NCBI GenBank assembly: GCA_943354475.1
Contig: CALRBT010000001.1
Coordinates: 101,424 to 165,423 of the forward strand
Direction: 5' to 3'
From: Parcubacteria group bacterium
Lineage (GTDB): Bacteria; Patescibacteriota; Minisyncoccia; Phycocordibacterales; CALRBT01
DNA: 64,000 nucleotides
The position numbers were made by a program, and so were the translations under genes. Shown piece after piece: positions 1 to 64,000 of this stretch; the first letter of the stretch is position 1, and the number at the start of each line of letters is the position of its first letter. The notes below the pieces were generated by a model, which saw only the letters and a list, made by a program, of their open reading frames with translations, made no database searches and was not told where the DNA came from.

Positions 1-1734
1 CTTCTTTTCCTTAATTTCCAAACTAAGTCGCGCTAGTAACTCATCAACTGAGGTCGCCCCTTGATTACCTGCTTCGCGGTGTTCGATGGTTACCGTATTT
101 GATTCAGCTTCTTTATCTCCTATGACGAGGAGGTAGGGGATTTTCTCCGTCTTGGCGTTGCGGATTTTCTTGCCCAGTGATTCATTGCTCTCATCGAGCT
201 CAACACGAATATCAAGTGAGTTAAGTTTATCCGCCACTATCTTCGCGTATTCCAAATGTTTTTCACTAATGGGTAATACCTTGACCTGAACAGGGGAAAG
301 CCAGAGTGGGAATGCGCCTGCGTAGTGTTCGATAAGAACGCCCATAAAACGTTCAAGAGATCCAGAGATTGCACGGTGGATAACCACAGGGCGTTCTTTC
401 TGACCGTTTTCATTGACGAAGGATAGGTCAAAACGTTCAGGCAGATTAAAATCGCATTGAATTGTTGCTAACTGCCATTCCCGACCGATTGCATCTTTAA
501 ACATGAAGTCTAACTTGGGTCCATAGAATGCCGCCTCTCCAGGTCCTTCAACAAGATTCAATTTATTTGCCTCGGCGGCGTCCCGCAATGCCCACTCTGC
601 TGTACCCCAAATGTCATCACTTCCAATAAATTTATCCTTGTCCTCTCCACGAGTGGAGAGTCTCACCCAATAACCGTCCATCATGTTCATCGTTGTATAG
701 AACTCCTTGATGATATTCACAATCGTTGAAACTTCAAAATTAATTTGATTGTCTCGACAAAACAAGTGACCATCATCTTGAGTAATGGCACGAACCCTGG
801 TGAGTCCACCAAGTTGACCAGATTTCTCATCTCTATAAACCGTGGCAGGTTCAAAATATCGCACAGGCATGTCACGATAGGAAAATTGATTGTCAGCAAA
901 GATTTGCATGTGGTGAGGGCAATTCATGGGCTTCATAATGAATTTTTCCTCCTTTCCTGAAACACGGAACAGCTCATCACCAAATTTTTCAGCATGCCCA
1001 GATGTTTCGTAAAGAGCTTCTTTAGCGATGTGAGGTGTCCATACTCGCCAGTACCCTTTATTTCTGTGTAGATCCCAAAGATAGTCTTCAATCGCCTTGC
1101 GGATAAGCATTCCCTTTGGTTGCATAAGCGGAAGCCCTGCCCCAATGAGATCTGATGTAGTGAATAGTTTTAATTCCTTCCCTATTTTTCGATGGTCACG
1201 CTTTTTTGCCTCTTCTTGTTGCAGAATGTACGCGTCGAGCTTTTCTTTTGATTCGAATGCAAGGCCGTAAATACGGGTAAGCATCTTATTCTTTTCTTCC
1301 CCTCGCCAGTAAGCACCCGCAATACGGTCAAGCTTGAAACAATCGCTTCGAATCTCCTTGGCAGATTCGACGTGTCCACCACGACAGAGATCTGAATAGC
1401 CTCCTGATTTGTAGAATGAAACCTTTGACCCGTCTTTAGTGAATTCATCAATGAGTTCGTGCTTGTACTCATTTCCAGGATACTCGGCCCTGGCTTCATC
1501 TGCAGTCAGTTCAGTCCGTTCGAAGCCGTCCCAACCCTTGAGGATTTCGCGCATTTTCTTCTCAATCTTCGGTAGATCGTTTTCTGAAATTGGCTTTGAA
1601 AATTCAAAATCAAAATAAAAGCCGTTATCGATTGCGGGTCCGATAGTACGCTTGGTGTCGGGGTAGATATCCATTACAGCAGCTGCAAGGAGATGGGCGA
1701 GAGAGTGTCGCAAGTATTCTAGTTGTTTTTCCAT
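1..1734 (-). CDS. thrS: Threonyl-tRNA synthetase, 3' end runs off the window. It starts in the N2 editing domain and has no TGS domain.
   Basis: The reverse-complement frame is open from the ATG at 1734 to position 1. It begins MEKQLEYLRHSLAHLLAAAV (the HxxxH editing motif) and continues through class II core motifs (HRKIGKEL). It is missing from the ORF track only because no stop codon lies inside the window. Confidence 0.85.
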   Translation of the reverse strand, partial: MEKQLEYLRHSLAHLLAAAVMDIYPDTKRTIGPAIDNGFYFDFEFSKPISENDLPKIEKKMREILKGWDGFERTELTADEARAEYPGNEYKHELIDEFTKDGSKVSFYKSGGYSDLCRGGHVESAKEIRSDCFKLDRIAGAYWRGEEKNKMLTRIYGLAFESKEKLDAYILQQEEAKKRDHRKIGKELKLFTTSDLIGAGLPLMQPKGMLIRKAIEDYLWDLHRNKGYWRVWTPHIAKEALYETSGHAEKFGDELFRVSGKEEKFIMKPMNCPHHMQIFADNQFSYRDMPVRYFEPATVYRDEKSGQLGGLTRVRAITQDDGHLFCRDNQINFEVSTIVNIIKEFYTTMNMMDGYWVRLSTRGEDKDKFIGSDDIWGTAEWALRDAAEANKLNLVEGPGEAAFYGPKLDFMFKDAIGREWQLATIQCDFNLPERFDLSFVNENGQKERPVVIHRAISGSLERFMGVLIEHYAGAFPLWLSPVQVKVLPISEKHLEYAKIVADKLNSLDIRVELDESNESLGKKIRNAKTEKIPYLLVIGDKEAESNTVTIEHREAGNQGATSVDELLARLSLEIKEKK

Positions 1735-1825
1735 AGGTTTCCATAATAACATTTCTCTCTCCGTTGCCCAGATATTGACAATTTATTTTAAGTGTGACAA
1801 TTTAAAAATAGAAGGAGAACATCCT

Positions 1826-2281
1826 ATGACACTCGCTCTAGCACCTTGTGTTTTGTTGAAAGAAAAACAAGATTATCGCTTGTTTTTCTCCACTATATTC
1901 CACCTTGAGTCTTCAAGAAGCGACATTATTACTTCACTTAATCGTTTTTTGACAAGTTGGTATCAAGTAGCTGGAATAAGTTTTCAGGGAGTTCCTTTTG
2001 TAGTTATGTTACCAGCAACAATTAGTCAAAATGTGAAATATCATTTTCTGAAAGAGTTACATTTGGCAACGGTCACGTTCCCAGAAATTACAGGACACTC
2101 TTTTAGAAATCGGCATTTGAGTATTTGGTATGATTGGAAAAATGACACATTCGTTATTCGACTCCCCAGTAGTGATGTCACAGAGAGGACCATTATAGGA
2201 GCAGAAATAGTATTTAAGCTCAACGAAGCACTTATACATCTCAAAGCCAATCCTGGTTCCTTACCCACCGCCCTCAAGTGA
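1826..2281 (+). CDS. Hypothetical protein of 151 aa. The ORF track starts at 1775, but the ATG at 1826 carries the ribosome-binding site.
   Basis: GAAGGAGAA lies 8 nt before the ATG at 1826. I recognise no domain. The stop codon sits inside a terminator hairpin. Confidence 0.45.
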   Translation: MTLALAPCVLLKEKQDYRLFFSTIFHLESSRSDIITSLNRFLTSWYQVAGISFQGVPFVVMLPATISQNVKYHFLKELHLATVTFPEITGHSFRNRHLSIWYDWKNDTFVIRLPSSDVTERTIIGAEIVFKLNEALIHLKANPGSLPTALK

Positions 2282-2293
2282 TTGAGGGCGGTG
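2266..2293. terminator. Perfect 12-bp inverted repeat (CACCGCCCTCAA/TTGAGGGCGGTG) between convergent genes
   Basis: The hairpin was read directly. It overlaps the stop of the 1826..2281 ORF and lies downstream of the pilin gene on the other strand. Confidence 0.6.
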
Positions 2294-2472
2294 AATTAGT
2301 TAATTCACATCTCTTAACTAAGAACTTAACTTGGATCGGCGCATGTTGTTTTACCTATTGTTGAATTAGTCCACCAATTTTGTGCTAGCCCATTATGATT
2401 GAATTCTCCAACCGCCCACATTCTAAAGTTCTGACTTGTCGATGGGTTTACTCCAGAGCACCAGTTGTCGTA

Positions 2473-2817
2473 TTAGTACTGCTGGCTTGCTGTCGGATCT
2501 TTGGGTAGGGAGGGAATCAACTTGTCAGTGACTAAAATCTCGAGACATCCACCTGCAAGAAAGCTTGTGGTATGAGCACAGTTACCATCTGTTCCTGAAG
2601 GATACCTACCTTTGGAGTTATAGAAGAGTTCAAGTGCCACATGGACTGCACGCATATCCCCGATACGTTTAGTATCTCGTGCTTTACCACGAGCTGAATT
2701 GAGGGAAGCAAGGATTACAGATGAAAGGAGGGCGACTATCGCAATAACCACGAGTAGTTCAATGAGGGTAAACCCACCTTTCTTTGTTTTGGTTGTTTGT
2801 TTGAAACTGATTTTCAT
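2473..2817 (-). CDS. Type IV pilin or pseudopilin with an N-terminal prepilin methylation motif
   Basis: MKISFKQTTKTKKGG|FTLIELLVVIAIVALL is a class III signal (G/FTLIE) followed by a hydrophobic helix. The start was moved to the ATG at 2817. Confidence 0.8.
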   Translation of the reverse strand: MKISFKQTTKTKKGGFTLIELLVVIAIVALLSSVILASLNSARGKARDTKRIGDMRAVHVALELFYNSKGRYPSGTDGNCAHTTSFLAGGCLEILVTDKLIPSLPKDPTASQQY

Positions 2818-2818
2818 A

Positions 2819-3106
2819 CTAGCGTGGAGCGCTGGTTGCTTTGATTGCCTTTTCGATTGCTTCACGTGACTTATTCTGGGTATCACTCGAAGAGTCTGAA
2901 AACAGTAAAAAGATTGATGTGCTGATAGCGAGCACTACAAAACCAGTGAGTACAAGGGTCGCAGACTTCTCGTCTCTGATGTATCCACCTGAATATTTAA
3001 TAGTCAGCTCAATAATTTTCGAGGGTGCAGGCTGAAAAGTCCTCGTAATTTGTACTGGTCTGGTGTCTTCAAAAACTACTCCAGATGATTGATTATTTTG
3101 ATCCAT
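2819..3106 (-). CDS. Hypothetical single-TM protein, translationally coupled to the pilin gene
   Basis: Its TAG stop lies 1 nt before the pilin ATG (TAG-T-ATG). One predicted TM segment (LVLTGFVVLAISTSIFLLF). Confidence 0.4.
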   Translation of the reverse strand: MDQNNQSSGVVFEDTRPVQITRTFQPAPSKIIELTIKYSGGYIRDEKSATLVLTGFVVLAISTSIFLLFSDSSSDTQNKSREAIEKAIKATSAPR

Positions 3107-3165
3107 ACCTTTTTGTAAATGGTAAAAAATACAGCGATTTTTCCAGAGAACACCTTTTTACTTAT

Positions 3166-6100
3166 TTATAATCCTCGTATGTTGTCAGCAATCATTGAGA
3201 GTGTTCCGTTGCGATCTGACATTTTACCTTTAACCGCAATACATTTATCGAGCTCGAGGAGGCTCTTAAATTCAAACCAGGTTTTTGGGAATACAACCAC
3301 TTCAATATTATCAGTAAAATCAGCGAGCCTCAGGAACGCCATTTTGTCTCCCTTTTTAGTAATGACTGGTTTGCAGTCTTCAATGATCCCCGCAATCATC
3401 CCGTCCTTTCCATTAGTCACCTCTTCCTTTGTTTTCTTTATACTAATCTGTGCTTTTTCTAGTTTTTCTCGTACACGATCAAGTGGATGACCTGAAACAT
3501 AGAGTCCGAGGAGTTCTTTCTCCCAACCAAGTTTTTCTGTAGAGGTTGCCGGAATTACTTCTTTTAGCGTAATTTCTGTGTCAATTGAACTACTTCCAAC
3601 AGCCCCAAAAAGTGAATCTTGATTGGCAGGCCCTTTTTCTAATTCTTTGTTGTATGCGAGCATTTCTTCAACATTGCCTAGTAATAAACCACGTTCACCA
3701 AACTCATCCATTGCACCACATTTAATGAGCGCCTCAAGAGATTTCTTGTTGAGATTTCGGTCACGAATACGATTAAGAAAATTAGTAATGCTGGTGAAGT
3801 GCCCCTTACTCTTACGTTCGTTGATAATTGCATCACCAATCCCTTCACCAAAATTTTTAATGGTATATAATCCAAATCTAATTTTTTTCTTTGCTGAATT
3901 TTCTTCATCACTAATCACGGTAAACCCACCAAAGCTTTCATTGATATCTGGTGGCAGTACTTCAATCCCCATACGTTCACACTCATGTACGATTTCAGCA
4001 ATCTTCTCAACATCTCCCGAATCAGCAGTGAGGACGGATGCCATATAAATAGCAGGGAAGTTGGCCTTCATATAGGCGGTTTGGTAGGCCACCTTACCGT
4101 AACTTGCAGCGTGTGCTTTGTTGAATCCATAGGCGGCAAAGGGCTCAATCAATTTCCACAATTGATTAGCCTTACGTTCACTGAGTCCATGAGCCTGTAG
4201 ACCTTCAAGAAGTTTTCCTTTCTGTGCCTCCATTTCTTCTGGAATTTTTTTACCCATTGCTTTACGAAGTTTGTCCGCTTCAAGCCAGGAATAGCCACCG
4301 AGTTTAATTGCGGTGAGCATGACGTCATCTTGGTAAGTAATCACTCCATAGGATTGAGAGAGAATGTCTTTAAGCCTTGGGTCGATATACTTGATTAACT
4401 CTGGATTGTGTTTACGAGCGATGTACTCAGGAATCATTTCGAGTGGTCCGGGACGATAGAGTGCTACCATCGCGTTGATGTCATGGATAGTTGTTGGTTT
4501 GAGTTCCTTGAGGTATTTGGTCATTCCTTCACCGTTTAGTTGGAAGAGCCCCATTGTCTCACCGTTAGCCAGAAGCCCGAATGTTTTCTTATCATCAACA
4601 GGAACGTTCTCAATATCAACGTCAATATTTTCAATCACTTTCACCAGCTTTACGGCTTCAGCCAGAATTGAGAGGTTTTTAATGCCGAGGAAATCGAACT
4701 TGAGAAGTCCTGCATTATTCTCGTCAATTGAGTACATATCATACTGAGTAATGATCTTGTTCTCACCTTTGGTATCGAACTGTAGTGGTGTGTAATCGGT
4801 AAGTGGCGTAGGGGAGATAACAACACCCGCTGCATGTACGGAGATGTGGCGGGCACAACCTTCAATTTTTTTGGCGAGATCGATAATTTCTTTAACATCT
4901 GCTTCACGTTCATAAATTTCTCGAAGTTCTTGCGTATCAGCGAGTGCCTGTTTGATGGTCATCGGGAAACCTTGGGATCCCATAGGGATTAGTTTGGCAA
5001 TCCGGTCACCGAGGCTGTAGGGATAGCCAAGCGCGCGAGTAACATCACGTACGGATCCACGCGCCATCATGGTACCGAATGTTCCAATCTGCGCCACTTT
5101 ATCTCTGCCATATTTTTCGCGGGCATACTCGATCATTTCATCTCGACGATTGTCGGCAAAGTCCATGTCGATGTCCGGTGCCGAAGGACGCTCTGGGTTT
5201 AGGAAACGTTCAAAGGGTAGTTTGTATTCAAGTGGGTTCACGTTGGTAATTCCAGCAAGGAAAGTAATCAGAGATCCAGCAACGGAGCCTCTAATTGAGG
5301 TGAGAATTTGGTTCTCGTGAGCAAAACGCAGAAGATCTCCTACTACCAGGAAGTAGGGGGAATAACCCTTGTCTTTAATGACTTTAAGTTCGTATTCAAT
5401 ACGTTCCGTCACTTCTTTGGTTTCCTCAATGTTGCGTCGCCTTATTCCTTCAAAGACGATATGTCGCAACTCGTCATCGTAAGAACGGCCACTTTCGACT
5501 TTAAGATCGGGGAAATTCCAAGTACCCAACTTGAGTTCCAGATTGCACATCTCTGCAATCTTTTGTGTGTTCTCGATTGCTTCAGGAATATCTTTGAAGT
5601 ATTCATCTGCTTGTTTGGTTGAGATAAAAGAAAAATCCTCAATGTTTTCACCCATGATACGGTCGCTTCCTTCCTGTTGGTTTTGAATAGCCACCATTGT
5701 CTCTCTAGCCTTTCGGTCTTCTTGTTTCAGATAGTAAACATCATGTGCCGCAACGAGGGGAATACCTGTTCGTCTTGAAAGGAGAATAATCTGATCATTC
5801 AGTTCCTTACTCCCTTCGATTTCTGGATGATGAGTGACTTCTAGAAAGGTGTTCTCTTTGCCAAATATTTTTTCAAACTCTTTGGCGACACTCTCAGCTT
5901 TATCATAGTCCTTCATCTTGAGTGAGAAGGTCGTTTCTCCACTGAAAGAGGGGATGATACAAATGAGTCCTTCATGGTGCTCTCCCATTAATTCTTTATC
6001 AATACGCGGTTTATAGTAGAAACCCTCAAGGTTTGAAAGCGTAACAAGTTTGAGCAAATTTTTGTAACCTATTTCGTCTTTAGCCAAGAGAACCAGCCGG

Positions 6101-6366
6101 TGACGACGATTATCAACGCCGGGTTGGCGGTCGGTACGAGCTCTGATTGCTTGATAAAAATCAACACCAATAATTGGTTTAATCCCTTTTGATTTGCATG
6201 CCTTGTAGAATTCAATTGCACCGTAGAGGTTGCCATTATCCGTTAGTGCCAAAGCGGACATACCCGCCTCCTTGGTCGCATCAACAAGTTCATCGATTTT
6301 AGGTAATGCAGTCAATAGAGAGTAGTGACTGTGGGTGTGGAGATGGAGAAAACGAGATTCAGACAT
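3166..6366 (-). CDS. dnaE: DNA polymerase III alpha subunit
   Basis: The PHP domain begins MSESRFLHLHTHSHYSLL and continues GIKPIIGVD, followed by palm, fingers and an OB fold. The start was moved to the MSESRF ATG at 6366. Confidence 0.9.
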   Translation of the reverse strand: MSESRFLHLHTHSHYSLLTALPKIDELVDATKEAGMSALALTDNGNLYGAIEFYKACKSKGIKPIIGVDFYQAIRARTDRQPGVDNRRHRLVLLAKDEIGYKNLLKLVTLSNLEGFYYKPRIDKELMGEHHEGLICIIPSFSGETTFSLKMKDYDKAESVAKEFEKIFGKENTFLEVTHHPEIEGSKELNDQIILLSRRTGIPLVAAHDVYYLKQEDRKARETMVAIQNQQEGSDRIMGENIEDFSFISTKQADEYFKDIPEAIENTQKIAEMCNLELKLGTWNFPDLKVESGRSYDDELRHIVFEGIRRRNIEETKEVTERIEYELKVIKDKGYSPYFLVVGDLLRFAHENQILTSIRGSVAGSLITFLAGITNVNPLEYKLPFERFLNPERPSAPDIDMDFADNRRDEMIEYAREKYGRDKVAQIGTFGTMMARGSVRDVTRALGYPYSLGDRIAKLIPMGSQGFPMTIKQALADTQELREIYEREADVKEIIDLAKKIEGCARHISVHAAGVVISPTPLTDYTPLQFDTKGENKIITQYDMYSIDENNAGLLKFDFLGIKNLSILAEAVKLVKVIENIDVDIENVPVDDKKTFGLLANGETMGLFQLNGEGMTKYLKELKPTTIHDINAMVALYRPGPLEMIPEYIARKHNPELIKYIDPRLKDILSQSYGVITYQDDVMLTAIKLGGYSWLEADKLRKAMGKKIPEEMEAQKGKLLEGLQAHGLSERKANQLWKLIEPFAAYGFNKAHAASYGKVAYQTAYMKANFPAIYMASVLTADSGDVEKIAEIVHECERMGIEVLPPDINESFGGFTVISDEENSAKKKIRFGLYTIKNFGEGIGDAIINERKSKGHFTSITNFLNRIRDRNLNKKSLEALIKCGAMDEFGERGLLLGNVEEMLAYNKELEKGPANQDSLFGAVGSSSIDTEITLKEVIPATSTEKLGWEKELLGLYVSGHPLDRVREKLEKAQISIKKTKEEVTNGKDGMIAGIIEDCKPVITKKGDKMAFLRLADFTDNIEVVVFPKTWFEFKSLLELDKCIAVKGKMSDRNGTLSMIADNIRGL

Positions 6367-6384
6367 AATGCTATTATACGTTGG

Positions 6385-6996
6385 ATGTTGGTAAGAGTAA
6401 AAAAAATACAAAAACTAAAGACGATTGGGATAGATGAAGCGGGACGGGGCCCGCTTGCGGGCCCCGTTGCAGTCGGTGTCGTGTGTTTTTTGAGCCCAAA
6501 TTGTCCGAGAATTTTTCGTGGTGTTAAGGAGTCAAAGCAGTTAAGTGCGAAGGCGAGAGAGAAATGGTTTGAGAAAATTAAGGAAGAAAAAGTCAAAGGA
6601 AATATTGATTTTGCTGTCTCGCTTCAGAGTGCGCTTTTGATTGATCAAAGAGGACTAACCTTTGTAATCCGAAAGGCGATTGATATATGTCTGAAGAGAT
6701 TGAATCAGAGTCCTGCTGAGGTCCGGGTATTGCTCGATGGGGGACTTAGGGCTCCACTTGAATATACCGAGCAACAAACGATTATTAAAGGGGATTGCAA
6801 AGAACAATCAATCGCACTGGCTTCAATTGTCGCTAAGGTTACTAGAGATAGGCTGATGATAGCATTAGCAAAAAAATATCCACAATATAGTTTTGAAATC
6901 CATAAAGGCTATGGAACAAAAAAGCATCGAGGTGCGATTAAAAAATTCGGCCCAATAGTTATCCACAGAAAAAGTTTTCTCAAAAATATTGTGTAA
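6385..6996 (+). CDS. rnhB: Ribonuclease HII
   Basis: IGIDEAGRGPLAGPV catalytic motif. The start was moved to the MLVRVKK ATG, 18 bp from the divergent dnaE start. Confidence 0.8.
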   Translation: MLVRVKKIQKLKTIGIDEAGRGPLAGPVAVGVVCFLSPNCPRIFRGVKESKQLSAKAREKWFEKIKEEKVKGNIDFAVSLQSALLIDQRGLTFVIRKAIDICLKRLNQSPAEVRVLLDGGLRAPLEYTEQQTIIKGDCKEQSIALASIVAKVTRDRLMIALAKKYPQYSFEIHKGYGTKKHRGAIKKFGPIVIHRKSFLKNIV

Positions 6997-7279
6997 TCTT
7001 GATACCAGTGGTATTATCCTCAGCTGTGATGAAAGGGGTGTGTAGTACATTCCTAAAAAATGGGGGAACTGGCTTTGGCTAAGGGTTTTGGAATGGAACC
7101 ATCAGAATTTGGTGGCCAAAATGGCTTTATTTGCGACGATGGTGTGGAAAAAAAAGAGCAACAAGCTCAAAGTCAACCTCCTTATCAGGTTACATGTTCA
7201 ACCTGTCTTGGAGGCGGACCACCCCACTATTTTGAGGAGAGTTGCGATCCTCGAAGATTGTAACTTGTGAGAGAGACTC

Positions 7280-7330
7280 GGCGCCGAGGGAAATCATTCC
7301 CCGGCGCCACCGTTATTTCCGGTTTTTTTG
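7280..7330 (+). terminator. Intrinsic terminator: GC hairpin GGCGCCGAGGG..CCCCGGCGCC followed by a T7 run
   Basis: The hairpin and the following GGTTTTTTTG were read directly. It ends an unannotated transcript located 7000-7280. Confidence 0.6.
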
Positions 7331-7357
7331 ATTCTTAATTCCTCATTCTTAATTCCT
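7331..7357. repeat. Tandem direct repeat ATTCTTAATTCCT x2 upstream of the rpmF promoter
   Basis: The exact 13-mer occurs at 7331-7343 and 7345-7357. Confidence 0.7.
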
Positions 7358-7366
7358 GTACTCCGT

Positions 7367-7395
7367 TTGCCTATTTTAAATAGTTTTGGTATAGT
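7367..7395 (+). promoter_or_regulatory. Sigma70-like promoter (TTGCCT, 17 nt, TATAGT) placing the transcription start at or next to the rpmF ATG
   Basis: The -10 ends 6 nt before the ATG at 7402, and there is no Shine-Dalgarno sequence. Confidence 0.5.
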
Positions 7396-7401
7396 CTCCA
7401 T

Positions 7402-7641
7402 ATGGTTATTCGAATGCGACACACACGAAGTCATACAGGCCTTAGGCGCTCACATCATGCGCTTAAGGCTACTGGTGTTTCCAAGTGTGAAAATTGCGGC
7501 TCTGCTCGCTTACCGCATCAGGCATGTCCTAAGTGTGGAAAATACAAAGGCCGTATTGCAATAGACATTGCGGCTAAAACCATCAAGGCACAGAAGAAGG
7601 CCAAAACAAAAGGAGAAGCCGCAAAGGAGAAAAGCAAGTAG
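7402..7641 (+). CDS. rpmF: 50S ribosomal protein L32 with a lysine-rich C-terminal tail
   Basis: RHTRSHTGLRRSHHALK plus a CxxC...CxxC zinc ribbon (CENCG...CPKCG). Confidence 0.85.
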   Translation: MVIRMRHTRSHTGLRRSHHALKATGVSKCENCGSARLPHQACPKCGKYKGRIAIDIAAKTIKAQKKAKTKGEAAKEKSK

Positions 7642-7703
7642 TTCCCATCCACGGATGCGAAAGACTTGTCTTGAAAATTCTCCAAGATAGATCTTTAATA
7701 TCC

Positions 7704-8648
7704 ATGGCCAATAGGCACCTTTCCAGATCAATAGTAATGCAAACGCTCTTTGAGTGGGACTTTGCAAATGTACTCGAAAAGAAACAAGACGAGCACATCG
7801 ATGAATCCCTGCTACGAAACGCCGAAGAATTCGCTCCGGGCGTTTCTGACGTTCCGTTTATGAAAATGCTGGTCAAAGGGATTCTGGAAAAACGGCAAAC
7901 CCTCGATGATATTATTGTTAAGGCTGCACCGGACTGGCCAATTGACCGCATCTCAGTTATCGATCGAAACATCCTCCGTATCGGACTCTTTGAATTAATT
8001 TTTGCCGACAAGAAAGAAGTGCCCGCTAAAGTTGCCATCAACGAAGCAATTGAACTTGCTAAATCATTTGGTGGAGAGAATAGCGGTAAGTTCGTCAACG
8101 GTGTCCTTGGTGCGGTGTACAAAGAAATGGGGGAGCCGGGTAAAGAAGAAGTTTCAAAGAATAAAAAGAAGAAGAATGGCAAACTAGCCGAAGTTCCTTA
8201 TGAGAAAATGCCCATCCAACGACTAGGTGGTGCTGTAGTCTACGCTAGGGAGGGAGATCAGGTCTATCTCGCACTCGTTCATGACATTTTTGGTCACTGG
8301 ACCCTCTCAAAAGGGAAAATTGGTGATAACCCAGAGATCGCAAACGAAACAGCCAGCGAAGGGACGATTCGAGAAATCAAAGAGGAGATTGGACTCGATA
8401 TTGTCATCAAGGAAGAGCTCTACCTTAATGAATACATTGCCAATGACCCAGAGAAGGGTAAGATTCGCAAACAGGTTCAATACTTTCTGGCTGAATCAAA
8501 GTTCGATGAGGTGAAACTGGAGAAGAGCGGTGGACTCGATGATGCGAGATGGTTCAAGCTCGCTGATATTCTCACCCTTAATTTTTATGACGATGTGCTT
8601 CCTATTGTTACCAAAGCTATTAACATCCTTTTAGTAAAACCAAGTTAG
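7704..8648 (+). CDS. nusB: NusB-family antitermination domain fused to a C-terminal Nudix hydrolase domain
   Basis: The N-terminal half matches NusB (RSIVMQTLFEWDF...AINEAIELAKSFGGENSGKFVNGVL). After a K-rich linker, the C-terminal half has a Nudix box (E-x7-REIKEEIGL). The track start at 7671 is TTG; the ATG is at 7704. Confidence 0.75.
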   Translation: MANRHLSRSIVMQTLFEWDFANVLEKKQDEHIDESLLRNAEEFAPGVSDVPFMKMLVKGILEKRQTLDDIIVKAAPDWPIDRISVIDRNILRIGLFELIFADKKEVPAKVAINEAIELAKSFGGENSGKFVNGVLGAVYKEMGEPGKEEVSKNKKKKNGKLAEVPYEKMPIQRLGGAVVYAREGDQVYLALVHDIFGHWTLSKGKIGDNPEIANETASEGTIREIKEEIGLDIVIKEELYLNEYIANDPEKGKIRKQVQYFLAESKFDEVKLEKSGGLDDARWFKLADILTLNFYDDVLPIVTKAINILLVKPS

Positions 8649-8709
8649 GATTTCTTTTGTTTGGTTTGAACCTAACACCTATAACCTATTCCCTAAAACC
8701 TACCCTGCC

Positions 8710-9402
8710 ATGAAAGACTTTTCCGAATTCGAAAACAAGATTGGTATCACTTTTAAAGACAAAGCACTCCTGCGAGTCGCTTTTACCCACCGTTCTTTCC
8801 TTAATGAAAATCGTGGCAGTGGCAATCAACACAACGAACGTCTCGAATTTTTAGGGGACGCTGTAGTTGAACTTGCGGTAACTGACTATCTGTATAAAAA
8901 ATTCCCCGATCGGGATGAGGGCGCATTGACTTCATTTCGCGCGGCACTGGTTAACGCAGTAACACTCTCAGATCTTGCAAGTAAACTTTCAATGAATGAT
9001 TATCTTTTGCTCTCCAAGGGTGAGAGTAAGGATGTTGGACGAGCAAGGCAATTTATTCTAGCCAACACGTTTGAGGCATTTGTTGGCGCACTTTTCCTTG
9101 ATCAAGGAATGGAAGCCTGCATTTCTTTTCTTGAAACGCACCTCTACCCACTCACCGACGGTATTGTCGAAGGGCGTCTATGGCAAGATGCCAAGAGCTA
9201 TTTCCAAGAACGTGCTCAAGATGAGGTATCTCTCACCCCATCTTATAGGCTGATTCGTGAAAACGGTCCTGATCATGACAAACAATTTACGATTGGCGTT
9301 TATATCGGCAGTGAGTTGGTTGCCGAAGGTGACGGTAAGTCAAAACAGGAGGCTGAACAGTCTGCTGCCCGTAAGGCCCTTGAGAAAAAAGGCTGGAGCT
9401 AG
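8710..9402 (+). CDS. rnc: Ribonuclease III
   Basis: ERLEFLGDAVVELAVTDYLY catalytic signature plus a C-terminal dsRBD. Confidence 0.9.
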   Translation: MKDFSEFENKIGITFKDKALLRVAFTHRSFLNENRGSGNQHNERLEFLGDAVVELAVTDYLYKKFPDRDEGALTSFRAALVNAVTLSDLASKLSMNDYLLLSKGESKDVGRARQFILANTFEAFVGALFLDQGMEACISFLETHLYPLTDGIVEGRLWQDAKSYFQERAQDEVSLTPSYRLIRENGPDHDKQFTIGVYIGSELVAEGDGKSKQEAEQSAARKALEKKGWS

Positions 9403-9638
9403 AATCTCCATATTTGGTAAATTTCTTTGTTGCTTCGTCGTTTGTTTCTTCCGCCGTACGATTAAGTACGTCTACAGAAACAAACTTCCTCGCGTCTCGA
9501 ACTTTACTCAAATCTGAAGATTCTATGAAAACAAATCTCCTCGCCCCTCTTTCAGCAGAAAGACCTCGTTGAGCACAATGACCTACTGGGTACTGGGTAG
9601 GACTGCATCCAAATCTAGAAGTTCAAAATAAAAGTAAT

Positions 9639-10043
9639 ATGATTCACATTAAATACAAACTCGATAAGTCTATTAATCACGGTATAGGTCTTTTCGCAGG
9701 TGAGGACATTCCAAAAGGAGTAGTTGTATATACTGCGAGTCCTTTACTTGACGTGAACTTAACACGAGAAGAGTTCAATTCCTTGAATGAAAAAGAAAAA
9801 GATGAGGTTCGCTGGTGGGGATTTTTTGATGAACAAAGTCAAAAGTGGCATGTTGATTTTGATGTTTCCCGTTTTATTAATCACAGAGCTGACTCAACGG
9901 TAACCCAAGACTCTAATCATACAGAGGCATATCTTGTTACTACACGTGATATTAAAACTGGAGAAGAACTTACCCAAAATTATCTTGAATTTGAAACTGA
10001 AGCAGATTTAATGAAGCGTGGAATAATGAATGTTTTGGGTTAG
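9639..10043 (+). CDS. Small SET-domain protein (putative lysine methyltransferase)
   Basis: HGIGLFAGEDIPKG, RFINHRAD and GEELTQNY correspond to SET motifs (GxG..., RFINHSC, ELxxDY). It ends 9 bp before the smc-like gene. Confidence 0.55.
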   Translation: MIHIKYKLDKSINHGIGLFAGEDIPKGVVVYTASPLLDVNLTREEFNSLNEKEKDEVRWWGFFDEQSQKWHVDFDVSRFINHRADSTVTQDSNHTEAYLVTTRDIKTGEELTQNYLEFETEADLMKRGIMNVLG

Positions 10044-10052
10044 AATGTAGAT

Positions 10053-12344
10053 ATGTATCTCAAGAGTCTTGAAATTTCCGGATTTAAATCCTTTGCTAAA
10101 AAATCAACCCTTGAATTTAACGCGCAAGTGACGGCTATTGTTGGACCCAACGGCTCGGGGAAATCAAACGTGGCGGAAGCATTCCGCTTTGTACTCGGTG
10201 AACAGTCACTAAAATCAATGCGTGGTAAACGCGGAGAGGATTTGATTTTCAATGGTTCTAATAACCAAACGAGGCTTAATCGTGCTGGCGTTAAGGTAAC
10301 CTTTGATAATACCAAGCGCGTTTTTCCCATTGAGTATGACGAGGTAGTTATCGAGCGCGTGGTTCATCGCGATTCACTCAACGAGTATCTTATCAATGGC
10401 TCCAAGGTTAGACTCAAAGACATTATCGAACTCCTCGCGCAGGCCCATATTGGAGCGTCAGGACATCATATTATTTCCCAAGGTGAGGCCGATAGGATTC
10501 TTAACGCGTCAAATAAAGAGCGTAAGGCGATGATTGAAGATGCGCTAGGGCTCAAGATTTATCAATACAAACGCGAAGAGAGTACACGTAAGCTCGAGAA
10601 GACTGAGGAGAATATTGCACAGGTGCAGTCTCTCCGCAAAGAAATCGCGCCACACCTAAAATTTCTCAAGCGTCAGGTTGAAAAAGTGGAGAAAGCCTTT
10701 GCGATGCGAGATGAACTTGTGAAGCTATATCAAGAATACTTCAAGCGAGAAGAATTGTATTTATCGAGAGAACACGAAAAATTAAACAGAGAACAAGAGG
10801 CACCGCAAACCGAACTTCATCAAATTGAGAACAAACTCACTCACTTAAAGCAGGAAATCGAGTCAGAATCTAAAGAAAATGATCGACCGCAAGAAATCGT
10901 AATACTGGAAGAAGCACTTAATCTGATTCGGACTAAGAAAGATGAGTTGGCACGGAATCTCGGGCGACTTGAAGGAGAAATAAGTAGTGAAGAACGCCAG
11001 AGAGATCGTGAGGAGCGAATTGCCAAGATTGAGACAGAGCGACTCATCAAAGTTGGTGAAGTCCGCAAGCTTTTAGATATCCTTAAATCCTCATTTAATG
11101 AAGCAGAAATGGAGGGTGGTTTGGATCGTCTGCGAATGATTATTTCCTCTATGAGCGCGGCGGTAGGGGATTTTGTCCGCACTCACATTGATCAAGTACA
11201 AGAGGGGAGCCATTCATTTGATAGGAGTGAACTCGATCGATTGATTTCCAGAAAATCAGAACTAGAGCTCGAGCTTGAAGTAGTTCGTTTGTCTGAAAAA
11301 GAAGCACAAACCAATTATCAAAAACTCAGAGCTCAGCTTGAAGAAAAGAAAGATTCACTACGGTCAGCAGAGAGAGAAATCTTTGAGCTCGTGGGTAAAC
11401 AAAGTGAGTTGCGTAGAATCCTTGCAGATCTCCGTAACCGTCAGGAACGTCTCCATCTTGAAAAGGAATCATTCGACCGTGAACTCAGGGAGTCTGTGGC
11501 GATAGCTGGGCACGAAGCTATTAGTTTCAACGGAATGGAGTTTGCCAGCCCATCAGGAGAAGCACTCTCTGATGACGAACTCGCCATCACTCCACGTACC
11601 GAGCAAGAAGGACGTTTCAAAACAATTGAGAAGATGAAAATTAGACTTGAAGATGCAGGAGCTTCTGGTGGTGAAGAGACACTCAAAGAATATCAAGATA
11701 TCACCGAGCGAGATCAGTTTTTAGAAAAAGAAATTGCAGACTTAGAGCAATCAGCAGTCTCACTAAAATCACTCATTAAAGATTTGACCTCACAACTTGA
11801 ACGAGATTTCAAAGAGGGGATGGATAAAATCAACACACAGTTCCATGAATTCTTTGCGCTGATGTTTGGTGGCGGACGCGCGGGACTAACACTTCTCCAA
11901 GAGAAGAAGCGAAAACGCGGCAGCACAGAGGATTTGGTACTAACCCAAGATCCAGAAGCCGACTTTGAAGAACCACAAGAGGAACTCGAATCAGGAATTG
12001 AGATTGATATTGCACTTCCACACAAGAAAACCAAGGGACTTGAGATGCTCTCTGGAGGGGAGCGAGCACTTACCTCAATTGCACTTCTCTTTGCAATTTC
12101 TCAAGTTAATCCACCACCGTTTATCATCCTCGATGAGACCGACGCAGCACTCGATGAAGCTAACTCGAAGAAATACGGTACTATGATTGAGAATCTCTCC
12201 AGGTACTCTCAGCTCATTGTAATCACTCACAATCGTGAGACAATGAGCACTGCAAGTATTATCTACGGCGTGACGATGGGAGGGGATGGAATTTCCAAAC
12301 TTCTCTCGATTCAATTTGAGGAAGCGGTAACCGTAGCAAAGTAG
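10053..12344 (+). CDS. smc: SMC-family chromosome-segregation ATPase, short form of 763 aa
   Basis: N-terminal Walker A (GPNGSGKSN), long coiled coil, C-terminal ABC signature LSGGERALTSIAL and Walker B ILDETDAALD. Confidence 0.8.
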   Translation: MYLKSLEISGFKSFAKKSTLEFNAQVTAIVGPNGSGKSNVAEAFRFVLGEQSLKSMRGKRGEDLIFNGSNNQTRLNRAGVKVTFDNTKRVFPIEYDEVVIERVVHRDSLNEYLINGSKVRLKDIIELLAQAHIGASGHHIISQGEADRILNASNKERKAMIEDALGLKIYQYKREESTRKLEKTEENIAQVQSLRKEIAPHLKFLKRQVEKVEKAFAMRDELVKLYQEYFKREELYLSREHEKLNREQEAPQTELHQIENKLTHLKQEIESESKENDRPQEIVILEEALNLIRTKKDELARNLGRLEGEISSEERQRDREERIAKIETERLIKVGEVRKLLDILKSSFNEAEMEGGLDRLRMIISSMSAAVGDFVRTHIDQVQEGSHSFDRSELDRLISRKSELELELEVVRLSEKEAQTNYQKLRAQLEEKKDSLRSAEREIFELVGKQSELRRILADLRNRQERLHLEKESFDRELRESVAIAGHEAISFNGMEFASPSGEALSDDELAITPRTEQEGRFKTIEKMKIRLEDAGASGGEETLKEYQDITERDQFLEKEIADLEQSAVSLKSLIKDLTSQLERDFKEGMDKINTQFHEFFALMFGGGRAGLTLLQEKKRKRGSTEDLVLTQDPEADFEEPQEELESGIEIDIALPHKKTKGLEMLSGGERALTSIALLFAISQVNPPPFIILDETDAALDEANSKKYGTMIENLSRYSQLIVITHNRETMSTASIIYGVTMGGDGISKLLSIQFEEAVTVAK

Positions 12345-12361
12345 ACTAAGTTAAATTTTAT

Positions 12362-13360
12362 ATGAAAAAAGCATTTATCACCGGTATTACCGGACAAGAC
12401 GGATCCTATTTGGCAGAGCTCCTTCTCTCGAAAGGATACGAAGTTCATGGCCTCATCCATAATCCATCAGAAACAAAAAATGTTGACTCGATTAAGGATA
12501 AGCTGACACTTCATCCGGGAGACATAACTGATGGAGAGTTACTATCAAAAATCATAATTGAAGGACAATTTGATGAAGTCTACAACCTTGCCGGAATGAC
12601 CAATGTACCCGATTCTTTCGCAGACCCAATCCTTGCTACAAAGATGACAGCACTACCCCCACTTTTTATTCTGGACGCAATTGTTAAGGGCAGTAAGCAC
12701 ACAAAACTTTTCCAAGCATCATCTTCTGAGATGTTTGGTAATGGTACCGAAAGTCCCCAACGAGAAACCTCAGGATTTCATCCGACAAATCCTTACGGTA
12801 TCGCTAAACTCTTTGCTCACCATATCTGTGAGGTATATCGTGGAAAATCCGTATTCGCAGCTTCTGGGATTCTCTATAACCACGAGTCGCCTCGTCGAGG
12901 AGAGAAGTTTGTAACAACAAAAATCGTTCGGACACTGGCAGAAATAAAAATGGGAAAAGCAGAAGTCCTTGAATTGGGAGATATCGATGCGATGCGAGAT
13001 TGGGGATTTGCCGGAGATTATGTCTTGGCCATGTGGGAGATGTTACAAGTAGAAAAGGCAGAAAGCTATATTATCGCATCAGGAGCGACACATTCGGCCC
13101 GAGATTTTGTGGATGCGTCAGCCAAGAGTTTGGGTATCGAATTAACCTGGAGCGGAAAAGGGGTAGATCAAAGAGGTGTGGATCAAAATGGAGTAGTTAG
13201 GGTCAAGGTTAATCCAGAATTTTTCAGACCATCAGAGCTTCATATCCGTCAGGGAGATATTACAAAGATTACAAATGAATTGGGATGGAAATCAAAGGTG
13301 CTCTTTGAGGAATTGGTCAAAATGATGACTGATGCAGAAATGTGTAAACTCCAGGGATAA
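12362..13360 (+). CDS. gmd: GDP-mannose 4,6-dehydratase
   Basis: ITGITGQDGSYLAELL, YGIAK (YxxxK) and ILYNHESPRRGEKFVT. Confidence 0.8.
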   Translation: MKKAFITGITGQDGSYLAELLLSKGYEVHGLIHNPSETKNVDSIKDKLTLHPGDITDGELLSKIIIEGQFDEVYNLAGMTNVPDSFADPILATKMTALPPLFILDAIVKGSKHTKLFQASSSEMFGNGTESPQRETSGFHPTNPYGIAKLFAHHICEVYRGKSVFAASGILYNHESPRRGEKFVTTKIVRTLAEIKMGKAEVLELGDIDAMRDWGFAGDYVLAMWEMLQVEKAESYIIASGATHSARDFVDASAKSLGIELTWSGKGVDQRGVDQNGVVRVKVNPEFFRPSELHIRQGDITKITNELGWKSKVLFEELVKMMTDAEMCKLQG

Positions 13361-13440
13361 TTTTTTCAGTAATCAAAAACAACAACCCCCCGCCCAAAAC
13401 AAGTAGGGCGGGGTGGTTTTTTACAAAAGATTACTCAGTA

Positions 13441-13986
13441 TTATCCCAGTCTAAAGATAGTGCGAAGCATGTCAATGAGGGCTGGGTGACAATTCCCCTC
13501 TTTCAAGCGGTTCTCGTCGAACCGCTGTAGTCCAAAATCTTGGACGTATTCAGAGCCGATGAGCCCAGAGGATATAGTCGCCCGATCTGCAGGGCTAATC
13601 GGATAAGCGAAGGTGACGACGAGGTTTTTGCCGACTCCGCCTTGAGCCGTCTCGCTCCAGGCATACAATGAAGACCCAATGAATAAGAGTTTTTTCGGAT
13701 CTATATCAAATCCTGTCTCTCGCTTCACACAGCGAGCCGCTGAGGCCTCGAGGGTCTCATCGTTAAAGAAAATTCGTCCGCCGATGACCCAAACCCTGGG
13801 GTGGGGTTTGATATTTCGCTTCGCCAAATACAGAGCCAAATCGCCAGGAAGAAAGAAGACTACATCGGTGCAGGGGATTGGCATTTTGTTGACAACTTCG
13901 CCGTAGGCGAGGTCGCCGATTCGCTGGTTCTCCGTCACGATTGGTCCTTGGGCTCCTGGCTCAAGGTAAGTCTTCGCGTGCATCAT
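13441..13986 (-). CDS. gmm: Nudix-family GDP-mannose mannosyl hydrolase-like protein (Gmm/NudD/WcaH-like)
   Basis: VIGGRIFFNDETLEASAARCVKRETGFDI aligns with the E. coli Gmm segment [26 protein letters not shown] as I recall it. It sits between two gmd genes. Confidence 0.6.
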   Translation of the reverse strand: MMHAKTYLEPGAQGPIVTENQRIGDLAYGEVVNKMPIPCTDVVFFLPGDLALYLAKRNIKPHPRVWVIGGRIFFNDETLEASAARCVKRETGFDIDPKKLLFIGSSLYAWSETAQGGVGKNLVVTFAYPISPADRATISSGLIGSEYVQDFGLQRFDENRLKEGNCHPALIDMLRTIFRLG

Positions 13987-14111
13987 CGAGTTCTACTCCC
14001 ACAAAGGTCTAAAGTTGTGTGCTAGCCAAAAACAATGTGTCATTTCAAAGGCAATCTGTCAATTACCAAGCAATCTTTATTTTTAGAAAATAACAAACAA
14101 AAATAGTCTGC

Positions 14112-15122
14112 TTACCGAGTCAGTATTTTTTGGTCAGCCTCGATCATCATCGCAATCATTTCTTTAAATGAGACTTGTGGAACCCAACCGAGCACTTCTT
14201 TCGCCTTACTTGCATCACCTCGTAAGTAATCTACTTCATTTGGACGATAAAAATATTTATTGATGCGAATGATAATCTTACCATCTTTAGTAATTCCTAT
14301 TTCATCCAACCCTTCTCCTTGCCAGGTTAAACCCAGGTCTAAAATTTCAGAAGCCATTTCCACCATCTCTCTAATCGTTCGCGACACTCCGGTAGCAATA
14401 ACAAAATCATCAGCCACCTCTTGTTGGAGCATTCGCCACATAGCATTAACATAATCTCCGGCAAAACCCCAGTCACGACGTGCTTCGAGATTCCCCAATT
14501 CAAAGCCTTCGATCATTCCTAATTTTATTTTAACTAAATTTTGTGTCACTTTGCGAGTTACAAAGTTTTCCCCTCGGCGAGGCGACTCGTGATTGAAGAG
14601 AATACCAGAGCAAATAAAGTGTCCTTTCTCTCGCAGTGCTTTGACAATATCGGTATGTGTCTTATGTTTTGACTCTCCATACGGAGAAACAGGTTCAAAG
14701 GGACTTGCTTCATTTTGTGGAGGCTGCGTTTTACCATACATCTCTGAAGTTGAAGCTTGGTAGAATTTAACCTTTGGGTTTTGTTTAAATGCCTCATCAG
14801 CGAGCATTTTAACTCCTTCAAAATTTATGGCCCAAGTTTCATCGGGGCAGTCAAACGAGATACGAACGTCAGATTGCCCTGCAAGGTTATATATTTCATC
14901 CGGCTTTGCAATTTCGAGAGCTCTAATAAGGGTTGCCTTGTCCCTCATATTTCCATAAATCAATTTGACCCTATCATTCTTGATAAGGTGGTTAATCCGA
15001 ATGAATGGATCAGTACTGGTTCGTCTGACCAACCCGTAGATTTCGTAATCTTTAGTTTCTAAAAGGTCTGCCAAATAGGATCCGTCTTGTCCGGTAATAC
15101 CCGTGATGAGTGCTCGCTTCAT
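14112..15122 (-). CDS. gmd: GDP-mannose 4,6-dehydratase, second diverged paralog
   Basis: ITGITGQDGSYLADLL, YGESK, ILFNHESPRRGENFVTRK and MLQQEVADDFVIATG. Confidence 0.8.
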   Translation of the reverse strand: MKRALITGITGQDGSYLADLLETKDYEIYGLVRRTSTDPFIRINHLIKNDRVKLIYGNMRDKATLIRALEIAKPDEIYNLAGQSDVRISFDCPDETWAINFEGVKMLADEAFKQNPKVKFYQASTSEMYGKTQPPQNEASPFEPVSPYGESKHKTHTDIVKALREKGHFICSGILFNHESPRRGENFVTRKVTQNLVKIKLGMIEGFELGNLEARRDWGFAGDYVNAMWRMLQQEVADDFVIATGVSRTIREMVEMASEILDLGLTWQGEGLDEIGITKDGKIIIRINKYFYRPNEVDYLRGDASKAKEVLGWVPQVSFKEMIAMMIEADQKILTR

Positions 15123-15278
15123 ATAGTGCTATAATAAGTTCAACATATTGTATGTTTCTCTGGATTAATTTGCAAACATGTAGACAAAGAATGTAAACTG
15201 CACAGTGAATTAGTATCTTCCGTCACGATTGATTATATATTTAAAAAACTTAAAACCAATTTTATGAAAGGTGAAGGG

Positions 15279-16265
15279 ATGAAGGACACGTCGAATCGTA
15301 AAAAGCAAGAGACCGTCAAGGAGAAAGACAAACCTCTCACTGAGAACCCACACGATATTCCAGAGCGACAAATTCCTCAAGAAACGCTTGAACAAGAAGC
15401 TGAGCGATTACTAGAAAATTTATTGAGTGATAAAGACAATGCTTTTCTTACTGAGCATGAAGAAAATAAAAAACGTTTGGATGAATTCTCCTCGGCGGTT
15501 CAAGCGCTTGCGTTTGCACTCAAAAAGATAGATGAACGTCATGAGCGAACCTCTCGCCTCACACTCGCTTCCCCTGAGGTGTTAGGAGTAGAGATAGTAA
15601 ATGTGAATCCTGTGGGTATAAGGAAGAACGTTGAAGAGATCTTAAAACATGCAATGGAAATTGGTAGGGGAGGTGACGCAATCGTTGTTGTTGATAAAAG
15701 TGAAGTTAGGAGTTTACCTCCAGAAATTTGTTACAAGTTTGCGATTACTGAGACCACCCCTCGTGGAAGAAACTCCACTTTCTCTGAAATTGCTCTCCAA
15801 GAAGCTTTTTACAAAGCTAATATGGAGGTTCCAGAAAGCAAAATTGGTGTACCTATTCCATTTTACGCACATGAGGTTGGAATACATAAAGTGATCGCAA
15901 TGGAGAAGCTCAATGCTAAAAGCGTAGATGATATTTTGCACAGTAAAGGGACGCTACCCCCATGGTTTGATGTCGACACGTTTTGTGATGAATTACACAC
16001 AGTGCTTGATCACTTTCATGCGAAGGGTCTATATCACCGGGACATGCATGAAGGTAATATTATGATTTCTCAACAAAAAGAAATTGGGGATGGAGATAAA
16101 ATCGGTTTTATTATTGATTTTGGCCTCTCTGTTCAAGACGATACAGGGATAGAACCATATAAAAAACAGGTTGCTGGGACAACCTTTACATATTCAGACG
16201 ATTATGGTATCATAAAAAGAGTACAAACTGCTCTTAAAACGTATCAAAAAACACATTTAGCATGA
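15279..16265 (+). CDS. Minimal protein-kinase-like-fold protein (RIO/Bud32/Kdo-kinase-like) with an acidic coiled N-terminal region
   Basis: Catalytic loop YHRDMHEGNIMI and IIDFGLS (DFG), with no activation-segment/APE region after the DFG. The start was moved to the ATG at 15279, preceded by AAAGGTGAAGGG. Confidence 0.5.
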   Translation: MKDTSNRKKQETVKEKDKPLTENPHDIPERQIPQETLEQEAERLLENLLSDKDNAFLTEHEENKKRLDEFSSAVQALAFALKKIDERHERTSRLTLASPEVLGVEIVNVNPVGIRKNVEEILKHAMEIGRGGDAIVVVDKSEVRSLPPEICYKFAITETTPRGRNSTFSEIALQEAFYKANMEVPESKIGVPIPFYAHEVGIHKVIAMEKLNAKSVDDILHSKGTLPPWFDVDTFCDELHTVLDHFHAKGLYHRDMHEGNIMISQQKEIGDGDKIGFIIDFGLSVQDDTGIEPYKKQVAGTTFTYSDDYGIIKRVQTALKTYQKTHLA

Positions 16266-16486
16266 AAGGTATGACAATGAAGATTACGCCTCAAATGGCT
16301 AGAATTATAAGAGCAACCGTAGAGAACCCTCTTGGTGAGGGTGAGATGCGGCGTCTTCCAGGTATGGGGGATCTGTTCGTTTCCCTCGTTGAGCCGGGTA
16401 AGCACAACGACTCAAAGCATAATCATCTATATGATGTTCGAGTTGATGGGGTTGCTTACCATATTTATGGGGGAGTTTCGCAGTGA
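16262..16486 (+). CDS. Small hypothetical protein overlapping the kinase stop (ATGA)
   Basis: The ORF begins ATGAAAGGTATGACAATGAAG, so the true start is likely an internal ATG after AAAGGT. No recognisable domain. Confidence 0.35.
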   Translation: MKGMTMKITPQMARIIRATVENPLGEGEMRRLPGMGDLFVSLVEPGKHNDSKHNHLYDVRVDGVAYHIYGGVSQ

Positions 16487-16573
16487 GGTTCGGTGACGGC
16501 GATAGGTGCCGGTGTATTGCTTTTTCGCGTACATCGGCCCTTTTCTATTTAAAAATAAATTCAGGATTTTTTA

Positions 16574-18640
16574 TTAAACTAAACTATAATCAAGAGTCTT
16601 TCGTTCCATGTCGGCAGCTACCACTTTAAATCGTACGGTATCCCCAAGTGAATACTTATTTTTAGTTCGCTCACCAATGAGACAGTAGTTTTTTTGATCG
16701 AGTTTGTAGTAGTCATCTTGAAGATCTCGTAGTTTGACCATTCCTTCACATTTAGTTTCTTTATCTTCAACATAGATACCCCATTCGGTAACGCCAGTAA
16801 TTGTGCCGTCAAACTCTTCGCCGAGGTGTTTAGTCATGTATTCAACCTGTTTGTACTTGATCGAATCACGTTCAGCCATAGTCGCGCGAATCTCATTCTC
16901 GGTTGAATCCCTAGAAATTTTCTCGAACTCAGCCATCTCGGCATCAGTAATAGTCTCGCCAGCTAAGTGTCGCATCAGAAGCCTATGGACCATCAGATCG
17001 GGGTAACGACGAATCGGTGAGGTGAAATTTGTATAGTAACCAAACCCTAGACCAAAGTGTCCGATATTCTTGGTCGAGTAAATCGCTTTGGCCATTGAAC
17101 GAAGGGTCGCGGTCTTAATCAAGCCTTCTTCTGCTTTCCCTTCAATCTGTCGTAAGAGTGCGTTGATATCTTTGGCGCGGACGTTCGTCCCTTTTTTGTA
17201 GGGGAGTGAGTATCCGAGGGCCTTAACAAAGATCGCTAGCTCTTCAATCTTCTCAGGATTTGGTACGTCGTGGATACGATAGACAAAGCCTTTTGCTTTT
17301 TTGGTTTTCTCGCTTAATTTCTCGATTGATTCAGCGACTTCTCGGTTAGCCAGGAGCATGAATTCCTCAACTAGTTTGTGTGCATCTTTACGTTCCTTAC
17401 GGTAGACACGGATTGGCACGCCCTCATTATCTAATTCAAATTTTACTTCATCGGTCTCAAATGAGATGGCGCCATTGTAATATTTCTGCCGCTCAAGGAT
17501 TTTGGCAATACTATTTAATGTCTTGAGCTCGGTAGAAAATTCAGTTCCGTGCCCTTCCAAAACCTCTTGCGCGCCTTCATACGTAAATCGCTTACTTGAA
17601 TGGATGATTGTCTTGCCGAACCATCGCTCCAATACCTTACCCTTGGAATCCATAATAAAGATGGCAGAGACAGCGAGTTTATCTTCATTGGGGCGAAGGC
17701 TACAGAGATTGTTTGAAAGAATTTCAGGAAGCATCGGAATAGTACGGTCGACGAGATAGACGGAGACACCACGTTTCTTGGCTTCAGTGTCGATGGCGGT
17801 CTTGGGTGTAACATAATAGGAGACGTCAGCGATATGCACGCCAATCTCAAAGCGATCATTGCCTAGATCCTTAAATGATATTGCATCGTCAAAGTCTTTA
17901 GCGTCGATTGGGTCAATGGTGAGCGTTACTACCCCTCGCATATCACGACGCTTAGCAATTTCTTCGGTAGGAATAGCCTGGTGTTCTTCGAAATATTCAG
18001 CTTCTTTGTTTACTTCAGTGGGGTACTCAATACGGAATCCTTTCTCAATCAAGATTGACTCCATCTCAGTGTTGTTCTTGCCCTTGATGCCGATGACTTT
18101 GATGATCTCACCTTGGGGATTTGTTTCGCCATCACTCCATCCTGTCATTTTGACCAACATTTTCATTCCAACCTTTGCACCATTTTCCTTTTCATTTTTA
18201 TCAAAATTTTCTTTTGAAATTGCAATATCCGTATACATTTTACGGTCATCGGGGAGAAGAAAATACTTCCCGCGTTCTTCTTCAAGTACTCCCACGAACT
18301 CCACTTTGGCACGCTGGATGATGCGAACCACTTCGCCTTGATTTCGTCCAGCGCGATTGAACGGCAAGAGTTTAACCTCCACCTCATCCCCGTGGAGAGC
18401 GGTGTGTAGGTACTGTGTATCAATTTCAATGTCCTCAGTAAACCGAGTATCGGCAATATAACCGGTACCCTTTCCTGAGACGCTAAGTGGTCCCGTAATC
18501 AGTACAGTAGAATCTATCTTTATTGTCTTGGTGGGGGCACGGTAGCCTCCAGTCCTCTCCTGTGGACGAGAAAAGCCCTTTTTTGGGCCGTTAGCACTCC
18601 CTGAGGTGTCTTTGGAACCCCCTTTACTATCTTGACGCAT
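16574..18640 (-). CDS. rnr: Ribonuclease R (RNB family) with an N-terminal K/R-rich extension
   Basis: Cold-shock/OB region, RNB motif DAKDFDDAISF...GVHIADVSYYV and a C-terminal S1 domain. Confidence 0.9.
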   Translation of the reverse strand: MRQDSKGGSKDTSGSANGPKKGFSRPQERTGGYRAPTKTIKIDSTVLITGPLSVSGKGTGYIADTRFTEDIEIDTQYLHTALHGDEVEVKLLPFNRAGRNQGEVVRIIQRAKVEFVGVLEEERGKYFLLPDDRKMYTDIAISKENFDKNEKENGAKVGMKMLVKMTGWSDGETNPQGEIIKVIGIKGKNNTEMESILIEKGFRIEYPTEVNKEAEYFEEHQAIPTEEIAKRRDMRGVVTLTIDPIDAKDFDDAISFKDLGNDRFEIGVHIADVSYYVTPKTAIDTEAKKRGVSVYLVDRTIPMLPEILSNNLCSLRPNEDKLAVSAIFIMDSKGKVLERWFGKTIIHSSKRFTYEGAQEVLEGHGTEFSTELKTLNSIAKILERQKYYNGAISFETDEVKFELDNEGVPIRVYRKERKDAHKLVEEFMLLANREVAESIEKLSEKTKKAKGFVYRIHDVPNPEKIEELAIFVKALGYSLPYKKGTNVRAKDINALLRQIEGKAEEGLIKTATLRSMAKAIYSTKNIGHFGLGFGYYTNFTSPIRRYPDLMVHRLLMRHLAGETITDAEMAEFEKISRDSTENEIRATMAERDSIKYKQVEYMTKHLGEEFDGTITGVTEWGIYVEDKETKCEGMVKLRDLQDDYYKLDQKNYCLIGERTKNKYSLGDTVRFKVVAADMERKTLDYSLV

Positions 18641-18709
18641 ATTAAGCAGTATTGTAGCAAATATCGGCTATTTCCGCTAATTTGATACTAAAGTGATATA
18701 ATTAATTGA

Positions 18710-18739
18710 CTTACATCTACTTTCCAGTTAGTATATTCC
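18710..18739 (+). promoter_or_regulatory. Sigma70-like promoter TTGACT, 17 nt, TAGTAT upstream of rpsP
   Basis: Read directly from the sequence. Confidence 0.5.
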
Positions 18740-18745
18740 TCACTT

Positions 18746-19150
18746 ATGTTAAAATTACGATTACAGCGAGTAGGCCGAAAGCACCACTTCTCTTTCCGAG
18801 TGGTTTTGACCGATTCTAAAAATTCAGCGGGAAGCGGGAAGTATCTCGAAGTTCTTGGTTCATACGACCCAAAGAGTAAGGCAAAGGCGTTCAAGAAAGA
18901 CGAAATCCTCGCTCGAATCGGCCAAGGGGCGCAACTTTCTGAAACACTCCACAACCTCCTTGTTAGTGAGAAAATTATTGATGGTAAAAAAGTAAACGCA
19001 CTTCCAAAGAAAACAGCACCCAAAAAAGAAGTAGAGAAAGAAGCACCAGCTCCTGTGGCAGAGAAAGTAGAAGAGAAAGTTGAAACTCCTACTGAAGTGG
19101 TAGATGAAGTAACTCCAGAAGTCGCTTCAACAGAAGAGGTAGTTGCCTAA
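18746..19150 (+). CDS. rpsP: 30S ribosomal protein S16 with a K/E/P-rich C-terminal extension
   Basis: MLKLRLQRVGRKHHFSFRVVLTDSKNSAGSGKYLEVLGSYDP. Confidence 0.9.
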   Translation: MLKLRLQRVGRKHHFSFRVVLTDSKNSAGSGKYLEVLGSYDPKSKAKAFKKDEILARIGQGAQLSETLHNLLVSEKIIDGKKVNALPKKTAPKKEVEKEAPAPVAEKVEEKVETPTEVVDEVTPEVASTEEVVA

Positions 19151-19281
19151 CGTACACTATTCACAGTTTGGTTTGACGTATTGATTGGACAGGATAGAAT
19201 TAGAGTGTCAGTGATTGTAAGATGAGGCACTTACTGGTGACTTGGATCGAAATATATTTATAAAAAGTTTGTTAAGTAAGA

Positions 19282-19638
19282 TTGAATGACTATATGGAAG
19301 CAGATGCAAAATTCTTAGACACAGTGATTAGAGCGTTAGTTGAACATCCAGATGATGTAAAAATTAATCGAACAGTGGACGAAATGGGAGTACTTATTAC
19401 TCTTGAAGTTCATCCGGATGATATGGGTAAGATTATCGGACGTCAGGGTAATACTGCTAAGGCGATTCGAACCCTCTTGCGCGTTGTTGGAATGAAGAAT
19501 AATGCCCGTGTTAATCTTAAGATTAACGAACCAGAAGGTGGTAAGAAGCCAGCCGGTGTTATGGGAAGCTATGAGCACAATAGTGGGCAGAGCAATACTC
19601 GCACTATCGACGAGGTGATGGAAGGACTCGATTTGTAG
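19282..19638 (+). CDS. KH-domain RNA-binding protein (YlqC/UPF0109-like)
   Basis: MGKIIGRQGNTAKAIRTLL, a KH GxxG motif, in the conserved rpsP-KH-trmD context. The track start is TTG; an ATG follows at 19294. Confidence 0.75.
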   Translation: MNDYMEADAKFLDTVIRALVEHPDDVKINRTVDEMGVLITLEVHPDDMGKIIGRQGNTAKAIRTLLRVVGMKNNARVNLKINEPEGGKKPAGVMGSYEHNSGQSNTRTIDEVMEGLDL

Positions 19639-19891
19639 AATTTTGTAAAATCACTCCATCTACGTTGTTGCGATGCGAGTTTGCTATTCACCGTACGTCA
19701 CAGTACGGCTCAGTCGCAAACTCTTTCGCGCCTAGTAGCTGAAGCAATTTTCCAAATTCTGGGAATTATATCGATAATCGACAAAAACAAAAAACTGTGG
19801 CAATATCAAAGCCACAGTTTTTTGTTTGGCAGTTTTCATTTTTTGGTCTATACCTCCCAAACCCTATACCCCAAAACCTATCACCTAGTCC

Positions 19892-20542
19892 ATGCATTTC
19901 CACATCGTCACATTATTTCCTGAAGCCTTTACTTCCTATCTCGATACTTCAATTGTCGGGCGTGCCTTGCGTGAGAAAAAAATCAAAGTTAGCTTTTATA
20001 ATCCAAGGGATTTTACCAAAGAAAAACATGCTCGTGTTGATAAGCGACCATATAGCGGAGGTCCTGGTATGGTCCTCCAAGCTGAGCCGGTACTTAAGGC
20101 TGTTAAGAAGGCTATTTCAAAATCAAATAAGAAAGTTAAACCAGTAATTTTCTTTCTCGAGGCGGATGGAAAACAATTTGATAATACGATTGCAAGTAAC
20201 CTTTCAAAGAAAGCCAAAGACATCATTATTATCTGTGGGCACTATGAAGGTATTGATGCACGGGTCCAGAAGATTTTGAAGGCTAAGCCCCTTTCTATTG
20301 GCCCATATATTCTAACGGGTGGGGAATTGCCAGCACTCATCATGATTGATGCAATTGCAAGGCAGGTTGAAGGAGTGCTCGGTAACTTCTCGTCCATTGA
20401 AGAAAAACGCACCGCAACCTCGGAAGTTTACACTCGTCCTGAAATTCTCGAATATGCTGGCAAGAAATATCGTGTACCAAAAGTGCTTCTCTCTGGGGAC
20501 CACAAAAAGATTGAAGCTTGGAAGCAATCAAAGAGGGGTTGA
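19892..20542 (+). CDS. trmD: tRNA (guanine37-N1)-methyltransferase
   Basis: MHFHIVTLFPEAF...RVDKRPYSGGPGMVL...GHYEGIDARV. Confidence 0.9.
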   Translation: MHFHIVTLFPEAFTSYLDTSIVGRALREKKIKVSFYNPRDFTKEKHARVDKRPYSGGPGMVLQAEPVLKAVKKAISKSNKKVKPVIFFLEADGKQFDNTIASNLSKKAKDIIIICGHYEGIDARVQKILKAKPLSIGPYILTGGELPALIMIDAIARQVEGVLGNFSSIEEKRTATSEVYTRPEILEYAGKKYRVPKVLLSGDHKKIEAWKQSKRG

Positions 20543-20634
20543 ATAAAGTTTAAGAAAGCGGGTTAACGTTTACAAACTTCTTTGGTAGTATTCAATATGG
20601 AGGCCCCATCAACACCTAGTGGAGGAAGAATACC

Positions 20635-20784
20635 ATGGCTACTCAACGGAGAAATCTCCAGAAACCATACTTTCTTGGATCTTCGGTATTCAACAGAAAA
20701 ACACAAAAAGAAAAGTTGCGTTCGAAAAAGAAGGGAAAGAAACAGTTCCACCGAAATGGTAGTCGCTTCGTGCGACCTGACTGA
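20635..20784 (+). CDS. Unannotated 49-aa highly basic protein (MATQRRNLQKPYFLGSSVFNRKTQKEKLRSKKKGKKQFHRNGSRFVRPD)
   Basis: Canonical Shine-Dalgarno GGAGGAAG lies 6 nt before the ATG. It is absent from the ORF track because it is under 60 aa. A 13-bp hairpin follows at about 20819-20846. Confidence 0.45.
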   Translation: MATQRRNLQKPYFLGSSVFNRKTQKEKLRSKKKGKKQFHRNGSRFVRPD

Positions 20785-20818
20785 AGTGGGCGGTAGTCCT
20801 GCCACAAGAAATGATTTA

Positions 20819-20846
20819 TCACCCCGCGAGCTGGCTCGCGGGGTGA
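20819..20846 (+). terminator. Strong hairpin TCACCCCGCGAGC/GCTCGCGGGGTGA
   Basis: 13-bp stem read directly, with a weak U tract after it. Confidence 0.45.
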
Positions 20847-20865
20847 GTACGGTTTAGGTGCACCC

Positions 20866-20895
20866 TTGACGCATTATGAGGGGGTGGGGTATACT
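20866..20895 (+). promoter_or_regulatory. Sigma70-like promoter TTGACG, 18 nt, TATACT for the rpoB leader
   Basis: Read directly from the sequence. Confidence 0.45.
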
Positions 20896-20992
20896 ATATC
20901 TAACCTTTTAGATTGAGTTTCGATTGTTAAAGAGGCTTTGGATGGTAATGTTTCTTGCTTTTAGTAAGAGATAAGTTTCTAAATACAGTAAT

Positions 20993-21037
20993 CAAAACAC
21001 CTTAAATAGTTAAAGGTAGTTTTGCTTTTTTGCGTTT
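20993..21037 (+). terminator. Attenuator-like intrinsic terminator inside the rpoB leader (CAAAACACCTT..AAGGTAGTTTTG plus CTTTTTTGCGTTT)
   Basis: Hairpin followed by a T run, read directly. A 10-codon ORF (MVMFLAFSKR, about 20940-20972) with an AAAGAGG ribosome-binding site lies between the promoter and the hairpin. Confidence 0.4.
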
Positions 21038-21187
21038 ATAAAATTCTACCGATTTCTCACCCTTCTCTTTTGAGAACAAAACCTGTGAGGATGAGGTGAC
21101 AGTGCGATTAACCATTATAGCCTGTAGCATACTCACAAAACGCTCTTTGTGAGCAGGTCTTAGCAACCCTCTAAACAATATTTTCTT

Positions 21188-24100
21188 ATGCCAATTGAGA
21201 AAAAGTATTTCGGCCGATACAAGAAACCTCTCGCCCCAGTTCCACAGTTGGCCTCTGCACAAATGCACTCATATGAGTGGCTAAAAACAGAAGGCCTCAA
21301 AGAAATTTTCAAAGAGTTCTCTCCAATTGAAGACTATTCAGGCAAGAAATTCCATTTGGAATTTACAAGTTTTGATCTCGCCGAACCAAAGTACGATGAG
21401 TTCTATGCTAAGGCAAACAAACTCTCATACGAGGCACCACTCCGCGTTCGTATTTCTCTCAAGAACAAGACAATCAATACCGAAAAAGAGCAGGAGCTCT
21501 TTATGGCTGATTTCCCAATAATGACCTCACACGGAACCTTCATCATCAATGGTGTTGAGCGTGTTGTCGTGCCACAGCTCGCAAGATCATTTGGAGTTTT
21601 CTTCAACTCACAGGAAATCAAAGGTAAGAAATATTTTGGCGCAAAAATTATCCCAGCTCGCGGAGCCTGGGTTGAGATTGAAGCTGATGCCGACAAAGTA
21701 CTTTATGTTCGAATTGACCGAAAACGAAAATTCTCAATCACCTCACTCCTTCGTGTACTTGGTGCACCAACTGATGCTGATATCCTTGCCCTTGCTGACG
21801 GTAATCCAGAACTCAAAGCACACCTCGAAGCATCACTTGCCAAAGACACCGCAAAGAACGTTGATGAATCATACATTGAGATTCATAAGAAACTTCGTGA
21901 TGGAGACTTGGCGACCGTTGAAAACGCAAAGGAATTCATCGATTCTATTTTTAGTAAAACTCGTTACGACCTCAACAAGGTTGGACGTTTTCGTTTCAAC
22001 AAGCGTTTTGGCAAATCTCTCGCTGAAAAGGATCTTGAGATTCGCACTGTCGATCTTTCTGATTTTACCATCATCATCAAACACATCGCTCACCTCAACT
22101 CAATTCCTGATGCAACCGAAGATGATATTGACCACCTAGGATCTCGTCGTGTTCGTTATGTTGGAGAAATGTTCCAGCAGAAAATTCGTGTTGGTATGTC
22201 ACGCATGAAGCGAAACATCCAAGATCGAATGTCTACTATTGATGCAGATGCGACACTTCCAGTGCAATTCATTAACCCACGACCACTTCAGGCACAGCTC
22301 AAAGAATTCTTTACCGCAAACCAACTTTCACAATTCATGCAACAGGAGAATGTGCTCACCGAAGTTGAACAGCTCCGTCTCCTTTCAGCACTTGGACAAG
22401 GAGGACTTACTCGTGAACGAGCCGGCTTTGAGGTTCGTGACGTTCACTCATCTCACTATGGACGCGTTTGTCCAATCCACACACCTGAAGGACCAAACAT
22501 TGGTCTTATTCTTCACTTGGCAACCTATGCTCGAATCAATGAATTTGGAATGATTGAAACGCCGTACGCAAAGGTGAAGAACGCTAAAGTTCAAGACGAT
22601 ATTGTTTACCTCAACGCCTCAGAAGAGGAAGGATATGTGATTGCCCACGCTGGAGCAAAGGTAGATAAAGATAATAATATTATTGAAGATCGAGTTGAAG
22701 CCAGACTTGAGGGTGAACCGGTGATGGCAAAGAAAGAGGATGTTAGCTATATCGACGTTGCAACTAACCAAGCATTCTCAATTGCCACTTCGATGATTCC
22801 ATTCCTTGAGAACGACGACGCTAACCGAGCACTCATGGGTTCAAACATGCAGAAGCAAGCAACCCCTTGTATTATTCCTGAGGCACCACTCGTGGCTACT
22901 GGTATTGAAGAGCGATTGGCAATGGATTCAGGCCGTCTCGTTCTTGCAAAAGAAGATGGTATTGTCACCTACGTCGATGCCCGAATGATTAAAGTAAAGA
23001 ATGCAAAGGATGATGAGAAAGTTTACAGTCTCATCAACTTCTCTCGAACAAACAACTTCACTATTTTCCATCAACGACCTTCAGTTGAATTAGGACAGAA
23101 AGTAAAGAAAGGTGAGTTACTCGCCGACACTTCTACTTCAGATTATGGACAGGCAGCTATCGGACAGAACGCACGCGTTGCCTTTATGTCATGGTCTGGA
23201 TCAAACTACGAAGACGCTATCATCCTCTCAGAGCGATTGGTTAAGAACAGTAAATTTACTTCAATTCATATCGAAGAATTTGTGGTTAATGTTCGTGATA
23301 CAAAGCTAGGACCTGAAATCACAACACACGATATTCCAAACGTTGGAGAGAATAAATTAAAGAACCTTGATGAGGACGGAATTATCCGTATCGGTGCTGA
23401 AGTTCGAACTGGAGACATATTGGTTGGTAAGATTACACCAAAGGGAGAGACACAACTAACTCCAGAAGAGAGACTTCTCCGCTCAATCTTTGGTGAGAAA
23501 GCACGTGACGTGAAAGATACCTCACTTCGAATGGAATCAGGAAAGCGTGGACGTATTATTGGCGTTAAAGTTTTCTCACGCGAGCGAGGCGACTCACTAG
23601 AGTCCGGTATTATCAAGAAAATTTATATTGAAGTTGCGCAGCTACGAAACATTTCAGTTGGAGATAAGCTTGCAGGACGACACGGTAACAAAGGAGTTAT
23701 CTCAAAGATTCTTCCTGAAGAGGATATGCCATACATGGCAGATGGAACACCAATTGACGTGATTCTTACACCCCTTGGTGTGCCTTCACGTATGAACCTT
23801 GGTCAAATTCTCGAGCTCCATTTGGGACTTGCTGCACATACACTTAACTATCAAGCGATTGTTCCATCATTTGCAGGAGCAACTGACGTTGAAATCAAAG
23901 AAGAACTAAAGAAAGCAGGATTTAATGAAAGTGGTAAGGTAAAACTTTACGACGGACGGACTGGCGAAGCCTTCGAGCAGGACATCGCGATGGGATACAT
24001 GTACATCTTAAAGCTTCATCACATGGTTGAAGACAAGATTCACATGCGATCAATTGGTCCATACTCACTCGTTACTCAGCAACCACTTGGAGGAAAGGCG

Positions 24101-24409
24101 CAAGAGGGAGGACAGCGATTTGGAGAAATGGAAGTCTGGGCGCTCCTCGGTTATGGTGCCGCTTACACGCTTCGAGAAATGCTCACCATCAAGTCAGACG
24201 ATATCGTAGGACGTTCTGCCGCCTTCGACTCAATCGTTAAAGGTAAGCATCTTGATCAGCCATATCTTCCAGCATCATTTAATGTGTTGCTCAATAACCT
24301 TCGTGGACTAGCGCTTGATGTTGAACTCAAGAAGGAGAGAAAAGGGGCAGCTGCGGACACTTATGTTCGTGAAGGAAAATCATTATCAGCTCAGGGTGCG
24401 AACGAATAA
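21188..24409 (+). CDS. rpoB: DNA-directed RNA polymerase beta subunit, compact at 1073 aa
   Basis: Conserved beta-subunit blocks throughout (GRHGNKGVISKILP, MGSNMQKQA and others). Confidence 0.95.
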   Translation: MPIEKKYFGRYKKPLAPVPQLASAQMHSYEWLKTEGLKEIFKEFSPIEDYSGKKFHLEFTSFDLAEPKYDEFYAKANKLSYEAPLRVRISLKNKTINTEKEQELFMADFPIMTSHGTFIINGVERVVVPQLARSFGVFFNSQEIKGKKYFGAKIIPARGAWVEIEADADKVLYVRIDRKRKFSITSLLRVLGAPTDADILALADGNPELKAHLEASLAKDTAKNVDESYIEIHKKLRDGDLATVENAKEFIDSIFSKTRYDLNKVGRFRFNKRFGKSLAEKDLEIRTVDLSDFTIIIKHIAHLNSIPDATEDDIDHLGSRRVRYVGEMFQQKIRVGMSRMKRNIQDRMSTIDADATLPVQFINPRPLQAQLKEFFTANQLSQFMQQENVLTEVEQLRLLSALGQGGLTRERAGFEVRDVHSSHYGRVCPIHTPEGPNIGLILHLATYARINEFGMIETPYAKVKNAKVQDDIVYLNASEEEGYVIAHAGAKVDKDNNIIEDRVEARLEGEPVMAKKEDVSYIDVATNQAFSIATSMIPFLENDDANRALMGSNMQKQATPCIIPEAPLVATGIEERLAMDSGRLVLAKEDGIVTYVDARMIKVKNAKDDEKVYSLINFSRTNNFTIFHQRPSVELGQKVKKGELLADTSTSDYGQAAIGQNARVAFMSWSGSNYEDAIILSERLVKNSKFTSIHIEEFVVNVRDTKLGPEITTHDIPNVGENKLKNLDEDGIIRIGAEVRTGDILVGKITPKGETQLTPEERLLRSIFGEKARDVKDTSLRMESGKRGRIIGVKVFSRERGDSLESGIIKKIYIEVAQLRNISVGDKLAGRHGNKGVISKILPEEDMPYMADGTPIDVILTPLGVPSRMNLGQILELHLGLAAHTLNYQAIVPSFAGATDVEIKEELKKAGFNESGKVKLYDGRTGEAFEQDIAMGYMYILKLHHMVEDKIHMRSIGPYSLVTQQPLGGKAQEGGQRFGEMEVWALLGYGAAYTLREMLTIKSDDIVGRSAAFDSIVKGKHLDQPYLPASFNVLLNNLRGLALDVELKKERKGAAADTYVREGKSLSAQGANE

Positions 24410-24422
24410 CTAAACAATAAAT

Positions 24423-27400
24423 ATGTCAACAAAATTTGAAAACAATGTTGAAGATAAGGGTAAGGTATTCGGCGCACCGACTTCATCTGGAATGAATCGC
24501 AAACCGGATGTTCCTGACTTTGATATCATCTCAATCAAACTTGCTTCTCCTGATCGTATTAAGGAGTGGTCATTTGGTGAAGTTACAAAACCTGAAACTA
24601 TTAACTACCGAACACAGCGATCTGAAAAGAGCGGACTCTTTGATGAAAAGATATTTGGACCTGAGAAGGACTATGAGTGTTACTGTGGAAAGTATCGGGG
24701 TATTCGCTACAAAGGAATTGTTTGTGAGAAATGTGGTGTTGAAATAACTCGTTCAATTGTTAGACGAGAGCGAATGGGTCACATCGAACTTGCTGTTCCT
24801 GTTTCCCACATCTGGTTCCTTCGAAGTATTCCTTCACGAATCGGAATGGTTCTTGGAATTCAAACGAGCGAACTTGAAAAAGTTATTTACTTTGGTGGAT
24901 ACATCATCACTATGGTTAACGAAGCAGAGCGCGCTCGAATTCTTCGAGATATCGATTCTGAATACAAATCAAAAGTTAAGTCTCTAGTTGACGATAAATC
25001 AAAAGAGAAAATGAAAGAGCTCTTGGTAGCCGCCAAGAAAGACGTAGAAGGTATTGTGGAAGGTCGCGTGCTTGATGAAGCGGATTACCACAAGTACACC
25101 ATCAAATACAGCACACTCTTTGAGGCAGGAATCGGCGCCGAAGCTATTTATAATATTTGTCGAAGCCTTGATCTCAAGAAGCTTGTTGAGATTATGGAAA
25201 CCGCACTTGAAAAAGCGGGGGCTATTGAACGTGAGAAACTTCAAAAAAGACTCTCACTCATTCGTTCAATGATTCGTTCAAACGTTCGTCCTGAATGGAT
25301 GTTCCTCGTACACATCCCTGTAATTCCACCAGCACTTCGTCCAATGGTAGCTCTCGAAGGAGGACGTCACGCGACATCCGACATCAACGATCTCTATAGA
25401 CGCGTCATCAACCGAAACAATCGTTTGAAGAAATTGAAAGAGATCAACGCACCAGAAGTCATTCTTCGAAACGAGAAGCGAATTCTTCAGGAGGCAGTCG
25501 ACTCACTTATCGACAACTCAATTCGTCACGGTAATGCGCTCGGTGCGATGAGTCAGGCACAGCGACGTCCACTAAAGTCACTCTCAGATAACCTCAAATC
25601 AAAGCAAGGACTCTTCCGTCAGAATCTCCTTGGTAAACGTGTTGACTACTCAGGACGATCAGTGATCGTCGTAGGACCAACACTCTCTCTTGATCAATGT
25701 GGTTTGCCAAAGCATATGGCACTCGAGCTCTTCAAACCGTTTGTGATTTCAAAGTTGCTCGAACGAGAGCTTGCCTTCAACATCCGTGGAGCAGGGCGTT
25801 TAATTGACGACGCCATTCCAGAAGTATGGGCAATCCTCGAAGAGATCATTAAAGATAAGTACGTACTCCTTAACCGTGCGCCAACCCTTCACCGCTTGGG
25901 TATTCAGGCATTCCGCCCAGTCTTGATTGAAGGAAACGCAATCCAAGTGCACCCACTCGTTTGTTCTGCTTTCAACGCAGACTTCGATGGTGACCAGATG
26001 GCCGTCCACCTACCTCTCGGCGAAGAAGCACAGATGGAGGCTCGTGAGATTATGGCCGCCAACAAGAACCTCTTGAAGCCTGGAAACGGCGAAATGGTGT
26101 TCTCAGCAAAGATGCTCGACATCGTCCTTGGTTGTTATTGGATGACTAAAGTAATCGCAGGAGAGAAGGGAGAAGGGATGATTTTCCCATCTCCAAACAA
26201 TGCTATTACTGCCTACGACTACGGAGCAGTGAGCTTTAGAGCTAAGGTCAAGGTGCTCGGTACTGATAGTCCTAAATACGCAGAGTTTGATGGTGCGGTA
26301 TTTGAGACAACCGTTGGACGACTCCTCTTTAACAGTGTGCTTCCAAAGGACTACCCATATATCAACAAAGAGATTGATCGTAAGGTGCTCGCATCACTCG
26401 TTGATGACGTGTTGGAGCGATATGGTCCAGCCAAAGTACCAGATATTCTCGATAAGATTAAGACCTTTGGATTCAAGTACGCGACACACTCAGGAATTAC
26501 CTGGGGACTTGATGATATTCGTATTCCAGAAGGAAAGCATGCCATCATTAAAGAAGGACGACGACAGTCAGAAGAGGCAATGCAACAGTTCAACGACGGA
26601 TTCCTTTCTGAAGAAGAGCGTTACCGAAAAAATATTGAGATTTGGCACGGTGCCAAGAATGAAATCGAAAAGTTGATTCCAGATTCTCTTGAGAAAGATG
26701 GTTCTGTCTTCGATATGATCAACTCAGGAGCCAGAGGATCTCTCGCACAGATTACTCAGATGGCCGGAATGAAGGGCCTCATTGTTTCGCCAAAGGGTGA
26801 GACAATCGAGTTCCCAATTCTTACTTCAACCAAAGAAGGTCTCACACCAATTGAGTACTTTATTACAACTCACGGATCACGAAAGAACCTATCGGACACT
26901 GCACTTAACACATCAAAAGCAGGATACCTCACTCGTCGTCTCTTCGTAGTGGCGCAGGATGTTATCGTTATTGAAGATGATTGTGGTACCAAAGAGGGAA
27001 TTAAGATGACCAAAGCTTCAGCTTCAGGAATTGAAGTGTCCCTCGCTCGAAACATCCGCGGCCGAGTACTTGCCGAAGAGGTTCAAGATGGTGGCAAGAC
27101 ACTCTTCAAGAAAGGACACCTCCTTACCAAGTACGAGGCAGAGCAGATTGAGAAAGCTGGAATTACTGAAGTTCTTGTTCGTTCACCACTTACCTGTAAG
27201 AGTCCAAAGGGTCTCTGTCAGCAGTGTTACGGAGTTGACCTTGGAAACAATGAATTAATCAACCTTGGTGAAGCAGTCGGTACGGTAGCTGCACAGGCTA
27301 TCGGAGAGCCAGGAACACAGCTAACCATGCGTACGTTCCACTCCGGAGGTGTGGCATCAGTTGGTGGAGACATCACCTCAGGTCTCCCTCGCGTGGAAGA

Positions 27401-28184
27401 AATCTTTGAACGACATATGCCAAAGAACCCAGCAATTGTCGCAACTGTTACTGGTGTTGTTGTTGAAATCAAAGATGAAGGGAAAGAAAAGATTATTGTT
27501 GTTCTTCCAAACGCAGGAGAAAAAGCAAAAAACAAACTAAAGAAGAAAGATACTGGAGAAACGGTTGAATACACCGTAAACTTCCGCCGAATGATTTTGG
27601 TTAAATCAGGTCAAGAAATCAAGCGAGGAGACTTCCTTACTGACGGATCTGCGGATATTAATGATGTATTTGCCTACGGTGGAAAAGAGAAAGCTGAGCA
27701 ATACATCATTAGTGAAATCACCAAGATTTATGAACTTCAAGGAGCTTCAATTTCACGAAAGCACTTGGAGGTAATTGTTCGCCAAATGTTCTCACGTCGC
27801 AAGGTTAAAGATGCAGGTGATACCGATTTCTCAAAGGGAGATGTGGTTGAACACGCAATGCTTATCGCTGAGAACAAGCGAGTGAAGGCCCTCGGTAAGG
27901 ATGAAGCAAAAGCAGATGATATGGTTATGGGTGTCTCTGAAGTCTCGCTTACAAGGAAGAGCTTTATGGCAGCGGCATCGTTCCAGAACACCACCAAGGT
28001 GCTCATTAACTCAGCAATCCGCGGAGTAGTTGATAACCTAGTTGGTCTCAAGGAAAACGTAATCATCGGTCGCCTCATTCCTGCAGGAACTGGCTTTGTT
28101 GGTTCACCAAAATTCAAGGCAATCGCTGCAATGAAAAACGCTAGACCTGTTGAAGTGGAGCCTGTTATTGAAGATCAAGTGTAA
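24423..28184 (+). CDS. rpoC: DNA-directed RNA polymerase beta-prime subunit
   Basis: Zn-binding CxxC..CxxC near the N-terminus, the NADFDGD catalytic motif and C-terminal conserved blocks. Confidence 0.95.
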   Translation: MSTKFENNVEDKGKVFGAPTSSGMNRKPDVPDFDIISIKLASPDRIKEWSFGEVTKPETINYRTQRSEKSGLFDEKIFGPEKDYECYCGKYRGIRYKGIVCEKCGVEITRSIVRRERMGHIELAVPVSHIWFLRSIPSRIGMVLGIQTSELEKVIYFGGYIITMVNEAERARILRDIDSEYKSKVKSLVDDKSKEKMKELLVAAKKDVEGIVEGRVLDEADYHKYTIKYSTLFEAGIGAEAIYNICRSLDLKKLVEIMETALEKAGAIEREKLQKRLSLIRSMIRSNVRPEWMFLVHIPVIPPALRPMVALEGGRHATSDINDLYRRVINRNNRLKKLKEINAPEVILRNEKRILQEAVDSLIDNSIRHGNALGAMSQAQRRPLKSLSDNLKSKQGLFRQNLLGKRVDYSGRSVIVVGPTLSLDQCGLPKHMALELFKPFVISKLLERELAFNIRGAGRLIDDAIPEVWAILEEIIKDKYVLLNRAPTLHRLGIQAFRPVLIEGNAIQVHPLVCSAFNADFDGDQMAVHLPLGEEAQMEAREIMAANKNLLKPGNGEMVFSAKMLDIVLGCYWMTKVIAGEKGEGMIFPSPNNAITAYDYGAVSFRAKVKVLGTDSPKYAEFDGAVFETTVGRLLFNSVLPKDYPYINKEIDRKVLASLVDDVLERYGPAKVPDILDKIKTFGFKYATHSGITWGLDDIRIPEGKHAIIKEGRRQSEEAMQQFNDGFLSEEERYRKNIEIWHGAKNEIEKLIPDSLEKDGSVFDMINSGARGSLAQITQMAGMKGLIVSPKGETIEFPILTSTKEGLTPIEYFITTHGSRKNLSDTALNTSKAGYLTRRLFVVAQDVIVIEDDCGTKEGIKMTKASASGIEVSLARNIRGRVLAEEVQDGGKTLFKKGHLLTKYEAEQIEKAGITEVLVRSPLTCKSPKGLCQQCYGVDLGNNELINLGEAVGTVAAQAIGEPGTQLTMRTFHSGGVASVGGDITSGLPRVEEIFERHMPKNPAIVATVTGVVVEIKDEGKEKIIVVLPNAGEKAKNKLKKKDTGETVEYTVNFRRMILVKSGQEIKRGDFLTDGSADINDVFAYGGKEKAEQYIISEITKIYELQGASISRKHLEVIVRQMFSRRKVKDAGDTDFSKGDVVEHAMLIAENKRVKALGKDEAKADDMVMGVSEVSLTRKSFMAAASFQNTTKVLINSAIRGVVDNLVGLKENVIIGRLIPAGTGFVGSPKFKAIAAMKNARPVEVEPVIEDQV

Positions 28185-28218
28185 TCCAGTATCTAGTAAT
28201 AGAATCTAAAAATATTTC

Positions 28219-28827
28219 GTGAAAAAAAAGCTAATCATCCCCATACTTCTTATTGTGGTTGGGAGTGTCGGTTACTTTGCCTTCTATAAACTATTGCAAA
28301 AACCTGAATCAATAGTTCAAACCACTCTACCAGAAGGGTACCAAACTTATACAAACGCTGACCTTGGTGTAACAGTTAGTGTTCCAAAAGACTGGGTAAT
28401 TACCGCTATCGACGAAACTGGTAATGGTTCAACAACAAAGGTAACTATATCCTCGCCTGACCTGGAAACCAAACATACCACTGTAGGAGGTGGGGAAATC
28501 ATACGTAAAGGAGGAGAGTTTGGGTTTTCATCTGAACCCGTTACAGATGAGGAGCAAGAACGAATTACACTTCCTCAAGCGAAAACTCCATCAGGAGATA
28601 ACTTTGTTTCAAGAGAAGCGATTACAGTTGATGGTCAAACTGTCTTCCTTGATACATACCTAGGGGACTTTGAAGACCTGTCAGCGAAAGACCAAAGAAA
28701 ACTGAGTTCGGCAGCATTCTTCTATAATGGAAAATTATACAGTTTTTCATTTACCTATGGTCCAAGTTTAATTAACCACGACGAAATACTTAAAAACTTT
28801 ATCGAAGGATTCAAGATAAGTCGTTAG
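28219..28827 (+). CDS. Hypothetical membrane-anchored (N-terminal TM) protein
   Basis: N-terminal hydrophobic helix. No recognisable catalytic motif. Confidence 0.5.
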   Translation: MKKKLIIPILLIVVGSVGYFAFYKLLQKPESIVQTTLPEGYQTYTNADLGVTVSVPKDWVITAIDETGNGSTTKVTISSPDLETKHTTVGGGEIIRKGGEFGFSSEPVTDEEQERITLPQAKTPSGDNFVSREAITVDGQTVFLDTYLGDFEDLSAKDQRKLSSAAFFYNGKLYSFSFTYGPSLINHDEILKNFIEGFKISR

Positions 28828-28839
28828 AGTAGTCGATTT

Positions 28840-28883
28840 AACCAACAAAAGCCTCGGCAGAAATGCCGAGGCTTTTGTTGGTT
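28840..28883 (+). terminator. Perfect 20-bp stem hairpin AACCAACAAAAGCCTCGGCA-GAAA-TGCCGAGGCTTTTGTTGGTT
   Basis: Read directly from the sequence. Confidence 0.65.
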
Positions 28884-29358
28884 AAAATCAGTTGCTAAAC
28901 TACATTCAGTATTACCGCAACAGTCTTCGTGTAAATCAAGAAAGCCCCGGCAAGAATGCGCGAGGCTTTCTGTCGGGGCGACGGTGGTTATGGTCGACTT
29001 TACGTCTTGGCTATTACCACCGTTGTTGTGTATACGGGGGTCAGCCCTTCATTACTTGCTATCGGTGCAAGAAGTACTATTGTACTAGTGGTAACAATCC
29101 TGTAGCCATCGTGCTTTGCCAGTTCGAGTTCGATGGACCGCTCGTGGTGCACTAACCCTTCTGTTGACACTATTAAAATCTTGTCAAACATCGCAGTAAA
29201 CCTTCTTTCTTTTGTGGTGGCTTGATAATAGTGTACAGTATAAATTAGAATATGTCAAACAGATTTTGCTGTGTGCTATAATGATCTTAATTCATTAACA
29301 CTGTCTCTAGTTTTAAACCCCACCCCCTAAAACCTATCACCTATAACCTTGCTCTCCT

Positions 29359-31182
29359 ATGTCCAGCCCCGTTGAACAAATTAAAGAACGTCTCAATATC
29401 ATCGATGTTATCGGCTCGTATATTAAGGTTGAAAAATCCGGAATCAACTTCAAGGCTAAATGCCCGTTCCACAATGAGAAGACAGCCTCGTTCTACATCT
29501 CACCGGAGCGCCGAAGCTTCTATTGTTTTGGCTGTAACGCCAAGGGCGACATCTTCAGCTTTGTTGAACAGTTTGAGGGGCTAGATTTTATGGGGGCGCT
29601 CAAAGTGCTCGCTGTACGCGCTGGAGTTGAGCTGACCGGTTTTCGTCGTGAACGCTCGGATGGGAAGGATAAAGAAAGTAAAGAAAAACTTTTTGAACTA
29701 CTTGACGCTGCAACACATTATTTCCAGCAGAATCTTGTATCTAATCCAGCCGCACTTGCGTACCTAAAGAAGAGGGGGATTACCATCGAAACAATGAAAT
29801 CATTCCAGCTTGGTTTTGCGCCGGAGGCCTGGCGAAATCTCCATGAGCATTTGGCCAAAGCGGGCTTTAGTGACGTGGACATGGAAAAGGTCGGACTTAT
29901 TAAAAAGGCAGCTGCCAAAAACGCATCAGGTATCTCAATCTATGATCGTTTTCGTAGTCGCATCATTTTTCCACTTGCTGATCAATCAGGTCGCATAGCA
30001 GGATTTTCAGGAAGAATTTTTAGTGCCGAAGGAAAAGTAGCTGATGATGTTGCCAAGTACTTAAATTCTCCAGAGACTGAAATTTTCCTAAAATCCAAAC
30101 TCCTCTTTGGTTTCGATAAAGCTAAGCTTGAGATTCGTCGTAAGGATTTTACTATTGTGGTTGAGGGACAAATTGATCTGGTTATGTCGCACCAAGTCGG
30201 GTTTGCCAACACCGTGGCACTCTCAGGAACCGCACTTTCTCTCGATCACCTCCAGATGCTCAAACGGTTCTCAGACAGATTAATTTTTGCTTTTGACGCG
30301 GATAGTGCCGGGTTCCGCGCCTCTACTCGCTCCGCACGTGAGGCGCTCGCCCTCGGTATGGAAGTGCGGGTGGCACTCTTGCCTGCAGGTAAGGATCCGG
30401 CTGATATGATTCTTGAAGACCTCTCAAATGAGAAAGAGGGGAAAGAAAAGTTATGGCCTGAGGTTCTCTCTAAGTCAGTCCACATTATTGATTTCTACTT
30501 AAACCATCTCTTTAACGAAAAACTGGATGATGCACAGCTCCGCAAACGAATCGAGAAAGAGGTACTACCTTACATTCTTTCAATAGGAAGCAAGATAGAA
30601 CAAGCTCATTTTATCAAACGTATTGCCAAAGCACTCGGTGTTGATGAAGAACCTGTTTGGCAGGAATTAGCCAAACTTGAAGCGAGCGAGAAGCAGGCGG
30701 TTCGAAGTGTAGAACAATCGCCCGTACCCACAGCACTTACACTAACCAACGACAAACGCTCTGAGTCGCGCGACCGAATTCTCCGTAAACTCATCGCGTT
30801 GTACTTTCTCGAACAAGAGAATCAACATGCTGGAAAAGAGCACGCCTTTGAAATCGAGGTATTTGAAAAACGCATTAGCGACATTCGTGGAGTAGATTTT
30901 CTTAAAGCTGTGGTTGAAAACTATGAATCAGAACGCTCGGAGCTGGTGCTCGAAGCGGAGGTTACTTACGATGATCCCACCGCCCTTGTAAAAAATCTTG
31001 ATGAATTGCTCTTAAACTTTGAAGAAGAATTCCTCAAAGAGACACTCACTCGGACGGTTATTGCCTTGCGTCAGGCTGAGGCCAAGGATCATCGTGATGA
31101 AGTGCTCGAACTTCTCAAAGAGTCCCAGGAAATCTCAAAAAAGCTAAACACGCTGGCTCGGCTGAAACTCTCGGGAAACTAG
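29359..31182 (+). CDS. dnaG: DNA primase
   Basis: Zinc ribbon CPFHNEKTASF...YCFGC and TOPRIM motifs (VVEGQIDL...FDADSAG). Confidence 0.9.
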   Translation: MSSPVEQIKERLNIIDVIGSYIKVEKSGINFKAKCPFHNEKTASFYISPERRSFYCFGCNAKGDIFSFVEQFEGLDFMGALKVLAVRAGVELTGFRRERSDGKDKESKEKLFELLDAATHYFQQNLVSNPAALAYLKKRGITIETMKSFQLGFAPEAWRNLHEHLAKAGFSDVDMEKVGLIKKAAAKNASGISIYDRFRSRIIFPLADQSGRIAGFSGRIFSAEGKVADDVAKYLNSPETEIFLKSKLLFGFDKAKLEIRRKDFTIVVEGQIDLVMSHQVGFANTVALSGTALSLDHLQMLKRFSDRLIFAFDADSAGFRASTRSAREALALGMEVRVALLPAGKDPADMILEDLSNEKEGKEKLWPEVLSKSVHIIDFYLNHLFNEKLDDAQLRKRIEKEVLPYILSIGSKIEQAHFIKRIAKALGVDEEPVWQELAKLEASEKQAVRSVEQSPVPTALTLTNDKRSESRDRILRKLIALYFLEQENQHAGKEHAFEIEVFEKRISDIRGVDFLKAVVENYESERSELVLEAEVTYDDPTALVKNLDELLLNFEEEFLKETLTRTVIALRQAEAKDHRDEVLELLKESQEISKKLNTLARLKLSGN

Positions 31183-31381
31183 TACCGTTACAAGTTACTA
31201 TGTACTGCAGACCATTGCGAAACACACCCCTTTTATATGACAGAAATTAACTTGTAACGGTACTAGCTCTCACTGCGAAAGTGTGGTACAATCCTCACAC
31301 ATCTGAGGCTACCGTGGGAGTCTCAATTTTCAGTATTTATCTCTCGTTTATCCTCAATTTATATAATCCTTTTTACTATAT

Positions 31382-32689
31382 ATGCCAAAAAAGAAGAAAG
31401 TTTCAAAAAAGAAAGTGGTCAAAGCAAAGCCTGCCAAAAAGGTAGTAAAGACCAAGGTTAAGGCTGTAAAAGCTAAGGTTAAGAATTTTGCCAAACTAAA
31501 ACTTGAACGTCAGAAGAAAGTAAAAGCAAAGACTGTAAAAAAGGTTGGGGGCAAGGCGCTTGCCAAGAAGGCGGTAAAGAAGAAGCCTGTCAAAGTAGAG
31601 AAAACAAAAAGTTCAAAGAAAGAAAACGAATTTAATAACAAAGTAGAAAGGCTTGTCCTCAAAGGTAAGGAGCGAGGCTTTGTCACCTACGATCAGATTC
31701 TCAAGGAATTCCCAGCTATTGAGGATGACATTCTTGGACTTGAATTTTTGTACGAAAAGTTTTCAGCATCTGGAATTGACGTCCTCGAAGGTGGAGGAAT
31801 GCTCGGTGCCAATGATGATGAATTGCCTAAGAAATACGGTTACGGAAAGAGTGATTCTTCATACGACTCGATTCAAATGTACCTAAAAGAAATTGGTCAG
31901 TACCCACTGCTTAAGGCGTTTGAAGAGAAAGACTTTGCTAAACGAATTATGGAAGGGGACATTGAAGCCAAGAATCTTCTGGCACGCGCTAACCTGCGTT
32001 TGGTGGTATCAATTGCCAAGAAATACGTTGGTCGCTCACCTGACCTCACGCTTCTTGATCTCATTCAAGAAGGAAACCTCGGACTCTTCAAGGCGGTAGA
32101 TAAGTTTGATTGGACTAAAGGATATAAATTCTCAACGTATGCCACGTGGTGGATTCGCCAAGCCATTACCCGTGCGCTTGCCGATCAGAGCCGAACCATC
32201 CGCATTCCGGTGCACATGGTGGAGACAATTGCCAAGTACAAGCAAGTAGTAAGGCGATTGTCACAGGATCTAGGACGTGACCCATTGCCCGATGAGATTG
32301 CAACCGAAATGGGTGTTGAAGTAGACAAGATTTACACTATTGAACAGATCAATCAAGACACAGTCTCGCTTGAATCTCCGGTAGGGGATGATGGAGATGA
32401 CAGGTCAACACTCGGTGACTTTATTGCAGATGATAAGATTTTAGCTCCCGATCACGAGTCTTCTCGCAGGATCCTTTCAGATCAGGTTAAAGATATTTTA
32501 AATGACCTCTCGCTTAAAGAGCGCAAGATTCTGGAGATGCGACATGGATTAGTTGATGGTATTACGCACACACTTGAAGAGGTTGGAAAAGAATTTGGTG
32601 TCACTCGTGAACGCATCAGACAGATTGAAGCAAAAGCTCACCAAAAGATACGAGAACATGAGAAGGTGAATCGACTCCGAAACTACTAA
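31382..32689 (+). CDS. rpoD: RNA polymerase sigma-70 factor with a histone-H1-like lysine-rich N-terminal extension of about 80 aa
   Basis: Region 1.2 ([17 protein letters not shown]), region 2 ([14 protein letters not shown]), region 3 and region 4 are all present. The N-terminus is [31 protein letters not shown]... Confidence 0.9.
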
Positions 32690-32728
32690 GGGTTTCCAAA
32701 CTTGGAAAATCCGGATGTTAAAGCATCA

Positions 32729-32756
32729 GACCCCCACAAGCAAGCTTGCGGGGGTC
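32729..32756 (+). terminator. Hairpin GACCCCCACAAGC/GCTTGCGGGGGTC after rpoD
   Basis: Read directly. One mismatch in a 13-bp stem. Confidence 0.55.
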
Positions 32757-32825
32757 TCGGCTTAATAGCGAACACCGCAGGGGAGGGGTTTATTCCTCCA
32801 CACCGCGGTGTGTTTCGTCGCGCGG

Positions 32826-33146
32826 TTACTTTCCGTGCGACAAGTGGTAGAGCATCTTGATGATGCCACAAGTGGTCCGTAGAAGGAAGAAGGCGATTAG
32901 GAAATGGGACACAAGTCCCATGTTTCCAAGCGTCACCTCCACCTGAGCCCCCGTATCTGGGGGCAACAAGTCGCATCCCCACTCGATCGATCTTGTCATC
33001 CCCCGTTTGATTTCTTTCAGTGTTTGGGGGTGGTAGGCGAGGAGGTAGGCGAACCCCCCCAGAACGACTGCGGTTGTCCACGCTTGGAAAAAGCGCGCCC
33101 TGATCCACATCCATCCAAAATAACCAAACTTTCTCGCGAATTCCAT
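32826..33146 (-). CDS. Small two-TM membrane protein in a GC-rich islet
   Basis: The start was chosen at the ATG preceded by AGGAGAA (MEFARKFGYFGWMWI...). Local GC is visibly higher than in the flanks. Confidence 0.4.
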   Translation of the reverse strand: MEFARKFGYFGWMWIRARFFQAWTTAVVLGGFAYLLAYHPQTLKEIKRGMTRSIEWGCDLLPPDTGAQVEVTLGNMGLVSHFLIAFFLLRTTCGIIKMLYHLSHGK

Positions 33147-33317
33147 CGGAGTTCTCCTGAATTGGTTTGACCACGTCCCATGACGCAATCTATTACTGAA
33201 TTAAGTATACCATACTTAATAAAATTTGTCAAGTATCACAAACACCTTCAAATTTTGTTCACAATGGTCAAAAATCTAGCCTAGAGATTAGGAAATAAAG
33301 GAGAGTGAGTATATAAT

Positions 33318-33467
33318 ATGCTCATGGCAAAACGACTCGCAGTAAATACAAAGAATAAAACATCTCGTTCTAAGAAAACAAAGAAGCGACTTGCGACTAA
33401 GAAAGCAATGCTTTTGGCGAAACCAAAGAACAAGAGCACCAACCCTAACCGAAGACGAAGTGCATAA
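33318..33467 (+). CDS. Unannotated 49-aa very basic peptide (MLMAKRLAVNTKNKTSRSKKTKKRLATKKAMLLAKPKNKSTNPNRRRSA)
   Basis: AAAGGAGAG lies upstream, though the spacing is long at about 12 nt. Two hairpins follow at 33583-33652. Confidence 0.3.
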   Translation: MLMAKRLAVNTKNKTSRSKKTKKRLATKKAMLLAKPKNKSTNPNRRRSA

Positions 33468-33582
33468 GTTTGAGGTGATATAGGGTTTGGTTTGATAAAA
33501 GAAAAGTGCCCATCACTAAGATGGTATTTTTCGTTGATGGATACGGATCGAAAGATTATGGTTTACGATTTTTTACATACTT

Positions 33583-33652
33583 CAACCGCAAGGTTTAGCC
33601 TTGCGGTTGTTTAGTTAAAGTAGAAACGCTCGGCCTTGCGGCCGAGCGTTTT
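33583..33652. terminator. Two tandem hairpins (CAACCGCAAGG..CCTTGCGGTTG and AAACGCTCGGCC..GGCCGAGCGTTT plus a T run) forming a bidirectional terminator
   Basis: Read directly from the sequence. Confidence 0.6.
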
Positions 33653-33662
33653 AATTTAGGCG

Positions 33663-34238
33663 TTAGCCTCTCTGATACTCCTCCCATACTGGGGTGAAAT
33701 TTTCACGGAAGACACCCATCTGAATCGTGTCGTGATAACCACCATCTTTCCACATGTGCCGTAGTCGGCGCCCTTCTTCAAAGAACCCACATTTTTTGTA
33801 AGAGGCGATAGCACGTGGATTGAAGTCGTGAACATCAAGTTCGATCTTATGGAGATTCATTTGCATCAGGGCATATTCCAGGAGCAATAATAACGCTTCA
33901 CTCCCGTGACCTTTACCCCAATATTCTTTCTCGCCAATTGCAATACCAAAGGTGGCAACTCTACTAACCCAATCAATTCGATGAAGTCCAATATTACCAA
34001 TTGGAATTCCTTCCTTGGTTACGATAATGAATACTTGGTTACTGAGCTTATCCTTTGCTAAACGATCAATCCAGTCAACCTCGTTTTGCTCAAGTTGCGG
34101 AAAACCAATTCCGAGGTACTTAGTCACCTCAGTATCGTTGAACCATTTGAATAGATGAGGAACATCCGATTTCATTGGAATTCCCAAGTCAGTATTCTTT
34201 TTGCCAATACGAAAGATTGGGCGGGTACTATTTTCCAC
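33663..34238 (-). CDS. GNAT-family N-acetyltransferase (RimJ/RimL-like)
   Basis: GNAT acetyl-CoA motif region (HRIDWVSRVATFGIAIGEKEYWGKGHGSEAL). Confidence 0.75.
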   Translation of the reverse strand: MENSTRPIFRIGKKNTDLGIPMKSDVPHLFKWFNDTEVTKYLGIGFPQLEQNEVDWIDRLAKDKLSNQVFIIVTKEGIPIGNIGLHRIDWVSRVATFGIAIGEKEYWGKGHGSEALLLLLEYALMQMNLHKIELDVHDFNPRAIASYKKCGFFEEGRRLRHMWKDGGYHDTIQMGVFRENFTPVWEEYQRG

Positions 34239-34297
34239 GGTCGTATCCTTACTTGTTGTTAAAGAGCGCTAAAACCTGAGGTTTCAGGCTGAAAGCA

Positions 34298-34330
34298 AAA
34301 CATCTCGGCTTGCATTCAGCCGAGATGTTT
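34298..34330. terminator. 13-bp perfect hairpin AAACATCTCGGCT/AGCCGAGATGTTT
   Basis: Read directly from the sequence. Confidence 0.5.
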
Positions 34331-34540
34331 CAAGTGTGTAAAATAAAAGGGGATTTATATATTAACTTAAATTACTCTCAGCTAAAGACAAATGTGCTGT
34401 TGCGGTGCCGGAAATGGCAAAAACAACCCACATATCCTTTGGGCAAGCGTGATTATTAAGTTGATACATATTTCGTCTCATAATCTACTTATATCATCTA
34501 ACAAAATTTTGTCAACAGAGATGATTTTTAAAAACAAAAT

Positions 34541-34586
34541 CGCCCCTAATATAGAGTCTCTACGGGACGACTCTGCATTAGGGGCG
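34541..34586. terminator. Long compound hairpin CGCCCCTAAT..AGAGTC..GACTCT..ATTAGGGGCG downstream of the 34593..35228 gene
   Basis: Read directly from the sequence. Confidence 0.5.
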
Positions 34587-34592
34587 GACTGC

Positions 34593-35228
34593 TTATCTTC
34601 TGATTAAAGATCTTAACCAAGTAATTACTACGGCGAACGTATGCCAAAAGAAATTTCTTCTTAATGACTCATCAGTTCTTGAAGTGTCATCTACAATAGC
34701 TTTCTGTTCTTCAGGACCCTCTATAATTGTTACGGTTGGCAAGACAACTTCGGTACTTTCAGTCATCCACCGTCCAAAGATTTCAGTAACTAAAGATTCG
34801 ATGGCGACAAACAAAAATCTTTTTTCCTCTTTGGTTTTCTCGAGTGGCGTTTTGTAACGTATTCCTTTGATACGCACCGTTAGGTCTGCTGTTTCCAACT
34901 CTCGGAGCGTCTCTTGGACTGACATATCTGTTGTGTAGATAAAGAACCTTCCCATCCATGGATGATCTTCGCCAGTTGGACCTGAGAGTTTGCATTCAGA
35001 GACCAGAATAGAAACTTGGTGAAAAACTTGAGCAAAAGAACTTGTATCTTCCAGGCTTGGAATAGTTCGCAAATCCAGTGGAGAATAATAACCACCCGCA
35101 ACTTCTGGATTGTTATTTCCCGTTAGAGTTAGAACTACTCTTTGAGTTATTTCTTCAAAGGCAATCGTTGCACGTATGTTTCCGTTGAGCTCCAGGCTAA
35201 TTAAGGGATCCTTAAAGGAAAAGGGCAT
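34593..35228 (-). CDS. Hypothetical protein of 211 aa
   Basis: Long ORF with coding-like composition. No recognised motif. Confidence 0.45.
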   Translation of the reverse strand: MPFSFKDPLISLELNGNIRATIAFEEITQRVVLTLTGNNNPEVAGGYYSPLDLRTIPSLEDTSSFAQVFHQVSILVSECKLSGPTGEDHPWMGRFFIYTTDMSVQETLRELETADLTVRIKGIRYKTPLEKTKEEKRFLFVAIESLVTEIFGRWMTESTEVVLPTVTIIEGPEEQKAIVDDTSRTDESLRRNFFWHTFAVVITWLRSLIRR

Positions 35229-35378
35229 CAGGGTTCTCCAAGGTGGTGAATCATCTTTCCTTTTATAGTATGCATTTTGGTAACTCCAAGGTCAACGTTA
35301 AAAGTTTAGCAAAGCTAGTTGGGTATAATAAAGACGAAGCTACCTATTGATGTTATCGCAAGGTAGCTCTCTCTTCGT

Positions 35379-35687
35379 TTATTCGACTTTCAGAATTAGA
35401 GATGGCAACAAGAACCCTTCAAGTCCAGTGATCCTTATGCGACCGTCAGGAGTAATTTCCATGACCATCCCTCGTACGTTTCCTTTGACAGTAACATTTG
35501 AGCCAAGCCTAACTCCAAGCTTTTCAATTTCGGCAAGTCTGTCCTCGGCACCTTTTGGTGCCGGCAATCTCAGGGAGTTAGATATTCCCTTTAAACTTCT
35601 TTCATCCACTGATCCTATGACTCTCGCCAATGAGGTGTTGCTAACTAAAATTCTCACGCTACGCTGTGGCAGCCTATGATTTCTCAC
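35379..35687 (-). CDS. Small hypothetical protein, possibly with a FeoA/SH3-like C-terminal domain
   Basis: The GTG start at 35687 is preceded by AAGGAG with an 8-nt spacer. The similarity to FeoA is weak. Confidence 0.35.
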   Translation of the reverse strand: MRNHRLPQRSVRILVSNTSLARVIGSVDERSLKGISNSLRLPAPKGAEDRLAEIEKLGVRLGSNVTVKGNVRGMVMEITPDGRIRITGLEGFLLPSLILKVE

Positions 35688-35786
35688 TTGACGTTCTCCT
35701 TGTTCAACGCTTGAGAGAGGATACCATAGTAAGTAGGTTGGAGTAAATGGTGCCAAGGGAGAGAATTCTTTTATGTAAATTCGTAA

Positions 35787-35812
35787 GCGCCCGGGGAAAT
35801 TCTCCCGGGCGC
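35787..35812. terminator. GC hairpin GCGCCCGGG/CCCGGGCGC
   Basis: Read directly. Lies downstream of the lipoprotein gene. Confidence 0.45.
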
Positions 35813-35836
35813 CTTGTTTGCTTCTCCTCGCGTTGT

Positions 35837-36325
35837 TTAGTTTTTCTTGGTTAGGACCGCATTTCGTGTCCACACTTCATCTCCTGATCCATCTGGGCCG
35901 TAGCGATAGGTTGGCCCATCACCGACTTCAATGGTGGTCCCATCGGGACACAAAAGAGATGTACGATCCTTGATAGATGAAGAGACAGGTTCGCAGTCGC
36001 TTTTGCCCAAGGCAGTAAGCGCCAGGTTCATCAAGTGAGCGAGGGCACCCCCCCTCTTCTCCGTGGTGTAGATCGCGAAGTCTGGCCTCACCGTCACTGC
36101 GGTTATTCCCTCGCCACGAAAGACACGCCTTTCGGTGCTCAGTAGGACTTGGTCGCAATCCATAATCTTGCCGAATTCCTCAGACATTAGGGTCGCTTCG
36201 TTGTAGCAGGCCTTCGGTAGCCAATCTGGCACAATCCTCGGTTGAGGTGCTTGCCCGCAATTAGTCAGGGCTGCCAGAAGCACAATAAGCGCCGCGGGCA
36301 GCATCTTCTTGCAGAAACTGATCAA
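35837..36325 (-). CDS. Putative lipoprotein with 6 Cys in the mature part, in a GC-rich islet
   Basis: Signal peptide with lipobox LTNC|G (MLPAALIVLLAALTNCG). Composition is GC-rich relative to the flanks. Confidence 0.5.
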   Translation of the reverse strand: MISFCKKMLPAALIVLLAALTNCGQAPQPRIVPDWLPKACYNEATLMSEEFGKIMDCDQVLLSTERRVFRGEGITAVTVRPDFAIYTTEKRGGALAHLMNLALTALGKSDCEPVSSSIKDRTSLLCPDGTTIEVGDGPTYRYGPDGSGDEVWTRNAVLTKKN

Positions 36326-36433
36326 GGTCTTGATTCCTCTATTTAGTTCCGTTTTATATAATATAACAATATGTAGACTATGTCAATATTTAGTAGAGTA
36401 ATTTCTCTTACCCACCTCTCTTCAAAGTAGCCC

Positions 36434-39400
36434 GTGGTATACTTGCCACAAATGCCCACATTAACCACATTTGATAAGCTCTATAAAAACCTCAACGTAA
36501 AGCAAAAGGAGGCAGTAGACGCTATTGAGGGACCAGTTATGGTTATAGCCGGTCCTGGTACTGGCAAAACTTCAATACTCACGATTCGTATCGCTAATAT
36601 CTTAAAGCTAACTGATACACAACCAGATAATATTCTTGCACTCACCTTTACTGAATCTGGAGTTTATTCAATGCGTAAAAAGTTGGTAGGACTCATTGGT
36701 TCACGGGCCTATAAAGTGGCGATCCATACGTTCCACGGATTTGCCAATGAAGTGATAAAAAAGTACCCAGAACATTTTCCAAGAATTATTGGTGCGGAAC
36801 ATATTACGGACATTGATCAGATTAGAATTCTTGAAGAAATCATTGAAAAAACTGATTTTAAAATCCTCAAGCCGTTTGGTGATATTTTCTACTATCTTCA
36901 ACCTTCACTAAACAGTATTCGGACACTCAAGCGTGAGAATATTGCACCTGTTGAGTTTGAAAAACGAATCTTGGAACAGGAAAAGCAGTTTCGTGAAATT
37001 GATGACCTCTATCACGAAAAAGGGGCGCATAAAGGTAAAATGAAAGGGAAGTATGTAACCATGCTCGAGCATATCGAGAAGAATAAGGAGCTCCTGGATA
37101 TTTACCAGCAGTACGAAAAACAGCTTGAGAAGGGAAAACAGTATGATTATGAAGACATGATTATGGAGACAGTACGCGTACTTGAGAGTAATAACTCGCT
37201 CCTCCTCTCTCTCCAAGAGCAGTATCACTACATTCTTGCCGATGAGCACCAAGACACAAATTTTGGACAAAACAAAATTTTAGAATTACTCGCTAATTTT
37301 CATCAGAGTCCAAACCTTTTTATTGTTGGTGATGAGAAGCAAGCAATTTTCCGTTTCCAAGGCGCGTCGCTTGAGAATTTTCTTTACTTTAAAAAGCTGT
37401 ATCCGCAGGCGCTCCTTATTAATCTTGAGCATAATTATCGTTCAACACAGCCGATATTAGATGGTGCACATAGTTTGATACTCAACAACCGCGTTGATGA
37501 TGAAAGATTGCGTACCAGATTGCTCTCATCTGGTAAGCAAGTAGAAAATAAGAAAATAAAATTATATAGTTTTGAAAACGAAAATGAAGAAATTGCTTTT
37601 TTGGTTTCAGACATTGCGCAGCGAATTGAATCTGGGGTTAAGCCAGAAGAAATAGCTGTAATTTATCGTGACAATCGTGATGCGCTACCGATTGCTCAGG
37701 CACTTGAGAAAACAAATATTTCATTTGTCATTGAATCTGATCAAGACCTCTTAAATAATCCTGACATTCGCAAGTTCATTGCAATTCTGAAGGTAATCAA
37801 TCGTCTCGGTGATGACGCACTACTTACTGAACTTCTCCATATTGATTTCTTTGAGCTCGAGCCGCTCTCGGTGTATAGGCTTCTTCATAGTGCGAGTTCA
37901 TCTCGAAAAGCCCTCTCAAGTGTGATGTCATCACGTGCGGATATGAGCAAGGCAGGAATCGATGAGGTTGATACAGTCAAACTTTCAAACCTTTCAGGAT
38001 TGCTTTCCAGTTGGAGTAAGGCGGGACACAATAAGAATTTGATTGATATTTTGGAGATTGTTGTTCGGGAGTCAGGATTTCTCTCCTACATCCTTAAATC
38101 AGAAGGTGCGGCGTTGGCGCTTGAAGCGCTTGAAGCATTTTTTAACCAAGCACGGAACCTGATTGAATCACATCCATATTACAGGTTACGAGATTTCATT
38201 GAGTACCTTGAAGTACTTGAACGTTACAAATTGCTTTTGAAAGTTCGTAACAACAAAAGTGATCTTCAGGAGGTACGGCTAATGACAGCACATCGATCCA
38301 AGGGACTTGAATTTGAGGTGGTTTATGTGACCAGTTGCACTGATGGACACTGGGGGAATAAGAAAACACGCAATCACTTTCACTTGCCGATTACTCAGAA
38401 ACTTGCCGAGGAAGGTCAAGGTGAAAATGACGATGAGCGCAGATTATTCTATGTAGCACTTACTCGTGCCAAGCACGAAGTACTTCTGACATACGCCAGG
38501 GAAGCGAAAGGTAAGCATCAATTACCGAGCCAGTTTACGGAAGAGATTGATCGCCAGTTTTTGGAGGAAATTACACCAGAGCGGACACTTATTTCTCTCG
38601 ATGCTCGGGCGTTGGTTTACAAAGAGAAGCAGAATTATGGACCGTCCCTTAGAGATAAGGAATTTCTAAATGGTATTTTTCTTGACCAAGGTCTTTCAGT
38701 TTCGGCACTTAATAATTATCTTCGTTGTCCGTGGGAATATTTCTTCAATAATTTAGTACGCGTACCAAAATCCCCCGGGAAATTCCAGCGATATGGAACA
38801 GCAATCCATAATGCGCTGAAGAAATTTCTCGATCTCTACAAGGAAACAGGAGAAGCTAAAAAGAAAGTACTTCTTGAGTATTTTGAAGAGGAGCTTAACC
38901 GAGGTTATTTTGTAGAGAGTGAGTTTAAAGATTTGTTGGAAAAAGGAAAAATATCTCTTGGTGGTTATTTTGACCAGCATCATAAAAGCCTAAGTCCTGC
39001 TATTTGGAATGAATACACAATCTCCGGAATACTTATCCCGCTTGGAGTTGAGTCTGAAAATGGGGAAGAAAGGCAGATACTCTTGAAAGGAATACTAGAT
39101 CGGATTGAAGCAGTGAATGGTCAGCTAGATGGTAGAGAAGTCATTGTCTATGATTATAAGACTGGAAAACCGAAGAGTCGCAATGAACTTGAAGGAAAGA
39201 CCAAGAATGCAACGGGGGATTACAAACGGCAGGTAACGTTTTATAAACTACTCCTTGATCGTGAACCAGTTAATCCTAAACGTGGCACATTTCAATTTAA
39301 TTCAGCGATTATCGATTTTATTGAACCAGACGATCGAGGAAAATATCATCGTGAGCAATTCTTTATTAGTGATCAAGAAGTGAACGAATTGGTTGAGTTA

Positions 39401-39538
39401 ATACAGAAAACAAGTCTTGAGATTCTTAACTTAGATTTTTGGAACAAGCGATGTGAGGACAAGAAGTGTGAGTACTGTAGACTGAGGGAAATGGTGGAAG
39501 AGGGGAATAGGAATGAAGAAATAGGAGTCAAAATATAA
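36434..39538 (+). CDS. UvrD/PcrA-like superfamily 1 helicase fused to a C-terminal PD-(D/E)xK nuclease with a Cas4/AddB-type Cys cluster
   Basis: Walker A AGPGTGKT and helicase motifs in the N-terminal 650 aa. The C-terminal nuclease core is VIVYDYKTGK...YKRQVTFYKLL, with Cys residues in RCPWEYF and CEDKKCEYC. Confidence 0.8.
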   Translation: MVYLPQMPTLTTFDKLYKNLNVKQKEAVDAIEGPVMVIAGPGTGKTSILTIRIANILKLTDTQPDNILALTFTESGVYSMRKKLVGLIGSRAYKVAIHTFHGFANEVIKKYPEHFPRIIGAEHITDIDQIRILEEIIEKTDFKILKPFGDIFYYLQPSLNSIRTLKRENIAPVEFEKRILEQEKQFREIDDLYHEKGAHKGKMKGKYVTMLEHIEKNKELLDIYQQYEKQLEKGKQYDYEDMIMETVRVLESNNSLLLSLQEQYHYILADEHQDTNFGQNKILELLANFHQSPNLFIVGDEKQAIFRFQGASLENFLYFKKLYPQALLINLEHNYRSTQPILDGAHSLILNNRVDDERLRTRLLSSGKQVENKKIKLYSFENENEEIAFLVSDIAQRIESGVKPEEIAVIYRDNRDALPIAQALEKTNISFVIESDQDLLNNPDIRKFIAILKVINRLGDDALLTELLHIDFFELEPLSVYRLLHSASSSRKALSSVMSSRADMSKAGIDEVDTVKLSNLSGLLSSWSKAGHNKNLIDILEIVVRESGFLSYILKSEGAALALEALEAFFNQARNLIESHPYYRLRDFIEYLEVLERYKLLLKVRNNKSDLQEVRLMTAHRSKGLEFEVVYVTSCTDGHWGNKKTRNHFHLPITQKLAEEGQGENDDERRLFYVALTRAKHEVLLTYAREAKGKHQLPSQFTEEIDRQFLEEITPERTLISLDARALVYKEKQNYGPSLRDKEFLNGIFLDQGLSVSALNNYLRCPWEYFFNNLVRVPKSPGKFQRYGTAIHNALKKFLDLYKETGEAKKKVLLEYFEEELNRGYFVESEFKDLLEKGKISLGGYFDQHHKSLSPAIWNEYTISGILIPLGVESENGEERQILLKGILDRIEAVNGQLDGREVIVYDYKTGKPKSRNELEGKTKNATGDYKRQVTFYKLLLDREPVNPKRGTFQFNSAIIDFIEPDDRGKYHREQFFISDQEVNELVELIQKTSLEILNLDFWNKRCEDKKCEYCRLREMVEEGNRNEEIGVKI

Positions 39539-39543
39539 CCAAG

Positions 39544-39582
39544 CAACAAACAAGCGCGGCCGTAGGCCGCGCTTGTTTGTTG
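39544..39582. terminator. Perfect 18-bp palindromic hairpin CAACAAACAAGCGCGGCC/GGCCGCGCTTGTTTGTTG between convergent genes
   Basis: Read directly from the sequence. Confidence 0.65.
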
Positions 39583-39602
39583 CTCTATATATTAGGAACC
39601 AC

Positions 39603-40346
39603 TTAATTCTGTGCTGAGGTTGTTAGGATAGTATTAATCAATCCCTTAATGGCGGAATAAGATTCAGCTCCCTCGATTGGAATTATGTCGTTACCTGTTG
39701 AAATGAGGAAGGTGTTGGGGGTACCGATTGTCCCAGCCTTGAGTCCACTTTGATAATCTGCTTCAACTTTATCTGCATGTTTTCCAGAATCTAAGCAGGA
39801 TTGAAATTCACTCTTCTCTAAACCAATTTTTACTGCAACCGTTCCAAGCTGGCTAGCGTCTAGGTTGTTATTTGATGGGGTAATGTCATAAACACTATCT
39901 ATGAAATCCCAGAAGGCGGTATTACCACCAAGCTCTGCCGCACATTCTGCAGCCTCAGCCTCTTTACGTGCTTTTGAGTGGAGCGTGTCGAGTGGGAAGT
40001 GACGATAAACCCAGGCTACAGTGCCGTCTTTGGCATAGTCTTCCATAACCTTCTTCATTGTCTTGTGGAACACTTTACAGTATGGACACTCCAAATCTGA
40101 GTATTCAATCAACACTATCTTTGCTTGAGGATTACCAAGCAAGTGATCCTCTTTTGTAACTGGATCAACTGGTGTTTTGAGATTTTGTCCATCTAAAACA
40201 GTTGCGGTATTATCACGATTGGGAGTAGTTACATGGCTTCTATTGACGAAGTAGTAGGAGCCGGCAATTAAGGCGCCTGCTAAAAGAATCGCAGTTGGAA
40301 CGTTCAGACCTTTTGATACTTTTTTTTCAGGTTCGTTTTCGTACAT
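39603..40346 (-). CDS. Membrane-anchored DsbA-like thiol:disulfide oxidoreductase
   Basis: N-terminal TM segment and a thioredoxin-fold CPYC active site. Confidence 0.75.
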   Translation of the reverse strand: MYENEPEKKVSKGLNVPTAILLAGALIAGSYYFVNRSHVTTPNRDNTATVLDGQNLKTPVDPVTKEDHLLGNPQAKIVLIEYSDLECPYCKVFHKTMKKVMEDYAKDGTVAWVYRHFPLDTLHSKARKEAEAAECAAELGGNTAFWDFIDSVYDITPSNNNLDASQLGTVAVKIGLEKSEFQSCLDSGKHADKVEADYQSGLKAGTIGTPNTFLISTGNDIIPIEGAESYSAIKGLINTILTTSAQN

Positions 40347-40472
40347 AGGTGAATGCGATTAAGACGTGTTGATTGAGAGTAGATTTCCTACAGTCTACCA
40401 TGTGCTGGGTATGGCTGGCAAAATGAGCAATTGAGGGCTATAATTTAAAAAATAACCAAAAAATTCAAAATA

Positions 40473-40949
40473 ATGAAAAACTTGATTGGCAAAAAAGCTA
40501 TAGATTTTAAGCTTCAGGATGAAGTGAATAAGGTACATACGCTCAAGGATTACTTGGGAAAAGTGGTCCTTCTTTATTTTTATCCAAAGGATATGACTCC
40601 TGGTTGCACGATTGAAGCTGAGGGCTTTCGCGACCACATCTCAGATTTTAAGAAGCTTGGGGTTGTTGTGTTGGGGATGAGTCCTGATTCTGTAGAATCT
40701 CATAAAAAATTCTGTGAGAAACATAAGCTCAACTTCACCCTCCTTGCTGACGTCGACCACAAGATTGCCGAAAAGTATGAAGTTTGGGTTGAAAAGAGTA
40801 TGTATGGCAAGAAATATATGGGTATCGAGCGAGATTCTTTTCTTATTGATAAGAAGGGGATTGTCGTCAAACAGTATCAAAAAGTGAAGCCTGAAGAACA
40901 TCCTGATGAGATTATTGCTGATATTAAGATTCTTAAACTAAATAAATAG
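40473..40949 (+). CDS. bcp: Peroxiredoxin Bcp/PrxQ
   Basis: YFYPKDMTPGCT peroxidatic cysteine motif. Confidence 0.85.
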   Translation: MKNLIGKKAIDFKLQDEVNKVHTLKDYLGKVVLLYFYPKDMTPGCTIEAEGFRDHISDFKKLGVVVLGMSPDSVESHKKFCEKHKLNFTLLADVDHKIAEKYEVWVEKSMYGKKYMGIERDSFLIDKKGIVVKQYQKVKPEEHPDEIIADIKILKLNK

Positions 40950-40951
40950 AA

Positions 40952-41677
40952 ATGCTTTATTTCATTGCACTTGCCGCGTTTACAGCAACTTTTTTGGGCG
41001 GATTGTTTGCATTACGGTTTAAAGATAAGCTCCATCTCATTTTGGGATTTAGTGCAGGGGCTGTTATTGCAGTCGCATTCTTTGACTTGCTACCTGAAGC
41101 ACTCGAGCTTGCAGGTGAGTCCTACGATAGTGGTTTTGTGATTAAAATTGTTGCCATAGGCTTTGTTGTTTATCTACTCCTTGATAGGTTGGTGTTTGCA
41201 CACAACCACAGTCATGATGAAGAAAGTGAAGTAGGTCATGCACATCGAGGATGGCTTGGTGCAGGTTCCCTTTCAATTCATAGTTTTCTTGATGGTGTTG
41301 CAATCGGTCTTGCTTTCCAGGTATCGAGTGCTGTCGGACTCGTGGTGACCACCGCTGTTTTGGTACATGATTTCTCTGACGGAATCAATACTGTCAATAT
41401 GATACTACGCTCAAAGGGCAACAGGCGTGAAGCATTTACATGGCTCTCTCTTGATGCTCTGGCACCAGTTCTTGGAATCTTTGCAGCCCAATTCTTCACA
41501 CTCGAAGAGTCAACACTTGGGCTAATCCTCGCACTCTTTGCTGGATTTTTCCTCTACATCGGCGCATCCGACTTGCTTCCTGAGAGTCACCACAACCACC
41601 CAACGTATTGGACAACCTTTATGACAGTTCTGGGTATGGGGGTACTGTACCTGGCGATACAAGCGGTGGGGCATTAA
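40952..41677 (+). CDS. zupT: ZIP-family zinc transporter
   Basis: HNHSHDEE...H, HSFLDGVAIG and VHDFSDG motifs with 8 predicted TM helices. Translationally coupled to bcp. Confidence 0.8.
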   Translation: MLYFIALAAFTATFLGGLFALRFKDKLHLILGFSAGAVIAVAFFDLLPEALELAGESYDSGFVIKIVAIGFVVYLLLDRLVFAHNHSHDEESEVGHAHRGWLGAGSLSIHSFLDGVAIGLAFQVSSAVGLVVTTAVLVHDFSDGINTVNMILRSKGNRREAFTWLSLDALAPVLGIFAAQFFTLEESTLGLILALFAGFFLYIGASDLLPESHHNHPTYWTTFMTVLGMGVLYLAIQAVGH

Positions 41678-41726
41678 GATTGGGTGGTATGTTTAAGAGA
41701 GAAGAGCAAGGCGGGTTTAAACGTTG

Positions 41727-41756
41727 ATTCGGCGCGACCCATAGGTCGCGCCGAAT
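41727..41756. terminator. Hairpin ATTCGGCGCGACC/GGTCGCGCCGAAT
   Basis: Read directly from the sequence. Confidence 0.55.
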
Positions 41757-41766
41757 TTCAAATATT

Positions 41767-42327
41767 CTATGGTTTCCAGTGGAGCCGATCAAGTTGCTTC
41801 AAAGATCTATTAATCTTTTTCATCTGATCTACTGCTCCAACCTCATCGGCGAAGCTCATCGCCTGCGACAGATAATCTTGAGCCTTCCTATAATTTTTGG
41901 TTTTGATAGCGATTTCACCCAGATGCCTGAGAATCGAGGAGAGCTGTTTTCTACCGTAATCACCCTCGGCTATAATCTCACCCTTCAGTCCATAGGCTAG
42001 CCTACAACGGTAATTAACCTCAGCGTTGGGGGTCGGCAAATAAAGCGCGATTTCAGCTAAACGCACATGGGCAAGGGCAATCTGGTGGGCCACTGGTGGC
42101 GAAACTGCCAGAGTCGCACTGAGAGCTTTTATTGCCCAAATGCGCATTTTCTGAGGATTCAGTCTTGCGTAAGGGGTGAACCTCAAAAGAAAAGCAATTC
42201 CCATATCCATCTGGGTGTGAGAAAGTGGTCGCTCGAGCATGAGCCCAAGAGCGTACTTCAGTCCAAGAAGACGACCGTGTATTTTGGCAAAAACTCCTCC
42301 TTGCCAAGTACTTCCAAAAATGTTCAT
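41767..42327 (-). CDS. Hypothetical protein of 186 aa, GC-rich relative to the flanks
   Basis: Long ORF with no recognised motif. Confidence 0.4.
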   Translation of the reverse strand: MNIFGSTWQGGVFAKIHGRLLGLKYALGLMLERPLSHTQMDMGIAFLLRFTPYARLNPQKMRIWAIKALSATLAVSPPVAHQIALAHVRLAEIALYLPTPNAEVNYRCRLAYGLKGEIIAEGDYGRKQLSSILRHLGEIAIKTKNYRKAQDYLSQAMSFADEVGAVDQMKKINRSLKQLDRLHWKP

Positions 42328-42441
42328 TCCATTACTCCCTCAGAAGTGTGATTTTCTAGAGAGACCATAACACGATAAATACAAAAAATCTACTAACAAC
42401 ATAATCTTTGTCTGTAGGTGAAGATTATGTTGGTCTATTAT

Positions 42442-43017
42442 TTAAAACGGCAGGGTAAAGGTCATGCCACTCGCTTCGAGATTTTCCCATTCTGACGGGT
42501 CGAGTTTGATGGTCTGCATAACACCACCATCTTTGAATTTGAGCTCTTTGTTTTTTAGGGCGTAGTCGTACACTTCTTTGGTGATTTTGACGTCATCGAG
42601 GCAATATTTGCGAATCTTGTCGATCTCACCCTGACGCCACCAGGTTATTGCCTGGAGGCCATTGGCTGATTTGGCGGTGCCAAGCGTTCCTTCGGCGATA
42701 GTGTTGAGAGAAAGACGTCTGCCGAAGGAGTCTTTGATTTCTTTGAGAATATCCAGACTTTTAATTTTGGTGAGATCTCCTGGGTAGTATTTATTGAGGA
42801 TTGGGATATCAAAATGATCACTGTTGTATCCGATGAGCATATCGCAATTCTCGAGAATTGGCCAAAGTGCAGGCAACTCTTCTTCAAGATAACTTGAATA
42901 GGTGTCGGTGCTGTAATCATAAATACAAACAATGGACAAGTCCAAAAGAGATGGGTCGTTCTTTCCCACCTCTTGGAACATGTTCTTTGTTTCTATATCA
43001 AATACTATTTTTTTCAT
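42442..43017 (-). CDS. Stand-alone DEDDy 3'-5' exonuclease related to the family-B polymerase exonuclease domain
   Basis: Exo I VFDIET, Exo II IGYNSDHFDIPIL and Exo III YCLDDVKITKEVY. Confidence 0.65.
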   Translation of the reverse strand: MKKIVFDIETKNMFQEVGKNDPSLLDLSIVCIYDYSTDTYSSYLEEELPALWPILENCDMLIGYNSDHFDIPILNKYYPGDLTKIKSLDILKEIKDSFGRRLSLNTIAEGTLGTAKSANGLQAITWWRQGEIDKIRKYCLDDVKITKEVYDYALKNKELKFKDGGVMQTIKLDPSEWENLEASGMTFTLPF

Positions 43018-43146
43018 GCTAATGGACGTGCATAATTGGTAAATTTCGTTGTTGAAATCGTCGGTTTAGTCTTCATCATACGTCCATGTATGGTTCAGCC
43101 AAAACCTCAATTTCGCCTAGAACTTTGCTCAATTCTGCACGTCCTA

Positions 43147-44382
43147 TCATATTGTTAAATGTTTTACGAAGCTCGCGATTTCTTCAGCTTTCAGCTTTGT
43201 CTCAGTGGTTGTTTTTAATTCCTTAATCTTATATTCTCCAGAGCTGATTTCTTCTTCGCCAACGACGAGCGCAAAAGGGATTTTATCTTTGTCAGCTTTC
43301 TTAAATCCATCAGCTACTTTCTTTCCCGAGTAGTCAACCACAACAGCTAGTCCTGCTTTACGTAAAGTCATAGCCAATGAAGAGGTATGTTCAAAACAAT
43401 TTTTATTGAAGGGGATAATGCAGAGATCAGTTGTTGATGTATAGGTAGGTAGAAGGTCGTAGCTTTCAAGTACCTCGCGAATCATTACGTCACCAAAACC
43501 AAAGCCGACAGCAGGAACCTTCTCTCCTCCAAAAATGGTAAGCAAATCATCATAGCGTCCACCACCAAGAATTGCTCTTCGGTTCTCTGGATTGGTGTCA
43601 AAGACTTCAAAGACAATACCTGTGTAATAATCAAAACCTCGAACAATACTTGAATCAAAGATGACGTTAGTAATTCCTGATTTTTTGAGCATTTCAATAA
43701 CCTCCAAGACTTCTCCGGAAGCTTCAGTCTTTAAACTAAATGTTTCTCCGGCAATTTCCTTGAGTTTCTGGTTGAACTCATCTACCTCCATTTTGTTCTT
43801 CTTGTCGATTAAGAGACGTAATTCTTTTTTCTTGCTTTCATCGAGACCTAGCTCCTTAGCTTCTTCATCGAGGAGTTTACGGCTATTAATCTTAATTTCA
43901 AATTGATTTTCTTTTAGTCCAAATTTTCTTAGGATATTGTAGGCAACAGAAATAACATCAGCATCAGCTTCAATACCCTCAAGTCCGAAGAGATCAACAT
44001 TTAACTGCCAGTGTTCTCGCAGGCGTCCTTTTTGAGGACGTTCATATCTAAACAGGTTGGGGATTGAATACCAGCGGAGGGGAAATGAAAGCTCACGTTT
44101 TTTGGCCGCAACCATGCGGGCAACTGTTGGTGTCATTTCTGGTCGAAGGGTGACTTCACGCTCTCCTCGGTCAGTAAAGGTGTAGGTTTGCTCGTTTACG
44201 ATTTCATCTCCTGATTTTGCACGGTAGAGCTCAGCTGGTTCGAGGATAGAAGCCCCGTATTCAACATAGCCAAAACTCTCCGAAACCTCACGGAGAACTT
44301 TGAATATGTAGTTTTGCACCGCTTGATCCTCTGGATAGAAGTCACGGACACCTTTATAAGATTCAGTGGTAAGTTTGGTCAT
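43147..44382 (-). CDS. hisS: Histidyl-tRNA synthetase
   Basis: Class II motifs and ILGGGRYDDL. Confidence 0.9.
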   Translation of the reverse strand: MTKLTTESYKGVRDFYPEDQAVQNYIFKVLREVSESFGYVEYGASILEPAELYRAKSGDEIVNEQTYTFTDRGEREVTLRPEMTPTVARMVAAKKRELSFPLRWYSIPNLFRYERPQKGRLREHWQLNVDLFGLEGIEADADVISVAYNILRKFGLKENQFEIKINSRKLLDEEAKELGLDESKKKELRLLIDKKNKMEVDEFNQKLKEIAGETFSLKTEASGEVLEVIEMLKKSGITNVIFDSSIVRGFDYYTGIVFEVFDTNPENRRAILGGGRYDDLLTIFGGEKVPAVGFGFGDVMIREVLESYDLLPTYTSTTDLCIIPFNKNCFEHTSSLAMTLRKAGLAVVVDYSGKKVADGFKKADKDKIPFALVVGEEEISSGEYKIKELKTTTETKLKAEEIASFVKHLTI

Positions 44383-44434
44383 AAGTCATCAAATAGTACC
44401 AAAAACTTGTTATTTGGTATAGTGTTTGGATACT

Positions 44435-45238
44435 ATGCATAAGGGAAAGATTGTTACTATATATAAAGAAGAAGGGGAGACACCTCTTAAGGCACTCGAG
44501 CGATTTCGTGCCGAGAATCCAGAGTACAGGACGAGCTCCCTTATACCCACAGGGCATAAGTGTTCCCTTACCTATATCGGGAGACTCGATCCAATGGCTG
44601 AAGGACTACTCTTGATATTGATTGACGGAACAACAGAACAGCGAGAAGGGTGTCTTAATTTGGATAAAAGATACAGGGTGGAAGTCCTCTTTGGCGCCAA
44701 GAGTGATACGGGAGACATACTAGGACTCCTTGATGGTCAGGTTGAGGCGAGAGTTGTTGACGAAGGAGAGTTACGCGAACAGTTACAATTACAAGTTGGT
44801 ACCTTTACCAAACCATACCCACCTTACTCTTCAAAGCCAGTAAATGGTAACCCTCTATTTATCTGGGCCAGAGAGGGGAGACTGAGTGAAGTCAAAATTC
44901 CAACTCACATAGTGAAGATACATTCAATCGAATTAATTGCGTTCAAGAAGATGAGCGGTGAAGTATTATTGGAGGAAATCAAGACACGAGTCAGTAAGGT
45001 TGCTGGTGATTTCAGACAAGAAGAAATAAAAAAAGGATGGACTCAAAAACTTTCAAATCTTCAAGAATCAAAATTTATCTTAGCAGAGATTATTGTTTCT
45101 TGCGGTAGTGGTGCCTATATGCGAATGCTAGCTGAAGATATTGGTAAGGGGCTCGGTGTTTCTTCTTTGGCGTATCGTATCAAACGAGAATCAGTAGGGG
45201 ATTTTAGATTGGGTTCTGGGGAATCTCAACGTGGTTAA
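44435..45238 (+). CDS. truB: tRNA pseudouridine synthase, TruB family
   Basis: Catalytic-Asp motif IGRLDPMAEGLLLIL, then DKRYRVEVLFG. The track start at 44426 is TTG; the ATG follows 3 codons later. Confidence 0.7.
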   Translation: MHKGKIVTIYKEEGETPLKALERFRAENPEYRTSSLIPTGHKCSLTYIGRLDPMAEGLLLILIDGTTEQREGCLNLDKRYRVEVLFGAKSDTGDILGLLDGQVEARVVDEGELREQLQLQVGTFTKPYPPYSSKPVNGNPLFIWAREGRLSEVKIPTHIVKIHSIELIAFKKMSGEVLLEEIKTRVSKVAGDFRQEEIKKGWTQKLSNLQESKFILAEIIVSCGSGAYMRMLAEDIGKGLGVSSLAYRIKRESVGDFRLGSGESQRG

Positions 45239-45719
45239 ATAATAGGTTTTGTTTTTTGGACCAGGTGAGGATATAGGGATATTCTGATGGATTAATATCA
45301 TCTGGAATAGTATAGGTTACGGTACCTGTCGTTGCTTTTACTGGACCAAGACTTTCATAGTTTGAAGCAGTGAGGTCTTTACTGAGGTAAACGTAAAGTT
45401 CACTATCTCCTTTGAAATTTAGATTTTCGTATTGAATACTGCTTCCGCCACGAGCAGGAAGGAGGCGAAGAAAGCCTGATGCAGGATGACCTACTGTTCC
45501 GGTAACTGGAAATTTTATATCTCCAATTTCAACAACAACTTCTTCATCAGGAGTAACTTGAGGGGTCTTGGAAACATTAGTGCTGGTAGTGGTTGCAGTT
45601 TCTTGAGCTTTGCTCCTCTCTTTATATTCTCTGTAAAGTGGGTAAAAACTATAGTAAGCCAATCCTAAAATAATAAGAAGGAGGATGACGATAATAATAT
45701 TTTTCGAGTTTCGACGCAT
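45204..45719 (-). CDS. Membrane-anchored DM13-domain-like protein
   Basis: The start was moved to the MRRNSKN ATG just after a terminator. N-terminal TM segment. The C-terminal PVTGTVGHPASGFLRLLP...GDSELYVYLSKD resembles the DM13 pattern. Confidence 0.45.
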   Translation of the reverse strand: MRRNSKNIIIVILLLIILGLAYYSFYPLYREYKERSKAQETATTTSTNVSKTPQVTPDEEVVVEIGDIKFPVTGTVGHPASGFLRLLPARGGSSIQYENLNFKGDSELYVYLSKDLTASNYESLGPVKATTGTVTYTIPDDINPSEYPYILTWSKKQNLLFNHVEIPQNPI

Positions 45720-45739
45720 GTATAAAAGGGTACCGCAAA

Positions 45740-45778
45740 CAAACACACCCTGCAAGCAAAGCTTGCAGGGTGTGTTTG
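45740..45778. terminator. 18-bp perfect hairpin CAAACACACCCTGCAAGC/GCTTGCAGGGTGTGTTTG downstream of the RRM gene
   Basis: Read directly from the sequence. Confidence 0.6.
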
Positions 45779-45792
45779 TGGATTCGAAGAGA

Positions 45793-46083
45793 TTAGAAAT
45801 CTCTTCGAGGACCTCGTTCCTCTCTTGGTCGTGGAGGTTGTGCCTCGTTGACAGTAAGACGACGTCCTTCAAAATCTTTACCGTTAAACATCTCGATTGC
45901 TCGTTCCGCTTCTTCAAGGGTGACCATCTCAACGAAGCCATATCCTTTTGAACGACCGTTCAAACGATCTGTAATAATAGTAGCTGACTCAACGTTACCT
46001 GCTTGTGAAAAGTAGGCCTTGAGTGTATCTTCAGTACTTTCCCAAGGAATTCCTCCTACGAAAAGTTTTTTTAGCTTAACCAT
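45793..46083 (-). CDS. RRM-type (RNP-1/RNP-2) RNA-binding protein
   Basis: RNP-2 KLFVGGI and RNP-1 KGYGFVEM, followed by an RGG-like tail. Confidence 0.8.
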   Translation of the reverse strand: MVKLKKLFVGGIPWESTEDTLKAYFSQAGNVESATIITDRLNGRSKGYGFVEMVTLEEAERAIEMFNGKDFEGRRLTVNEAQPPRPREERGPRRDF

Positions 46084-46116
46084 TTTGATTCGTAACTAAC
46101 TTAATAAAAACAATAA

Positions 46117-46200
46117 CGACCTCTCGTCTGATTCGTAAAGCTCTGAACCAACAAGGGTTCAGATTAACTCTAGATGTTACCCTTTTGAAAGGAGAGGTCG
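46117..46200 (-). promoter_or_regulatory. Structured element in the RRM gene 5' region: 9-bp long-range stem (CGACCTCTC/GAGAGGTCG) enclosing an 8-bp hairpin (TCTGAACC/GGTTCAGA)
   Basis: Read directly. It may also terminate the upstream 46269..46748 gene. Confidence 0.35.
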
Positions 46201-46268
46201 ACAGAGACAACCTACTTAAGAAAAGTATAGCACAAAGTTAGAGAATAGCAAGAGGGTGGAGATTGTCG

Positions 46269-46748
46269 CTAAATAACCTCACTAGCAACGGAATCTTTCT
46301 TTGGAGTTTTTCTTGGTGTAGATTTTTTCTGAAGTAGTTCGGTGATTTCGCGAATATCTTTTTCAATGAGATGTAATCTTCCAAATATCTTTGTAAGTTC
46401 GGTTTCTTCTTGGGCAATATCTTTTTCTGTTTTTTCGGCAATTCGCTTCTCATGTTTTAAACCAGAAAGCAGTATCTCATCTCCAATAAAGAATGAAACA
46501 AAGGTGCCTGTAATGAGTAGAACAAAAACACTAATTATAAAAGAAATGAGTGGATAATGAAGAAGTGGAAGTATGTCGATAATGAGCCAAACACCTCGCC
46601 AAAACATAACAATGGCAATGCCGGCGATAAGTGCATAGAGAAGTGGTCTTTGACTGAGGGCGTGCCGCACCCTATCTTCAAGTCGGTCAAAATACTTGAT
46701 TGCAGTACCGTAACTTTTCGTGAGATTTTTTTCAACTTCAGGAGGCAT
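46269..46748 (-). CDS. Hypothetical membrane protein with a C-terminal coiled/charged region
   Basis: 2-3 hydrophobic helices. No recognised motif. Confidence 0.45.
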   Translation of the reverse strand: MPPEVEKNLTKSYGTAIKYFDRLEDRVRHALSQRPLLYALIAGIAIVMFWRGVWLIIDILPLLHYPLISFIISVFVLLITGTFVSFFIGDEILLSGLKHEKRIAEKTEKDIAQEETELTKIFGRLHLIEKDIREITELLQKKSTPRKTPKKDSVASEVI

Positions 46749-46817
46749 AAATTAATGAGCTTACTTGCAGATAAATTTTAACAGATTTGAGATTAATTTC
46801 CAGGATAATTAATCTTC

Positions 46818-47258
46818 TTATGCAACGATACTGGTGCAGTGCGAACAACGTTTTGCTTTGGCTGGAATTTCTGAAAGACAGAATGGGCAAGGAATTGAAT
46901 CAACTTCTTTTGGTGCCTCTTCACGCTTGAGACGATTGATTTGCTTGATAAGGATGAAGATAACTAACGCTACGATGAGGAACTCAACAAGTGCGTTTAT
47001 AAAAATCCCGTAGTTAATCGTGGCAACTCCCGCCACCTTTGCTTGTGCGAGGGTATCAAACTGTCGATCTGAGAGATTTATGTACAGATTTGAGAAGTCG
47101 ACATTCCCCAATAACAATCCAATCGGAGGAAGGATAATATCGTTAACTAGCGAGGTAACAATCTTGCTAAAACCAGCTCCAACAGTTAAACCAACTGCAA
47201 GATCGATAACACTACCACGTGCCAAAAATGTTCTGAATTCCTTAATGGTCGATTTCAT
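46818..47258 (-). CDS. mscL: Large-conductance mechanosensitive channel with a C-terminal CxxC...CxxC zinc-ribbon extension
   Basis: [28 protein letters not shown]...ILPPIG matches the MscL N-terminal and TM1 signature. The C-terminus is [18 protein letters not shown]. Confidence 0.8.
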
Positions 47259-47328
47259 ATTTGAATAGAATCAATTTTCAACATCAAGTATGGGGTTTTT
47301 TTAGAATCTATGCAAGAGAGGTTTTAAT

Positions 47329-49452
47329 TTAGAATCCAAAAATACTACCTAATCCAAGATAGAAGTTTCCCAAGAAATCTCTCATCGAAAGACCAAGTTT
47401 TGCCAAGAATCCTTTTGGTTTAAGAGTGGTTGGTTTTGAGTCTGCATTACTTGTTGTTGTCGCTTTGGTAATAGTAGTTGTTAGTGTTTGGTTTGTTTGT
47501 GGTCTAACTACCTTTTTAATAACTTGAACTGGAGTGGTTGTCGATACAAGAGTTATTTGGTCAGTTGAAGTCCTTTCGATGAACGCGTTAATTTCCGTGA
47601 GTGCTGGCGGGGTTGTAGTTGCAACCTGCTCTGTACTTGTTGCAGTTGTTGTGGAGGTTGTTGTGCGAATTATTAATGCGTCAGATGATCCGCCACTAGA
47701 GGTAACTAGTATCGGTTTAGAGAAGTTTTTTAGAACCCCATTCCATGACAATCCCATCCCTGTTGGTATCGAATAAGCAGTTGCCCACACTCTACTATCA
47801 TTATCAGTGCTCGTTGATTCAATCCCCCCATCACTTTCCTGTAGGCTCGCAAGATAGTCGTGCGGGTTTTTATTATTCATCATCCAGCCATTGTCGATAT
47901 CTTCTTGAGGGTTGAGTGCAGAGAGTGCCGTTACTGCCCAGCTAGTCGCGGGGCTATTGCCGAAACCACCATCATTTTGTTGTCTTGTTCTAAGATAACT
48001 TTTCCCATGGTTGATAGCGTCACTGACATTTGGCAGATCACTGACAAGACTGAGTGCTTGAATCGTCGCAGAGGTAAGGTCGACACTGTCCCAAGAACCG
48101 TTACTCTCTTGCTTTGAAAGAATAAACGCAACATCGGTTTTGATTATTTGATCGGTTGAAGTATAACCAGCGTGTAGAAGTGGTATAAGTGCAAAGACAT
48201 CATCATTAAAGAGTATTGGATCACCAAACTGTGTGCCATCAAAGGAGTCTATAATCTTGCTAATATAGTTGAAGTTAGTTCCGTTGTATGGATTAACACC
48301 AAGTGCTTGAAGTGCCATAGCCCTCCTTTCGTAATCAGTCAGGAGAGCATTCTCTGTTGGTCTGTTGGTTGTGATATAGTCTTTAAGGTTTTCCTTTGCG
48401 GAGTTGCTACCATTATATGACCCAAAGGCGATCGCAACCCAGTCACTATAGAGATCAGCGCCATAGGATCCATTGGCGTGTTGTTTGCTGACAAGAAAGT
48501 TGATTGCATTTACTACGTTAATTTTATTGTGTGTCACGCCTCCGCCTCCGCCACCACCGCCAGTGTTATTATCTGGTGTAGTTGTTGCAGTAGTCGTAGC
48601 TTCTCGTAGAAACGGAGAGAGAATAATTGATTCACTTGAGACCGACCCTGCTTTGTGTACGAAGAGCGAGTAGGGAGTAGTAGTGCTCGGACTAAAGTCA
48701 AAGAGACCTGTAGTACTCGTTGCGACATCTGTACCGTTTATATTAAGGACACTGTCGGTTGCTGTGGCTAGTGTCCAAAGATTACTATCAAAGTAAAAAG
48801 CATTAAGTGTCGTGGTCGCACCGACCTCAGGGGTCATTGTTGAAGAAGTAAGTGTCAGTGGGGAGGTGTTATAGGTAATAACAAGAGTTTCATTTGGGGT
48901 GAGCGTGTGGCCATCAAGTCCTGTTGCACCTGGATTGATAGTACCAGGGGCACTATTAAACCATAGCCAGAATTTATTATTTATAAAATCAGAGATATAT
49001 TCATTGATTCCATCGATGCTGACCCCAAATGAGTACCAGGTTTTAGCCAGTGTCCAACCCATTTCTTTTGCTACTTGCTCGATTGCACAGAATCCGTTGA
49101 TAGTCGTTGTGGTTCCGGTTTCTGAATTTTGGCAAGCATGAACCATAACATCTTGGTTGTACAATTCAGCGTCATTTGCTTGAACTTTAAGCCGAATAGT
49201 TGTTGTTGGTTCTGTGGTTGTAGATGTTACTAATATTTCTGGAGTTGATGTAGACCCTTCAGTTTCAAGAATTTGATCAGTACTCGTTGATGTGGAAATA
49301 GGAGTATGGTCCTCAATAATTATATCGGTCGTTGTTGCAACTGGATCCGTCGTGGTAGCTTCATCTGCCTGTGAAAGGTTTGGAAACAGAATGAGTAAGG
49401 ATACTGTGATAGAAAGAAGGAGCCAAAGAGTGGTAGTTGTTTTTAATTTCAT
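47329..49452 (-). CDS. Secreted 707-aa Thr/Gly-rich protein with four alpha/alpha-toroid (prenyltransferase/squalene-oxidase-like) repeats
   Basis: Signal peptide MKLKTTTTLWLLLSITVSLLILF. The four repeats are FLVSKQHANGSYG, FILSKQESNGSWD, YLRTRQQNDGGFG and YLASLQESDGGIE. Also a Gly8 run and Thr-rich linkers. Confidence 0.65.
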   Translation of the reverse strand: MKLKTTTTLWLLLSITVSLLILFPNLSQADEATTTDPVATTTDIIIEDHTPISTSTSTDQILETEGSTSTPEILVTSTTTEPTTTIRLKVQANDAELYNQDVMVHACQNSETGTTTTINGFCAIEQVAKEMGWTLAKTWYSFGVSIDGINEYISDFINNKFWLWFNSAPGTINPGATGLDGHTLTPNETLVITYNTSPLTLTSSTMTPEVGATTTLNAFYFDSNLWTLATATDSVLNINGTDVATSTTGLFDFSPSTTTPYSLFVHKAGSVSSESIILSPFLREATTTATTTPDNNTGGGGGGGGVTHNKINVVNAINFLVSKQHANGSYGADLYSDWVAIAFGSYNGSNSAKENLKDYITTNRPTENALLTDYERRAMALQALGVNPYNGTNFNYISKIIDSFDGTQFGDPILFNDDVFALIPLLHAGYTSTDQIIKTDVAFILSKQESNGSWDSVDLTSATIQALSLVSDLPNVSDAINHGKSYLRTRQQNDGGFGNSPATSWAVTALSALNPQEDIDNGWMMNNKNPHDYLASLQESDGGIESTSTDNDSRVWATAYSIPTGMGLSWNGVLKNFSKPILVTSSGGSSDALIIRTTTSTTTATSTEQVATTTPPALTEINAFIERTSTDQITLVSTTTPVQVIKKVVRPQTNQTLTTTITKATTTSNADSKPTTLKPKGFLAKLGLSMRDFLGNFYLGLGSIFGF

Positions 49453-49470
49453 AATTTATGATATTAGTTT

Positions 49471-50031
49471 TTAATTTTCACTTTCGTATTTCCACTCAAC
49501 AACATCTCCATTTTTTAGAATGTAGTTTGATATGCCAACAATCGCTCGTTTGTTATTTACGGAGTAGATCCAGTAGAACCCCGCTTTGTCTCCACCTCTT
49601 ATTCCACCGATAGAATCAATTAAAAAACCAAGCACGGGGTATGACTTGGTGGTAAATAATAATCCTCTTTCTTTTTTTGCAACCTCTAAGAGTTTGTAGA
49701 CAGATGATTCTTCAGGAATTGTAATACTCTCTGTGAAATCAGGAAGCTTGAGAATTACTGTTATTTGTTTTTGTTCAGGTAATACGGGTACGTTTTCTTT
49801 GGTAGCTGTACCCGCGACTTCTATTTGGGGTGTCTTTGAAATTGGAGCATCTTCAGGATGCTGGATTAGAGTTCTTATTGAAGTAGTTGCAATCTTCGAT
49901 ACAGTATTAGTCTGTGAAAGATTTTCTGTTGATAAAACAATCTGTGGTTTTTGGTGAATTAAAATTGCAAAGAGAATACCCCCTATAAATGTAACCACAC
50001 CCACTAAAATTAATTTATGTTTTTGCTGCAT
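49471..50031 (-). CDS. Membrane-anchored DUF4430-like protein (transcobalamin beta-domain-like)
   Basis: N-terminal TM segment. The C-terminal GFLIDSIGGIRGGDKAGFYWIYSVNNKRAIVGISNYILKNGDVVEWKY matches the DUF4430 pattern. Confidence 0.55.
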   Translation of the reverse strand: MQQKHKLILVGVVTFIGGILFAILIHQKPQIVLSTENLSQTNTVSKIATTSIRTLIQHPEDAPISKTPQIEVAGTATKENVPVLPEQKQITVILKLPDFTESITIPEESSVYKLLEVAKKERGLLFTTKSYPVLGFLIDSIGGIRGGDKAGFYWIYSVNNKRAIVGISNYILKNGDVVEWKYESEN

Positions 50032-50056
50032 ACGGCAAGTTTTTTAATGATAAATT

Positions 50057-50311
50057 AAAAAAACCGCTTCAATTCTGAGCGGGAATACTTGCATATCGGG
50101 GCAAATTATTTGCGGATACATGATATGGGTTTTCTGCTCGGAAAAGAAACGTTATCTTCAGACCGGACTCGTTTTGATTCAAGAGAGAATCAAGCATTAC
50201 CGTTGCGGCACAGTAGGGGAATCAAACCCCATTTCCAGTCCAAATAGTTTAAAATCACAAGGGTATTAAACATATCAAGACCTGACTCCACGAAAGAGTT
50301 CAAAAGACAAC
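50057..50311 (-). promoter_or_regulatory. Candidate cobalamin (B12) riboswitch with promoter and terminator, in the 5' UTR of the DUF4430/toroid-repeat operon
   Basis: The minus strand reads UGGAAAUGGGGUUUGAUUCCCCUACUGUGCCGCAACGGUAAUGC, matching the conserved GGGAA..GGUG..AAUCC..GCUG.CCCGCAACUGUAA core. A degenerate B12 box AGUCCGGUCUG follows. A promoter TTGCAC-16-TATAAT precedes it and a hairpin CCGCUC..GAAGCGG plus U7 follows it. Confidence 0.55.
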
Positions 50312-50416
50312 AGGTGCATTATATCTACCATGTTAGGGAGTGCAACCATTAATCCTATTGACTCGTAATAAGAATAAGGGTAAAAAATATGCATTAGGGT
50401 ATAATTAAACATCTCT

Positions 50417-51388
50417 ATGAAATCATATCGACTATTTCTAATAATTGTTCTTATTCTGTTCTGTGTCGTCCTTGTAGGGGTCGGTAACTTTTATGCATTT
50501 CGTCACGTTGTCGGCCTTACCAATCAGCAAAGTGCTTCATTTGATCAAAAAATTCTCCTGCTGCAAAAAGATATTGCTACCCTCGGCGATGAACTACAAA
50601 AAGTTTCAGGTGAGAGTAAGAGCACGGTAGTTTCTTTGAGTGAGGTCGAGCGAAGACAAAACGTTCGAGTAAAGTCCCAAGACGAGTTGGTCACGGATGC
50701 AGTATCAAAGGTGGTACCTTCGGTAGTTTCAATTGTTGTTTCCAAAGATGTTCCACAACTCGAGATTACGTATCAAAATCCATTTGGTAATGACCCTTTT
50801 TTCAAAGACTTTGGATTCCAGGTGCCTGTCTATCAACAAAAAGGAACAAAGCATCAAAAGGTGGGGGCAGGTAGCGGATTTATTGTTTCATCAAAAGGAT
50901 ACATTGTTACCAATAAACATGTCGTGACAGACCAAGCTGCAGACTACACCGTTTTGCTTTCAAATGGAAAACAATTACCTGCGAAGGTGGTTTATCGAGA
51001 TTCAGCCGATGATGTTGCGGTTATTAAAATAGAAGGTTCTTATTCATCAGTTCAATTTGGTAATTCAGAACTATTGAAACCTGGACAGAGTGTTGTTGCT
51101 ATCGGTAATGCTCTCGGTGAGTTTAACAATTCAGTGTCGGTTGGAATCATCTCAGGACTCAACCGCACGATTCAAGCGGGGGGTAATAGTGGAGGAGCAC
51201 CGATACAACTCACTGGTGTTATCCAAACCGATGCTGCCATCAATCCAGGAAACTCTGGCGGTCCATTAATTGATTTAACAGGAAAGGTTATTGGGGTGAA
51301 CGTAGCGACCGTTCTGGGATCAAGTAATATTAGTTTTTCAATTCCAACAAATAAAATTAAAGCGATTTTGGATAAGGTGGTTAAGTAG
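50417..51388 (+). CDS. Trypsin-like serine protease of the HtrA/DegP (S1C) family, without a PDZ domain
   Basis: His, Asp and Ser catalytic regions (GYIVTNKHVV, DVAVIKI, GNSGGPL) and an N-terminal TM segment. Confidence 0.8.
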   Translation: MKSYRLFLIIVLILFCVVLVGVGNFYAFRHVVGLTNQQSASFDQKILLLQKDIATLGDELQKVSGESKSTVVSLSEVERRQNVRVKSQDELVTDAVSKVVPSVVSIVVSKDVPQLEITYQNPFGNDPFFKDFGFQVPVYQQKGTKHQKVGAGSGFIVSSKGYIVTNKHVVTDQAADYTVLLSNGKQLPAKVVYRDSADDVAVIKIEGSYSSVQFGNSELLKPGQSVVAIGNALGEFNNSVSVGIISGLNRTIQAGGNSGGAPIQLTGVIQTDAAINPGNSGGPLIDLTGKVIGVNVATVLGSSNISFSIPTNKIKAILDKVVK

Positions 51389-51389
51389 C

Positions 51390-52040
51390 TCAGAGCTTCT
51401 TTGACTTTGACCACTCGACATTTCCATCGATCACTTTGCGTTCAAATTCGGTGGCGTTGCGCAGACCCTTGGCCATTTTTTCAGTAATAAGTGGAATGTG
51501 TTTAATATCGTCAATGTCTTCGGCGATGTAATGGAGATCTTCTTCACTCGTCACCCACTCCAAATCCTTATCGAGTTTTTTGTACCGCAGAAGATTAAAA
51601 GGGACTGAGAAGCTCCGTAGGCTCTTGATACCTTTTTTGTGCGCATTGGTGTATTCGTGGAAGTATGAGAGAGCCAACTCTCTTTGTGTTCGATACACTG
51701 GATCGCGGTAACGCAGTACCGCATGGTTGGTCTTACTGATAGCGCCCCAATATCCATCTTTCTTGAAGAGGGCGACAACATGATCCTCGTCGTTATGAGT
51801 TTTGAAATCCATTAGTAACGGCACTCCTCCGTTGACCCAAAGGGCGCAGGCGGCAATGAGTGCGGCTTCCATACAGTGGACCTTTTTTTCTCGAAGCGCT
51901 CTGGATACTGACATATACGTCTCACCAGTTTCTTCAAAATTAATAGGTAATTTATCTAAGTAATCTTGGATTTTAACAGGGGTATTTAGTTTGCGCAGAA
52001 GGGAATAGTCGCCTTTAGATAATCCAAATCTAGTGTGCAT
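51390..52040 (-). CDS. Hypothetical protein, possibly a papain-like or transglutaminase-like Cys-His fold
   Basis: A HCMEAALIAACAL ... DHVVALFKKDGYWG arrangement. Weak evidence. Confidence 0.35.
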   Translation of the reverse strand: MHTRFGLSKGDYSLLRKLNTPVKIQDYLDKLPINFEETGETYMSVSRALREKKVHCMEAALIAACALWVNGGVPLLMDFKTHNDEDHVVALFKKDGYWGAISKTNHAVLRYRDPVYRTQRELALSYFHEYTNAHKKGIKSLRSFSVPFNLLRYKKLDKDLEWVTSEEDLHYIAEDIDDIKHIPLITEKMAKGLRNATEFERKVIDGNVEWSKSKKL

Positions 52041-52045
52041 AGTGT

Positions 52046-52399
52046 TTAGATAAAGATGTGTCGAGCATAGATAATCGCACCCACCGCCACTGAAGTGATT
52101 GCACTAACGAGGACGAAGGCGCCCATAGTATCTTTTATCTTACCAATCATTTGATCGTGATGAGGTTCTACTTTATTACAAAGATCTTCGATTGCTGTAT
52201 TGGCGATTTCAGCGGCGAGAACAAACCCAACTAGAAAAATCAAAATTGCTACTTCAAGATACGAAAAATCAATATAAAAAAAAGAGCAAAAAACAAGGAT
52301 TGCTACCAAGGAGTCAATCTTAAAGTTAAATTCCTCACGCCAAACCGTGACCAAACCATTTCCTGCGTTTCGAAATGAAAATATAAGTTTCTTAAACAT
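52046..52399 (-). CDS. dgkA: Diacylglycerol kinase / undecaprenol kinase family protein
   Basis: AAEIANTAIEDLCNKV...GKIKDTMGAFVLVSAI resembles the DgkA pattern. The start was moved to the MFKKLIF ATG. Confidence 0.65.
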   Translation of the reverse strand: MFKKLIFSFRNAGNGLVTVWREEFNFKIDSLVAILVFCSFFYIDFSYLEVAILIFLVGFVLAAEIANTAIEDLCNKVEPHHDQMIGKIKDTMGAFVLVSAITSVAVGAIIYARHIFI

Positions 52400-52459
52400 T
52401 GTTGCTATTTTACCATAAAAGCCCTCTTCTTGATCCAGCAAGCTTAGTTTTCTGTCCAG

Positions 52460-52930
52460 GTGTTGTATACTAGTGGTATGGAAATACAAACAGTAAGTTC
52501 GCTTGAGGAACTGCGCAAAGGACGCAGACCAATTCGTAATATTAACATTGAACACCGAGAGCATCTAACCCGTCTTGAACGCTTTGCGGCATGGATTACA
52601 GGACATGTCGGTACGATGGGGTTTTTCCTCATCATTTTTTTATGGACCACCCTCTGGCTTTCGTGGAATGTGTTTACTCCAGAGCAGTACCATTTTGATC
52701 CATACCCAGCGTTTGTCTTTTGGCTCTTTATTTCAAATATGATTCAAATATTTCTTATGCCTTTGATTATGATTGGGCAGAATCTTCAGGGGAGGCATGC
52801 AGAGGCTCGCGCTGAATCAGATTATGAAGTTAATATGAAATCTGCTGAAGAAATTGAAACGATACTGGCACATCTTGAGGCACAGCGGGATACATTGAAT
52901 GCAATAAAAAAACAATTAGAAGGAAAATAG
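52460..52930 (+). CDS. DUF1003-family membrane protein
   Basis: FDPYPAFVFWLFISNMIQIFLMPLIMIGQNLQ core. The start may be the ATG at 52478. Confidence 0.55.
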   Translation: MLYTSGMEIQTVSSLEELRKGRRPIRNINIEHREHLTRLERFAAWITGHVGTMGFFLIIFLWTTLWLSWNVFTPEQYHFDPYPAFVFWLFISNMIQIFLMPLIMIGQNLQGRHAEARAESDYEVNMKSAEEIETILAHLEAQRDTLNAIKKQLEGK

Positions 52931-52941
52931 CCTTTCGTAGC

Positions 52942-53532
52942 TTATTTGAGTTTTAAGGTATCAGTGTTTACTGCTCCCGTACGAAGCACTTTTATAGTAC
53001 CTTCTTCACTTAGAGAAATAAGTGTTGAAGGTTTTCCGGTTAGGGTTTCGTTTCCAAGGTAGTAATCTACACGATCACCAAAGTACGAACGTGCGTTTGT
53101 GATTGTGAGAGCGGGTGGTTTGCCCTCCGGGTTAGCGCTCGGTGCAAGGAGGGGTCCTGTTTGTTTTAGAAAATTTAAAAGAAACTCACTCTTTGGTATG
53201 CGAAAGGCCAAGGAACACTTTCCCCGATGGAGATATTGAAAGGCCTCGTCGTTGCAAGGAAGAATGACACTTACTGGATTTGGCCAGAGCTTTGAAAGTA
53301 CCGTTTTTGTTTCCTCACGTAGGGTGATTCCAAAGAGCTCTATATCCTTTATTGCCCTAATCAAGATTATGCAGGGTTTATCAAATGAGCGATTTTTGAT
53401 TGCGTAAAGACGACCTTCTGCTTCTTTGTTCAGCGCAGAGCAAACCATCCCGTACACGGTGTCGGTTGGAATCACTGCAATTCCGCCATTACGGAGTATA
53501 TTGATACAAGTGTCGATTTCAGATTCATTCAT
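52942..53532 (-). CDS. tsaC: L-threonylcarbamoyladenylate synthase (YrdC/TsaC family)
   Basis: GGIAVIPTDTVYGMVCSALN...IKNRSFDKPCIILI. The start was moved to the MNESEID ATG. Confidence 0.75.
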   Translation of the reverse strand: MNESEIDTCINILRNGGIAVIPTDTVYGMVCSALNKEAEGRLYAIKNRSFDKPCIILIRAIKDIELFGITLREETKTVLSKLWPNPVSVILPCNDEAFQYLHRGKCSLAFRIPKSEFLLNFLKQTGPLLAPSANPEGKPPALTITNARSYFGDRVDYYLGNETLTGKPSTLISLSEEGTIKVLRTGAVNTDTLKLK

Positions 53533-53625
53533 GTTTTGACACGATACGCTAAAAACAAAAGAAATCAACAACGACAGCATGGTATAGTTAGATATAATTT
53601 TCTTCAATCAGGGGGAAAACGATAT

Positions 53626-55992
53626 ATGGATTCAACTTTCAACTTACTGACGCGTAAATACAAAGAAGTTAGCCTTCTTGTTTTTCGTAACGTTTTTGTG
53701 TTGATTAATGTCATTGTTTTTTTTGTGGTTGGATTACTGATATATGTTGGTAACACCAAGGAAGGAATGTTCCTCGGAATTATTGTAATACTCAATGTTA
53801 TTATCGGGATTTTTCAGGATCTTAGGGCGTGGCTTGTACTTGAAAGATTAAATTTACTCACGGCGCTTTCTGTAACGCGCATCGGAGATGATGGTTTGGA
53901 AAGCGATGTGTTACCTGAAGAAATAGTCAAAGGCGATAAAATAAAATTAAAATCAGGAGACCAAATTCCTCGAGATGGAATACTCCTCTCGTCTCTGGGA
54001 CTTGAGATAAACAATGCTTTGATCACAGGTGAATCAACTTCTTTCTTAATGAAAGGGGGCAACCAAATATTGGCCGGCAGTATCATTACTGCTGGATCCG
54101 CTGTCATGGAGGCAAGTGCTGCTTATGGTGATAGTCGAATCGCCCAGATGACTGTCAAAATCAAAAAATATTCAAAAAATGATAGTCCAATTCAAGGTTC
54201 AATCAACACAATCGTCACGTATTCAGGGTATGTTTTGATTGCCGTTATTCTTTTTGTTATCGCACGTGGTGCTCTTCAGCAAGAATCATCAATAACCATT
54301 ATTCAGCAAGTCGGGGCACTTGCCAGCACGTTGGTTCCACAGGGTTTGGTGATTGCAACAACACTACTTTTTGCTTACGGAGCAACACATCTCTTCAATC
54401 GCCACGTGCTCTTACAAGAAATGAATGCTGTCGAAAAGCTCGGGCACATTAAGAATTTGTGTATGGATAAAACAGGGACATTAACCGAGAATATGCCAAC
54501 GGTTGAGGCGATGCTTATTCCACCGGAAGGGAACAAAGAACAGGCGGAACGTCTCGCTTCACTTTATGTCGACTTGATAGGAGATTCGTCACAGACAATT
54601 GAAGCAATCAAAAAGTTCACCCCAAAAACACTTACGAGTAAAACACCAAAGGAAACACTCCTATTTTCATCATGGCGAGGTTTTGGTGGATTACTTCTCG
54701 AAGAAGGGGAGAGAGGGGCGCTGTTTCTTGGCGCACCAGAGATTTTTGCCCAACAAATAGTTTCAGAGAAAGAGAAGGTGTGGCTTCAGTCAGTAGTTAC
54801 GGAACAAACTGCTAAAGGTCGACGGGTTATCTCATTGATGCAATCAAATCAGCAGGAATCAGCAATTCAATTGGTGGGAAGTAAACTTTCGGTTGTTGCA
54901 GTCTTTGTCTTGGAAAATAACTTACGTGAAGGAATACCAGAGGCAATTGCTTATTTTCAAAACAGGGGGGTTCGTATCCGTGTCATTTCAGGAGATAATC
55001 TCGAGACGGTTCGGTCCGTGGTTCGGTCGGCAGGCATTCTAAAACCAGAACTTGCAATCAGTGGCGATGAATTACAGTTACTCAATAGCGATGAATTTAA
55101 TGAGAAGGTAAAATTGTACACAATTTTTGCGCGCATTAAGCCAGAACAAAAAGAGAGGATTATTGACGCTTTGAAAAAAGATGGATTCACCGCGATGGTA
55201 GGTGATGGAGCAAACGATGCGCTTGCTATAAAAACAGCAGACCTTGGTATTGCAATGTTTGATGGTGCAAAAGCAACTAGGCAACTAGCGGGCGTAGTAC
55301 TTACACATAATAGTTTTGTTGAGCTCCCCGGTGGAGTAAAACTCGCTGACAGTATCATTGAAAATATTGAAATTTATGCCAGCCTCTTTTTCAATCAAAC
55401 ATTCCTTGGTTTTTTCTTTTTTGTTCTCCTGAGTATTCTTGGATACAGTTTTCCATTTACTCCACTCAACATCACCTTCATTAACTACTTTACGGTAGGT
55501 ATTCCAAGCCTCCTTATTTTTTACTGGACAATTCGTCCAAGAGAAGAGACGTCTCCGATTAATAAACAGTCTTTTATCAAGCGGGTCCTGCCATTTCCGT
55601 TGATTTCTGCTATTCCACAATCTATTGGTGCAGTTGCTATTGTTATGTTCAGTGTTATGTATTTGAAAGAGTATAATAATTTAAATTCTATTTCAGCACT
55701 GGTCTTTATTAGCTTTGGTTATCTGTTTTTCATGTTTGCTCCAAGTTTTTATGCCAAATCTCTTCCAAAGAATCGACTGCTACAATTATTGTTATTGGCC
55801 GGAGCTGAGGCGGTCATCTTGCTCATCGCGCTCAATATTTCTTTTGTAAACGAATTTTTTAACATTTCTGCACCGGCGCTTATCTTCTTGGCATTTCTTT
55901 TACCACTGATACTCGTTTATTCTTTATTGCAGTATGGAATTTTGCGAAGAATGGCTCCGATGGTTTCAGGAACTACGGTGAAAGTGACCTAA
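53626..55992 (+). CDS. P-type cation-transporting ATPase
   Basis: TGES (ALITGESTSF), phosphorylation site CMDKTGTLTEN and hinge VGDGANDALAIKTADLGIAM. The start was set at the MDSTFNL ATG, preceded by TATAAT at about 53593. Confidence 0.85.
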   Translation: MDSTFNLLTRKYKEVSLLVFRNVFVLINVIVFFVVGLLIYVGNTKEGMFLGIIVILNVIIGIFQDLRAWLVLERLNLLTALSVTRIGDDGLESDVLPEEIVKGDKIKLKSGDQIPRDGILLSSLGLEINNALITGESTSFLMKGGNQILAGSIITAGSAVMEASAAYGDSRIAQMTVKIKKYSKNDSPIQGSINTIVTYSGYVLIAVILFVIARGALQQESSITIIQQVGALASTLVPQGLVIATTLLFAYGATHLFNRHVLLQEMNAVEKLGHIKNLCMDKTGTLTENMPTVEAMLIPPEGNKEQAERLASLYVDLIGDSSQTIEAIKKFTPKTLTSKTPKETLLFSSWRGFGGLLLEEGERGALFLGAPEIFAQQIVSEKEKVWLQSVVTEQTAKGRRVISLMQSNQQESAIQLVGSKLSVVAVFVLENNLREGIPEAIAYFQNRGVRIRVISGDNLETVRSVVRSAGILKPELAISGDELQLLNSDEFNEKVKLYTIFARIKPEQKERIIDALKKDGFTAMVGDGANDALAIKTADLGIAMFDGAKATRQLAGVVLTHNSFVELPGGVKLADSIIENIEIYASLFFNQTFLGFFFFVLLSILGYSFPFTPLNITFINYFTVGIPSLLIFYWTIRPREETSPINKQSFIKRVLPFPLISAIPQSIGAVAIVMFSVMYLKEYNNLNSISALVFISFGYLFFMFAPSFYAKSLPKNRLLQLLLLAGAEAVILLIALNISFVNEFFNISAPALIFLAFLLPLILVYSLLQYGILRRMAPMVSGTTVKVT

Positions 55993-56074
55993 TTTGCAAA
56001 GAAATTAATTATCCCTGTTTACGTACTGTAATAATTTTTGGTATACTTTTTCGTGCTAGAAATAAATTAATACT

Positions 56075-56590
56075 ATGAAAACAGAAACAATCAAGAAAGG
56101 AGGAAAGTATGAGCCTGGAAATTTTACATTGAAGGCAAAACGATCGAGTGCAGGATTAGGGCTCTATACGATGGACCCAATTAAAAAAGGGGATTGTGTC
56201 ATCGAGTACGTAGGACCAGTAGTACCTAAAGAAGAATGGGACACTATTAATAGCCTTTACCTTTTTGAGGTAACCAAGAAGAAAACTATCAACGGTGCTG
56301 TTCGGAGTAACACCGCTCGTTATATCAATCACTCTTGCAAGCCAAATTGTGAAATTGATATTCGTAAGGAGAGGGTATTTATTATGGCGAAACGTAATAT
56401 CAAAGCTGGAGAAGAACTAAGTTATGATTATGACCGAGAATATTTTGATGAATATATCAAACCAAAGGGTTGTAAGTGTGGGGCAGAAAAGCATCTCTAT
56501 AACACTCCTAAAAAAGTCACTCCAGCAAAAAAGAAAGTAACAAAAACAACAAAGGGGAAAAAGCCCAAAACCAAAAAGGGTGCAAGATAA
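56075..56590 (+). CDS. SET-domain lysine methyltransferase with a histone-H1-like KKxK-rich C-terminal tail
   Basis: GLGLYTMDPIKKGDCVIEYVG, NHSCKPNC and EELSYDY SET motifs, a post-SET CKCGAEKH, then TPKKVTPAKKKVTKTTKGKKPKTKKGAR. Confidence 0.75.
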   Translation: MKTETIKKGGKYEPGNFTLKAKRSSAGLGLYTMDPIKKGDCVIEYVGPVVPKEEWDTINSLYLFEVTKKKTINGAVRSNTARYINHSCKPNCEIDIRKERVFIMAKRNIKAGEELSYDYDREYFDEYIKPKGCKCGAEKHLYNTPKKVTPAKKKVTKTTKGKKPKTKKGAR

Positions 56591-56596
56591 AAAATA

Positions 56597-56617
56597 CCCC
56601 CGTCACGTGGACGGGGG
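56597..56617 (+). terminator. Hairpin CCCCCGTC/GACGGGGG after the SET gene
   Basis: Read directly from the sequence. Confidence 0.5.
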
Positions 56618-56790
56618 GGAAGTTTGCGCCAATAAGGCTTTTATAGGGGGAAACAAGTTAATAATATATAGTCTTTCAAAATATTGCAACATGGAGTGTG
56701 GGGAGTAATCAACAGTACTCTCTAGACTTTGTAAGTTGGCGTTGTTATACTTCATGTGGGGCAATTTACTAAAGTTTCTTAATATATTTT

Positions 56791-57015
56791 ATGTATATGA
56801 AGTATCTTCATATGGTGACGTTTCTCCTTTTGGTTGTTGGGGGATTGAACTGGCTCCTCTTTGCCCTAACGGGTAAGGATATCGGTTCTTTTATTGGAGG
56901 TATGGATTCAATGCTAGCTCGGGCGATTTATCTTTTGGTAGGTCTTTCAGCTATCTTTGAAATCATTACTCATAAGAAAAATTGTAGGCAGTGTTCAGAT
57001 CCTACAGTGATGTAG
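56791..57015 (+). CDS. DUF378-family small membrane protein
   Basis: VVGGLNWLLFALTG signature. Confidence 0.55.
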   Translation: MYMKYLHMVTFLLLVVGGLNWLLFALTGKDIGSFIGGMDSMLARAIYLLVGLSAIFEIITHKKNCRQCSDPTVM

Positions 57016-57023
57016 TTTTACTT

Positions 57024-57070
57024 CCACACACAGAAAACGCCCGGCGACGCCGGGCGTTTTCTGTGTGTGG
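57024..57070. terminator. 23-bp perfect palindrome CCACACACAGAAAACGCCCGGCG/CGCCGGGCGTTTTCTGTGTGTGG forming a bidirectional terminator
   Basis: Read directly. It is the longest perfect inverted repeat I found in the window. Confidence 0.65.
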
Positions 57071-57127
57071 AAGGTTAAAAGCGTCACACTCCTTCATGGG
57101 GATGTGACGCTTCTCACTTCGTTTTCT

Positions 57128-57382
57128 TCAGTATCTTGGGTGCCTCGCGACCCAAGTTGCTTGGCACCCTTCGCAACAGAAGTAATAGGTCTTGCCACCC
57201 CTACTGCTGGTGCGACTTGCAGTGTTTACACTTCCTCTCTTGCACTCATCGCACTTTGCGCCACCTTGTGAAAGTGGGGCATTGGGCCTTTCTTCGATCA
57301 TCCATGATCCATAGGTTCGATTGCAGATACCACAGCCATCATCCTCAATGGCACCGTGGTAGCAGATAGGAATTTGACCCAT
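57128..57382 (-). CDS. Small Cys-rich metal-binding protein with a TRASH/YHS-like motif
   Basis: CDECK-x17-YYFCCEGC, plus an N-terminal CYHG...CGIC half-site. Confidence 0.45.
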   Translation of the reverse strand: MGQIPICYHGAIEDDGCGICNRTYGSWMIEERPNAPLSQGGAKCDECKRGSVNTASRTSSRGGKTYYFCCEGCQATWVARHPRY

Positions 57383-57709
57383 ACTCTTTCTCCTGATTGG
57401 TTACTCTGAAGAGAACAGTAAGATATTTTAAAGTGGTATGTCAACCCCTAAACTTTATAAGACGAATAATGTTGGTAGATTCTTTACTTTGGAGTAGAGT
57501 GGATATATTGAGATGCCTGATGCATCTCAAAAATTATTGGAGTGCGTTGTTTGAATACCTTGCTGTCTTGCCCCGAGGGTGAAAACACGCGTTGTGTATA
57601 GTGTGGTCGGAGGACCACTCCTATTCCAAAAAAACAGCCATGGTGTTTTGTGCCCAATACCTCGTCTGCTCTGCAACGAGGTTGGACACACAACCTGTTT
57701 TATTTTATG

Positions 57710-58996
57710 GAGCGCATTAAACATTTTGGACGAACAACTTTTTCTTCACTTAAGATCAGGAACTACAGACTTTATTTTATCGGACAGATTGTCTCCCTTT
57801 CTGGTACTTGGATGCAAACAGTGGCCCTTGGTTGGTTGGTGCTTGAGTTAACGCACTCTGGTACTGCGCTCGGTATTGTGGTGGCCCTTCAATTTATTCC
57901 AATACTTATTCTTGGTCCGTGGGGCGGCTTAGTTGCTGACCGCTACAACAAACGCACGATACTCTATATAACCCAAACTGCCTTTGGTCTGCTTACCTTG
58001 GGTGTAAGCATTCTAATTTTTAGTGGTTTTGTCACTATCACCGTGCTGTATCTATTCGCCCTTCTTTTTGGCATAGTTCGTCTCTTTGACAACCCAGCAC
58101 GTCAAACATTTGTCTCGCAATTGGTTGATACTAGTAATCTCAAGAACGCGGTTAGTCTAAATGCAACGGTAAATAATTTAGCTCGTGCAGTTGGCCCATC
58201 CATCGCAGGAATCTTGATAGCAGGGATTGGAATCTCATTTTGTTTTCTTTTTAACGCACTAACCTATGTTGTTACCATAATAACACTGTGGTATATGCAA
58301 GGTGATGAACTCCACGAGATGGTGCCAAAAAAGAAAGGAAAAGGGGAGTTGCGTGAAGGATTTCACTACGTGATGGCAACCCCAGTTATTCGCGATACGC
58401 TTATTATGATGGCCTTCATTGGGACATTTGTTTTTGAATTCCAGGTCAGTCTTCCTATTTTTGCACAACAAGTTTTTCATGGCGACGCCAAGAGTTACGC
58501 CTTACTATTAGCTACTATGGGAGCAGGATCGGTGCTCGGTGGTCTTTTTGCTGCGGGTCGTCATAAAGTAGCCCCTCATCACCTCATTTTCTTTATGGCA
58601 GCCTTTGGTATTAGTCTCCTTGGAGTTTCAGTAATGCCAACCCTTTCACTTGCAGCTTTTGGAATGTTTGTTGTTGGATTCTTTTCTATTAATGTTACAT
58701 CTCTTGGTAACACAATACTCCAGCTTGAGAGTAAACCTGAAATGCGTGGAAGGGTGATGGCGCTTTGGGGAATGGCAATGCTCGGCTCAACTCCAATCGG
58801 GGGTCCAATCATTGGATTCATTGGAGAGTTTGCAGGTGGTAGGTGGGGAGTGGCCACTGGTGGGATTGTTGCCATTCTAACTGCGTTAGGGGCTGCCATT
58901 GCTTTACTGAGAAAGAGTAGGGAAGAGCAGGTAATTCCTCATAGTGTCGAGTATCGAAGTGATGAAGCATCTATCAAAAGTATAAAAATTCCATAA
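57710..58996 (+). CDS. MFS transporter with 12 predicted TM helices
   Basis: GPWGGLVADRYNKR MFS loop 2-3 motif. The start was moved to MERIKHF. A hairpin CCTCGT..ACGAGG lies in the leader. Confidence 0.75.
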   Translation, partial: ERIKHFGRTTFSSLKIRNYRLYFIGQIVSLSGTWMQTVALGWLVLELTHSGTALGIVVALQFIPILILGPWGGLVADRYNKRTILYITQTAFGLLTLGVSILIFSGFVTITVLYLFALLFGIVRLFDNPARQTFVSQLVDTSNLKNAVSLNATVNNLARAVGPSIAGILIAGIGISFCFLFNALTYVVTIITLWYMQGDELHEMVPKKKGKGELREGFHYVMATPVIRDTLIMMAFIGTFVFEFQVSLPIFAQQVFHGDAKSYALLLATMGAGSVLGGLFAAGRHKVAPHHLIFFMAAFGISLLGVSVMPTLSLAAFGMFVVGFFSINVTSLGNTILQLESKPEMRGRVMALWGMAMLGSTPIGGPIIGFIGEFAGGRWGVATGGIVAILTALGAAIALLRKSREEQVIPHSVEYRSDEASIKSIKIP

Positions 58997-59083
58997 CAAT
59001 AAAACGTGTTTTATGTCTATTGCTCGTAGCAAAGTAAGCTAATCATTTAAATATCGCACTCCAACAAACTAATGACCTAGGAG

Positions 59084-59485
59084 TTATTTACCTGCCACTT
59101 TAAAATTCACATACAGATTCATCAGATAGTTCCACATACCGACAATGCCGGCAACCATAACTCTGGAAATCAAATATTGTATCTGAAATATTTCAACGAG
59201 TGCATACATTGTTACCATTGCAAAACTGATACCAATTAGCGCAATAGCCATAAAGCCAAAATAACTTACTCGTGCAGATGTTAAGGTACCTTTGAATACA
59301 AAGTGACGGCTGAAAAAATAATTTATAGAAATAGCAACAGCGAAGGCGACCCCTGTGGCAACAATGTAATTCCAAAGGAAAATATCGGTAAAAATATAAA
59401 GAAGAAGTAGGTCGAGTGTAAAGGTCGAGATACCAACACCACTGTATTTTAAAAAACGTTTGAAATTAGGTTTCTCGCTCATCAT
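59084..59485 (-). CDS. GtrA-family membrane protein
   Basis: FLKYSGVGISTFTLDLLLLYIF...YFFSRHFVFK. The start was moved to MMSEKP. Confidence 0.65.
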   Translation of the reverse strand: MMSEKPNFKRFLKYSGVGISTFTLDLLLLYIFTDIFLWNYIVATGVAFAVAISINYFFSRHFVFKGTLTSARVSYFGFMAIALIGISFAMVTMYALVEIFQIQYLISRVMVAGIVGMWNYLMNLYVNFKVAGK

Positions 59486-59527
59486 GCGTCTATTATAACA
59501 AAAACTAGTAATCGATATTAAATGTGA

Positions 59528-59554
59528 AATCCCCCCAGCTTCGCTGGGGGGATT
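59528..59554. terminator. Hairpin AATCCCCCCAGC-TTC-GCTGGGGGGATT
   Basis: Read directly. Lies downstream of tRNA-Asn on the minus strand. Confidence 0.5.
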
Positions 59555-59845
59555 ACTAAGCACGACTATGACAGAAAACATCAAGAGTACAGGGACCAGA
59601 TACAAACTTTGGAAATTGAACTTTCTGAACACTCAAAAGCAGATTACGAATACCAAACCACCGTTGCCACAGTCATTTCTGTAGCACGCAGATCAAAAGC
59701 TATTTTTGAAAATAGTTCTGATGTTGCAGGAAAACGAGCATTTTTGAATACTCTACTTCAGAACCCTACTGTAAACGGAAAAAAGCTATATTTTACAATA
59801 GCTTCTCCCTACAATCTGGTACTAGAATTGGCTAATCACCCTAAC

Positions 59846-59920
59846 TGGCTCCGCGGGTAGGATTCGAACCTACGACCAATTCGTTAACAGCGAACTGCTC
59901 TACCACTGAGCTACCGCGGA
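59846..59920 (-). tRNA. tRNA-Asn (anticodon GTT), CCA encoded
   Basis: The minus strand reads UCCGCGG-UA-GCUCAGUGGUAGAGC-A-GUUCG-CUGUUAA-CGAAU-UGGUC-GUAGG-UUCGAAU-CCUAC-CCGCGGA-G-CCA. The cloverleaf folds as written. Confidence 0.85.
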
Positions 59921-60018
59921 ATATGTATCTCCTTGAAACACAAAAAGATAGTACCAAAAAAGCGTCTTGCTGTAAATTGCTCCAAAAAGGTACAATGAGG
60001 GTATAAATTTACAATAGT

Positions 60019-60318
60019 ATGATTAAACTCTATGTTAAAACAGGTTGTCGATATTGTGAGGCGGTTCTGAGAAAGCTCCATCTGGAAAATGTTGAATTCT
60101 CAGAACTCAACATCGCTGATAAGGTGAACGCTGAGGATGTCTTACGGCTCGGCGGTAAATTCCAAGTCCCATTTCTGGTTGATGAGGAGCGGGGGATTTC
60201 AATTTACGAATCAGCGATGATTATCGATTATCTCGATCAGAATTATTCTAAGTCGGCGAAAAATAAAACTAACTTAGAGCTTCTGCATATTGACCCAAAG
60301 ACATCGACAGAATTCTAA
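60019..60318 (+). CDS. grx: Glutaredoxin
   Basis: YVKTGCRYCEAV active site and the GGKFQVPFLV thioredoxin-fold motif. Confidence 0.8.
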   Translation: MIKLYVKTGCRYCEAVLRKLHLENVEFSELNIADKVNAEDVLRLGGKFQVPFLVDEERGISIYESAMIIDYLDQNYSKSAKNKTNLELLHIDPKTSTEF

Positions 60319-60333
60319 TTTTAAAAACAAGAA

Positions 60334-60564
60334 ATGCTTTTTTCTGCTAAAATAATACCAGAGGCAAAAAGAAACTTGGTTACCGCTCTTTCACCAACCC
60401 GTCTTAAGGTTGAGGTCAAAGAAGAAGCAAGGGGGAATCTTGCCAATATACAGGCGATAGCTTTGCTTGCAGATCACTTTAATCTCCCAAAAGGAAAGGT
60501 GAAAATAATTCGAGGTCACCATAAGCCACAAAAGATAGTTTCAATAAATAAGGAGGAAAAATAG
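60334..60564 (+). CDS. DUF167/YggU-family protein
   Basis: ARGNLANIQAIALLADHFNLPKGKVKIIRG matches the family pattern. Confidence 0.6.
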   Translation: MLFSAKIIPEAKRNLVTALSPTRLKVEVKEEARGNLANIQAIALLADHFNLPKGKVKIIRGHHKPQKIVSINKEEK

Positions 60565-60609
60565 AGTAATCAAAAATTTTACTAGAAAGGAGTAATCAAT
60601 TCTAACTAT

Positions 60610-60987
60610 ATGAGAAGTACAACAAAAGTCACAGGAATGGAGTTAACACCTGCTATTTCTGATTACCTTGATAAAAAAATCACCAGTTTAGACAAGTTAA
60701 TTGATAAAGAGGATACAAGTGCTCTGGCAAAGGTTGAAATTGGAAAGACGAGCAATCATCACAACCAAGGGGAGGTGTTTCGCGCTGAGATTACCTTACA
60801 TATTGCAGGAGCTGACTTCAGAGTTGAATCCGAAAAAGATAATCTTTATGCGGCAATTGATGCAGTACGTGATCAAATGCATCAAGAACTCCAGAGTTAT
60901 AAACGCAAGAAAGTAAGTCTCGTTAGGCGAGGTGGCGCAAAAATAAAGTCGGTACTCAAAGGCCTTACTAATAGGGGAAAGGAATAA
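60610..60987 (+). CDS. hpf: Ribosome hibernation promoting factor
   Basis: VTGMELTPAISDYLDKKI...EITLHIAGADFRVESEKDNLYAAIDAVRDQM. Confidence 0.8.
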   Translation: MRSTTKVTGMELTPAISDYLDKKITSLDKLIDKEDTSALAKVEIGKTSNHHNQGEVFRAEITLHIAGADFRVESEKDNLYAAIDAVRDQMHQELQSYKRKKVSLVRRGGAKIKSVLKGLTNRGKE

Positions 60988-60997
60988 TAAAATACTT

Positions 60998-61621
60998 ATG
61001 AGGGAAAAAACTAAAGGTGAGATTTTTCGGTTACTCTCATACGCATTGCTGATAGGAGCTTTCACTGTTGCGTTTATCTATCTTCTCGTTTATGGTCAAC
61101 GAAATGCTGAACAATTGGAGTTCGCTAGATCCAAACAAGAATACCTACTTGATCAGTCGGTTCTTCTTAAAACTAGTGAGGGGAATATCCACGTTAATTT
61201 GGATGCCAGCAGTGCTCCAATCTCCGTGTATAGTTTCGTGACTCTTTCAAAGAGTGGTTTTTATAATGATTCAATATTCAGTAATGCCATAACTGACTAT
61301 TACATTGTGGGAGGTAAGCGGACAGCAAACTCCGCGACTAGTAGTGCATCCGTCTCTCGTCATTTAGCAGAAACATATAAAGAAACAGATTCAGAGAGAT
61401 CCCCAACACAAGGAGATGTACTCCTCATCAATACAGGCCCTGATAAAAAAGAATATCGATTTCTCATTGTTACTACAGACAACTTGCCACTCCTTGAGAA
61501 GTTTAAGGGAAGGTTTCCGATTGTAGGCAAGGTAATTTCGGGAATGGAGGTAATAGATCGAATTGAACGGCTATATAAACAAAAGAAAGAGGTAATGCTC
61601 AAAGAGACCAGGGTGTTATAG
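60998..61621 (+). CDS. Cyclophilin-type peptidyl-prolyl cis-trans isomerase with an N-terminal membrane anchor
   Basis: VLLKTSEGNIHVNLDASSAPISVYSFVTLSKSGFYND...GKVISGMEVIDRI. Confidence 0.8.
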   Translation: MREKTKGEIFRLLSYALLIGAFTVAFIYLLVYGQRNAEQLEFARSKQEYLLDQSVLLKTSEGNIHVNLDASSAPISVYSFVTLSKSGFYNDSIFSNAITDYYIVGGKRTANSATSSASVSRHLAETYKETDSERSPTQGDVLLINTGPDKKEYRFLIVTTDNLPLLEKFKGRFPIVGKVISGMEVIDRIERLYKQKKEVMLKETRVL

Positions 61622-61626
61622 AGGCG

Positions 61627-62481
61627 CTATAGAATACTTTTTTGAAAAACAGAGTAATCAGTTTCTTTCTTACCTTCGGGAATGACACGTTTGATGGTGA
61701 ACTTACCTTCGACTAATGATGCGTCCTTGATGATGATGCGAACATTTTTATCTCCCACTTTGACGAAAAAATAGCTTCCAGGCCAACCAAAGTAAGCTCT
61801 GAATTTGCGATCATTTAAGATTGGGTCTCCATTGGGATCGAGTAGTCCATCTTCTTTTTCAATTTTGGTGGAATGCGTAGCCAGGGTGTCATCTTGAGGG
61901 GTTACTACTATTTCACCTGCAATATATCTCCTGATAACATCGGGGAGCATTTGAGATGCTCTTTGATTTAACTCATCACGAAGCGCAGGAGCGGCAATGT
62001 CAGCTGGAATTGAGAGTTTATCCATGGCAAGGATTGGCCCCGTATCAAGTTTGTATTGCATCTTTTGAATACAAACTCCTGTTTCGTTATCACCACCAAG
62101 GATTGCAGATTCAACTGGCGTAGCCCCTCGATATTTTGGCAGGAGAGAATAGTGAACATTAATCGTTCCAAACTTTGGTGTGTCAATGAGTTTTTCTGGA
62201 AGGATTTTACCGTAAGCAACCACCACAAAGAGGTCAAAGTTTTTTTCCGCCAAGTCTTGGATAAATGCATCATCCAGTTTTTCTGGTTGAAGGTAGGGGA
62301 TATTGTGTTCAATGGCCCACAGTTTAGTAGGAGTTGGGGTTAGTATCAGTTTGCGACCTTGTGGTTTATCGGGTGTAGTAACGATGAGCGACGGTAATAG
62401 GTTATTTTCCTTAAGAGTATTTAAGAGTACCAGGGTGAGTGCTGGGGTTCCGAAGAACGCAAAATTAATTTTCTGATTCAT
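61627..62481 (-). CDS. fmt: Methionyl-tRNA formyltransferase
   Basis: FFGTP...TTPDKPQGR...FVVVAYGKILP...INVHYSLLPKYRGATPV. Confidence 0.9.
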   Translation of the reverse strand: MNQKINFAFFGTPALTLVLLNTLKENNLLPSLIVTTPDKPQGRKLILTPTPTKLWAIEHNIPYLQPEKLDDAFIQDLAEKNFDLFVVVAYGKILPEKLIDTPKFGTINVHYSLLPKYRGATPVESAILGGDNETGVCIQKMQYKLDTGPILAMDKLSIPADIAAPALRDELNQRASQMLPDVIRRYIAGEIVVTPQDDTLATHSTKIEKEDGLLDPNGDPILNDRKFRAYFGWPGSYFFVKVGDKNVRIIIKDASLVEGKFTIKRVIPEGKKETDYSVFQKSIL

Positions 62482-62485
62482 TTGA

Positions 62486-63064
62486 TTATTTTTTTAACGC
62501 GCGTTTCTCCTTACGTTTTCTTTTTTCTTCAATCGGATCAATCACTTCAAGATCGGTTGCAGTATCGACAAAGAGTGCGCCGTTTAGATGGTCAATTTCG
62601 TGTTGGAAGATTTGTGCCAGGAGCCCCTTACCGCTTAGGGTGAATTTCTTTCCCTCTCTGTCGTAGGCGGTGATGGTCGCTTTCTTTGAGCGTTTTACTT
62701 TGCCGTAGAGCCAACGAACCGAGAGACAGCCTTCGGGCATATTCTCACGCTCTTTGGATGATTTGATGAGTTTGGGGTTGATGCAGATAATGTCTTTGGA
62801 GGTGTCGGTATAGCTATCCATATCTTCAGGATCAAGATAGACTTTGCCAGAAATGACCACAATGCAGAGTGATTCTCCAATCTGGGGAGCGGCGAGTGCT
62901 ACACCGTCTGACTGCGCCACCAAGACTTTTTGCATCTTCTCAATTATTTTTGTAATACGAGGGGATTGTATTTCTTCAATTGGCACCTCGACCGCTTTGG
63001 CACGCAAAACAGGGTCCTCTTTTTGGACGATTCCTTCAATTGATTTGTCATTGACGGTAGGCAT
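62486..63064 (-). CDS. def: Peptide deformylase
   Basis: GVALAAPQIG, EGCLS and HEIDHLNG motifs. Confidence 0.9.
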   Translation of the reverse strand: MPTVNDKSIEGIVQKEDPVLRAKAVEVPIEEIQSPRITKIIEKMQKVLVAQSDGVALAAPQIGESLCIVVISGKVYLDPEDMDSYTDTSKDIICINPKLIKSSKERENMPEGCLSVRWLYGKVKRSKKATITAYDREGKKFTLSGKGLLAQIFQHEIDHLNGALFVDTATDLEVIDPIEEKRKRKEKRALKK

Positions 63065-63291
63065 GTTTTTAGTTACTTAGTCTCTATTGTATAGCATTTT
63101 TTGGAATAATTAACAGTAGGTGGTGTGTTGGGTTTGTCAGAGATGTTTGCTCACAAGGTATCAGCTTGTGTGAATTTAAAACATTTGATACAGTGTGATC
63201 ATATGAGAAATTATACAAATATGCACCGTAGCCGAATGACTCCTAACCGAAGGCGTGTATAATTTTGCTTTTTCTATTAAATCAATTAAGT

Positions 63292-63323
63292 AAAACATCC
63301 GCCTTTGCAAAGGCGGATGTTTT
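63292..63323. terminator. 15-bp perfect palindromic hairpin AAAACATCCGCCTTT/AAAGGCGGATGTTTT
   Basis: Read directly from the sequence. Confidence 0.55.
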
Positions 63324-63493
63324 CGTTTAGCAGTTTATGAACACAATCATTTTATTAAAACTTAATAATCGACTTATGCACCGTCATATGCGACCGAATT
63401 TTCGGTGGTCGCTTTGCGTTGCTTGATAGTTCACTGCTTTCAAGGATACAAAGGGGTCACTGAAACCCCACTGTTCTTTGAAAGGAGAAAACT

Positions 63494-64000
63494 CATGCCT
63501 TGTGAGCTTCGTATACGAGACGACCTATCTGTTAATGATATTGTTGACCTTGCAAAGCGGTATCATGTTAAAGCAACACCCCATGTTGGTAATTGGACAC
63601 CTACTCGGCTTGCACTGCCACTACTTGGTGTTTCCATTTCCTGTGTGGATCAAACCATAGGGGTTAGGGACATCAATACTCATCCGCAACTATTCATTCA
63701 AAATGGTGAAGTGTATGAGCTTTGTGATAATCCCGAACAACTCACCACTCACGCTGTGGTAAATCGGGCACATAATGGAGTACATCAAATCGGTACATCA
63801 TTATCCACGGTTCACGTTGGGGTGTTACGGTTGTTGTATCCTTCGGCAAGCATCATTACCCACACTGAAGAGTTGCTCGAACAACAAGACATCGTCCTAA
63901 CCCTCCTTGAGGAAGTCACTAATTTTTCTCGTTCAGCAACTTGGTGGCGAAAAGTTGATGCTGGAGGGATTGTGACTCAACATCGTAAGAAAGAGCTACC
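63494..64000 (+). CDS. Hypothetical protein, 3' end runs off the window
   Basis: AAAGGAGAAAACTC-ATG ribosome-binding site. Open to the window end. GC content is raised. Confidence 0.45.

Follow-up and report, generated by a model that had tools for sequence, protein, structure and literature searches.

NusB is a core, nearly universal bacterial transcription factor that is treated as a single-domain RNA-binding adaptor. In a 64-kb stretch of the genome of a Parcubacteria group bacterium (contig CALRBT010000001.1, positions 101,424 to 165,423; hereafter, the window), the initial annotation described a gene in which NusB is joined to a Nudix hydrolase, and this locus raises the question of whether such a protein is real and, if so, what a Nudix domain might do on NusB. 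Public records label the protein plainly as 'NusB', with the second domain unmentioned, and no description of the fusion was found in the literature searched.

Domain architecture of the fusion protein

The region 7671..8648 on the forward strand is a single ORF without interruption, in which the ATG at position 7704 opens a coding sequence (7704..8648) of 314 codons plus stop; the N-terminus of the encoded protein, MANRHLSRS, is common to nearly all aligned homologues. A Pfam domain scan, as suggested in the initial annotation, detected both domains above the respective cut-offs, namely NusB (PF01029) at residues 7-140 with 122 bits (cut-off 23.1) and NUDIX (PF00293) at residues 177-292 with 35.6 bits (cut-off 21.1). 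The NCBIfam nusB model TIGR01951 also matches, with 127 bits (cut-off 88.35) over model positions 2-130 of 131. The N-terminal half (residues 1-142; 7704..8129, forward strand) has the all-helical NusB fold, and the C-terminal half (residues 165-314; 8196..8645, forward strand) has the alpha/beta/alpha fold of a Nudix domain that resembles ApnA hydrolases. The two are connected by a linker (residues 143-164; 8130..8195, forward strand) consisting of an invariant GEPGK motif, a variable Lys-rich segment, KNKKKKNGK, that occupies residues 152-160 and had been singled out in the initial annotation, and a conserved VPYE.MP motif.

The canonical NusB proteins of Escherichia coli (3d3b), Thermotoga maritima (1tzt) and Aquifex aeolicus (the NusB-NusE-BoxA complex, 3r2c) end at about 140 amino acids, and solved NusB chains comprise 139-156 residues, in agreement with the original description of NusB as a stand-alone protein of this size; the protein in the window adds to this the linker and a Nudix domain of 150 residues. 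In an approximate alignment covering a partial set of contacts, its residues F16, N126 and F130 align with Y18, D118 and F122 of E. coli NusB. These E. coli residues are implicated in NusE and BoxA binding, and N at the position of D118 corresponds to the nusB101 change. A NusB-like domain is also found in RsmB (Sun/Fmu), the 16S rRNA m5C967 methyltransferase (1sqg), where it is a diverged RNA-binding module attached to a Rossmann methyltransferase, whereas in the window protein the N-terminal half scores as a true NusB equivalog, with a Nudix domain as its partner.

An apparent fusion could also arise when an error in sequencing or assembly merges two genes, or when a stop codon is missed, and the only observation in this direction is a related contig, L083, in which the region is called as two genes. 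However, this 'split' amounts to one in-frame TAA replacing an invariant Tyr codon on a contig of 2.4 kb. In the window, no hidden stop or frameshift separates the domains, and the identical protein (P0001) is deposited independently in NCBI and ENA. Furthermore, full-length matches are present in 80 of the 80 genomes retrieved, and each of the best 120 homologues is a single protein of 299-333 amino acids that contains both domains. We therefore reject an artefact, which we regard as next to impossible. Collectively, we are close to certain of the anatomy of the protein: a genuine NusB, a basic, flexible tether some 20 residues long and a C-terminal Nudix domain of the ApnA-hydrolase type.

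The GEPGK motif is invariant in both alignments examined (A1 and A2), and the stretch from GEPGK to LGGA spans 18-26 amino acids (median 20). The linker has a pI of 9.6 and a net charge of +3. In the AF2 model, residues 145-161 have pLDDT values below 50 and the pTM is 0.55, and fixed packing between the NusB and Nudix domains is not predicted.

The Nudix box and its relatives

The Nudix box (8313..8396, forward strand) corresponds to the canonical GX5EX7REUXEEXGU with five residues inserted in the loop between G and E, so that the spacing between G204 and E215 is 10 instead of 5; the exact canonical spacing is found in the family members P0019, P0048 and P0089. The part that had been read as E-x7-REIKEEIGL is present as described (E215-x7-R223-E-I-K-E-E-I-G-L231), and G204, E215, R223, E224, E227, E228, G230 and L231 are all in place. 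In the clade of the window protein (n = 121), G204 and E228 are present in all 121 proteins, R223 in 120, E215 in 119, E227 in 115 and E224 in 112, and E215, R223, E224, E227 and E228 are all intact in 108, such that the catalytic glutamates, the possible loss of which had been pointed out as fatal to the enzymatic assignment, are retained. The pocket residues W199, K203, Y244, W283 and Y295 are conserved in 121 of 121.

Judging from both sequence and fold, the nearest characterised neighbours are ApnA hydrolases (Ndx1, CT771, Rv2985 and the Aquifex Ap4A hydrolase), with identities of 24-28%, and the domain most plausibly belongs with the Nudix enzymes of this type. Ndx1 is from Thermus thermophilus, CT771 from Chlamydia trachomatis and Rv2985/MutT1 from Mycobacterium tuberculosis. 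The Ap6A hydrolase Ndx1 (1vc8), the Ap4A hydrolase CT771 (4ilq/4mpo), the Aquifex aeolicus enzyme (3i7u), Rv2985/MutT1 (9cxx) and NUDT2 share with the window protein the HW..(P/S)KG motif that precedes the box, the Nudix box itself and a C-terminal helix. In contrast to the window protein, with its five-residue insertion in the box loop, these enzymes are either stand-alone or, in the case of MutT1, joined to a histidine-phosphatase domain, and never to NusB. The domain is acidic (pI 4.9) and has no obvious RNA-binding surface.

The 'RppH type' label given to the domain in the initial annotation is not specifically supported, as no RppH model is among the NCBIfam matches at E <= 0.01, and there is neither orthology nor close similarity to RppH of E. 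coli, RppH of Bacillus subtilis or BdRppH. At the level of sequence, this makes it less likely that the domain is an RppH, and leaves unaffected the possibility that it works like one. RppH (E. coli RppH/NudH, B. subtilis RppH and BdRppH, 3ees) belongs to the same superfamily and has the chemistry proposed here, namely removal of pyrophosphate or Np4 caps from RNA 5' ends, and also hydrolyses free NpnN.

Spread and conservation of the fusion

Relatives of the fusion are encoded in at least 589 stretches of species-representative genomes, and all the named genomes among these belong to the ultra-small Patescibacteria/Paceibacteria. The Nudix half is about as conserved as the NusB half (median identity 65.6% and 68.7%, respectively), and the comparison genes rnc, dnaE and smc have medians of 60.5%, 61.4% and 50.4%. 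Purifying selection on the fusion is strong. The fusion is present also in divergent lineages in which the Nudix half is only 29-50% identical. Sister lineages often lack E224 and/or E227, with all five box residues intact in 7 of 35 diverse representatives; the box in these lineages, for example in P0174 and P0275, is stably degenerate, the pocket residues are conserved and the fusion is kept. Across the family, the conserved residues are W199, K203, Y244, W283, Y295, D194 and E228. Given that many sister lineages are missing E224 and/or E227, hydrolysis cannot be the universally conserved role, and the conserved trait seems to be ligand binding rather than hydrolysis alone.

These observations bear on the simplest functional explanation, under which the gene for a housekeeping pyrophosphatase of Ap4A/NpnN (or damaged nucleotides) was fused to the adjacent nusB in the course of genome streamlining, the two halves act independently and the fusion only ensures their co-expression. 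The flexible linker and the lack of a predicted interface would fit, as would the nearest relatives, which are stand-alone small-molecule hydrolases of 126-154 amino acids, and the existence of stand-alone relatives such as P0154 and P0226. Nevertheless, the fusion persists in hundreds of genomes, including those with 29-50% identity in the Nudix half, the GEPGK and VPYE.MP motifs of the linker are conserved, and evolution of the Nudix half is as slow as that of NusB. Moreover, a free-riding hydrolase that has lost catalysis should be lost, whereas the fusion is kept even with a degenerate box. No natural split version with separate, adjacent nusB and nudix genes was found among the candidates L083, P0127, P0195, P0226 and P0154: L083 was rejected as a split ancestor because its two halves are parted only by one in-frame TAA, at the codon for the invariant Tyr139, and P0127 because it is cut by the contig end, whereas P0154 is a stand-alone relative amid integrase, methylase and phage-replication genes and is not near nusB; P0195 and P0226 are on short contigs with too little context to judge. 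No second NusB or related Nudix was found within the 64-kb window. On balance, we consider the housekeeping explanation unlikely.

Retention of the domain in the many lineages that have lost catalytic residues can also be read as a sign that the Nudix domain serves as a structural subunit that mediates protein-protein contacts within the rRNA antitermination complex, catalysis being incidental. A precedent is SuhB, an enzyme-fold protein that is described as integral to the rRNA antitermination complex of E. coli (PMC6614797). However, by homology to ApnA hydrolases, the residues conserved across the family (W199, K203, Y244, W283, Y295, D194 and E228) resemble a nucleotide pocket rather than an interface between proteins, and there is no predicted partner, so that a purely structural role appears quite improbable.

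A conserved pocket could instead serve a nucleotide-alarmone sensor or hydrolase residing on the Nus complex: the Nudix domain would bind a free dinucleoside polyphosphate such as Ap4A or Ap6A, or a related nucleotide, possibly (p)ppGpp or ADP-ribose, its occupancy would modulate the NusB/NusE/BoxA interaction and thereby couple rRNA synthesis to stress, and, where the box is intact, hydrolysis would reset the signal. The parallel is provided by regulators of the NrtR/NadQ type, in which Nudix turned into an effector-binding module. As in the window protein, the Nudix domain of NrtR/NadQ is attached to a nucleic-acid-binding module, and it senses a ligand while its box has degenerated, which recalls the sister lineages of the fusion; the differences are that the partner is a winged-helix DNA-binding domain, that the ligand is ADP-ribose or NAD-related, and that the window protein, whose box is intact, stands nearer to ApnA hydrolases. 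Nudix sensor domains are typically non-catalytic, unlike those in the clade of the window protein, with catalytic residues kept in 108 of 121, and AF2 predicts no contact surface between the domains that could relay occupancy. We view an alarmone sensor as rather unlikely.

Gene neighborhood and a putative BoxA site

The fusion gene is located, as originally noted, between rpmF (ribosomal protein L32; PF01783; 7402..7641, forward strand) and rnc (RNase III; Pfam Ribonuclease_3 plus dsrm; 8710..9402, forward strand), probably within the same transcription unit as both. This gene order is widely kept, with rpmF upstream in 76 of 80 loci and rnc directly downstream in all 80. In the divergent lineages, adjacency to rnc is retained though the outer flanks differ: rnc follows the fusion gene also in L088-L091, with an overlap of 8 nt in L090, and in L092 they are separated by a 23S_rRNA_IVP gene. 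This neighborhood is more informative on NusB than on the Nudix domain; NusB alone explains the adjacency of rnc. A promoter-like site (7367-7395) and a terminator-like hairpin at the end of rnc (9394-9410) were detected, with promoter and terminator counts around the gene that do not exceed those in shuffled sequences, and there is no rRNA gene in the 64-kb window.

Immediately upstream of the fusion gene, 4-14 nt before the start codon, is the BoxA-like element GATCTTTAATA (7690..7700, forward strand), a candidate site for NusB/NusE. It agrees at 10 of 11 positions with the published gamma-proteobacterial consensus GYTCTTTAANA (PMC5725501), with A instead of Y at position 2. Because a scan across the window yielded 13 matches against 16.3 expected, that is, no enrichment and no significance for this site by itself, GATCTTTAATA is meaningful only through positional conservation across genomes. 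Among the window and 79 related loci, GYTCTTTA with at most one mismatch occurs within -40..-1 of the fusion gene in 36 of 80 sequences (shuffle mean 4.2, maximum 11), and the same search before control genes gives 0 of 78 for rnc, 3 of 66 for smc and 5 of 73 for rpmF; the motif was noticed post hoc, and roughly half of the loci have a weak version or none. Where present, the motif mostly begins at -12 to -16, and similar motifs are found in the divergent lineages L088 (GTACTTTAACAA) and L092 (GCTCTTTTAAAA).

BoxA-mediated autoregulation of Nus-factor genes has been documented for E. coli suhB and predicted for nusE and ribH-nusB (PMC5725501). In those cases, as here, a BoxA-like sequence is found less than 50 nt upstream of the start of a Nus-factor gene and overlaps the translation initiation region. 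However, the published system is limited to gamma-proteobacteria, whereas the putative patescibacterial BoxA is directly before nusB-nudix and varies among genomes. We give autoregulation of NusB-Nudix through the putative BoxA site an even chance.

A possible role at the RNA 5' end

The idea, already present in the initial annotation, that the fusion brings an RNA 5'-end activity onto the Nus complex is plausible by analogy, since RppH removes NpnN/Np4 caps from RNA (PMC7044304, PMC8833179) and the Ap4A hydrolase NUDT2 converts PPP-RNA to P-RNA (PMC8616924). The mechanism that we prefer, as a tentative proposal with a reasonable though not an even prospect of being right, is that the Nudix domain targets nascent RNA carrying BoxA, whose 5'-polyphosphate or Np4 end it either binds or hydrolyses. 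The NusB half together with NusE/S10 would bind BoxA on nascent RNA, namely the pre-rRNA leader and a few mRNAs including its own, and travel with RNA polymerase, while the tether would confine the pocket of the Nudix domain to a few nanometres from this RNA. The Nudix domain could then bind the 5'-terminal polyphosphate structure (5'-PPP or Np4 cap) and, in lineages with an intact box, hydrolyse it to a 5'-monophosphate. This would tag the BoxA-bearing leader, once RNase III has released it, for decay that depends on the 5' end, and would free NusB/NusE. Because the putative BoxA of its own mRNA overlaps the ribosome-binding region, the protein might in addition exert negative feedback on its own synthesis.

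This 5'-end mechanism is consistent with the intact catalytic residues (108 of 121) and pocket residues (121 of 121), the disordered basic linker, the wide conservation of the fusion, the adjacency of rnc in 80 of 80 loci, the position-specific BoxA-like motif and the RppH/NUDT2 precedent. It also fits the recurrent joining of related Nudix domains to nucleic-acid-binding modules, as seen in proteins with Rho_N tails, in CSD-NusB-Nudix and in the combination of Sigma70_r4, DnaA_C HTH and Nudix. Arguing against it are the acidic nature of the domain (pI 4.9), the status of small-molecule ApnA hydrolases as its nearest characterised relatives and the sufficiency of NusB alone to account for the rnc adjacency; the idea is further complicated because the catalytic box has degenerated in sister lineages that nonetheless retain the fusion. 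A broader version that accommodates these lineages is possible, if somewhat doubtful. It posits a patescibacterial reader and eraser of 5' ends within the rRNA antitermination machine: NusB would sit on BoxA while the tethered Nudix domain captures the 5'-triphosphate or Np4 end of the same transcript, converting it to a monophosphate in the intact-box lineages and acting as a non-catalytic clamp for the 5' end or nucleotide in the sister lineages. If true, Nus-dependent folding of rRNA and its processing by RNase III would be coupled to clearance of the leader, and the protein would be the first transcription elongation factor able to modify RNA 5' ends by itself.

Implications

In a bacterial radiation that is very large and still little understood, NusB is permanently joined to a domain of nucleotide-polyphosphate-binding enzymes whose conservation matches that of the replicative polymerase, and the 'NusB' annotation conceals this second domain in thousands of records. 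Should the Nudix domain act on the 5' end of nascent RNA, antitermination, RNase III processing and 5'-end-dependent decay would be linked in one polypeptide, and the protein would represent a natural, sequence-targeted RppH-like enzyme. Should it sense ApnA alarmones, it would directly connect stress nucleotides with rRNA synthesis in organisms that are poor in regulators. The lineages with intact and degenerate boxes offer a ready-made comparative experiment on the evolution of an enzyme into a binding module.

The NusB-Nudix fusion and its authenticity

The fusion gene (7704-8648, forward strand) occupies a single open reading frame that runs without interruption from 7671 to 8648 on the + strand and, with the start at the ATG at 7704, encodes a protein of 314 aa whose N-terminus, MANRHLSRS, is common to nearly all aligned homologues. 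The Pfam scan proposed in the initial annotation detected both domains above cut-off, NusB at residues 7-140 (PF01029, 122 bits) and NUDIX at residues 177-292 (PF00293, 35.6 bits, cut-off 21.1); together with the unbroken frame, this bears out the claim that the two are joined in one gene. The NusB part is genuine, matching the NCBIfam nusB equivalog TIGR01951 with 127 bits (cut-off 88.35). The KNKKKKNGK linker is indeed present at residues 152-160, as is the Nudix box E-x7-REIKEEIGL, with E215 as its first glutamate. The full box, G204-x10-E215-x7-R223-E224-I-K-E227-E228-I-G230-L231, has the canonical form GX5EX7REUXEEXGU except for five residues inserted between the glycine and the first glutamate; because the relatives P0019, P0048 and P0089 have exactly the canonical spacing, the insertion sits in a tolerant loop. 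The catalytic glutamates E215, E224, E227 and E228, whose absence would have undermined the annotation, are all in place, and these four and R223 are all intact in 108 of the 121 closely related fusion proteins that make up the window's clade.

The hidden stop or frameshift that might separate the domains was looked for and is absent: the frame is continuous, and NCBI and ENA both list an identical protein (P0001). Among 8000 scored candidates, all with E <= 1e-3, the best 120 are single proteins of 299-333 aa with 66-84% identity, all of them with both Pfam domains, so that an artefact is refuted with near certainty. Where named, these 120 bear no other name than 'transcription antitermination factor NusB' and are assigned to Paceibacterota, Parcubacteria, Adlerbacteria or Patescibacteria. 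The suggested survey found the fusion to be common, with at least 589 confirmed stretches encoding relatives when one genome per species was scanned; the best 80 of these belong to Kaiser-, Adler-, Nomura-, Taylor-, Zambryski- and Wolfebacteria, Minisyncoccia and other Patescibacteria. The label 'uncultured Candidatus Saccharibacteria' attached to many stretches from bulk third-party assemblies is regarded as unreliable. Across 80 genomes, the median identity to the window protein is 68.7% for the NusB half and 65.6% for the Nudix half, compared with 61.4% for DnaE, 60.5% for RNase III, 51.8% for L32, 50.4% for SMC and 49.3% for RNase HII; both halves are under strong purifying selection. In public records the fusion sequences are annotated as NusB, with precomputed Pfam matches for both domains, and no description of the fusion was found in the literature searched. 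The architecture is that of a Nus factor carrying an appended enzyme or ligand-binding domain.

No natural nusB/nudix split was found among the relatives examined. On L083, a 2.4-kb NCBI metagenome contig whose annotation divides the fusion into two genes, the Tyr139 codon, otherwise invariant, has become a single in-frame TAA (940-942) and the frame is unchanged beyond it (GAV*KELGEPRKD), so that the apparent split is due either to a nonsense mutation or to an error in sequencing; P0127, another candidate split form, is cut by the contig end. A C-terminal Rho_N (HeH-like) tail is appended to the fusion in P0129 (28.8 bits, above cut-off) and, below cut-off, in P0141, and P0236 (577 aa) has a weak cold-shock domain (CSD) match followed by NusB and Nudix. 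P0199 combines Sigma70_r4, a DnaA C-terminal HTH and the same Nudix type without NusB. A true stand-alone relative of the Nudix domain is P0154 (L081, 4001-4453; 150 aa, 43% identical, box intact), whose neighbours, a phage-type integrase, a DNA methylase and a Phage_rep_O-like gene, look like a mobile element or prophage. P0137 (142 aa) resembles another, MutT-like Nudix in its N-terminal half (GQWVAPGGRIEFGE) and closely matches the fusion family from the Nudix box on; it may result from chimeric assembly or from recombination.

AlphaFold2, given 75 homologues, modelled the window protein with a mean pLDDT of 85.5, the values being mostly above 90 in both domains and below 50 for residues 145-161, and with a pTM of only 0.55; in this model the two domains are well folded, the tether between them is flexible and no fixed interface is predicted. 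The tether is basic (pI 9.6), has a median length of 20 residues in the clade (range 18-26) and is flanked by an invariant GEPGK and a conserved VPYE.MP. The Nudix half is acidic (pI 4.9, net charge -7).

Gene neighbourhood

As annotated, the gene lies between rpmF (7402-7641) and rnc (8710-9402). The rnc gene is directly 3' of the fusion in 80 of 80 loci and rpmF is 5' in 76 of 80; the L32 - fusion - RNase III core is kept in divergent lineages despite other outer flanks (including SpoU methylase, TlyA-like S4+FtsJ and rpoB), and one of them shows an 8-nt overlap of the fusion with the start of rnc. This operon-like arrangement is good evidence that the fusion shares an operon with the RNase III gene. 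Since Nus factors act together with RNase III in the maturation of 16S rRNA, the link to rnc is explicable by NusB alone. At loci L090-L092, the gene for the TlyA-like S4+FtsJ rRNA methyltransferase, not smc, comes after rnc, and in L092 a 23S_rRNA_IVP-family gene (4446-4808) lies between the fusion gene and rnc.

The window otherwise holds ordinary core genes (dnaE, rnhB, smc, RNase R, trmD, rpoB/C, dnaG, rpoD, hisS), and no second NusB or related Nudix was found within its 64 kb. Between rnc and smc, a gene at 9639-10043 (+) encodes a 134-aa SET-domain protein (PF00856, E 1.6e-13) with no NCBIfam match; as tblastn found no counterpart in any of the 80 related loci, the gene seems to have been inserted only in this genome or in its close kin. 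Two paralogous GDP-mannose 4,6-dehydratase genes (12362-13360, +, and 14112-15122, -; each about 370 bits, PF16363) enclose a 181-aa ORF without Pfam match and are followed by a protein-kinase-like/ABC1-like gene (15264-16265).

A BoxA-like site upstream of the fusion gene

The most frequent k-mers in the 160 nt 5' of the fusion gene, counted over the related loci plus the window, were AGTTCTTT/GTTCTTT, which resemble BoxA, the consensus of which, GYTCTTTAANA, was derived for gamma-proteobacteria (PMC5725501). The site in the window, GATCTTTAATA (7690-7700, +), lies 4-14 nt 5' of the ATG and matches this gamma-proteobacterial consensus at 10 of 11 positions; the family consensus is aAGTTCTTTAAa. 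When GYTCTTTA was sought with at most one mismatch within 40 nt 5' of the gene in 79 related loci and the window, the motif, which was spotted post hoc and has no clear match in about half of the loci, preceded the fusion gene in 36 of 80 (shuffles: mean 4.2, maximum 11), and the control genes gave 0/78 (rnc), 3/66 (smc) and 5/73 (rpmF). It mostly starts at -12 to -16 and therefore covers the ribosome-binding region. Similar motifs also occur in the divergent lineages L088, L090 and L092, with GTACTTTAACAA, GTACTTTTTAAACAA and GCTCTTTTAAAA at the equivalent position. Within the window alone BoxA-like words are not enriched (13 seen versus 16.3 expected), so that the case for BoxA rests on positional conservation.

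The layout parallels that of suhB, for which BoxA-mediated translational repression is known, and of nusE and ribH-nusB, for which autoregulation is predicted (PMC5725501). The site thus suggests a candidate NusB/NusE autoregulation through occlusion of the translation start, and the analogy supports a NusB half that would be a working BoxA binder limiting its own synthesis.

Elsewhere in the window, upstream of a PF13302 (RimJ/RimL-type) GNAT acetyltransferase gene (33663-34238, -), the segment 34257-34330 (-) comprises a terminator-like hairpin, a small hairpin CCTGA-aacc-TCAGG and then GCTCTTTAACAA, which ends about 18 nt 5' of the GTG start. This word exactly matches GYTCTTTAANA, the gamma-proteobacterial consensus, and also the E. 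coli rrn BoxA; the BoxB-like hairpin plus BoxA layout makes the site a candidate second Nus target.

Class of the Nudix domain and fate of its catalytic box

By sequence, the nearest solved proteins are Chlamydia trachomatis CT771 (E 7e-8), Mycobacterium tuberculosis MutT1/Rv2985 and Thermus thermophilus Ndx1, an Ap6A hydrolase. Foldseek ranked an Aquifex Ap4A hydrolase first (E 7e-9, TM 0.82), followed by Rv2985 ('Nudix diadenosine polyphosphatase'), M. smegmatis MutT1, Ndx1 and CT771 and, lower, by the Ap4A hydrolases of C. elegans and human; NrtR/NadQ are also among the fold matches. Barta et al. 2014, cited in PMC5526541, describe CT771 as an asymmetric Ap4A hydrolase. Because its nearest sequence and fold matches are such enzymes, the domain belongs with the dinucleoside-polyphosphate (ApnA) hydrolases. 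The earlier assignment to the RppH type is not specifically supported as a membership, the NCBIfam output for the window protein containing no RppH model. An RppH-like function is possible by analogy: RppH cleaves both NpnN caps and free NpnN (PMC7044304, PMC8833179), and the Ap4A hydrolase NUDT2 converts PPP-RNA to P-RNA (PMC8616924).

Of 1.84 billion cluster representatives searched with the Nudix domain alone, only 594 matched at E <= 1e-3, of which 137 reached E <= 1e-10; many of the matches are proteins of about 290-315 aa aligned at residues about 155-290, which are divergent fusions with identity down to 29%. In the window's clade, the pocket residues H193, D194, H198, W199, K203, G204, Y244, W283 and Y295 are each present in 121/121. 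Among 35 diverse full-length fusion representatives, all five box residues are intact in 7, E227 and E228 together in 18 and E228 in 32; for the pocket, W199 is kept in 35, K203, W283 and Y295 in 34 each and Y244 in 30. Sister lineages, namely that of the divergent fusion P0174 (A3; loci L088-L091) and the 50%-cluster representatives P0136-P0264, keep the fusion with a stably degenerate box. All five residues are intact in 35 of 117 proteins around P0174 and E227 is replaced by Lys in 46, with H193, D194, W199, K203, W283 and Y295 retained in 117/117 and Y244 in 116/117. In one lineage, which numbers at least 21 sequences (51-100% identical), the box is fixed as CKSH...R[VI]VKKEFG[IV] in a domain otherwise strongly conserved; its closest members have no precomputed Pfam NUDIX annotation and score only 23.8-31 bits when scanned, and the lineage is still modelled as NusB, linker and Nudix (pLDDT 83.6). 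As the pocket residues are kept while the box decays, the property conserved family-wide appears to be the pocket, i.e., ligand binding; hydrolysis has probably persisted in the clade of the window, other lineages having relaxed or lost it. The degenerate-box lineages, the acidic Nudix domain and the NrtR/NadQ fold matches all favour an NrtR-like alarmone sensor or hydrolase modulating the Nus complex, a reading that we consider possible if doubtful. A housekeeping ApnA hydrolase uncoupled from NusB is unlikely, given that the Nudix domain is kept after box decay and that the linker motifs are conserved.

Possible function

Our best guess, held tentatively, is that the tethered Nudix domain acts on the 5' end of BoxA-bearing nascent RNA. 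NusB and S10 would assemble on BoxA of the nascent RNA, and a nearby 5'-PPP or Np4-capped end would be captured by the tethered Nudix pocket and, in the window's clade, converted to 5'-P; this conversion would help clearance of the BoxA-bearing leader after RNase III cleavage, with NusB/S10 being recycled. A purely structural, SuhB-like subunit, for which the main support is the precedent of SuhB itself, appears improbable. Domain fusions are not rare in streamlined genomes. The present one is lineage-wide in a major bacterial radiation, and its architecture is real and strongly conserved.

Follow-up and report, generated by a model that had tools for sequence, protein, structure and literature searches.

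How a kinase-like protein of minimal size and the still smaller product of the gene behind it might work in a bacterium is the question raised by a locus within a 64,000-nucleotide stretch of DNA from a Parcubacteria group bacterium (contig CALRBT010000001.1; hereafter the window). Patescibacteria have tiny genomes and very few regulators, and no paper on this kinase/small-protein family was found in the literature. An earlier note on the same DNA had described a 328-aa protein with a stripped-down kinase core adjoined by a short ORF, and had proposed either a regulatory kinase with its adaptor or substrate, or a toxin-antitoxin-like module. The pair lies between a gmd paralog and rnr, as described there: genes for GDP-mannose dehydratase (positions 14112-15122) and RNase R (16574-18640), both on the minus strand, were found on either side. 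The features of the locus are collected in Table 1, in which residue numbers, as throughout the text, follow the 333-aa form of the kinase.

Table 1. Coordinates of the features assigned to the kinase/small-protein locus (positions in the window)
Feature	Position	Strand	Details
Divergent intergenic region, gmd (-) to kinase	15123..15263	.	141 nt; presumed promoter region; from ORF map
Purine-rich Shine-Dalgarno-like stretch AAAGGTGAAGGG	15267..15278	+	just ahead of ATG 15279; within 21-nt shared context
Minimal ePK-like kinase gene	15279..16265	+	328 aa; alternative start 15264 gives 333 aa
Subfamily-specific N-terminal extension, mainly helical	15378..15647	+	residues 39-128; from model and conserved residues
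N-lobe catalytic elements	15660..15788	+	glycine-rich loop IGRGGDAIVV (133-142), Lys158 in CYKF, Glu175 in C-helix
Catalytic loop YHRDMHEGNIMI	16032..16067	+	residues 257-268; H258, R259, D260, H262, N265 invariant (inflated, see text)
Metal-binding DFG motif IIDFGLS	16110..16130	+	residues 283-289; from conservation across 71 members
Short activation-segment-like hairpin	16131..16205	+	residues 290-314; conserved PY...AGxTFTYxDDYG
Terminal helix	16206..16259	+	residues 315-332, read as helix F; model pLDDT 88-97; protein end
Shine-Dalgarno-like AAAGGT	16265..16270	+	7 nt before ATG 16277, overlaps kinase stop codon; from sequence
Small partner gene, alpha + four-strand protein	16277..16486	+	69 aa, likeliest start; longest ORF from 16262, 74 aa
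Terminator-like hairpin and U-rich tract	16504..16551	+	between convergent small gene and RNase R; from RNA fold

The 328-aa form of the kinase is the one chosen by gene callers in public data (P0001). Its product scored 39.8 bits against the Pfam Pkinase model (PF00069), above the gathering threshold of 31.7, and all catalytic residues were retained, in agreement with the kinase core described earlier. Matches to Pkinase at E ≤ 0.001 were obtained for 32 of 33 family members, and distant relatives scored 43-66 bits. Among profiles of solved structures the best match was likewise a kinase, casein kinase 1 (CK1; E = 4e-8), with an alignment that extended from the C-helix region through DFG up to the PY/KE residues. 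Given that HRD and DFG are both present and that the best solved-structure profile match is CK1, the nearest kin of the protein by sequence are the classical eukaryotic-type kinases (ePK).

Conservation of the catalytic residues was then read from two sets of sequences. Residues G134, G136, K158 and E175 were invariant in 33 homologues and kept in 57-66 of 71 aligned family members, most exceptions being gaps. Invariance in the 33 orthologues also applied to D260, N265 and D285, which were conserved across the 71 members; within the DFG motif, D285 was found in 71/71, F286 in 68/71 and G287 in 70/71. The HRD-type loop and the IIDFGLS motif were present as quoted in the earlier note. The catalytic loop has the form HRDxHxGN, with His in place of the Lys of the canonical HRDxKxxN, and its invariance is inflated, since this motif was one of two patterns used for gathering the loci. 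The protein is an RD kinase that carries the full catalytic set.

The kinase ends 48 residues past the DFG aspartate, close to the ∼45 noted previously, and this distance had a median of 50 (range 17-68) across the 71 members; truncation of the C-lobe is shared by the family as a whole. No complete C-lobe, with its APE motif and helices G-I, was found, and the Pfam match stops at position 160 of 263 in the model. The earlier statement that neither an activation segment nor an APE motif is present holds for the literal APE, but a conserved CK1-like segment of ∼27 residues (consensus PYxKExAGxTFTYxDDYG) does separate DFG from the C-terminal helix; Y299 and D313 within it are invariant in the 33 orthologues, and the AlphaFold model places hairpin strands at 300-303 and 306-309 (pLDDT 72-73). 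The terminal helix is presumably helix F, hence helices G to I would be absent. In ordinary protein kinases, the helix G-I platform stabilizes the C-lobe and docks substrates.

At the other end of the protein, residues 1-95 have a pI of 5.4, and the AlphaFold model is disordered over residues 1-38 and helical over 39-96, consistent with the acidic, coiled N-terminus reported before. Model helices in the extension span residues 39-55, 61-64, 66-74, 78-96 and 116-128, with a short strand at 98-101, and E43, A46, L50, F61, L62, A81, L82 and R92 are conserved. The shortest distant relatives (∼200-245 aa) have little sequence ahead of the glycine-rich loop. Compared with the Hanks Ser/Thr kinases (PF00069; PknB; CK1), the window kinase ends after the presumed helix F, has no APE motif and has His for the catalytic-loop Lys, whereas its subfamily adds an N-terminal helical extension of ∼95 residues and an obligate 70-aa partner gene.

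Assignment to other small kinase families was not sustained. The kinship to RIO, Bud32 and Kdo kinases proposed in the earlier note is one of small size and not of membership, the Bud32 and Kdo models falling far below their cut-offs. For Bud32 (NCBIfam TIGR03724, PRK14879) the score was 29 bits against a curated cut-off of 125, and for Kdo/WaaP kinases (PF06293) it was 17.8 bits against 21.3, with E ≤ 0.001 in only 5 of 33 members. RIO membership (PF01163) was rejected, RIO1 giving no match at E ≤ 1 for the window protein. Structural similarity to RIO barely exceeded the similarity to ordinary kinases, and in those distant relatives with RIO scores of 27-29 bits the Pkinase scores were much higher; the window protein further differs from Rio1 and Rio2 in having DFG and HRD instead of the RIO motifs, in being bacterial and in having a partner gene. 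Membership of the ABC1/UbiB family was also rejected (PF03109, 22.4 bits against 22.9; TIGR01982, 23.8 against 487), the match being to the catalytic core only. Weak ABC1 matches are shared by 27 of 33 members, and the catalytic loop is, in its H-x-G-N half, similar to the ABC1 signature HxDxHPGN. By contrast with UbiB/ABC1/COQ8, however, no match reaches the N-terminal region of that model and the window protein is much smaller.

The stop codon of the kinase, TGA, is contained in an ATGA at 16262-16265, and the ATG of this tetranucleotide opens a 74-aa ORF that runs to 16486. The overlap with a 68-74-aa ORF described in the earlier note is therefore present in the DNA, but the ATG at 16277, 11 nt past the kinase stop, is the likelier start, as judged by alignment with 20 homologues and by a public gene call (P0111, 69 aa). 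The AlphaFold model of the small protein consists of one helix and four strands (pLDDT 83.4). It matched no solved structure, by sequence or by fold, and had no counterpart in Pfam, NCBIfam or PADLOC. An exhaustive profile search defined a family of 171 cluster representatives for this protein, which has so far been unannotated and has no Pfam entry; no natural fusion of kinase and partner occurred among the 150 small-protein matches listed. Queried with the small ORF, a word-index search recovered nothing beyond the query itself, a false negative given that the family was found by pairwise alignment, by HMMs and by the exhaustive profile search. Such searches can thus misreport short genes of this kind as orphans.

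The small ORF is a genuine gene: a homologue was located directly 3' of the kinase in 21/21 non-redundant orthologous loci (HMM, E values of 1e-5 to 1e-38). The distance from kinase stop to small-gene start was between -11 and +15 nt in 20 of the 21 loci, with seven overlaps of 4 nt. At all 53 distant kinase loci, a same-strand ORF of ∼64-102 aa was found within -52 to +66 nt, the choice of ORF being ambiguous at one of them (L063). Alignment of the orthologous with the distant small proteins by hhalign was full-length (93% probability, E = 3e-7), and controls (reversed, shuffled and unrelated sequences) reached ≤ 1.5%. A jackhmmer search over all locus ORFs did not join the two groups at E = 1e-3; the link draws on hhalign with its controls and on HMM matches in a restricted database, and these identify the downstream ORFs of the distant loci as remote homologues of the small protein. 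Given its presence in 21/21 orthologous and 53/53 distant loci, the small ORF is not absent from the relatives that carry the kinase, and the earlier proposal of a kinase with an adaptor or substrate therefore stands, the small ORF being a conserved partner. Mean identity was 39% for the small protein and 47% for the kinase, with no correlation between the divergences of the two (Spearman 0.14, p = 0.18). Because a coupled pair was seen in every relative examined, the sequence comparisons indicate that the kinase and the small protein very probably work together.

The explanation we prefer, to which we would give an even chance, is that the pair forms one operon for a patescibacterial minimal kinase or ATPase with two obligate subunits, native and vertically inherited, in which the partner is a regulatory or adaptor subunit. 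Here, the large subunit is predicted to be a cytoplasmic, catalytically competent minimal ePK-like kinase that would bind ATP via its glycine-rich loop and the Lys158-Glu175 pair and would use Asp260, Asn265 and Asp285 for transfer or hydrolysis of the gamma-phosphate. It carries a short CK1-like activation hairpin and, because the chain stops after the presumed helix F, is left without the helix G-I platform. Translational coupling would match synthesis of the 69-aa alpha/beta protein to that of the kinase. The small protein may bind the kinase as a dedicated subunit that stabilizes the truncated enzyme, activates it or confers target specificity. We infer physical binding, the direction of regulation and the output, which could be either protein phosphorylation or ATPase switching. 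Partners of this kind have parallels, in that E2∼ubiquitin serves OspG, and Kae1 and Cgi121 serve Bud32; were the preferred explanation true, the pair would be a self-encoded bacterial parallel to both. The module is a natural test of the minimal kinase fold, since the catalytic core is complete, the half of the C-lobe that docks substrates is missing and a 70-aa protein is always present. Should that protein complete the kinase in trans, or switch it, a new kind of kinase regulatory subunit would be at hand. Given that the module is kept, apparently as one copy per genome, in organisms with few regulators, it likely controls something central. A more specific form of the two-subunit explanation, and a distinctly improbable one, is that the kinase acts as a RIO-like assembly-factor ATPase on ribosomes or RNA-processing complexes, by ATP-dependent conformational switching and not by signaling, the small protein being the adaptor by which it docks.

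The small protein might instead be what the kinase specifically phosphorylates, for instance on a Ser or Thr at position 4, and so act as a one-protein phospho-switch after the model of SpoIIAA, the phospho-switch for SpoIIAB. The universal and tight pairing and the full catalytic set of an RD kinase accord with such a role, as does the composition of position 4, which is Ser or Thr in 91% of the orthologues (Thr4 in the window) and in 67% of the distant group. However, the position varies: two of the 22 orthologues have Asn there, about a third of the distant members have Ala or some other residue, and in the model the position caps the N-terminus of helix 1. Helix N-caps are commonly Ser, Thr or Asn for structural reasons, and the pattern at position 4 fits this role. 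None of the residues able to accept a phosphate is invariant in the small protein; apart from position 4, the orthologous and distant groups share no conserved Ser, Thr or Tyr column, and conserved phosphatase genes are missing from the neighborhood. That the small protein is a substrate is considered unlikely, though not negligibly so.

The two-subunit explanation further supposes a native gene pair. The GC content of the pair (0.40-0.415) is close to that of its flanks (0.38-0.45), and among relatives the genes belong to a conserved synteny block of PrsW, a class I aaRS, TsaD, (MYG1), kinase, small gene and ABC transporter. Each recovered genome supplied one kinase locus, and divergence of the kinase tracks that of TsaD (Spearman 0.42, p = 3e-5). 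Such a pattern argues for a pair that is native to the chromosome and probably inherited vertically. It bears directly on the toxin-antitoxin-like module of the earlier note, more broadly a toxin-antitoxin, effector-immunity or phage-defense pair in which the kinase would be the toxin and the small protein its neutralizer. A two-gene module with translational coupling and a small, faster-evolving second gene is what such a pair would look like, the minimal kinases OspG and HopBF1 are secreted effectors, and the kinase resembles the PD-T4-6 kinase models of PADLOC by up to 41 bits. These PADLOC matches are nevertheless generic to the kinase domain, and the small protein has none. Neither mobile-element genes conserved nearby nor a secretion signal or toxin-delivery domain was found (maximum 19-residue hydropathy, 1.08), and the sole toxin-antitoxin genes seen, ParE and RelB at one relative's locus (L002), are 3 kb away and unrelated. 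Because of the conserved housekeeping synteny and native GC content a defensive function is disfavored, and it was set aside on distribution, synteny, GC and PADLOC evidence as highly improbable.

The pair also differs from known two-gene and minimal kinase systems. OspG, NleH and HopBF1 are secreted virulence effectors of proteobacterial pathogens with host proteins as partners, whereas the window pair is a chromosomal housekeeping pair with a self-encoded partner; weak, sub-threshold matches to the Pfam OspG_kinase model were confined to distant relatives. HipA/HipB and HipBST share the combination of a kinase gene with a small partner gene, and the window pair differs from them in its core-gene pattern of conservation. 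HipA is of a different kinase fold class, the antitoxin gene comes first in hip operons, and no HipA-family Pfam match was obtained for the window kinase.

The presence of TsaD in the synteny block raises one further explanation, namely that the kinase is a Bud32-like ATPase of tRNA t6A synthesis which, with the small protein as a second subunit and the adjacent bacterial TsaD, makes up a KEOPS-like accessory module. In 14 of 21 orthologous loci, and in a truncated one (L022), TsaD stands in divergent orientation 0.13-2.4 kb upstream, and TsaC/Sua5 lies 1.2 kb downstream in another (L007); beside the window pair and beside almost all distant loci TsaD is absent. The archaeal Bud32 NCBIfam model is the only specific model matched by 33/33 members, by weak matches of which the best had E = 5e-9 and none came near the cut-off, and several members are auto-annotated as Bud32 by JGI. 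With Bud32 the kinase has in common its minimal size class and the IIDFGLS motif, and Bud32/PRPK of KEOPS is likewise a small atypical kinase that serves as the ATPase of a complex and has small partners. By contrast, the window kinase has another catalytic-loop motif and an activation-like hairpin, and the neighbor in its family is the bacterial-type TsaD and not Kae1; the lack of any solved structure matching the 70-aa partner applies here too. The Bud32-like link to TsaD is a weak lead. That the kinase is such an ATPase seems very doubtful, and no less so that the pair supplements or replaces the TsaB-TsaE accessory proteins in a KEOPS-like t6A variant; if true, the Kae1-Bud32 partnership of archaea and eukaryotes would have its first counterpart in bacteria.

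In the intergenic region ahead of the kinase, a consensus scan gave only weak sigma-70-like sites, all of them on the minus strand (15176-15147). The start context that the earlier note found common to both genes, ATGAAAGGT-N6-ATGAAG, has just two copies in the window (15264 and 16262) and none in shuffled sequence. Although unusual in the window, it is missing from the closest relative (L001) and was rejected as a regulatory element; it reads as a Shine-Dalgarno-like AAAGG 7-8 nt before the real ATG, followed by a Met-Lys start. In relatives, purine-rich motifs stand at the same place ahead of the small gene. Downstream of the pair, RNA folding of 16484-16575 gave a stem at 16504-16541 followed by UUUUCUAUUU, with a z-score for the whole segment of only -1.24. 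An analogous hairpin after the small gene is visible by eye in L001.

The two ORFs described in the earlier note are present in the window, as are the kinase motifs that it had located. Translation of the kinase likely begins at 15279, giving the 328-aa product of the public gene call (P0001); residues are numbered here from the 333-aa form that starts at 15264. The genes had been described as overlapping through an ATGA tetranucleotide, which is indeed found at 16262-16265, but alignment with homologues and the public call (P0111, 69 aa) indicate that the small gene more likely starts at 16277, 11 nt past the kinase stop. The start context said to be shared by both genes, ATGAAAGGT-N6-ATGAAG, is restricted to these two starts: the 21-nt pattern has two sites in 64 kb, and none turned up across 100 shuffled sequences. 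The pattern is not shared by the closest relative, L001, and reads as Shine-Dalgarno-like AAAGG boxes that probably precede genuine ATG codons. Downstream of the small gene, a hairpin followed by a U-rich tract resembles an operon end.

Coordinates of features in the window and in the kinase loci of relatives (L numbers)
Feature	Locus	Position	Strand
NusB-Nudix ORF	window	7671-8648	
SET-domain protein	window	9639-10043	
SMC homologue	window	10053-12344	
gmd, Nudix, gmd cassette	window	12362-15122	+, -, -
GDP-mannose dehydratase (gmd), neighbor of the pair	window	14112-15122	-
Kinase ORF (ORF map)	window	15264/15279-16265	+
Start context, kinase	window	15264-15284	
Small ORF (ORF map)	window	16262-16486	+
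Start context, small gene	window	16262-16282	
Hairpin and U-rich tract	window	16504-16551	
RNase R, neighbor of the pair	window	16574-18640	-
SMC stop to kinase start	L001	1546-1559	
Second small-gene copy	L002	5447-5680	+
TsaD	L003	2503-3666	-
TsaD	L005	2498-3706	-
TsaD	L007	1413-2585	-
RNA-degrading enzyme (example)	L005	3817-4689	
RNA-degrading enzyme (example)	L009	8789-9775	
RNA-degrading enzyme (example)	L053	3500-5053	

The kinase core has a complete set of catalytic residues. Residues invariant in a 33-sequence alignment comprise G134 and G136 of the glycine-rich loop, Lys158, Glu175, His258, Arg259, Asp260, His262, Gly264, Asn265, Asp285, Gly287, Tyr299 and Asp313, and several positions in the N-terminal helical extension are near-invariant. 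The catalytic loop YHRDMHEGNIMI occupies residues 257-268, and IIDFGLS occupies residues 283-289. In the AlphaFold model (pLDDT 84.8), a disordered tail (1-38) and helices (39-96) are followed by a helix (116-128) immediately before strand 1, and the N-lobe, hinge, helix E and catalytic loop are all normal. Past DFG, the model contains a hairpin (300-309) and a single final helix (315-332), beyond which everything is absent. This helix is presumably helix F, and the missing part would therefore be helices G to I; the C-lobe substrate-docking part is lacking. The C terminus lies 48 residues beyond the DFG aspartate, and the median of 50 across 71 family members establishes that the truncation is family-wide.

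When solved-structure sequences were searched with a kinase profile, casein kinase 1 ranked first (E 4e-8), in an alignment spanning the C-helix region, through DFG, up to a common PY. Past PY, the family consensus is PYxKExAGxTFTYxDDYG, which resembles the casein kinase 1 activation segment. Both observations contradict the previous claim that the activation segment is absent. The HRD arginine and the TFTY hairpin, conserved in orthologues, would be compatible with regulation by autophosphorylation, and the histidine in HRDxHxGN is reminiscent of UbiB-type ATPases.

The window kinase matched the Pfam Pkinase model at 39.8 bits (gathering score 31.7), and 32 of 33 homologues matched it at E ≤ 0.001. 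Scores with the ABC1, Kdo and APH models of Pfam were under their cut-offs, and the RIO1 model gave no match. In NCBIfam, which has no general kinase model, the archaeal Bud32 model matched all 33 homologues, but at ∼29 bits against a cut-off of 125. Homologues in the public database form 110 clusters (38-65% identity, all ∼300-335 aa) that, where named, are called "serine/threonine protein kinase," "Bud32" or "hypothetical." The kinase is a new truncated subfamily of an already known fold.

A word-index search with the small protein returned only the self-match. Its apparent orphan status was rejected as a sensitivity artifact, given that profile searches found homologues. The contigs of the first six relatives carry a 69-75-aa gene after the kinase, and four of these products align at 30-49% identity. 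An exhaustive search with the profile against 1.84 billion representatives gave 171 matches (E ≤ 0.001). Almost every one is a protein of 60-90 aa that stands alone, and fusion to a kinase occurs in none of the 150 matches listed. The consensus is M-x-[IL]-[ST], a helix, PLxxGExRRIEGxGxLYxS, a variable loop and YxxxYSLxIDGxxYxxY; the AlphaFold model (pLDDT 83.4) has a helix (5-16) and then four strands. Searches against solved-structure sequences (E ≤ 10), Pfam, NCBIfam and PADLOC gave no match, comparison with the kinase showed no relation (hhalign 0.4%), and no paper on the kinase/small-protein family was found. This obligate partner is an undescribed family. It is less likely to be purely a substrate of the kinase, given that it has no invariant phospho-acceptor: the conserved Ser/Thr at position 4 gives way to Asn or Ala in some members and is found at a helix N-cap in the model. 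One relative, L002, carries the small gene twice: the second copy, which has diverged, lies ∼260 nt past the first and has a 6-residue insertion in the conserved loop.

Scanning one genome per species with two sequence patterns yielded 79 kinase loci; selection by these patterns inflates the apparent invariance of those motifs, and the set gives no measure of the prevalence of the pair. Nearly all are from Patescibacteria metagenome-assembled genomes, including Paceibacteria, Kaiserbacteria, Adlerbacteria, Nomurabacteria and Moranbacteria; the few labeled as other phyla are suspected to be mislabeled. Orthologues score >300 bits, are 298-337 aa long and have the N-terminal extension; distant members, with scores of 60-135 bits and mostly 200-300 aa in length, carry a small extension or none. 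The conservation of the partner proposed for checking was borne out: a profile homologue lies directly downstream of the kinase in 21/21 orthologous loci (window included), which are every non-redundant one with sequence available. In 20 of them, the distance from the kinase stop to the start of the small gene is -11 to +15 nt, with seven 4-nt overlaps, and purine-rich boxes lie within the kinase 3′ end; this arrangement implies probable translational coupling. All 53 distant loci have a same-strand ORF at -52 to +66 nt relative to the kinase stop, typically of 64-102 aa (the choice is ambiguous in L063), with the same helix-then-strands pattern. With jackhmmer alone, the two groups of small proteins remained unconnected; their profiles aligned over the full length with hhalign (93% probability, E 3e-7), compared with 0.4% for reversed, 0.1-0.3% for column-shuffled and 1.5% for unrelated HU family controls. 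Taken together, the linked groups suggest that the module is ancient and invariant within this superfamily, and the small gene is the sole constant companion of the kinase.

As previously noted, the pair lies between a gmd paralogue and rnr. The order in the window is DnaE, RNase HII, NusB-Nudix, RNase III, SET, SMC, gmd-Nudix-gmd, pair, RNase R, S16, KhpA and TrmD. L001 lacks the gmd cassette: there, 12 nt separate the SMC stop from the start of the kinase, which suggests that both gmd paralogues and the Nudix gene were inserted locally. A different block is common to most orthologous loci: PrsW, class I aminoacyl-tRNA synthetase (11/21), divergent TsaD (14/21), often a MYG1/DHH exonuclease (MYG1 9/21), kinase, small gene and ABC exporter (8/21). 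Distant loci instead neighbor HU, RNase Y, L19, RluA, YraN or CCA-adding enzyme; one of them (L035) has TsaD at 5.1 kb from the kinase, and in L079, a still weaker outlier, the distance is 3.2 kb.

The adjacent TsaD is of the ordinary bacterial type (359 bits, cut-off 296) with a ∼45-aa insertion; those of L003, L005 and L007 (387-402 aa) all pass the bacterial model, the match being split by ∼45 residues near positions 60-110. The divergence of the kinase rises with that of TsaD (Spearman 0.42, p 3e-5), which fits vertical co-inheritance. A Bud32-like role in the t6A pathway, to which TsaD adjacency and the best specific NCBIfam model both point, is nevertheless very improbable, given that tests of Bud32 membership were negative and the adjacency is not universal. 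The surroundings of the window pair are core genes, and its GC is native. This setting, the pattern of conservation, the divergence tracking TsaD and the PADLOC results disfavor the earlier suggestion of a toxin-antitoxin-like module, and likewise an effector-immunity or defense module.

Given the complete core, the missing docking part, the absence of membrane or secretion features in the kinase and the constant, tightly coupled, well folded (AlphaFold) partner, we infer that the kinase and the small protein assemble into a stoichiometric complex. The small subunit would stabilize, activate or target the truncated kinase, and the output could be protein phosphorylation or ATPase switching. 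In the literature, the closest parallels are the activation of OspG by E2∼ubiquitin and the partnership of Bud32 with Kae1 and Cgi121.

RNA-degrading enzymes recur beside the pair, which may be chance in genomes dense in RNA genes. Exonuclease genes lie immediately upstream (MYG1-type in 9/21, DHH/NrnA-like in 5/21), a convergent RNase R gene lies downstream of the pair in both the window and L001, and RNase Y and HU occur near 12-16 distant loci. Elsewhere in the window, one 325-aa ORF unusually fuses a full NusB domain (18-151) to a C-terminal NUDIX domain (188-303), and the gene just upstream of SMC encodes, in a bacterial genome, a 134-aa protein with a SET domain (Pfam E 1.6e-13). The SMC homologue has its N-terminal head motif and C-terminal LSGGE and DE(T)D head motifs within only 763 aa, so its predicted coiled-coil arms must be far shorter than usual.

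What the first reader, a model, noticed from the sequence alone, without database searches (positions are those of the whole stretch)
31382..31660. Housekeeping sigma factor with a histone-H1-like N-terminal domain replacing region 1.1
RpoD regions 1.2 to 4 are canonical. The first ~80 residues, however, are a lysine/alanine/valine-rich repeat ([25 protein letters not shown]...) typical of H1/Hc1-like DNA-binding tails.

This would tether the sigma factor, or the holoenzyme, to DNA non-specifically. It is also a plausible substrate for the SET enzymes in this window.
Basis: seen in the sequence. Interest (0 to 1): 0.5.

Follow-up and report, generated by a model that had tools for sequence, protein, structure and literature searches.

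The report
Lysine-rich tail on primary sigma factor
The main transcription-initiation factor of this tiny uncultured (Parcubacteria-type) bacterium carries a floppy, highly positively charged 78-residue tail in front of an otherwise complete sigma factor. The tail is real and lineage-wide, probably acts as a non-specific DNA tether, and is added to region 1.1 rather than replacing it.

Summary
ORF 31382-32689 (+) encodes a 435-aa primary sigma factor. Its first 78 residues are 44% lysine with net charge +33, and are predicted to be disordered.

The title claim is wrong. Region 1.1 is present directly after the tail, at residues 79-137. It passes Pfam's cut-off, aligns with B. subtilis SigA from residue 8, and has AlphaFold pLDDT of about 90.

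The tail is not an artefact:
- All 120 closest homologues have one (30-101 aa, +12 to +50).
- So do 15 genome representatives from several Parcubacteria-group candidate phyla.
- A 91%-identical relative, found on 11 contigs, differs only by in-frame indels.

Sequence drifts fast (dN 0.31, against 0.02 in the core), yet charge density is kept across 31-58% GC, with Arg replacing Lys as GC rises. The tail is labile across the radiation: a sister clade has tail-less and even polyanionic versions.

"H1/Hc1-like" holds for composition only. There is no significant Pfam or PDB match and no S/TPKK motif.

Two SET-domain genes do exist in the window, but they lie 21 and 23 kb away and are unlinked to rpoD. 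Calling the tail their substrate is speculation by analogy.

Closest precedents are the lysine repeats of Streptomyces HrdB, which sit between regions 1.1 and 1.2, and the H1-like tail of DdbA.

Verdict: new variant of a known kind, moderate interest.

The parts
31382..31615 (+). Polycationic, predicted-disordered N-terminal tail of the sigma factor (residues 1-78: 44% Lys, net +33). It contains a weakly predicted helix at residues 31-47 ([16 protein letters not shown]) and short 15- and 21-nt tandem duplications.
   Evidence: No Pfam or PDB match.
31616..31792 (+). Sigma region 1.1 (residues 79-137): folded, mildly acidic (net -4), highly conserved in the lineage.
   Evidence: Pfam PF03979 at 40.7 bits against a 22.5 cut-off. 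Alignment with B. subtilis SigA. pLDDT about 90. Invariant columns G95, G99, T102, D104 and others.
31793..31855 (+). Disordered linker between region 1.1 and region 1.2 (residues 138-158).
   Evidence: pLDDT below 50 for residues 138-158. Net charge -1.
31856..32689 (+). Sigma regions 1.2, 2, 3 and 4 plus the stop codon. There is no non-conserved insert between regions 1.2 and 2.
   Evidence: Pfam. phmmer against PDB sigma factors, E down to 4e-103.
31284..31292 (+). Candidate extended -10 element TGgTACAAT, about 90 nt upstream of the start codon, with no recognisable -35. This is read from the sequence and is not validated.
   Evidence: Read. The two-hexamer promoter scan found nothing. Exact TGNTATAAT is not significantly enriched in the window.
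31179..31266 (.). Perfect 19-nt inverted repeat with a 50-nt loop. It overlaps the dnaG stop codon, lies between dnaG and rpoD, and is unique in the window. Role unknown (terminator, attenuator or operator).
29359..31182 (+). dnaG primase, the conserved upstream neighbour of rpoD. The order rpoB-rpoC-dnaG-rpoD is kept in relatives.

Best explanation
The gene encodes a complete SigA-type primary sigma factor (regions 1.1, 1.2, 2, 3, 4). A 78-residue intrinsically disordered polycation, with about 0.4 net charges per residue, has been added to its N-terminus.

Shown here:
- The tail is translated and conserved as a feature throughout this Parcubacteria-group lineage.
- It evolves fast in sequence and length.
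- It is held under selection for positive charge density.
- It turns an otherwise acidic sigma (about -8) into a net basic protein (about +25).

Inferred:
- The tail acts as a sequence-independent electrostatic tether to nucleic acid, most likely duplex DNA.
- This would raise the affinity of free sigma and of the holoenzyme for DNA, helping promoter search and stabilising promoter complexes.
- It hangs on the N-terminus of region 1.1, which in characterised holoenzymes occupies the downstream DNA channel and is expelled on open-complex formation (established knowledge).
- It is therefore positioned to contact DNA at or near the channel entrance, and may help exchange the acidic DNA mimic for real DNA.
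- This would suit small genomes with few transcription factors.
For: - Architecture.
- Present in 120/120 nearest homologues: 30-101 aa, 27-53% Lys, about 1% Asp+Glu, +12 to +50. The rest of the protein is -5 to -13, and the total is positive in 120/120.
- Present in 15 genome representatives labelled Paceibacterota, Kaiserbacteria, Moraniibacteriota, Falkowbacteria and others. About 60 Firmicutes and other SigA proteins have 5-25 residue neutral leaders.
- Independent assemblies: a 91%-identical relative on 11 contigs shows only in-frame indels. dN is 0.311 in the tail, 0.079 in region 1.1 and 0.019 in the core. Tail dN/dS is about 0.15.
- Charge rather than sequence is conserved. Net charge per residue stays at 0.23-0.53 over 31-58% GC, while Arg replaces Lys as GC rises (rho 0.72, p 0.003).
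- Selectivity: only sigma and one SET protein in the window carry such a stretch.
- Precedents for Lys-rich tails conferring DNA binding. Lysine repeats are over-represented in Streptomyces DNA-binding proteins, including HrdB, and they stabilise TopA-DNA complexes (PMC5714199). The H1-like N-terminal domain of the RNAP-binding protein DdbA binds and condenses DNA (PMC3643593).
Against: - There is no direct evidence of DNA binding. Nothing here distinguishes DNA from RNA, polyphosphate or acidic protein partners.
- The tail is dispensable in evolution. 29/120 members of a sister clade lack it or carry mixed or polyanionic extensions, and other Patescibacteria lack it (L047, L083).
- It has no profile-level similarity to known DNA-binding tails.
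- A weak negative correlation between tail charge and the charge of the rest of sigma (rho -0.21, p 0.024) also fits simple charge compensation.
- The structural argument about the position of region 1.1 is taken from model organisms, not from this RNA polymerase.
Confidence: 0.5

Rival explanations
1. Intramolecular regulator. The basic tail folds back on the acidic region 1.1, the linker or other acidic sigma surfaces. It would tune autoinhibition of free sigma or the ease with which region 1.1 leaves the DNA channel, rather than binding DNA itself.
For: The tail is directly fused to region 1.1. The rest of sigma is acidic, -5 to -13. There is a weak negative correlation between tail charge and the charge of the remainder (rho -0.21, p 0.024). 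Sister-clade proteins swap the tail for polyanionic extensions, suggesting a tunable electrostatic module.
Against: The tail charge (+12 to +50) far exceeds the -1 to -7 of region 1.1, and there is no correlation with region 1.1 charge (rho 0.09). The large excess charge would still be free to bind polyanions.
Confidence: 0.2
2. The tail binds another polyanion or partner, such as nascent RNA, rRNA or ribosomes (coupling or localisation), polyphosphate, or anionic membrane lipids.
For: The composition resembles basic extensions of ribosomal proteins. The only, non-significant, PDB match of the tail is ribosomal protein eL31 (E 0.19). Nothing in the data discriminates between polyanions.
Against: Sigma acts on DNA. 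The literature precedents for Lys repeats in RNAP-associated and nucleoid proteins are DNA-binding.
Confidence: 0.15
3. A largely neutral low-complexity expansion, produced by replication slippage in A-rich codons, that is tolerated at a permissive N-terminus and has no specific function.
For: Short 15- and 21-nt tandem duplications occur inside the tail. Length is very variable, sequence turnover is fast, and the tail has been lost repeatedly.
Against: The tail is universal in 120/120 close homologues and almost free of acidic residues. Charge density is maintained across a 27-point GC range with Lys-to-Arg substitution. dN/dS is about 0.15. Only 2 proteins in the window have such stretches, so this is not a proteome-wide drift.
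Confidence: 0.08
4. One reading: an H1-like domain has replaced region 1.1.
For: In a sister clade the precomputed Pfam lists lack region 1.1. There it is detectable mostly at sub-threshold scores: 8 of 10 tested proteins matched, at 10.6-23.7 bits, one just above the 22.5-bit cut-off.
Against: In this protein region 1.1 is present, above threshold, colinear with SigA and confidently folded.
Confidence: 0.02
5. Assembly, frameshift or start-codon artefact.
For: None was found. No Shine-Dalgarno motif is evident upstream of the ATG.
Against: The M-[PA]-K-K start and the tail are conserved in more than 200 homologues from independent samples. Only in-frame indels are seen. The next in-frame Met lies after region 1.1.
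Confidence: 0.01

Closest known systems
Lysine repeats of Streptomyces HrdB (and B. pertussis RpoD), noted by Strzalka et al. 2017 (PMC5714199)
   Same: A primary sigma factor carrying a long Lys-rich, low-complexity, presumably disordered segment. It is proposed to contact DNA and is grouped with the Lys repeats of TopA, HupS and Ku.
   Different: In HrdB (PDB 8k60_F) the basic K/R/A/T repeats lie at about residues 75-160, between region 1.1 and region 1.2. Here the tail precedes region 1.1. HrdB repeats are Ala/Thr-rich and regular (AKKxx); here they are Val-rich and irregular. Those authors linked Lys repeats to GC-rich genomes. This genome is 42% GC and relatives go down to 31%. The two are probably independent acquisitions.
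Streptomyces DdbA (H1-like N-terminal domain fused to a DksA-like RNAP-binding domain; PMC3643593)
   Same: An N-terminal Lys-rich extension of about 90 residues on a protein that works on RNA polymerase. The DdbA tail was shown to bind and condense DNA.
   Different: The carrier protein differs: a secondary-channel factor rather than sigma. DdbA has S/T-A/T-A-K-K pentapeptide repeats with BLAST similarity to Hc2 and HupS. The tail here has no such repeats and no significant matches.
Chlamydial Hc1/Hc2 and the eukaryotic histone H1 C-terminal domain
   Same: About 40% Lys, net charge per residue of about 0.4, and predicted disorder. One related sigma tail (P0327) gives a sub-threshold Pfam HC2 hit of 26.2 bits.
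   Different: There is no family-level match for this protein. There is no globular H1/H5 or Hc1 domain and no S/TPKK motif. The tail is Val-rich rather than Ala/Pro-rich, and it is an appendage of an enzyme-associated factor rather than a stand-alone chromatin protein.
Bacillus subtilis SigA (PDB 7ckq_F), closest solved homologue aligned over its whole length (C. difficile SigA, 7l7b_F, scores higher but aligns only from region 1.2)
   Same: Same domain order, with a short region 1.1, no non-conserved insert, and regions 1.2 to 4. It aligns colinearly over residues 79-434.
   Different: SigA has only about 7 residues before the alignment start. This protein has 78 extra residues carrying +33 charge.

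Membership tests
Group 1 (primary, RpoD/SigA-type) sigma-70 family | Regions 1.2, 2, 3 and 4 all present | tested here: met
   Pfam PF00140, PF04542, PF04539 and PF04545 at 48.7-78 bits, all above cut-off.
Group 1 (primary, RpoD/SigA-type) sigma-70 family | Region 1.1 present N-terminal to region 1.2 | tested here: met
   PF03979 at residues 85-139, 40.7 bits against a 22.5 cut-off, and 43.5 bits on the isolated segment. pLDDT about 90.
Group 1 (primary, RpoD/SigA-type) sigma-70 family | Colinear with characterised primary sigma factors; dnaG-rpoD gene order | tested here: met
   phmmer against PDB SigA/RpoD, E 4e-103 to 1e-80. dnaG lies immediately upstream here and in 71 related loci.
Group 1 (primary, RpoD/SigA-type) sigma-70 family | Essential housekeeping role in vivo | not testable with these tools
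   Uncultured organism, and only a 64-kb window is available.
Histone H1 / chlamydial Hc1-Hc2 nucleoproteins | Profile match to the Hc1, HC2 or linker-histone families | tested here: not met
   Tail residues 1-84 give no Pfam family at E<=10 and no PDB match better than E 0.19. A relative's tail hits HC2 at only 26.2 bits against a 40-bit cut-off.
Histone H1 / chlamydial Hc1-Hc2 nucleoproteins | Lys/Ala/Pro-rich composition with S/TPKK-type repeats | tested here: not met
   K 43% is met, but V is 17%, A 11% and P 4%. No SPKK or TPKK occurs in the sequence.
Histone H1 / chlamydial Hc1-Hc2 nucleoproteins | Binds and condenses DNA | not testable with these tools
   Needs EMSA, AFM or similar experiments.
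Actinobacterial-type 'lysine repeats' in DNA-binding proteins (TopA CTD, HupS, HrdB) | Multiple short Lys-containing repeat units in a disordered segment of a DNA-transaction protein | tested here: inconclusive
   A Lys-rich disordered segment in a sigma factor is met. Repeat regularity is weak: only 2.1-2.2 copies of 15- and 21-nt units. The position relative to region 1.1 differs from HrdB.
Substrate of SET-domain lysine methyltransferase | Genomic or functional linkage to a SET enzyme; methyl-lysine on the tail | tested here: inconclusive
   Two SET genes are in the window. SET2 has NHSCxPN and ELxYDY motifs, and its family is widespread in Paceibacterota. The genes lie 21-23 kb from rpoD and are absent from the rpoD neighbourhood in relatives. 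Methylation itself is not testable here.

The most novel reading that the evidence does not exclude
In Parcubacteria-group bacteria the housekeeping sigma factor doubles as a histone-tail-like, nucleoid-associated element. Its polylysine tail would be reversibly modified by the lineage-wide SET-domain lysine methyltransferases, one of which carries its own Lys-rich tail, and/or by acetyltransferases. Global transcription initiation would then be tuned by a chromatin-like lysine code instead of by many transcription factors.
Probability: 0.06. Interest if true: 0.8.

Novelty: new variant of a known kind. Interest (0 to 1): 0.4.

Why it matters
Region 1.1 of primary sigma factors is an acidic DNA mimic that blocks DNA binding by free sigma and plugs the polymerase's DNA channel. 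A 30-140 residue polycation bolted onto it reverses the net charge of sigma across a large part of the Candidate Phyla Radiation. This is an unstudied solution to promoter engagement in organisms with very small genomes and few regulators.

It is directly testable in vitro by comparing tail-less and full-length sigma.

It widens the known occurrence of lysine-rich appendages on sigma factors from GC-rich Actinobacteria to low-GC uncultured lineages. It shows that charge rather than sequence is what is kept.

It does not overturn anything known, and the replacement of region 1.1 that made the original claim striking is not real.

Tried and rejected
- Pfam scan of the tail alone at E<=10: nothing.
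- phmmer of the tail against all PDB chains: only eL31 at E 0.19.
- Rfam on the window and on 31150-33700: only a tRNA, plus noise.
- Two-hexamer promoter scan upstream of rpoD: none.
- Exact extended -10 TGNTATAAT: 4 matches against 2.05 expected, not significant, although 3 of the 4 sit just upstream of genes.
- Exact TTGACA-N16-18-TATAAT: none.
- Cluster look-up to name 10 divergent K-tailed sigma representatives: no names returned.
- Synteny test for SET or GNAT genes near rpoD in relatives: negative. This also removes support for the idea that the convergent GNAT gene at 33663-34238 targets the tail.
- Literature searches for lysine-rich or positively charged N-terminal extensions of primary sigma factors, and for Patescibacteria/CPR sigma: no paper describes this feature. 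Only the HrdB and B. pertussis mention and DdbA came up.
The taxonomic survey is therefore a sample, not a census.
- dS between the window and its closest relative is saturated. The dN/dS of about 0.15 for the tail is approximate, and no ratio could be computed for the other segments.

Full report
**What is there.** The window (about 42% GC) is a chromosome segment of a Patescibacteria/CPR bacterium. Its genes are typical housekeeping genes: dnaE, rnhB, rnc, smc, rpoB, rpoC, dnaG, hisS, def, fmt and others. ORF 31382-32689 (+) encodes 435 residues. Pfam recognises sigma-70 regions 1.2 (162-193), 2 (200-272), 3 (281-358) and 4 (373-425), and also region 1.1 at residues 85-139 (40.7 bits, cut-off 22.5). 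dnaG lies directly upstream, and the order rpoB-rpoC-dnaG-rpoD is kept in relatives. This is the primary sigma factor.

**The observation.** Residues 1-78 contain 34 lysines. The 16 large genes of the window average 7.7% Lys, giving a binomial P of 7.5e-18. The tail carries +33 net charge, whereas region 1.1, the linker and regions 1.2-4 carry -4, -1 and -3. Only one other ORF in the window has a comparable stretch, the C-terminus of a SET-domain protein. The quoted interval (to 31660) overshoots by about 15 residues into region 1.1.

**The tail is added, not substituted.**
- The isolated segment 85-163 hits Sigma70_r1_1 with E 3.1e-11, while the isolated tail hits nothing even at E<=10.
- phmmer against the PDB aligns residues 79-434 colinearly with B. 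subtilis SigA residues 8-368. Residues 1-78 therefore have no counterpart.
- An AlphaFold2 model built on 87 homologues gives pLDDT 37-55 for residues 1-78. This region is disordered, with one weak helix at 31-47.
- The same model gives about 90 for residues 79-137, with helices 79-98, 103-109 and 117-130 plus two short strands. It gives below 50 for the linker 138-158.
- Region 1.1 also contains many invariant columns in the family alignment.
- The title claim 'replacing region 1.1' is refuted for this locus.

**Not an artefact; lineage-wide.**
- All 120 best homologues have a Lys-rich leader. Where named, they are called Paceibacterota, Pacebacteria, Parcubacteria, Taylorbacteria or Patescibacteria group.
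- Measured from the start of region 1.1, the leaders are 30-101 aa (median 54.5), 27-53% Lys and about 1% Asp+Glu, with net charge +12 to +50. The rest of sigma is -5 to -13, and the whole protein is net positive in 120/120.
- A 91%-identical protein occurs on 11 contigs from several samples with the same synteny.
- Its tail differs from the window's only by substitutions and in-frame indels. dN is 0.311 in the tail, 0.079 in region 1.1 plus linker (residues 85-160) and 0.019 in the core. Tail dN/dS is about 0.15, with dS saturated.
- Among species-representative genomes, 15 loci carry tails of 30-137 aa before region 1.1. They are labelled Paceibacterota, Kaiserbacteria, Moraniibacteriota, Falkowbacteria, Patescibacteria group, plus some MAGs auto-labelled Saccharibacteria or Gammaproteobacteria.
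- About 60 Firmicutes, Actinobacteria and other SigA/RpoD genes have 5-25 residue neutral leaders. A few Clostridia have mixed K/E extensions with roughly zero net charge.
- Falkowbacteria and Moraniibacteriota are separate candidate phyla of the Parcubacteria group.

**What is conserved is charge.** Across those 15 loci GC ranges from 31.5 to 58%. Net charge per residue stays at 0.23-0.53, while the arginine share of basic residues rises with GC (Spearman 0.72, p 0.003). Short 15- and 21-nt tandem duplications inside the tail point to growth by slippage or duplication. A sub-family motif, [LF][FY]KKLKAKNLKK, occurs in 26/120 tails. It corresponds to the weak helix 31-47 here ([12 protein letters not shown]).

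**The feature is labile and recurrent.**
- Among the 150 best 50%-identity cluster representatives, 47 have a K/R-rich window before region 1.2. Of these, 24 have an N-terminal region of charge +15 or more, usually followed by a recognisable region 1.1.
- In a sister clade around P0133, 91/120 have a tail. The other 29 include tail-less proteins of 353-361 aa and proteins with K/E/D-rich net-negative extensions of about -20.
- In that clade region 1.1 is divergent but detectable in 8 of 10 proteins tested, mostly at sub-threshold scores (10.6-23.7 bits; P0328 just above the 22.5-bit cut-off).
- One tail there (P0327) gives a sub-threshold hit to Pfam HC2, the histone H1-like nucleoprotein family (26.2 bits against 40).
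- Other Patescibacteria lack the tail (L047, L083).

**Mechanism (inferred).** A disordered polycation of this charge density, fused to a DNA-transaction protein, most plausibly gives non-specific electrostatic affinity for DNA. Three precedents bear on this:
- Lysine repeats are over-represented in Streptomyces DNA-binding proteins, including HrdB. They stabilise TopA-DNA complexes (PMC5714199; PMC7398561).
- The H1-like N-terminal domain of the RNAP-associated DdbA binds and condenses DNA (PMC3643593).
- From established structural work on E. coli and Bacillus holoenzymes, region 1.1 sits in the downstream DNA channel and is displaced on open-complex formation.

A tail on the N-terminus of region 1.1 would therefore lie near the channel mouth. 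I rate the DNA-tether model at about 0.5. The alternatives are an intramolecular partner of the acidic region 1.1, binding of RNA, ribosomes or polyphosphate, and a near-neutral expansion. Each is listed with evidence under the rival explanations. None can be excluded computationally. A weak negative correlation between tail charge and the charge of the rest of sigma (rho -0.21, p 0.024) is compatible with charge compensation.

**The SET idea.**
- Two SET-domain ORFs exist. One is at 9639-10043 (134 aa, immediately upstream of smc) and one at 56075-56590 (171 aa).
- The second has NHSCxPN and ELxYDY motifs, a CxC post-SET element and its own Lys-rich C-tail.
- Its family has 2,742 homologues at E<=1e-10, named Paceibacterota, Parcubacteria or Patescibacteria where named, with conserved motifs. 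The basic C-tail occurs only in 11/120.
- Prokaryotic SET enzymes can methylate Lys-rich chromatin proteins: cpnSET methylates Hc1 and Go1-SET methylates MC1-alpha (PMC3980110).
- Against this, the genes are 21 and 23 kb from rpoD, and neither they nor the convergent GNAT gene (33663-34238) are found near rpoD in relatives. This remains an untested analogy.

**Comparison with what is known.** The closest known case is Streptomyces HrdB. Its sequence, checked against PDB 8k60_F, has region 1.1 at the N-terminus and the K/R/A/T repeats at about residues 75-160, between regions 1.1 and 1.2. That is a different insertion point and a different repeat style. The authors of that work associated lysine repeats with GC-rich genomes, which the present low-GC lineage contradicts. 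No paper describing this feature in CPR sigma factors was found. The library searched is limited to open-access texts.

**Verdict.** This is a new variant of a known kind, lysine-rich disordered appendages on primary sigma factors and RNAP-associated proteins. It is distinguished by its position in front of an intact region 1.1, its breadth across the Parcubacteria group, and clear selection on charge. Interest is moderate at 0.4.

Noticed in passing
window 33325-33468 (+): A small conserved basic ORF of 47 aa (MAKRLAVNTKNKTSRSKKTKKRLATKKAMLLAKPKNKSTNPNRRRSA). It shares 83% nucleotide identity over 90 nt with relative L001 7825-7914, where no gene was called. A TATAAT box ends about 7 nt before the ATG, suggesting a leaderless or very short-leader mRNA.
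   Followed up: partly
window 31179-31197 / 31248-31266: A perfect 19-nt inverted repeat with a 50-nt loop, overlapping the dnaG stop codon. It is unique in the window (0 expected by chance). It could be a terminator, an attenuator or an operator between dnaG and rpoD.
   Followed up: partly
window 56075-56590 (+): A SET-domain protein with canonical NHSCxPN and ELxYDY motifs and a CxC post-SET element, plus its own Lys-rich C-terminal tail (TPKKVTPAKKKVTKTTKGKKPKTKKGAR). The family is highly conserved (63-86% identity) and widespread in Paceibacterota, but the basic tail occurs only in the nearest relatives, 11/120.
   Followed up: partly
window 9639-10043 (+): A second, more divergent SET-domain ORF of 134 aa. 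It ends 10 nt before the start of smc (10053-12344), suggesting co-transcription with the chromosome-condensation ATPase.
   Followed up: no
window 28185-29358: About 1.2 kb lies between rpoC and dnaG, and it is absent in the close relative, where the gap is 190 bp. It contains ORF 28219-28827 (202 aa), which has no Pfam hit and no tblastx match in related loci. A TGCTATAAT extended -10 candidate sits at 29274-29282 upstream of dnaG.
   Followed up: partly
window 32826-33188 (-): A 120-aa membrane-like ORF downstream of rpoD with no Pfam hit. It is conserved at about 45% amino-acid identity in relatives (L001 7393-7647), where no gene was called.
   Followed up: partly
window 7671-8648 (+): A single 325-aa ORF combines a NusB domain (residues 18-151) with a NUDIX hydrolase domain (188-303), an unusual fusion for an antitermination factor.
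   Followed up: no
proteins P0324, P0325, P0331, P0333-P0335 (sister-clade sigma factors): Some Patescibacteria primary sigma factors carry a 47-63 residue K/E/D-rich, net-negative (about -17 to -21) N-terminal extension in the position where others carry the polycation. This is a natural charge swap.
   Followed up: partly
window 15264-16265 (+): An ORF with a partial eukaryote-type protein kinase domain (Pkinase, 39.8 bits). It is preceded by an exact TGCTATAAT at 15127-15135.
   Followed up: no
window 12362-13360 (+) and 14112-15122 (-): Two paralogous GDP-mannose 4,6-dehydratase-type genes, both with E about 1e-110, flank a small NUDIX ORF.
   Followed up: no
window 18746-19150 (+): The ribosomal protein S16 ORF is 134 aa, while the Pfam S16 domain covers only residues 8-65. 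It therefore carries a C-terminal extension of about 70 residues.
   Followed up: no
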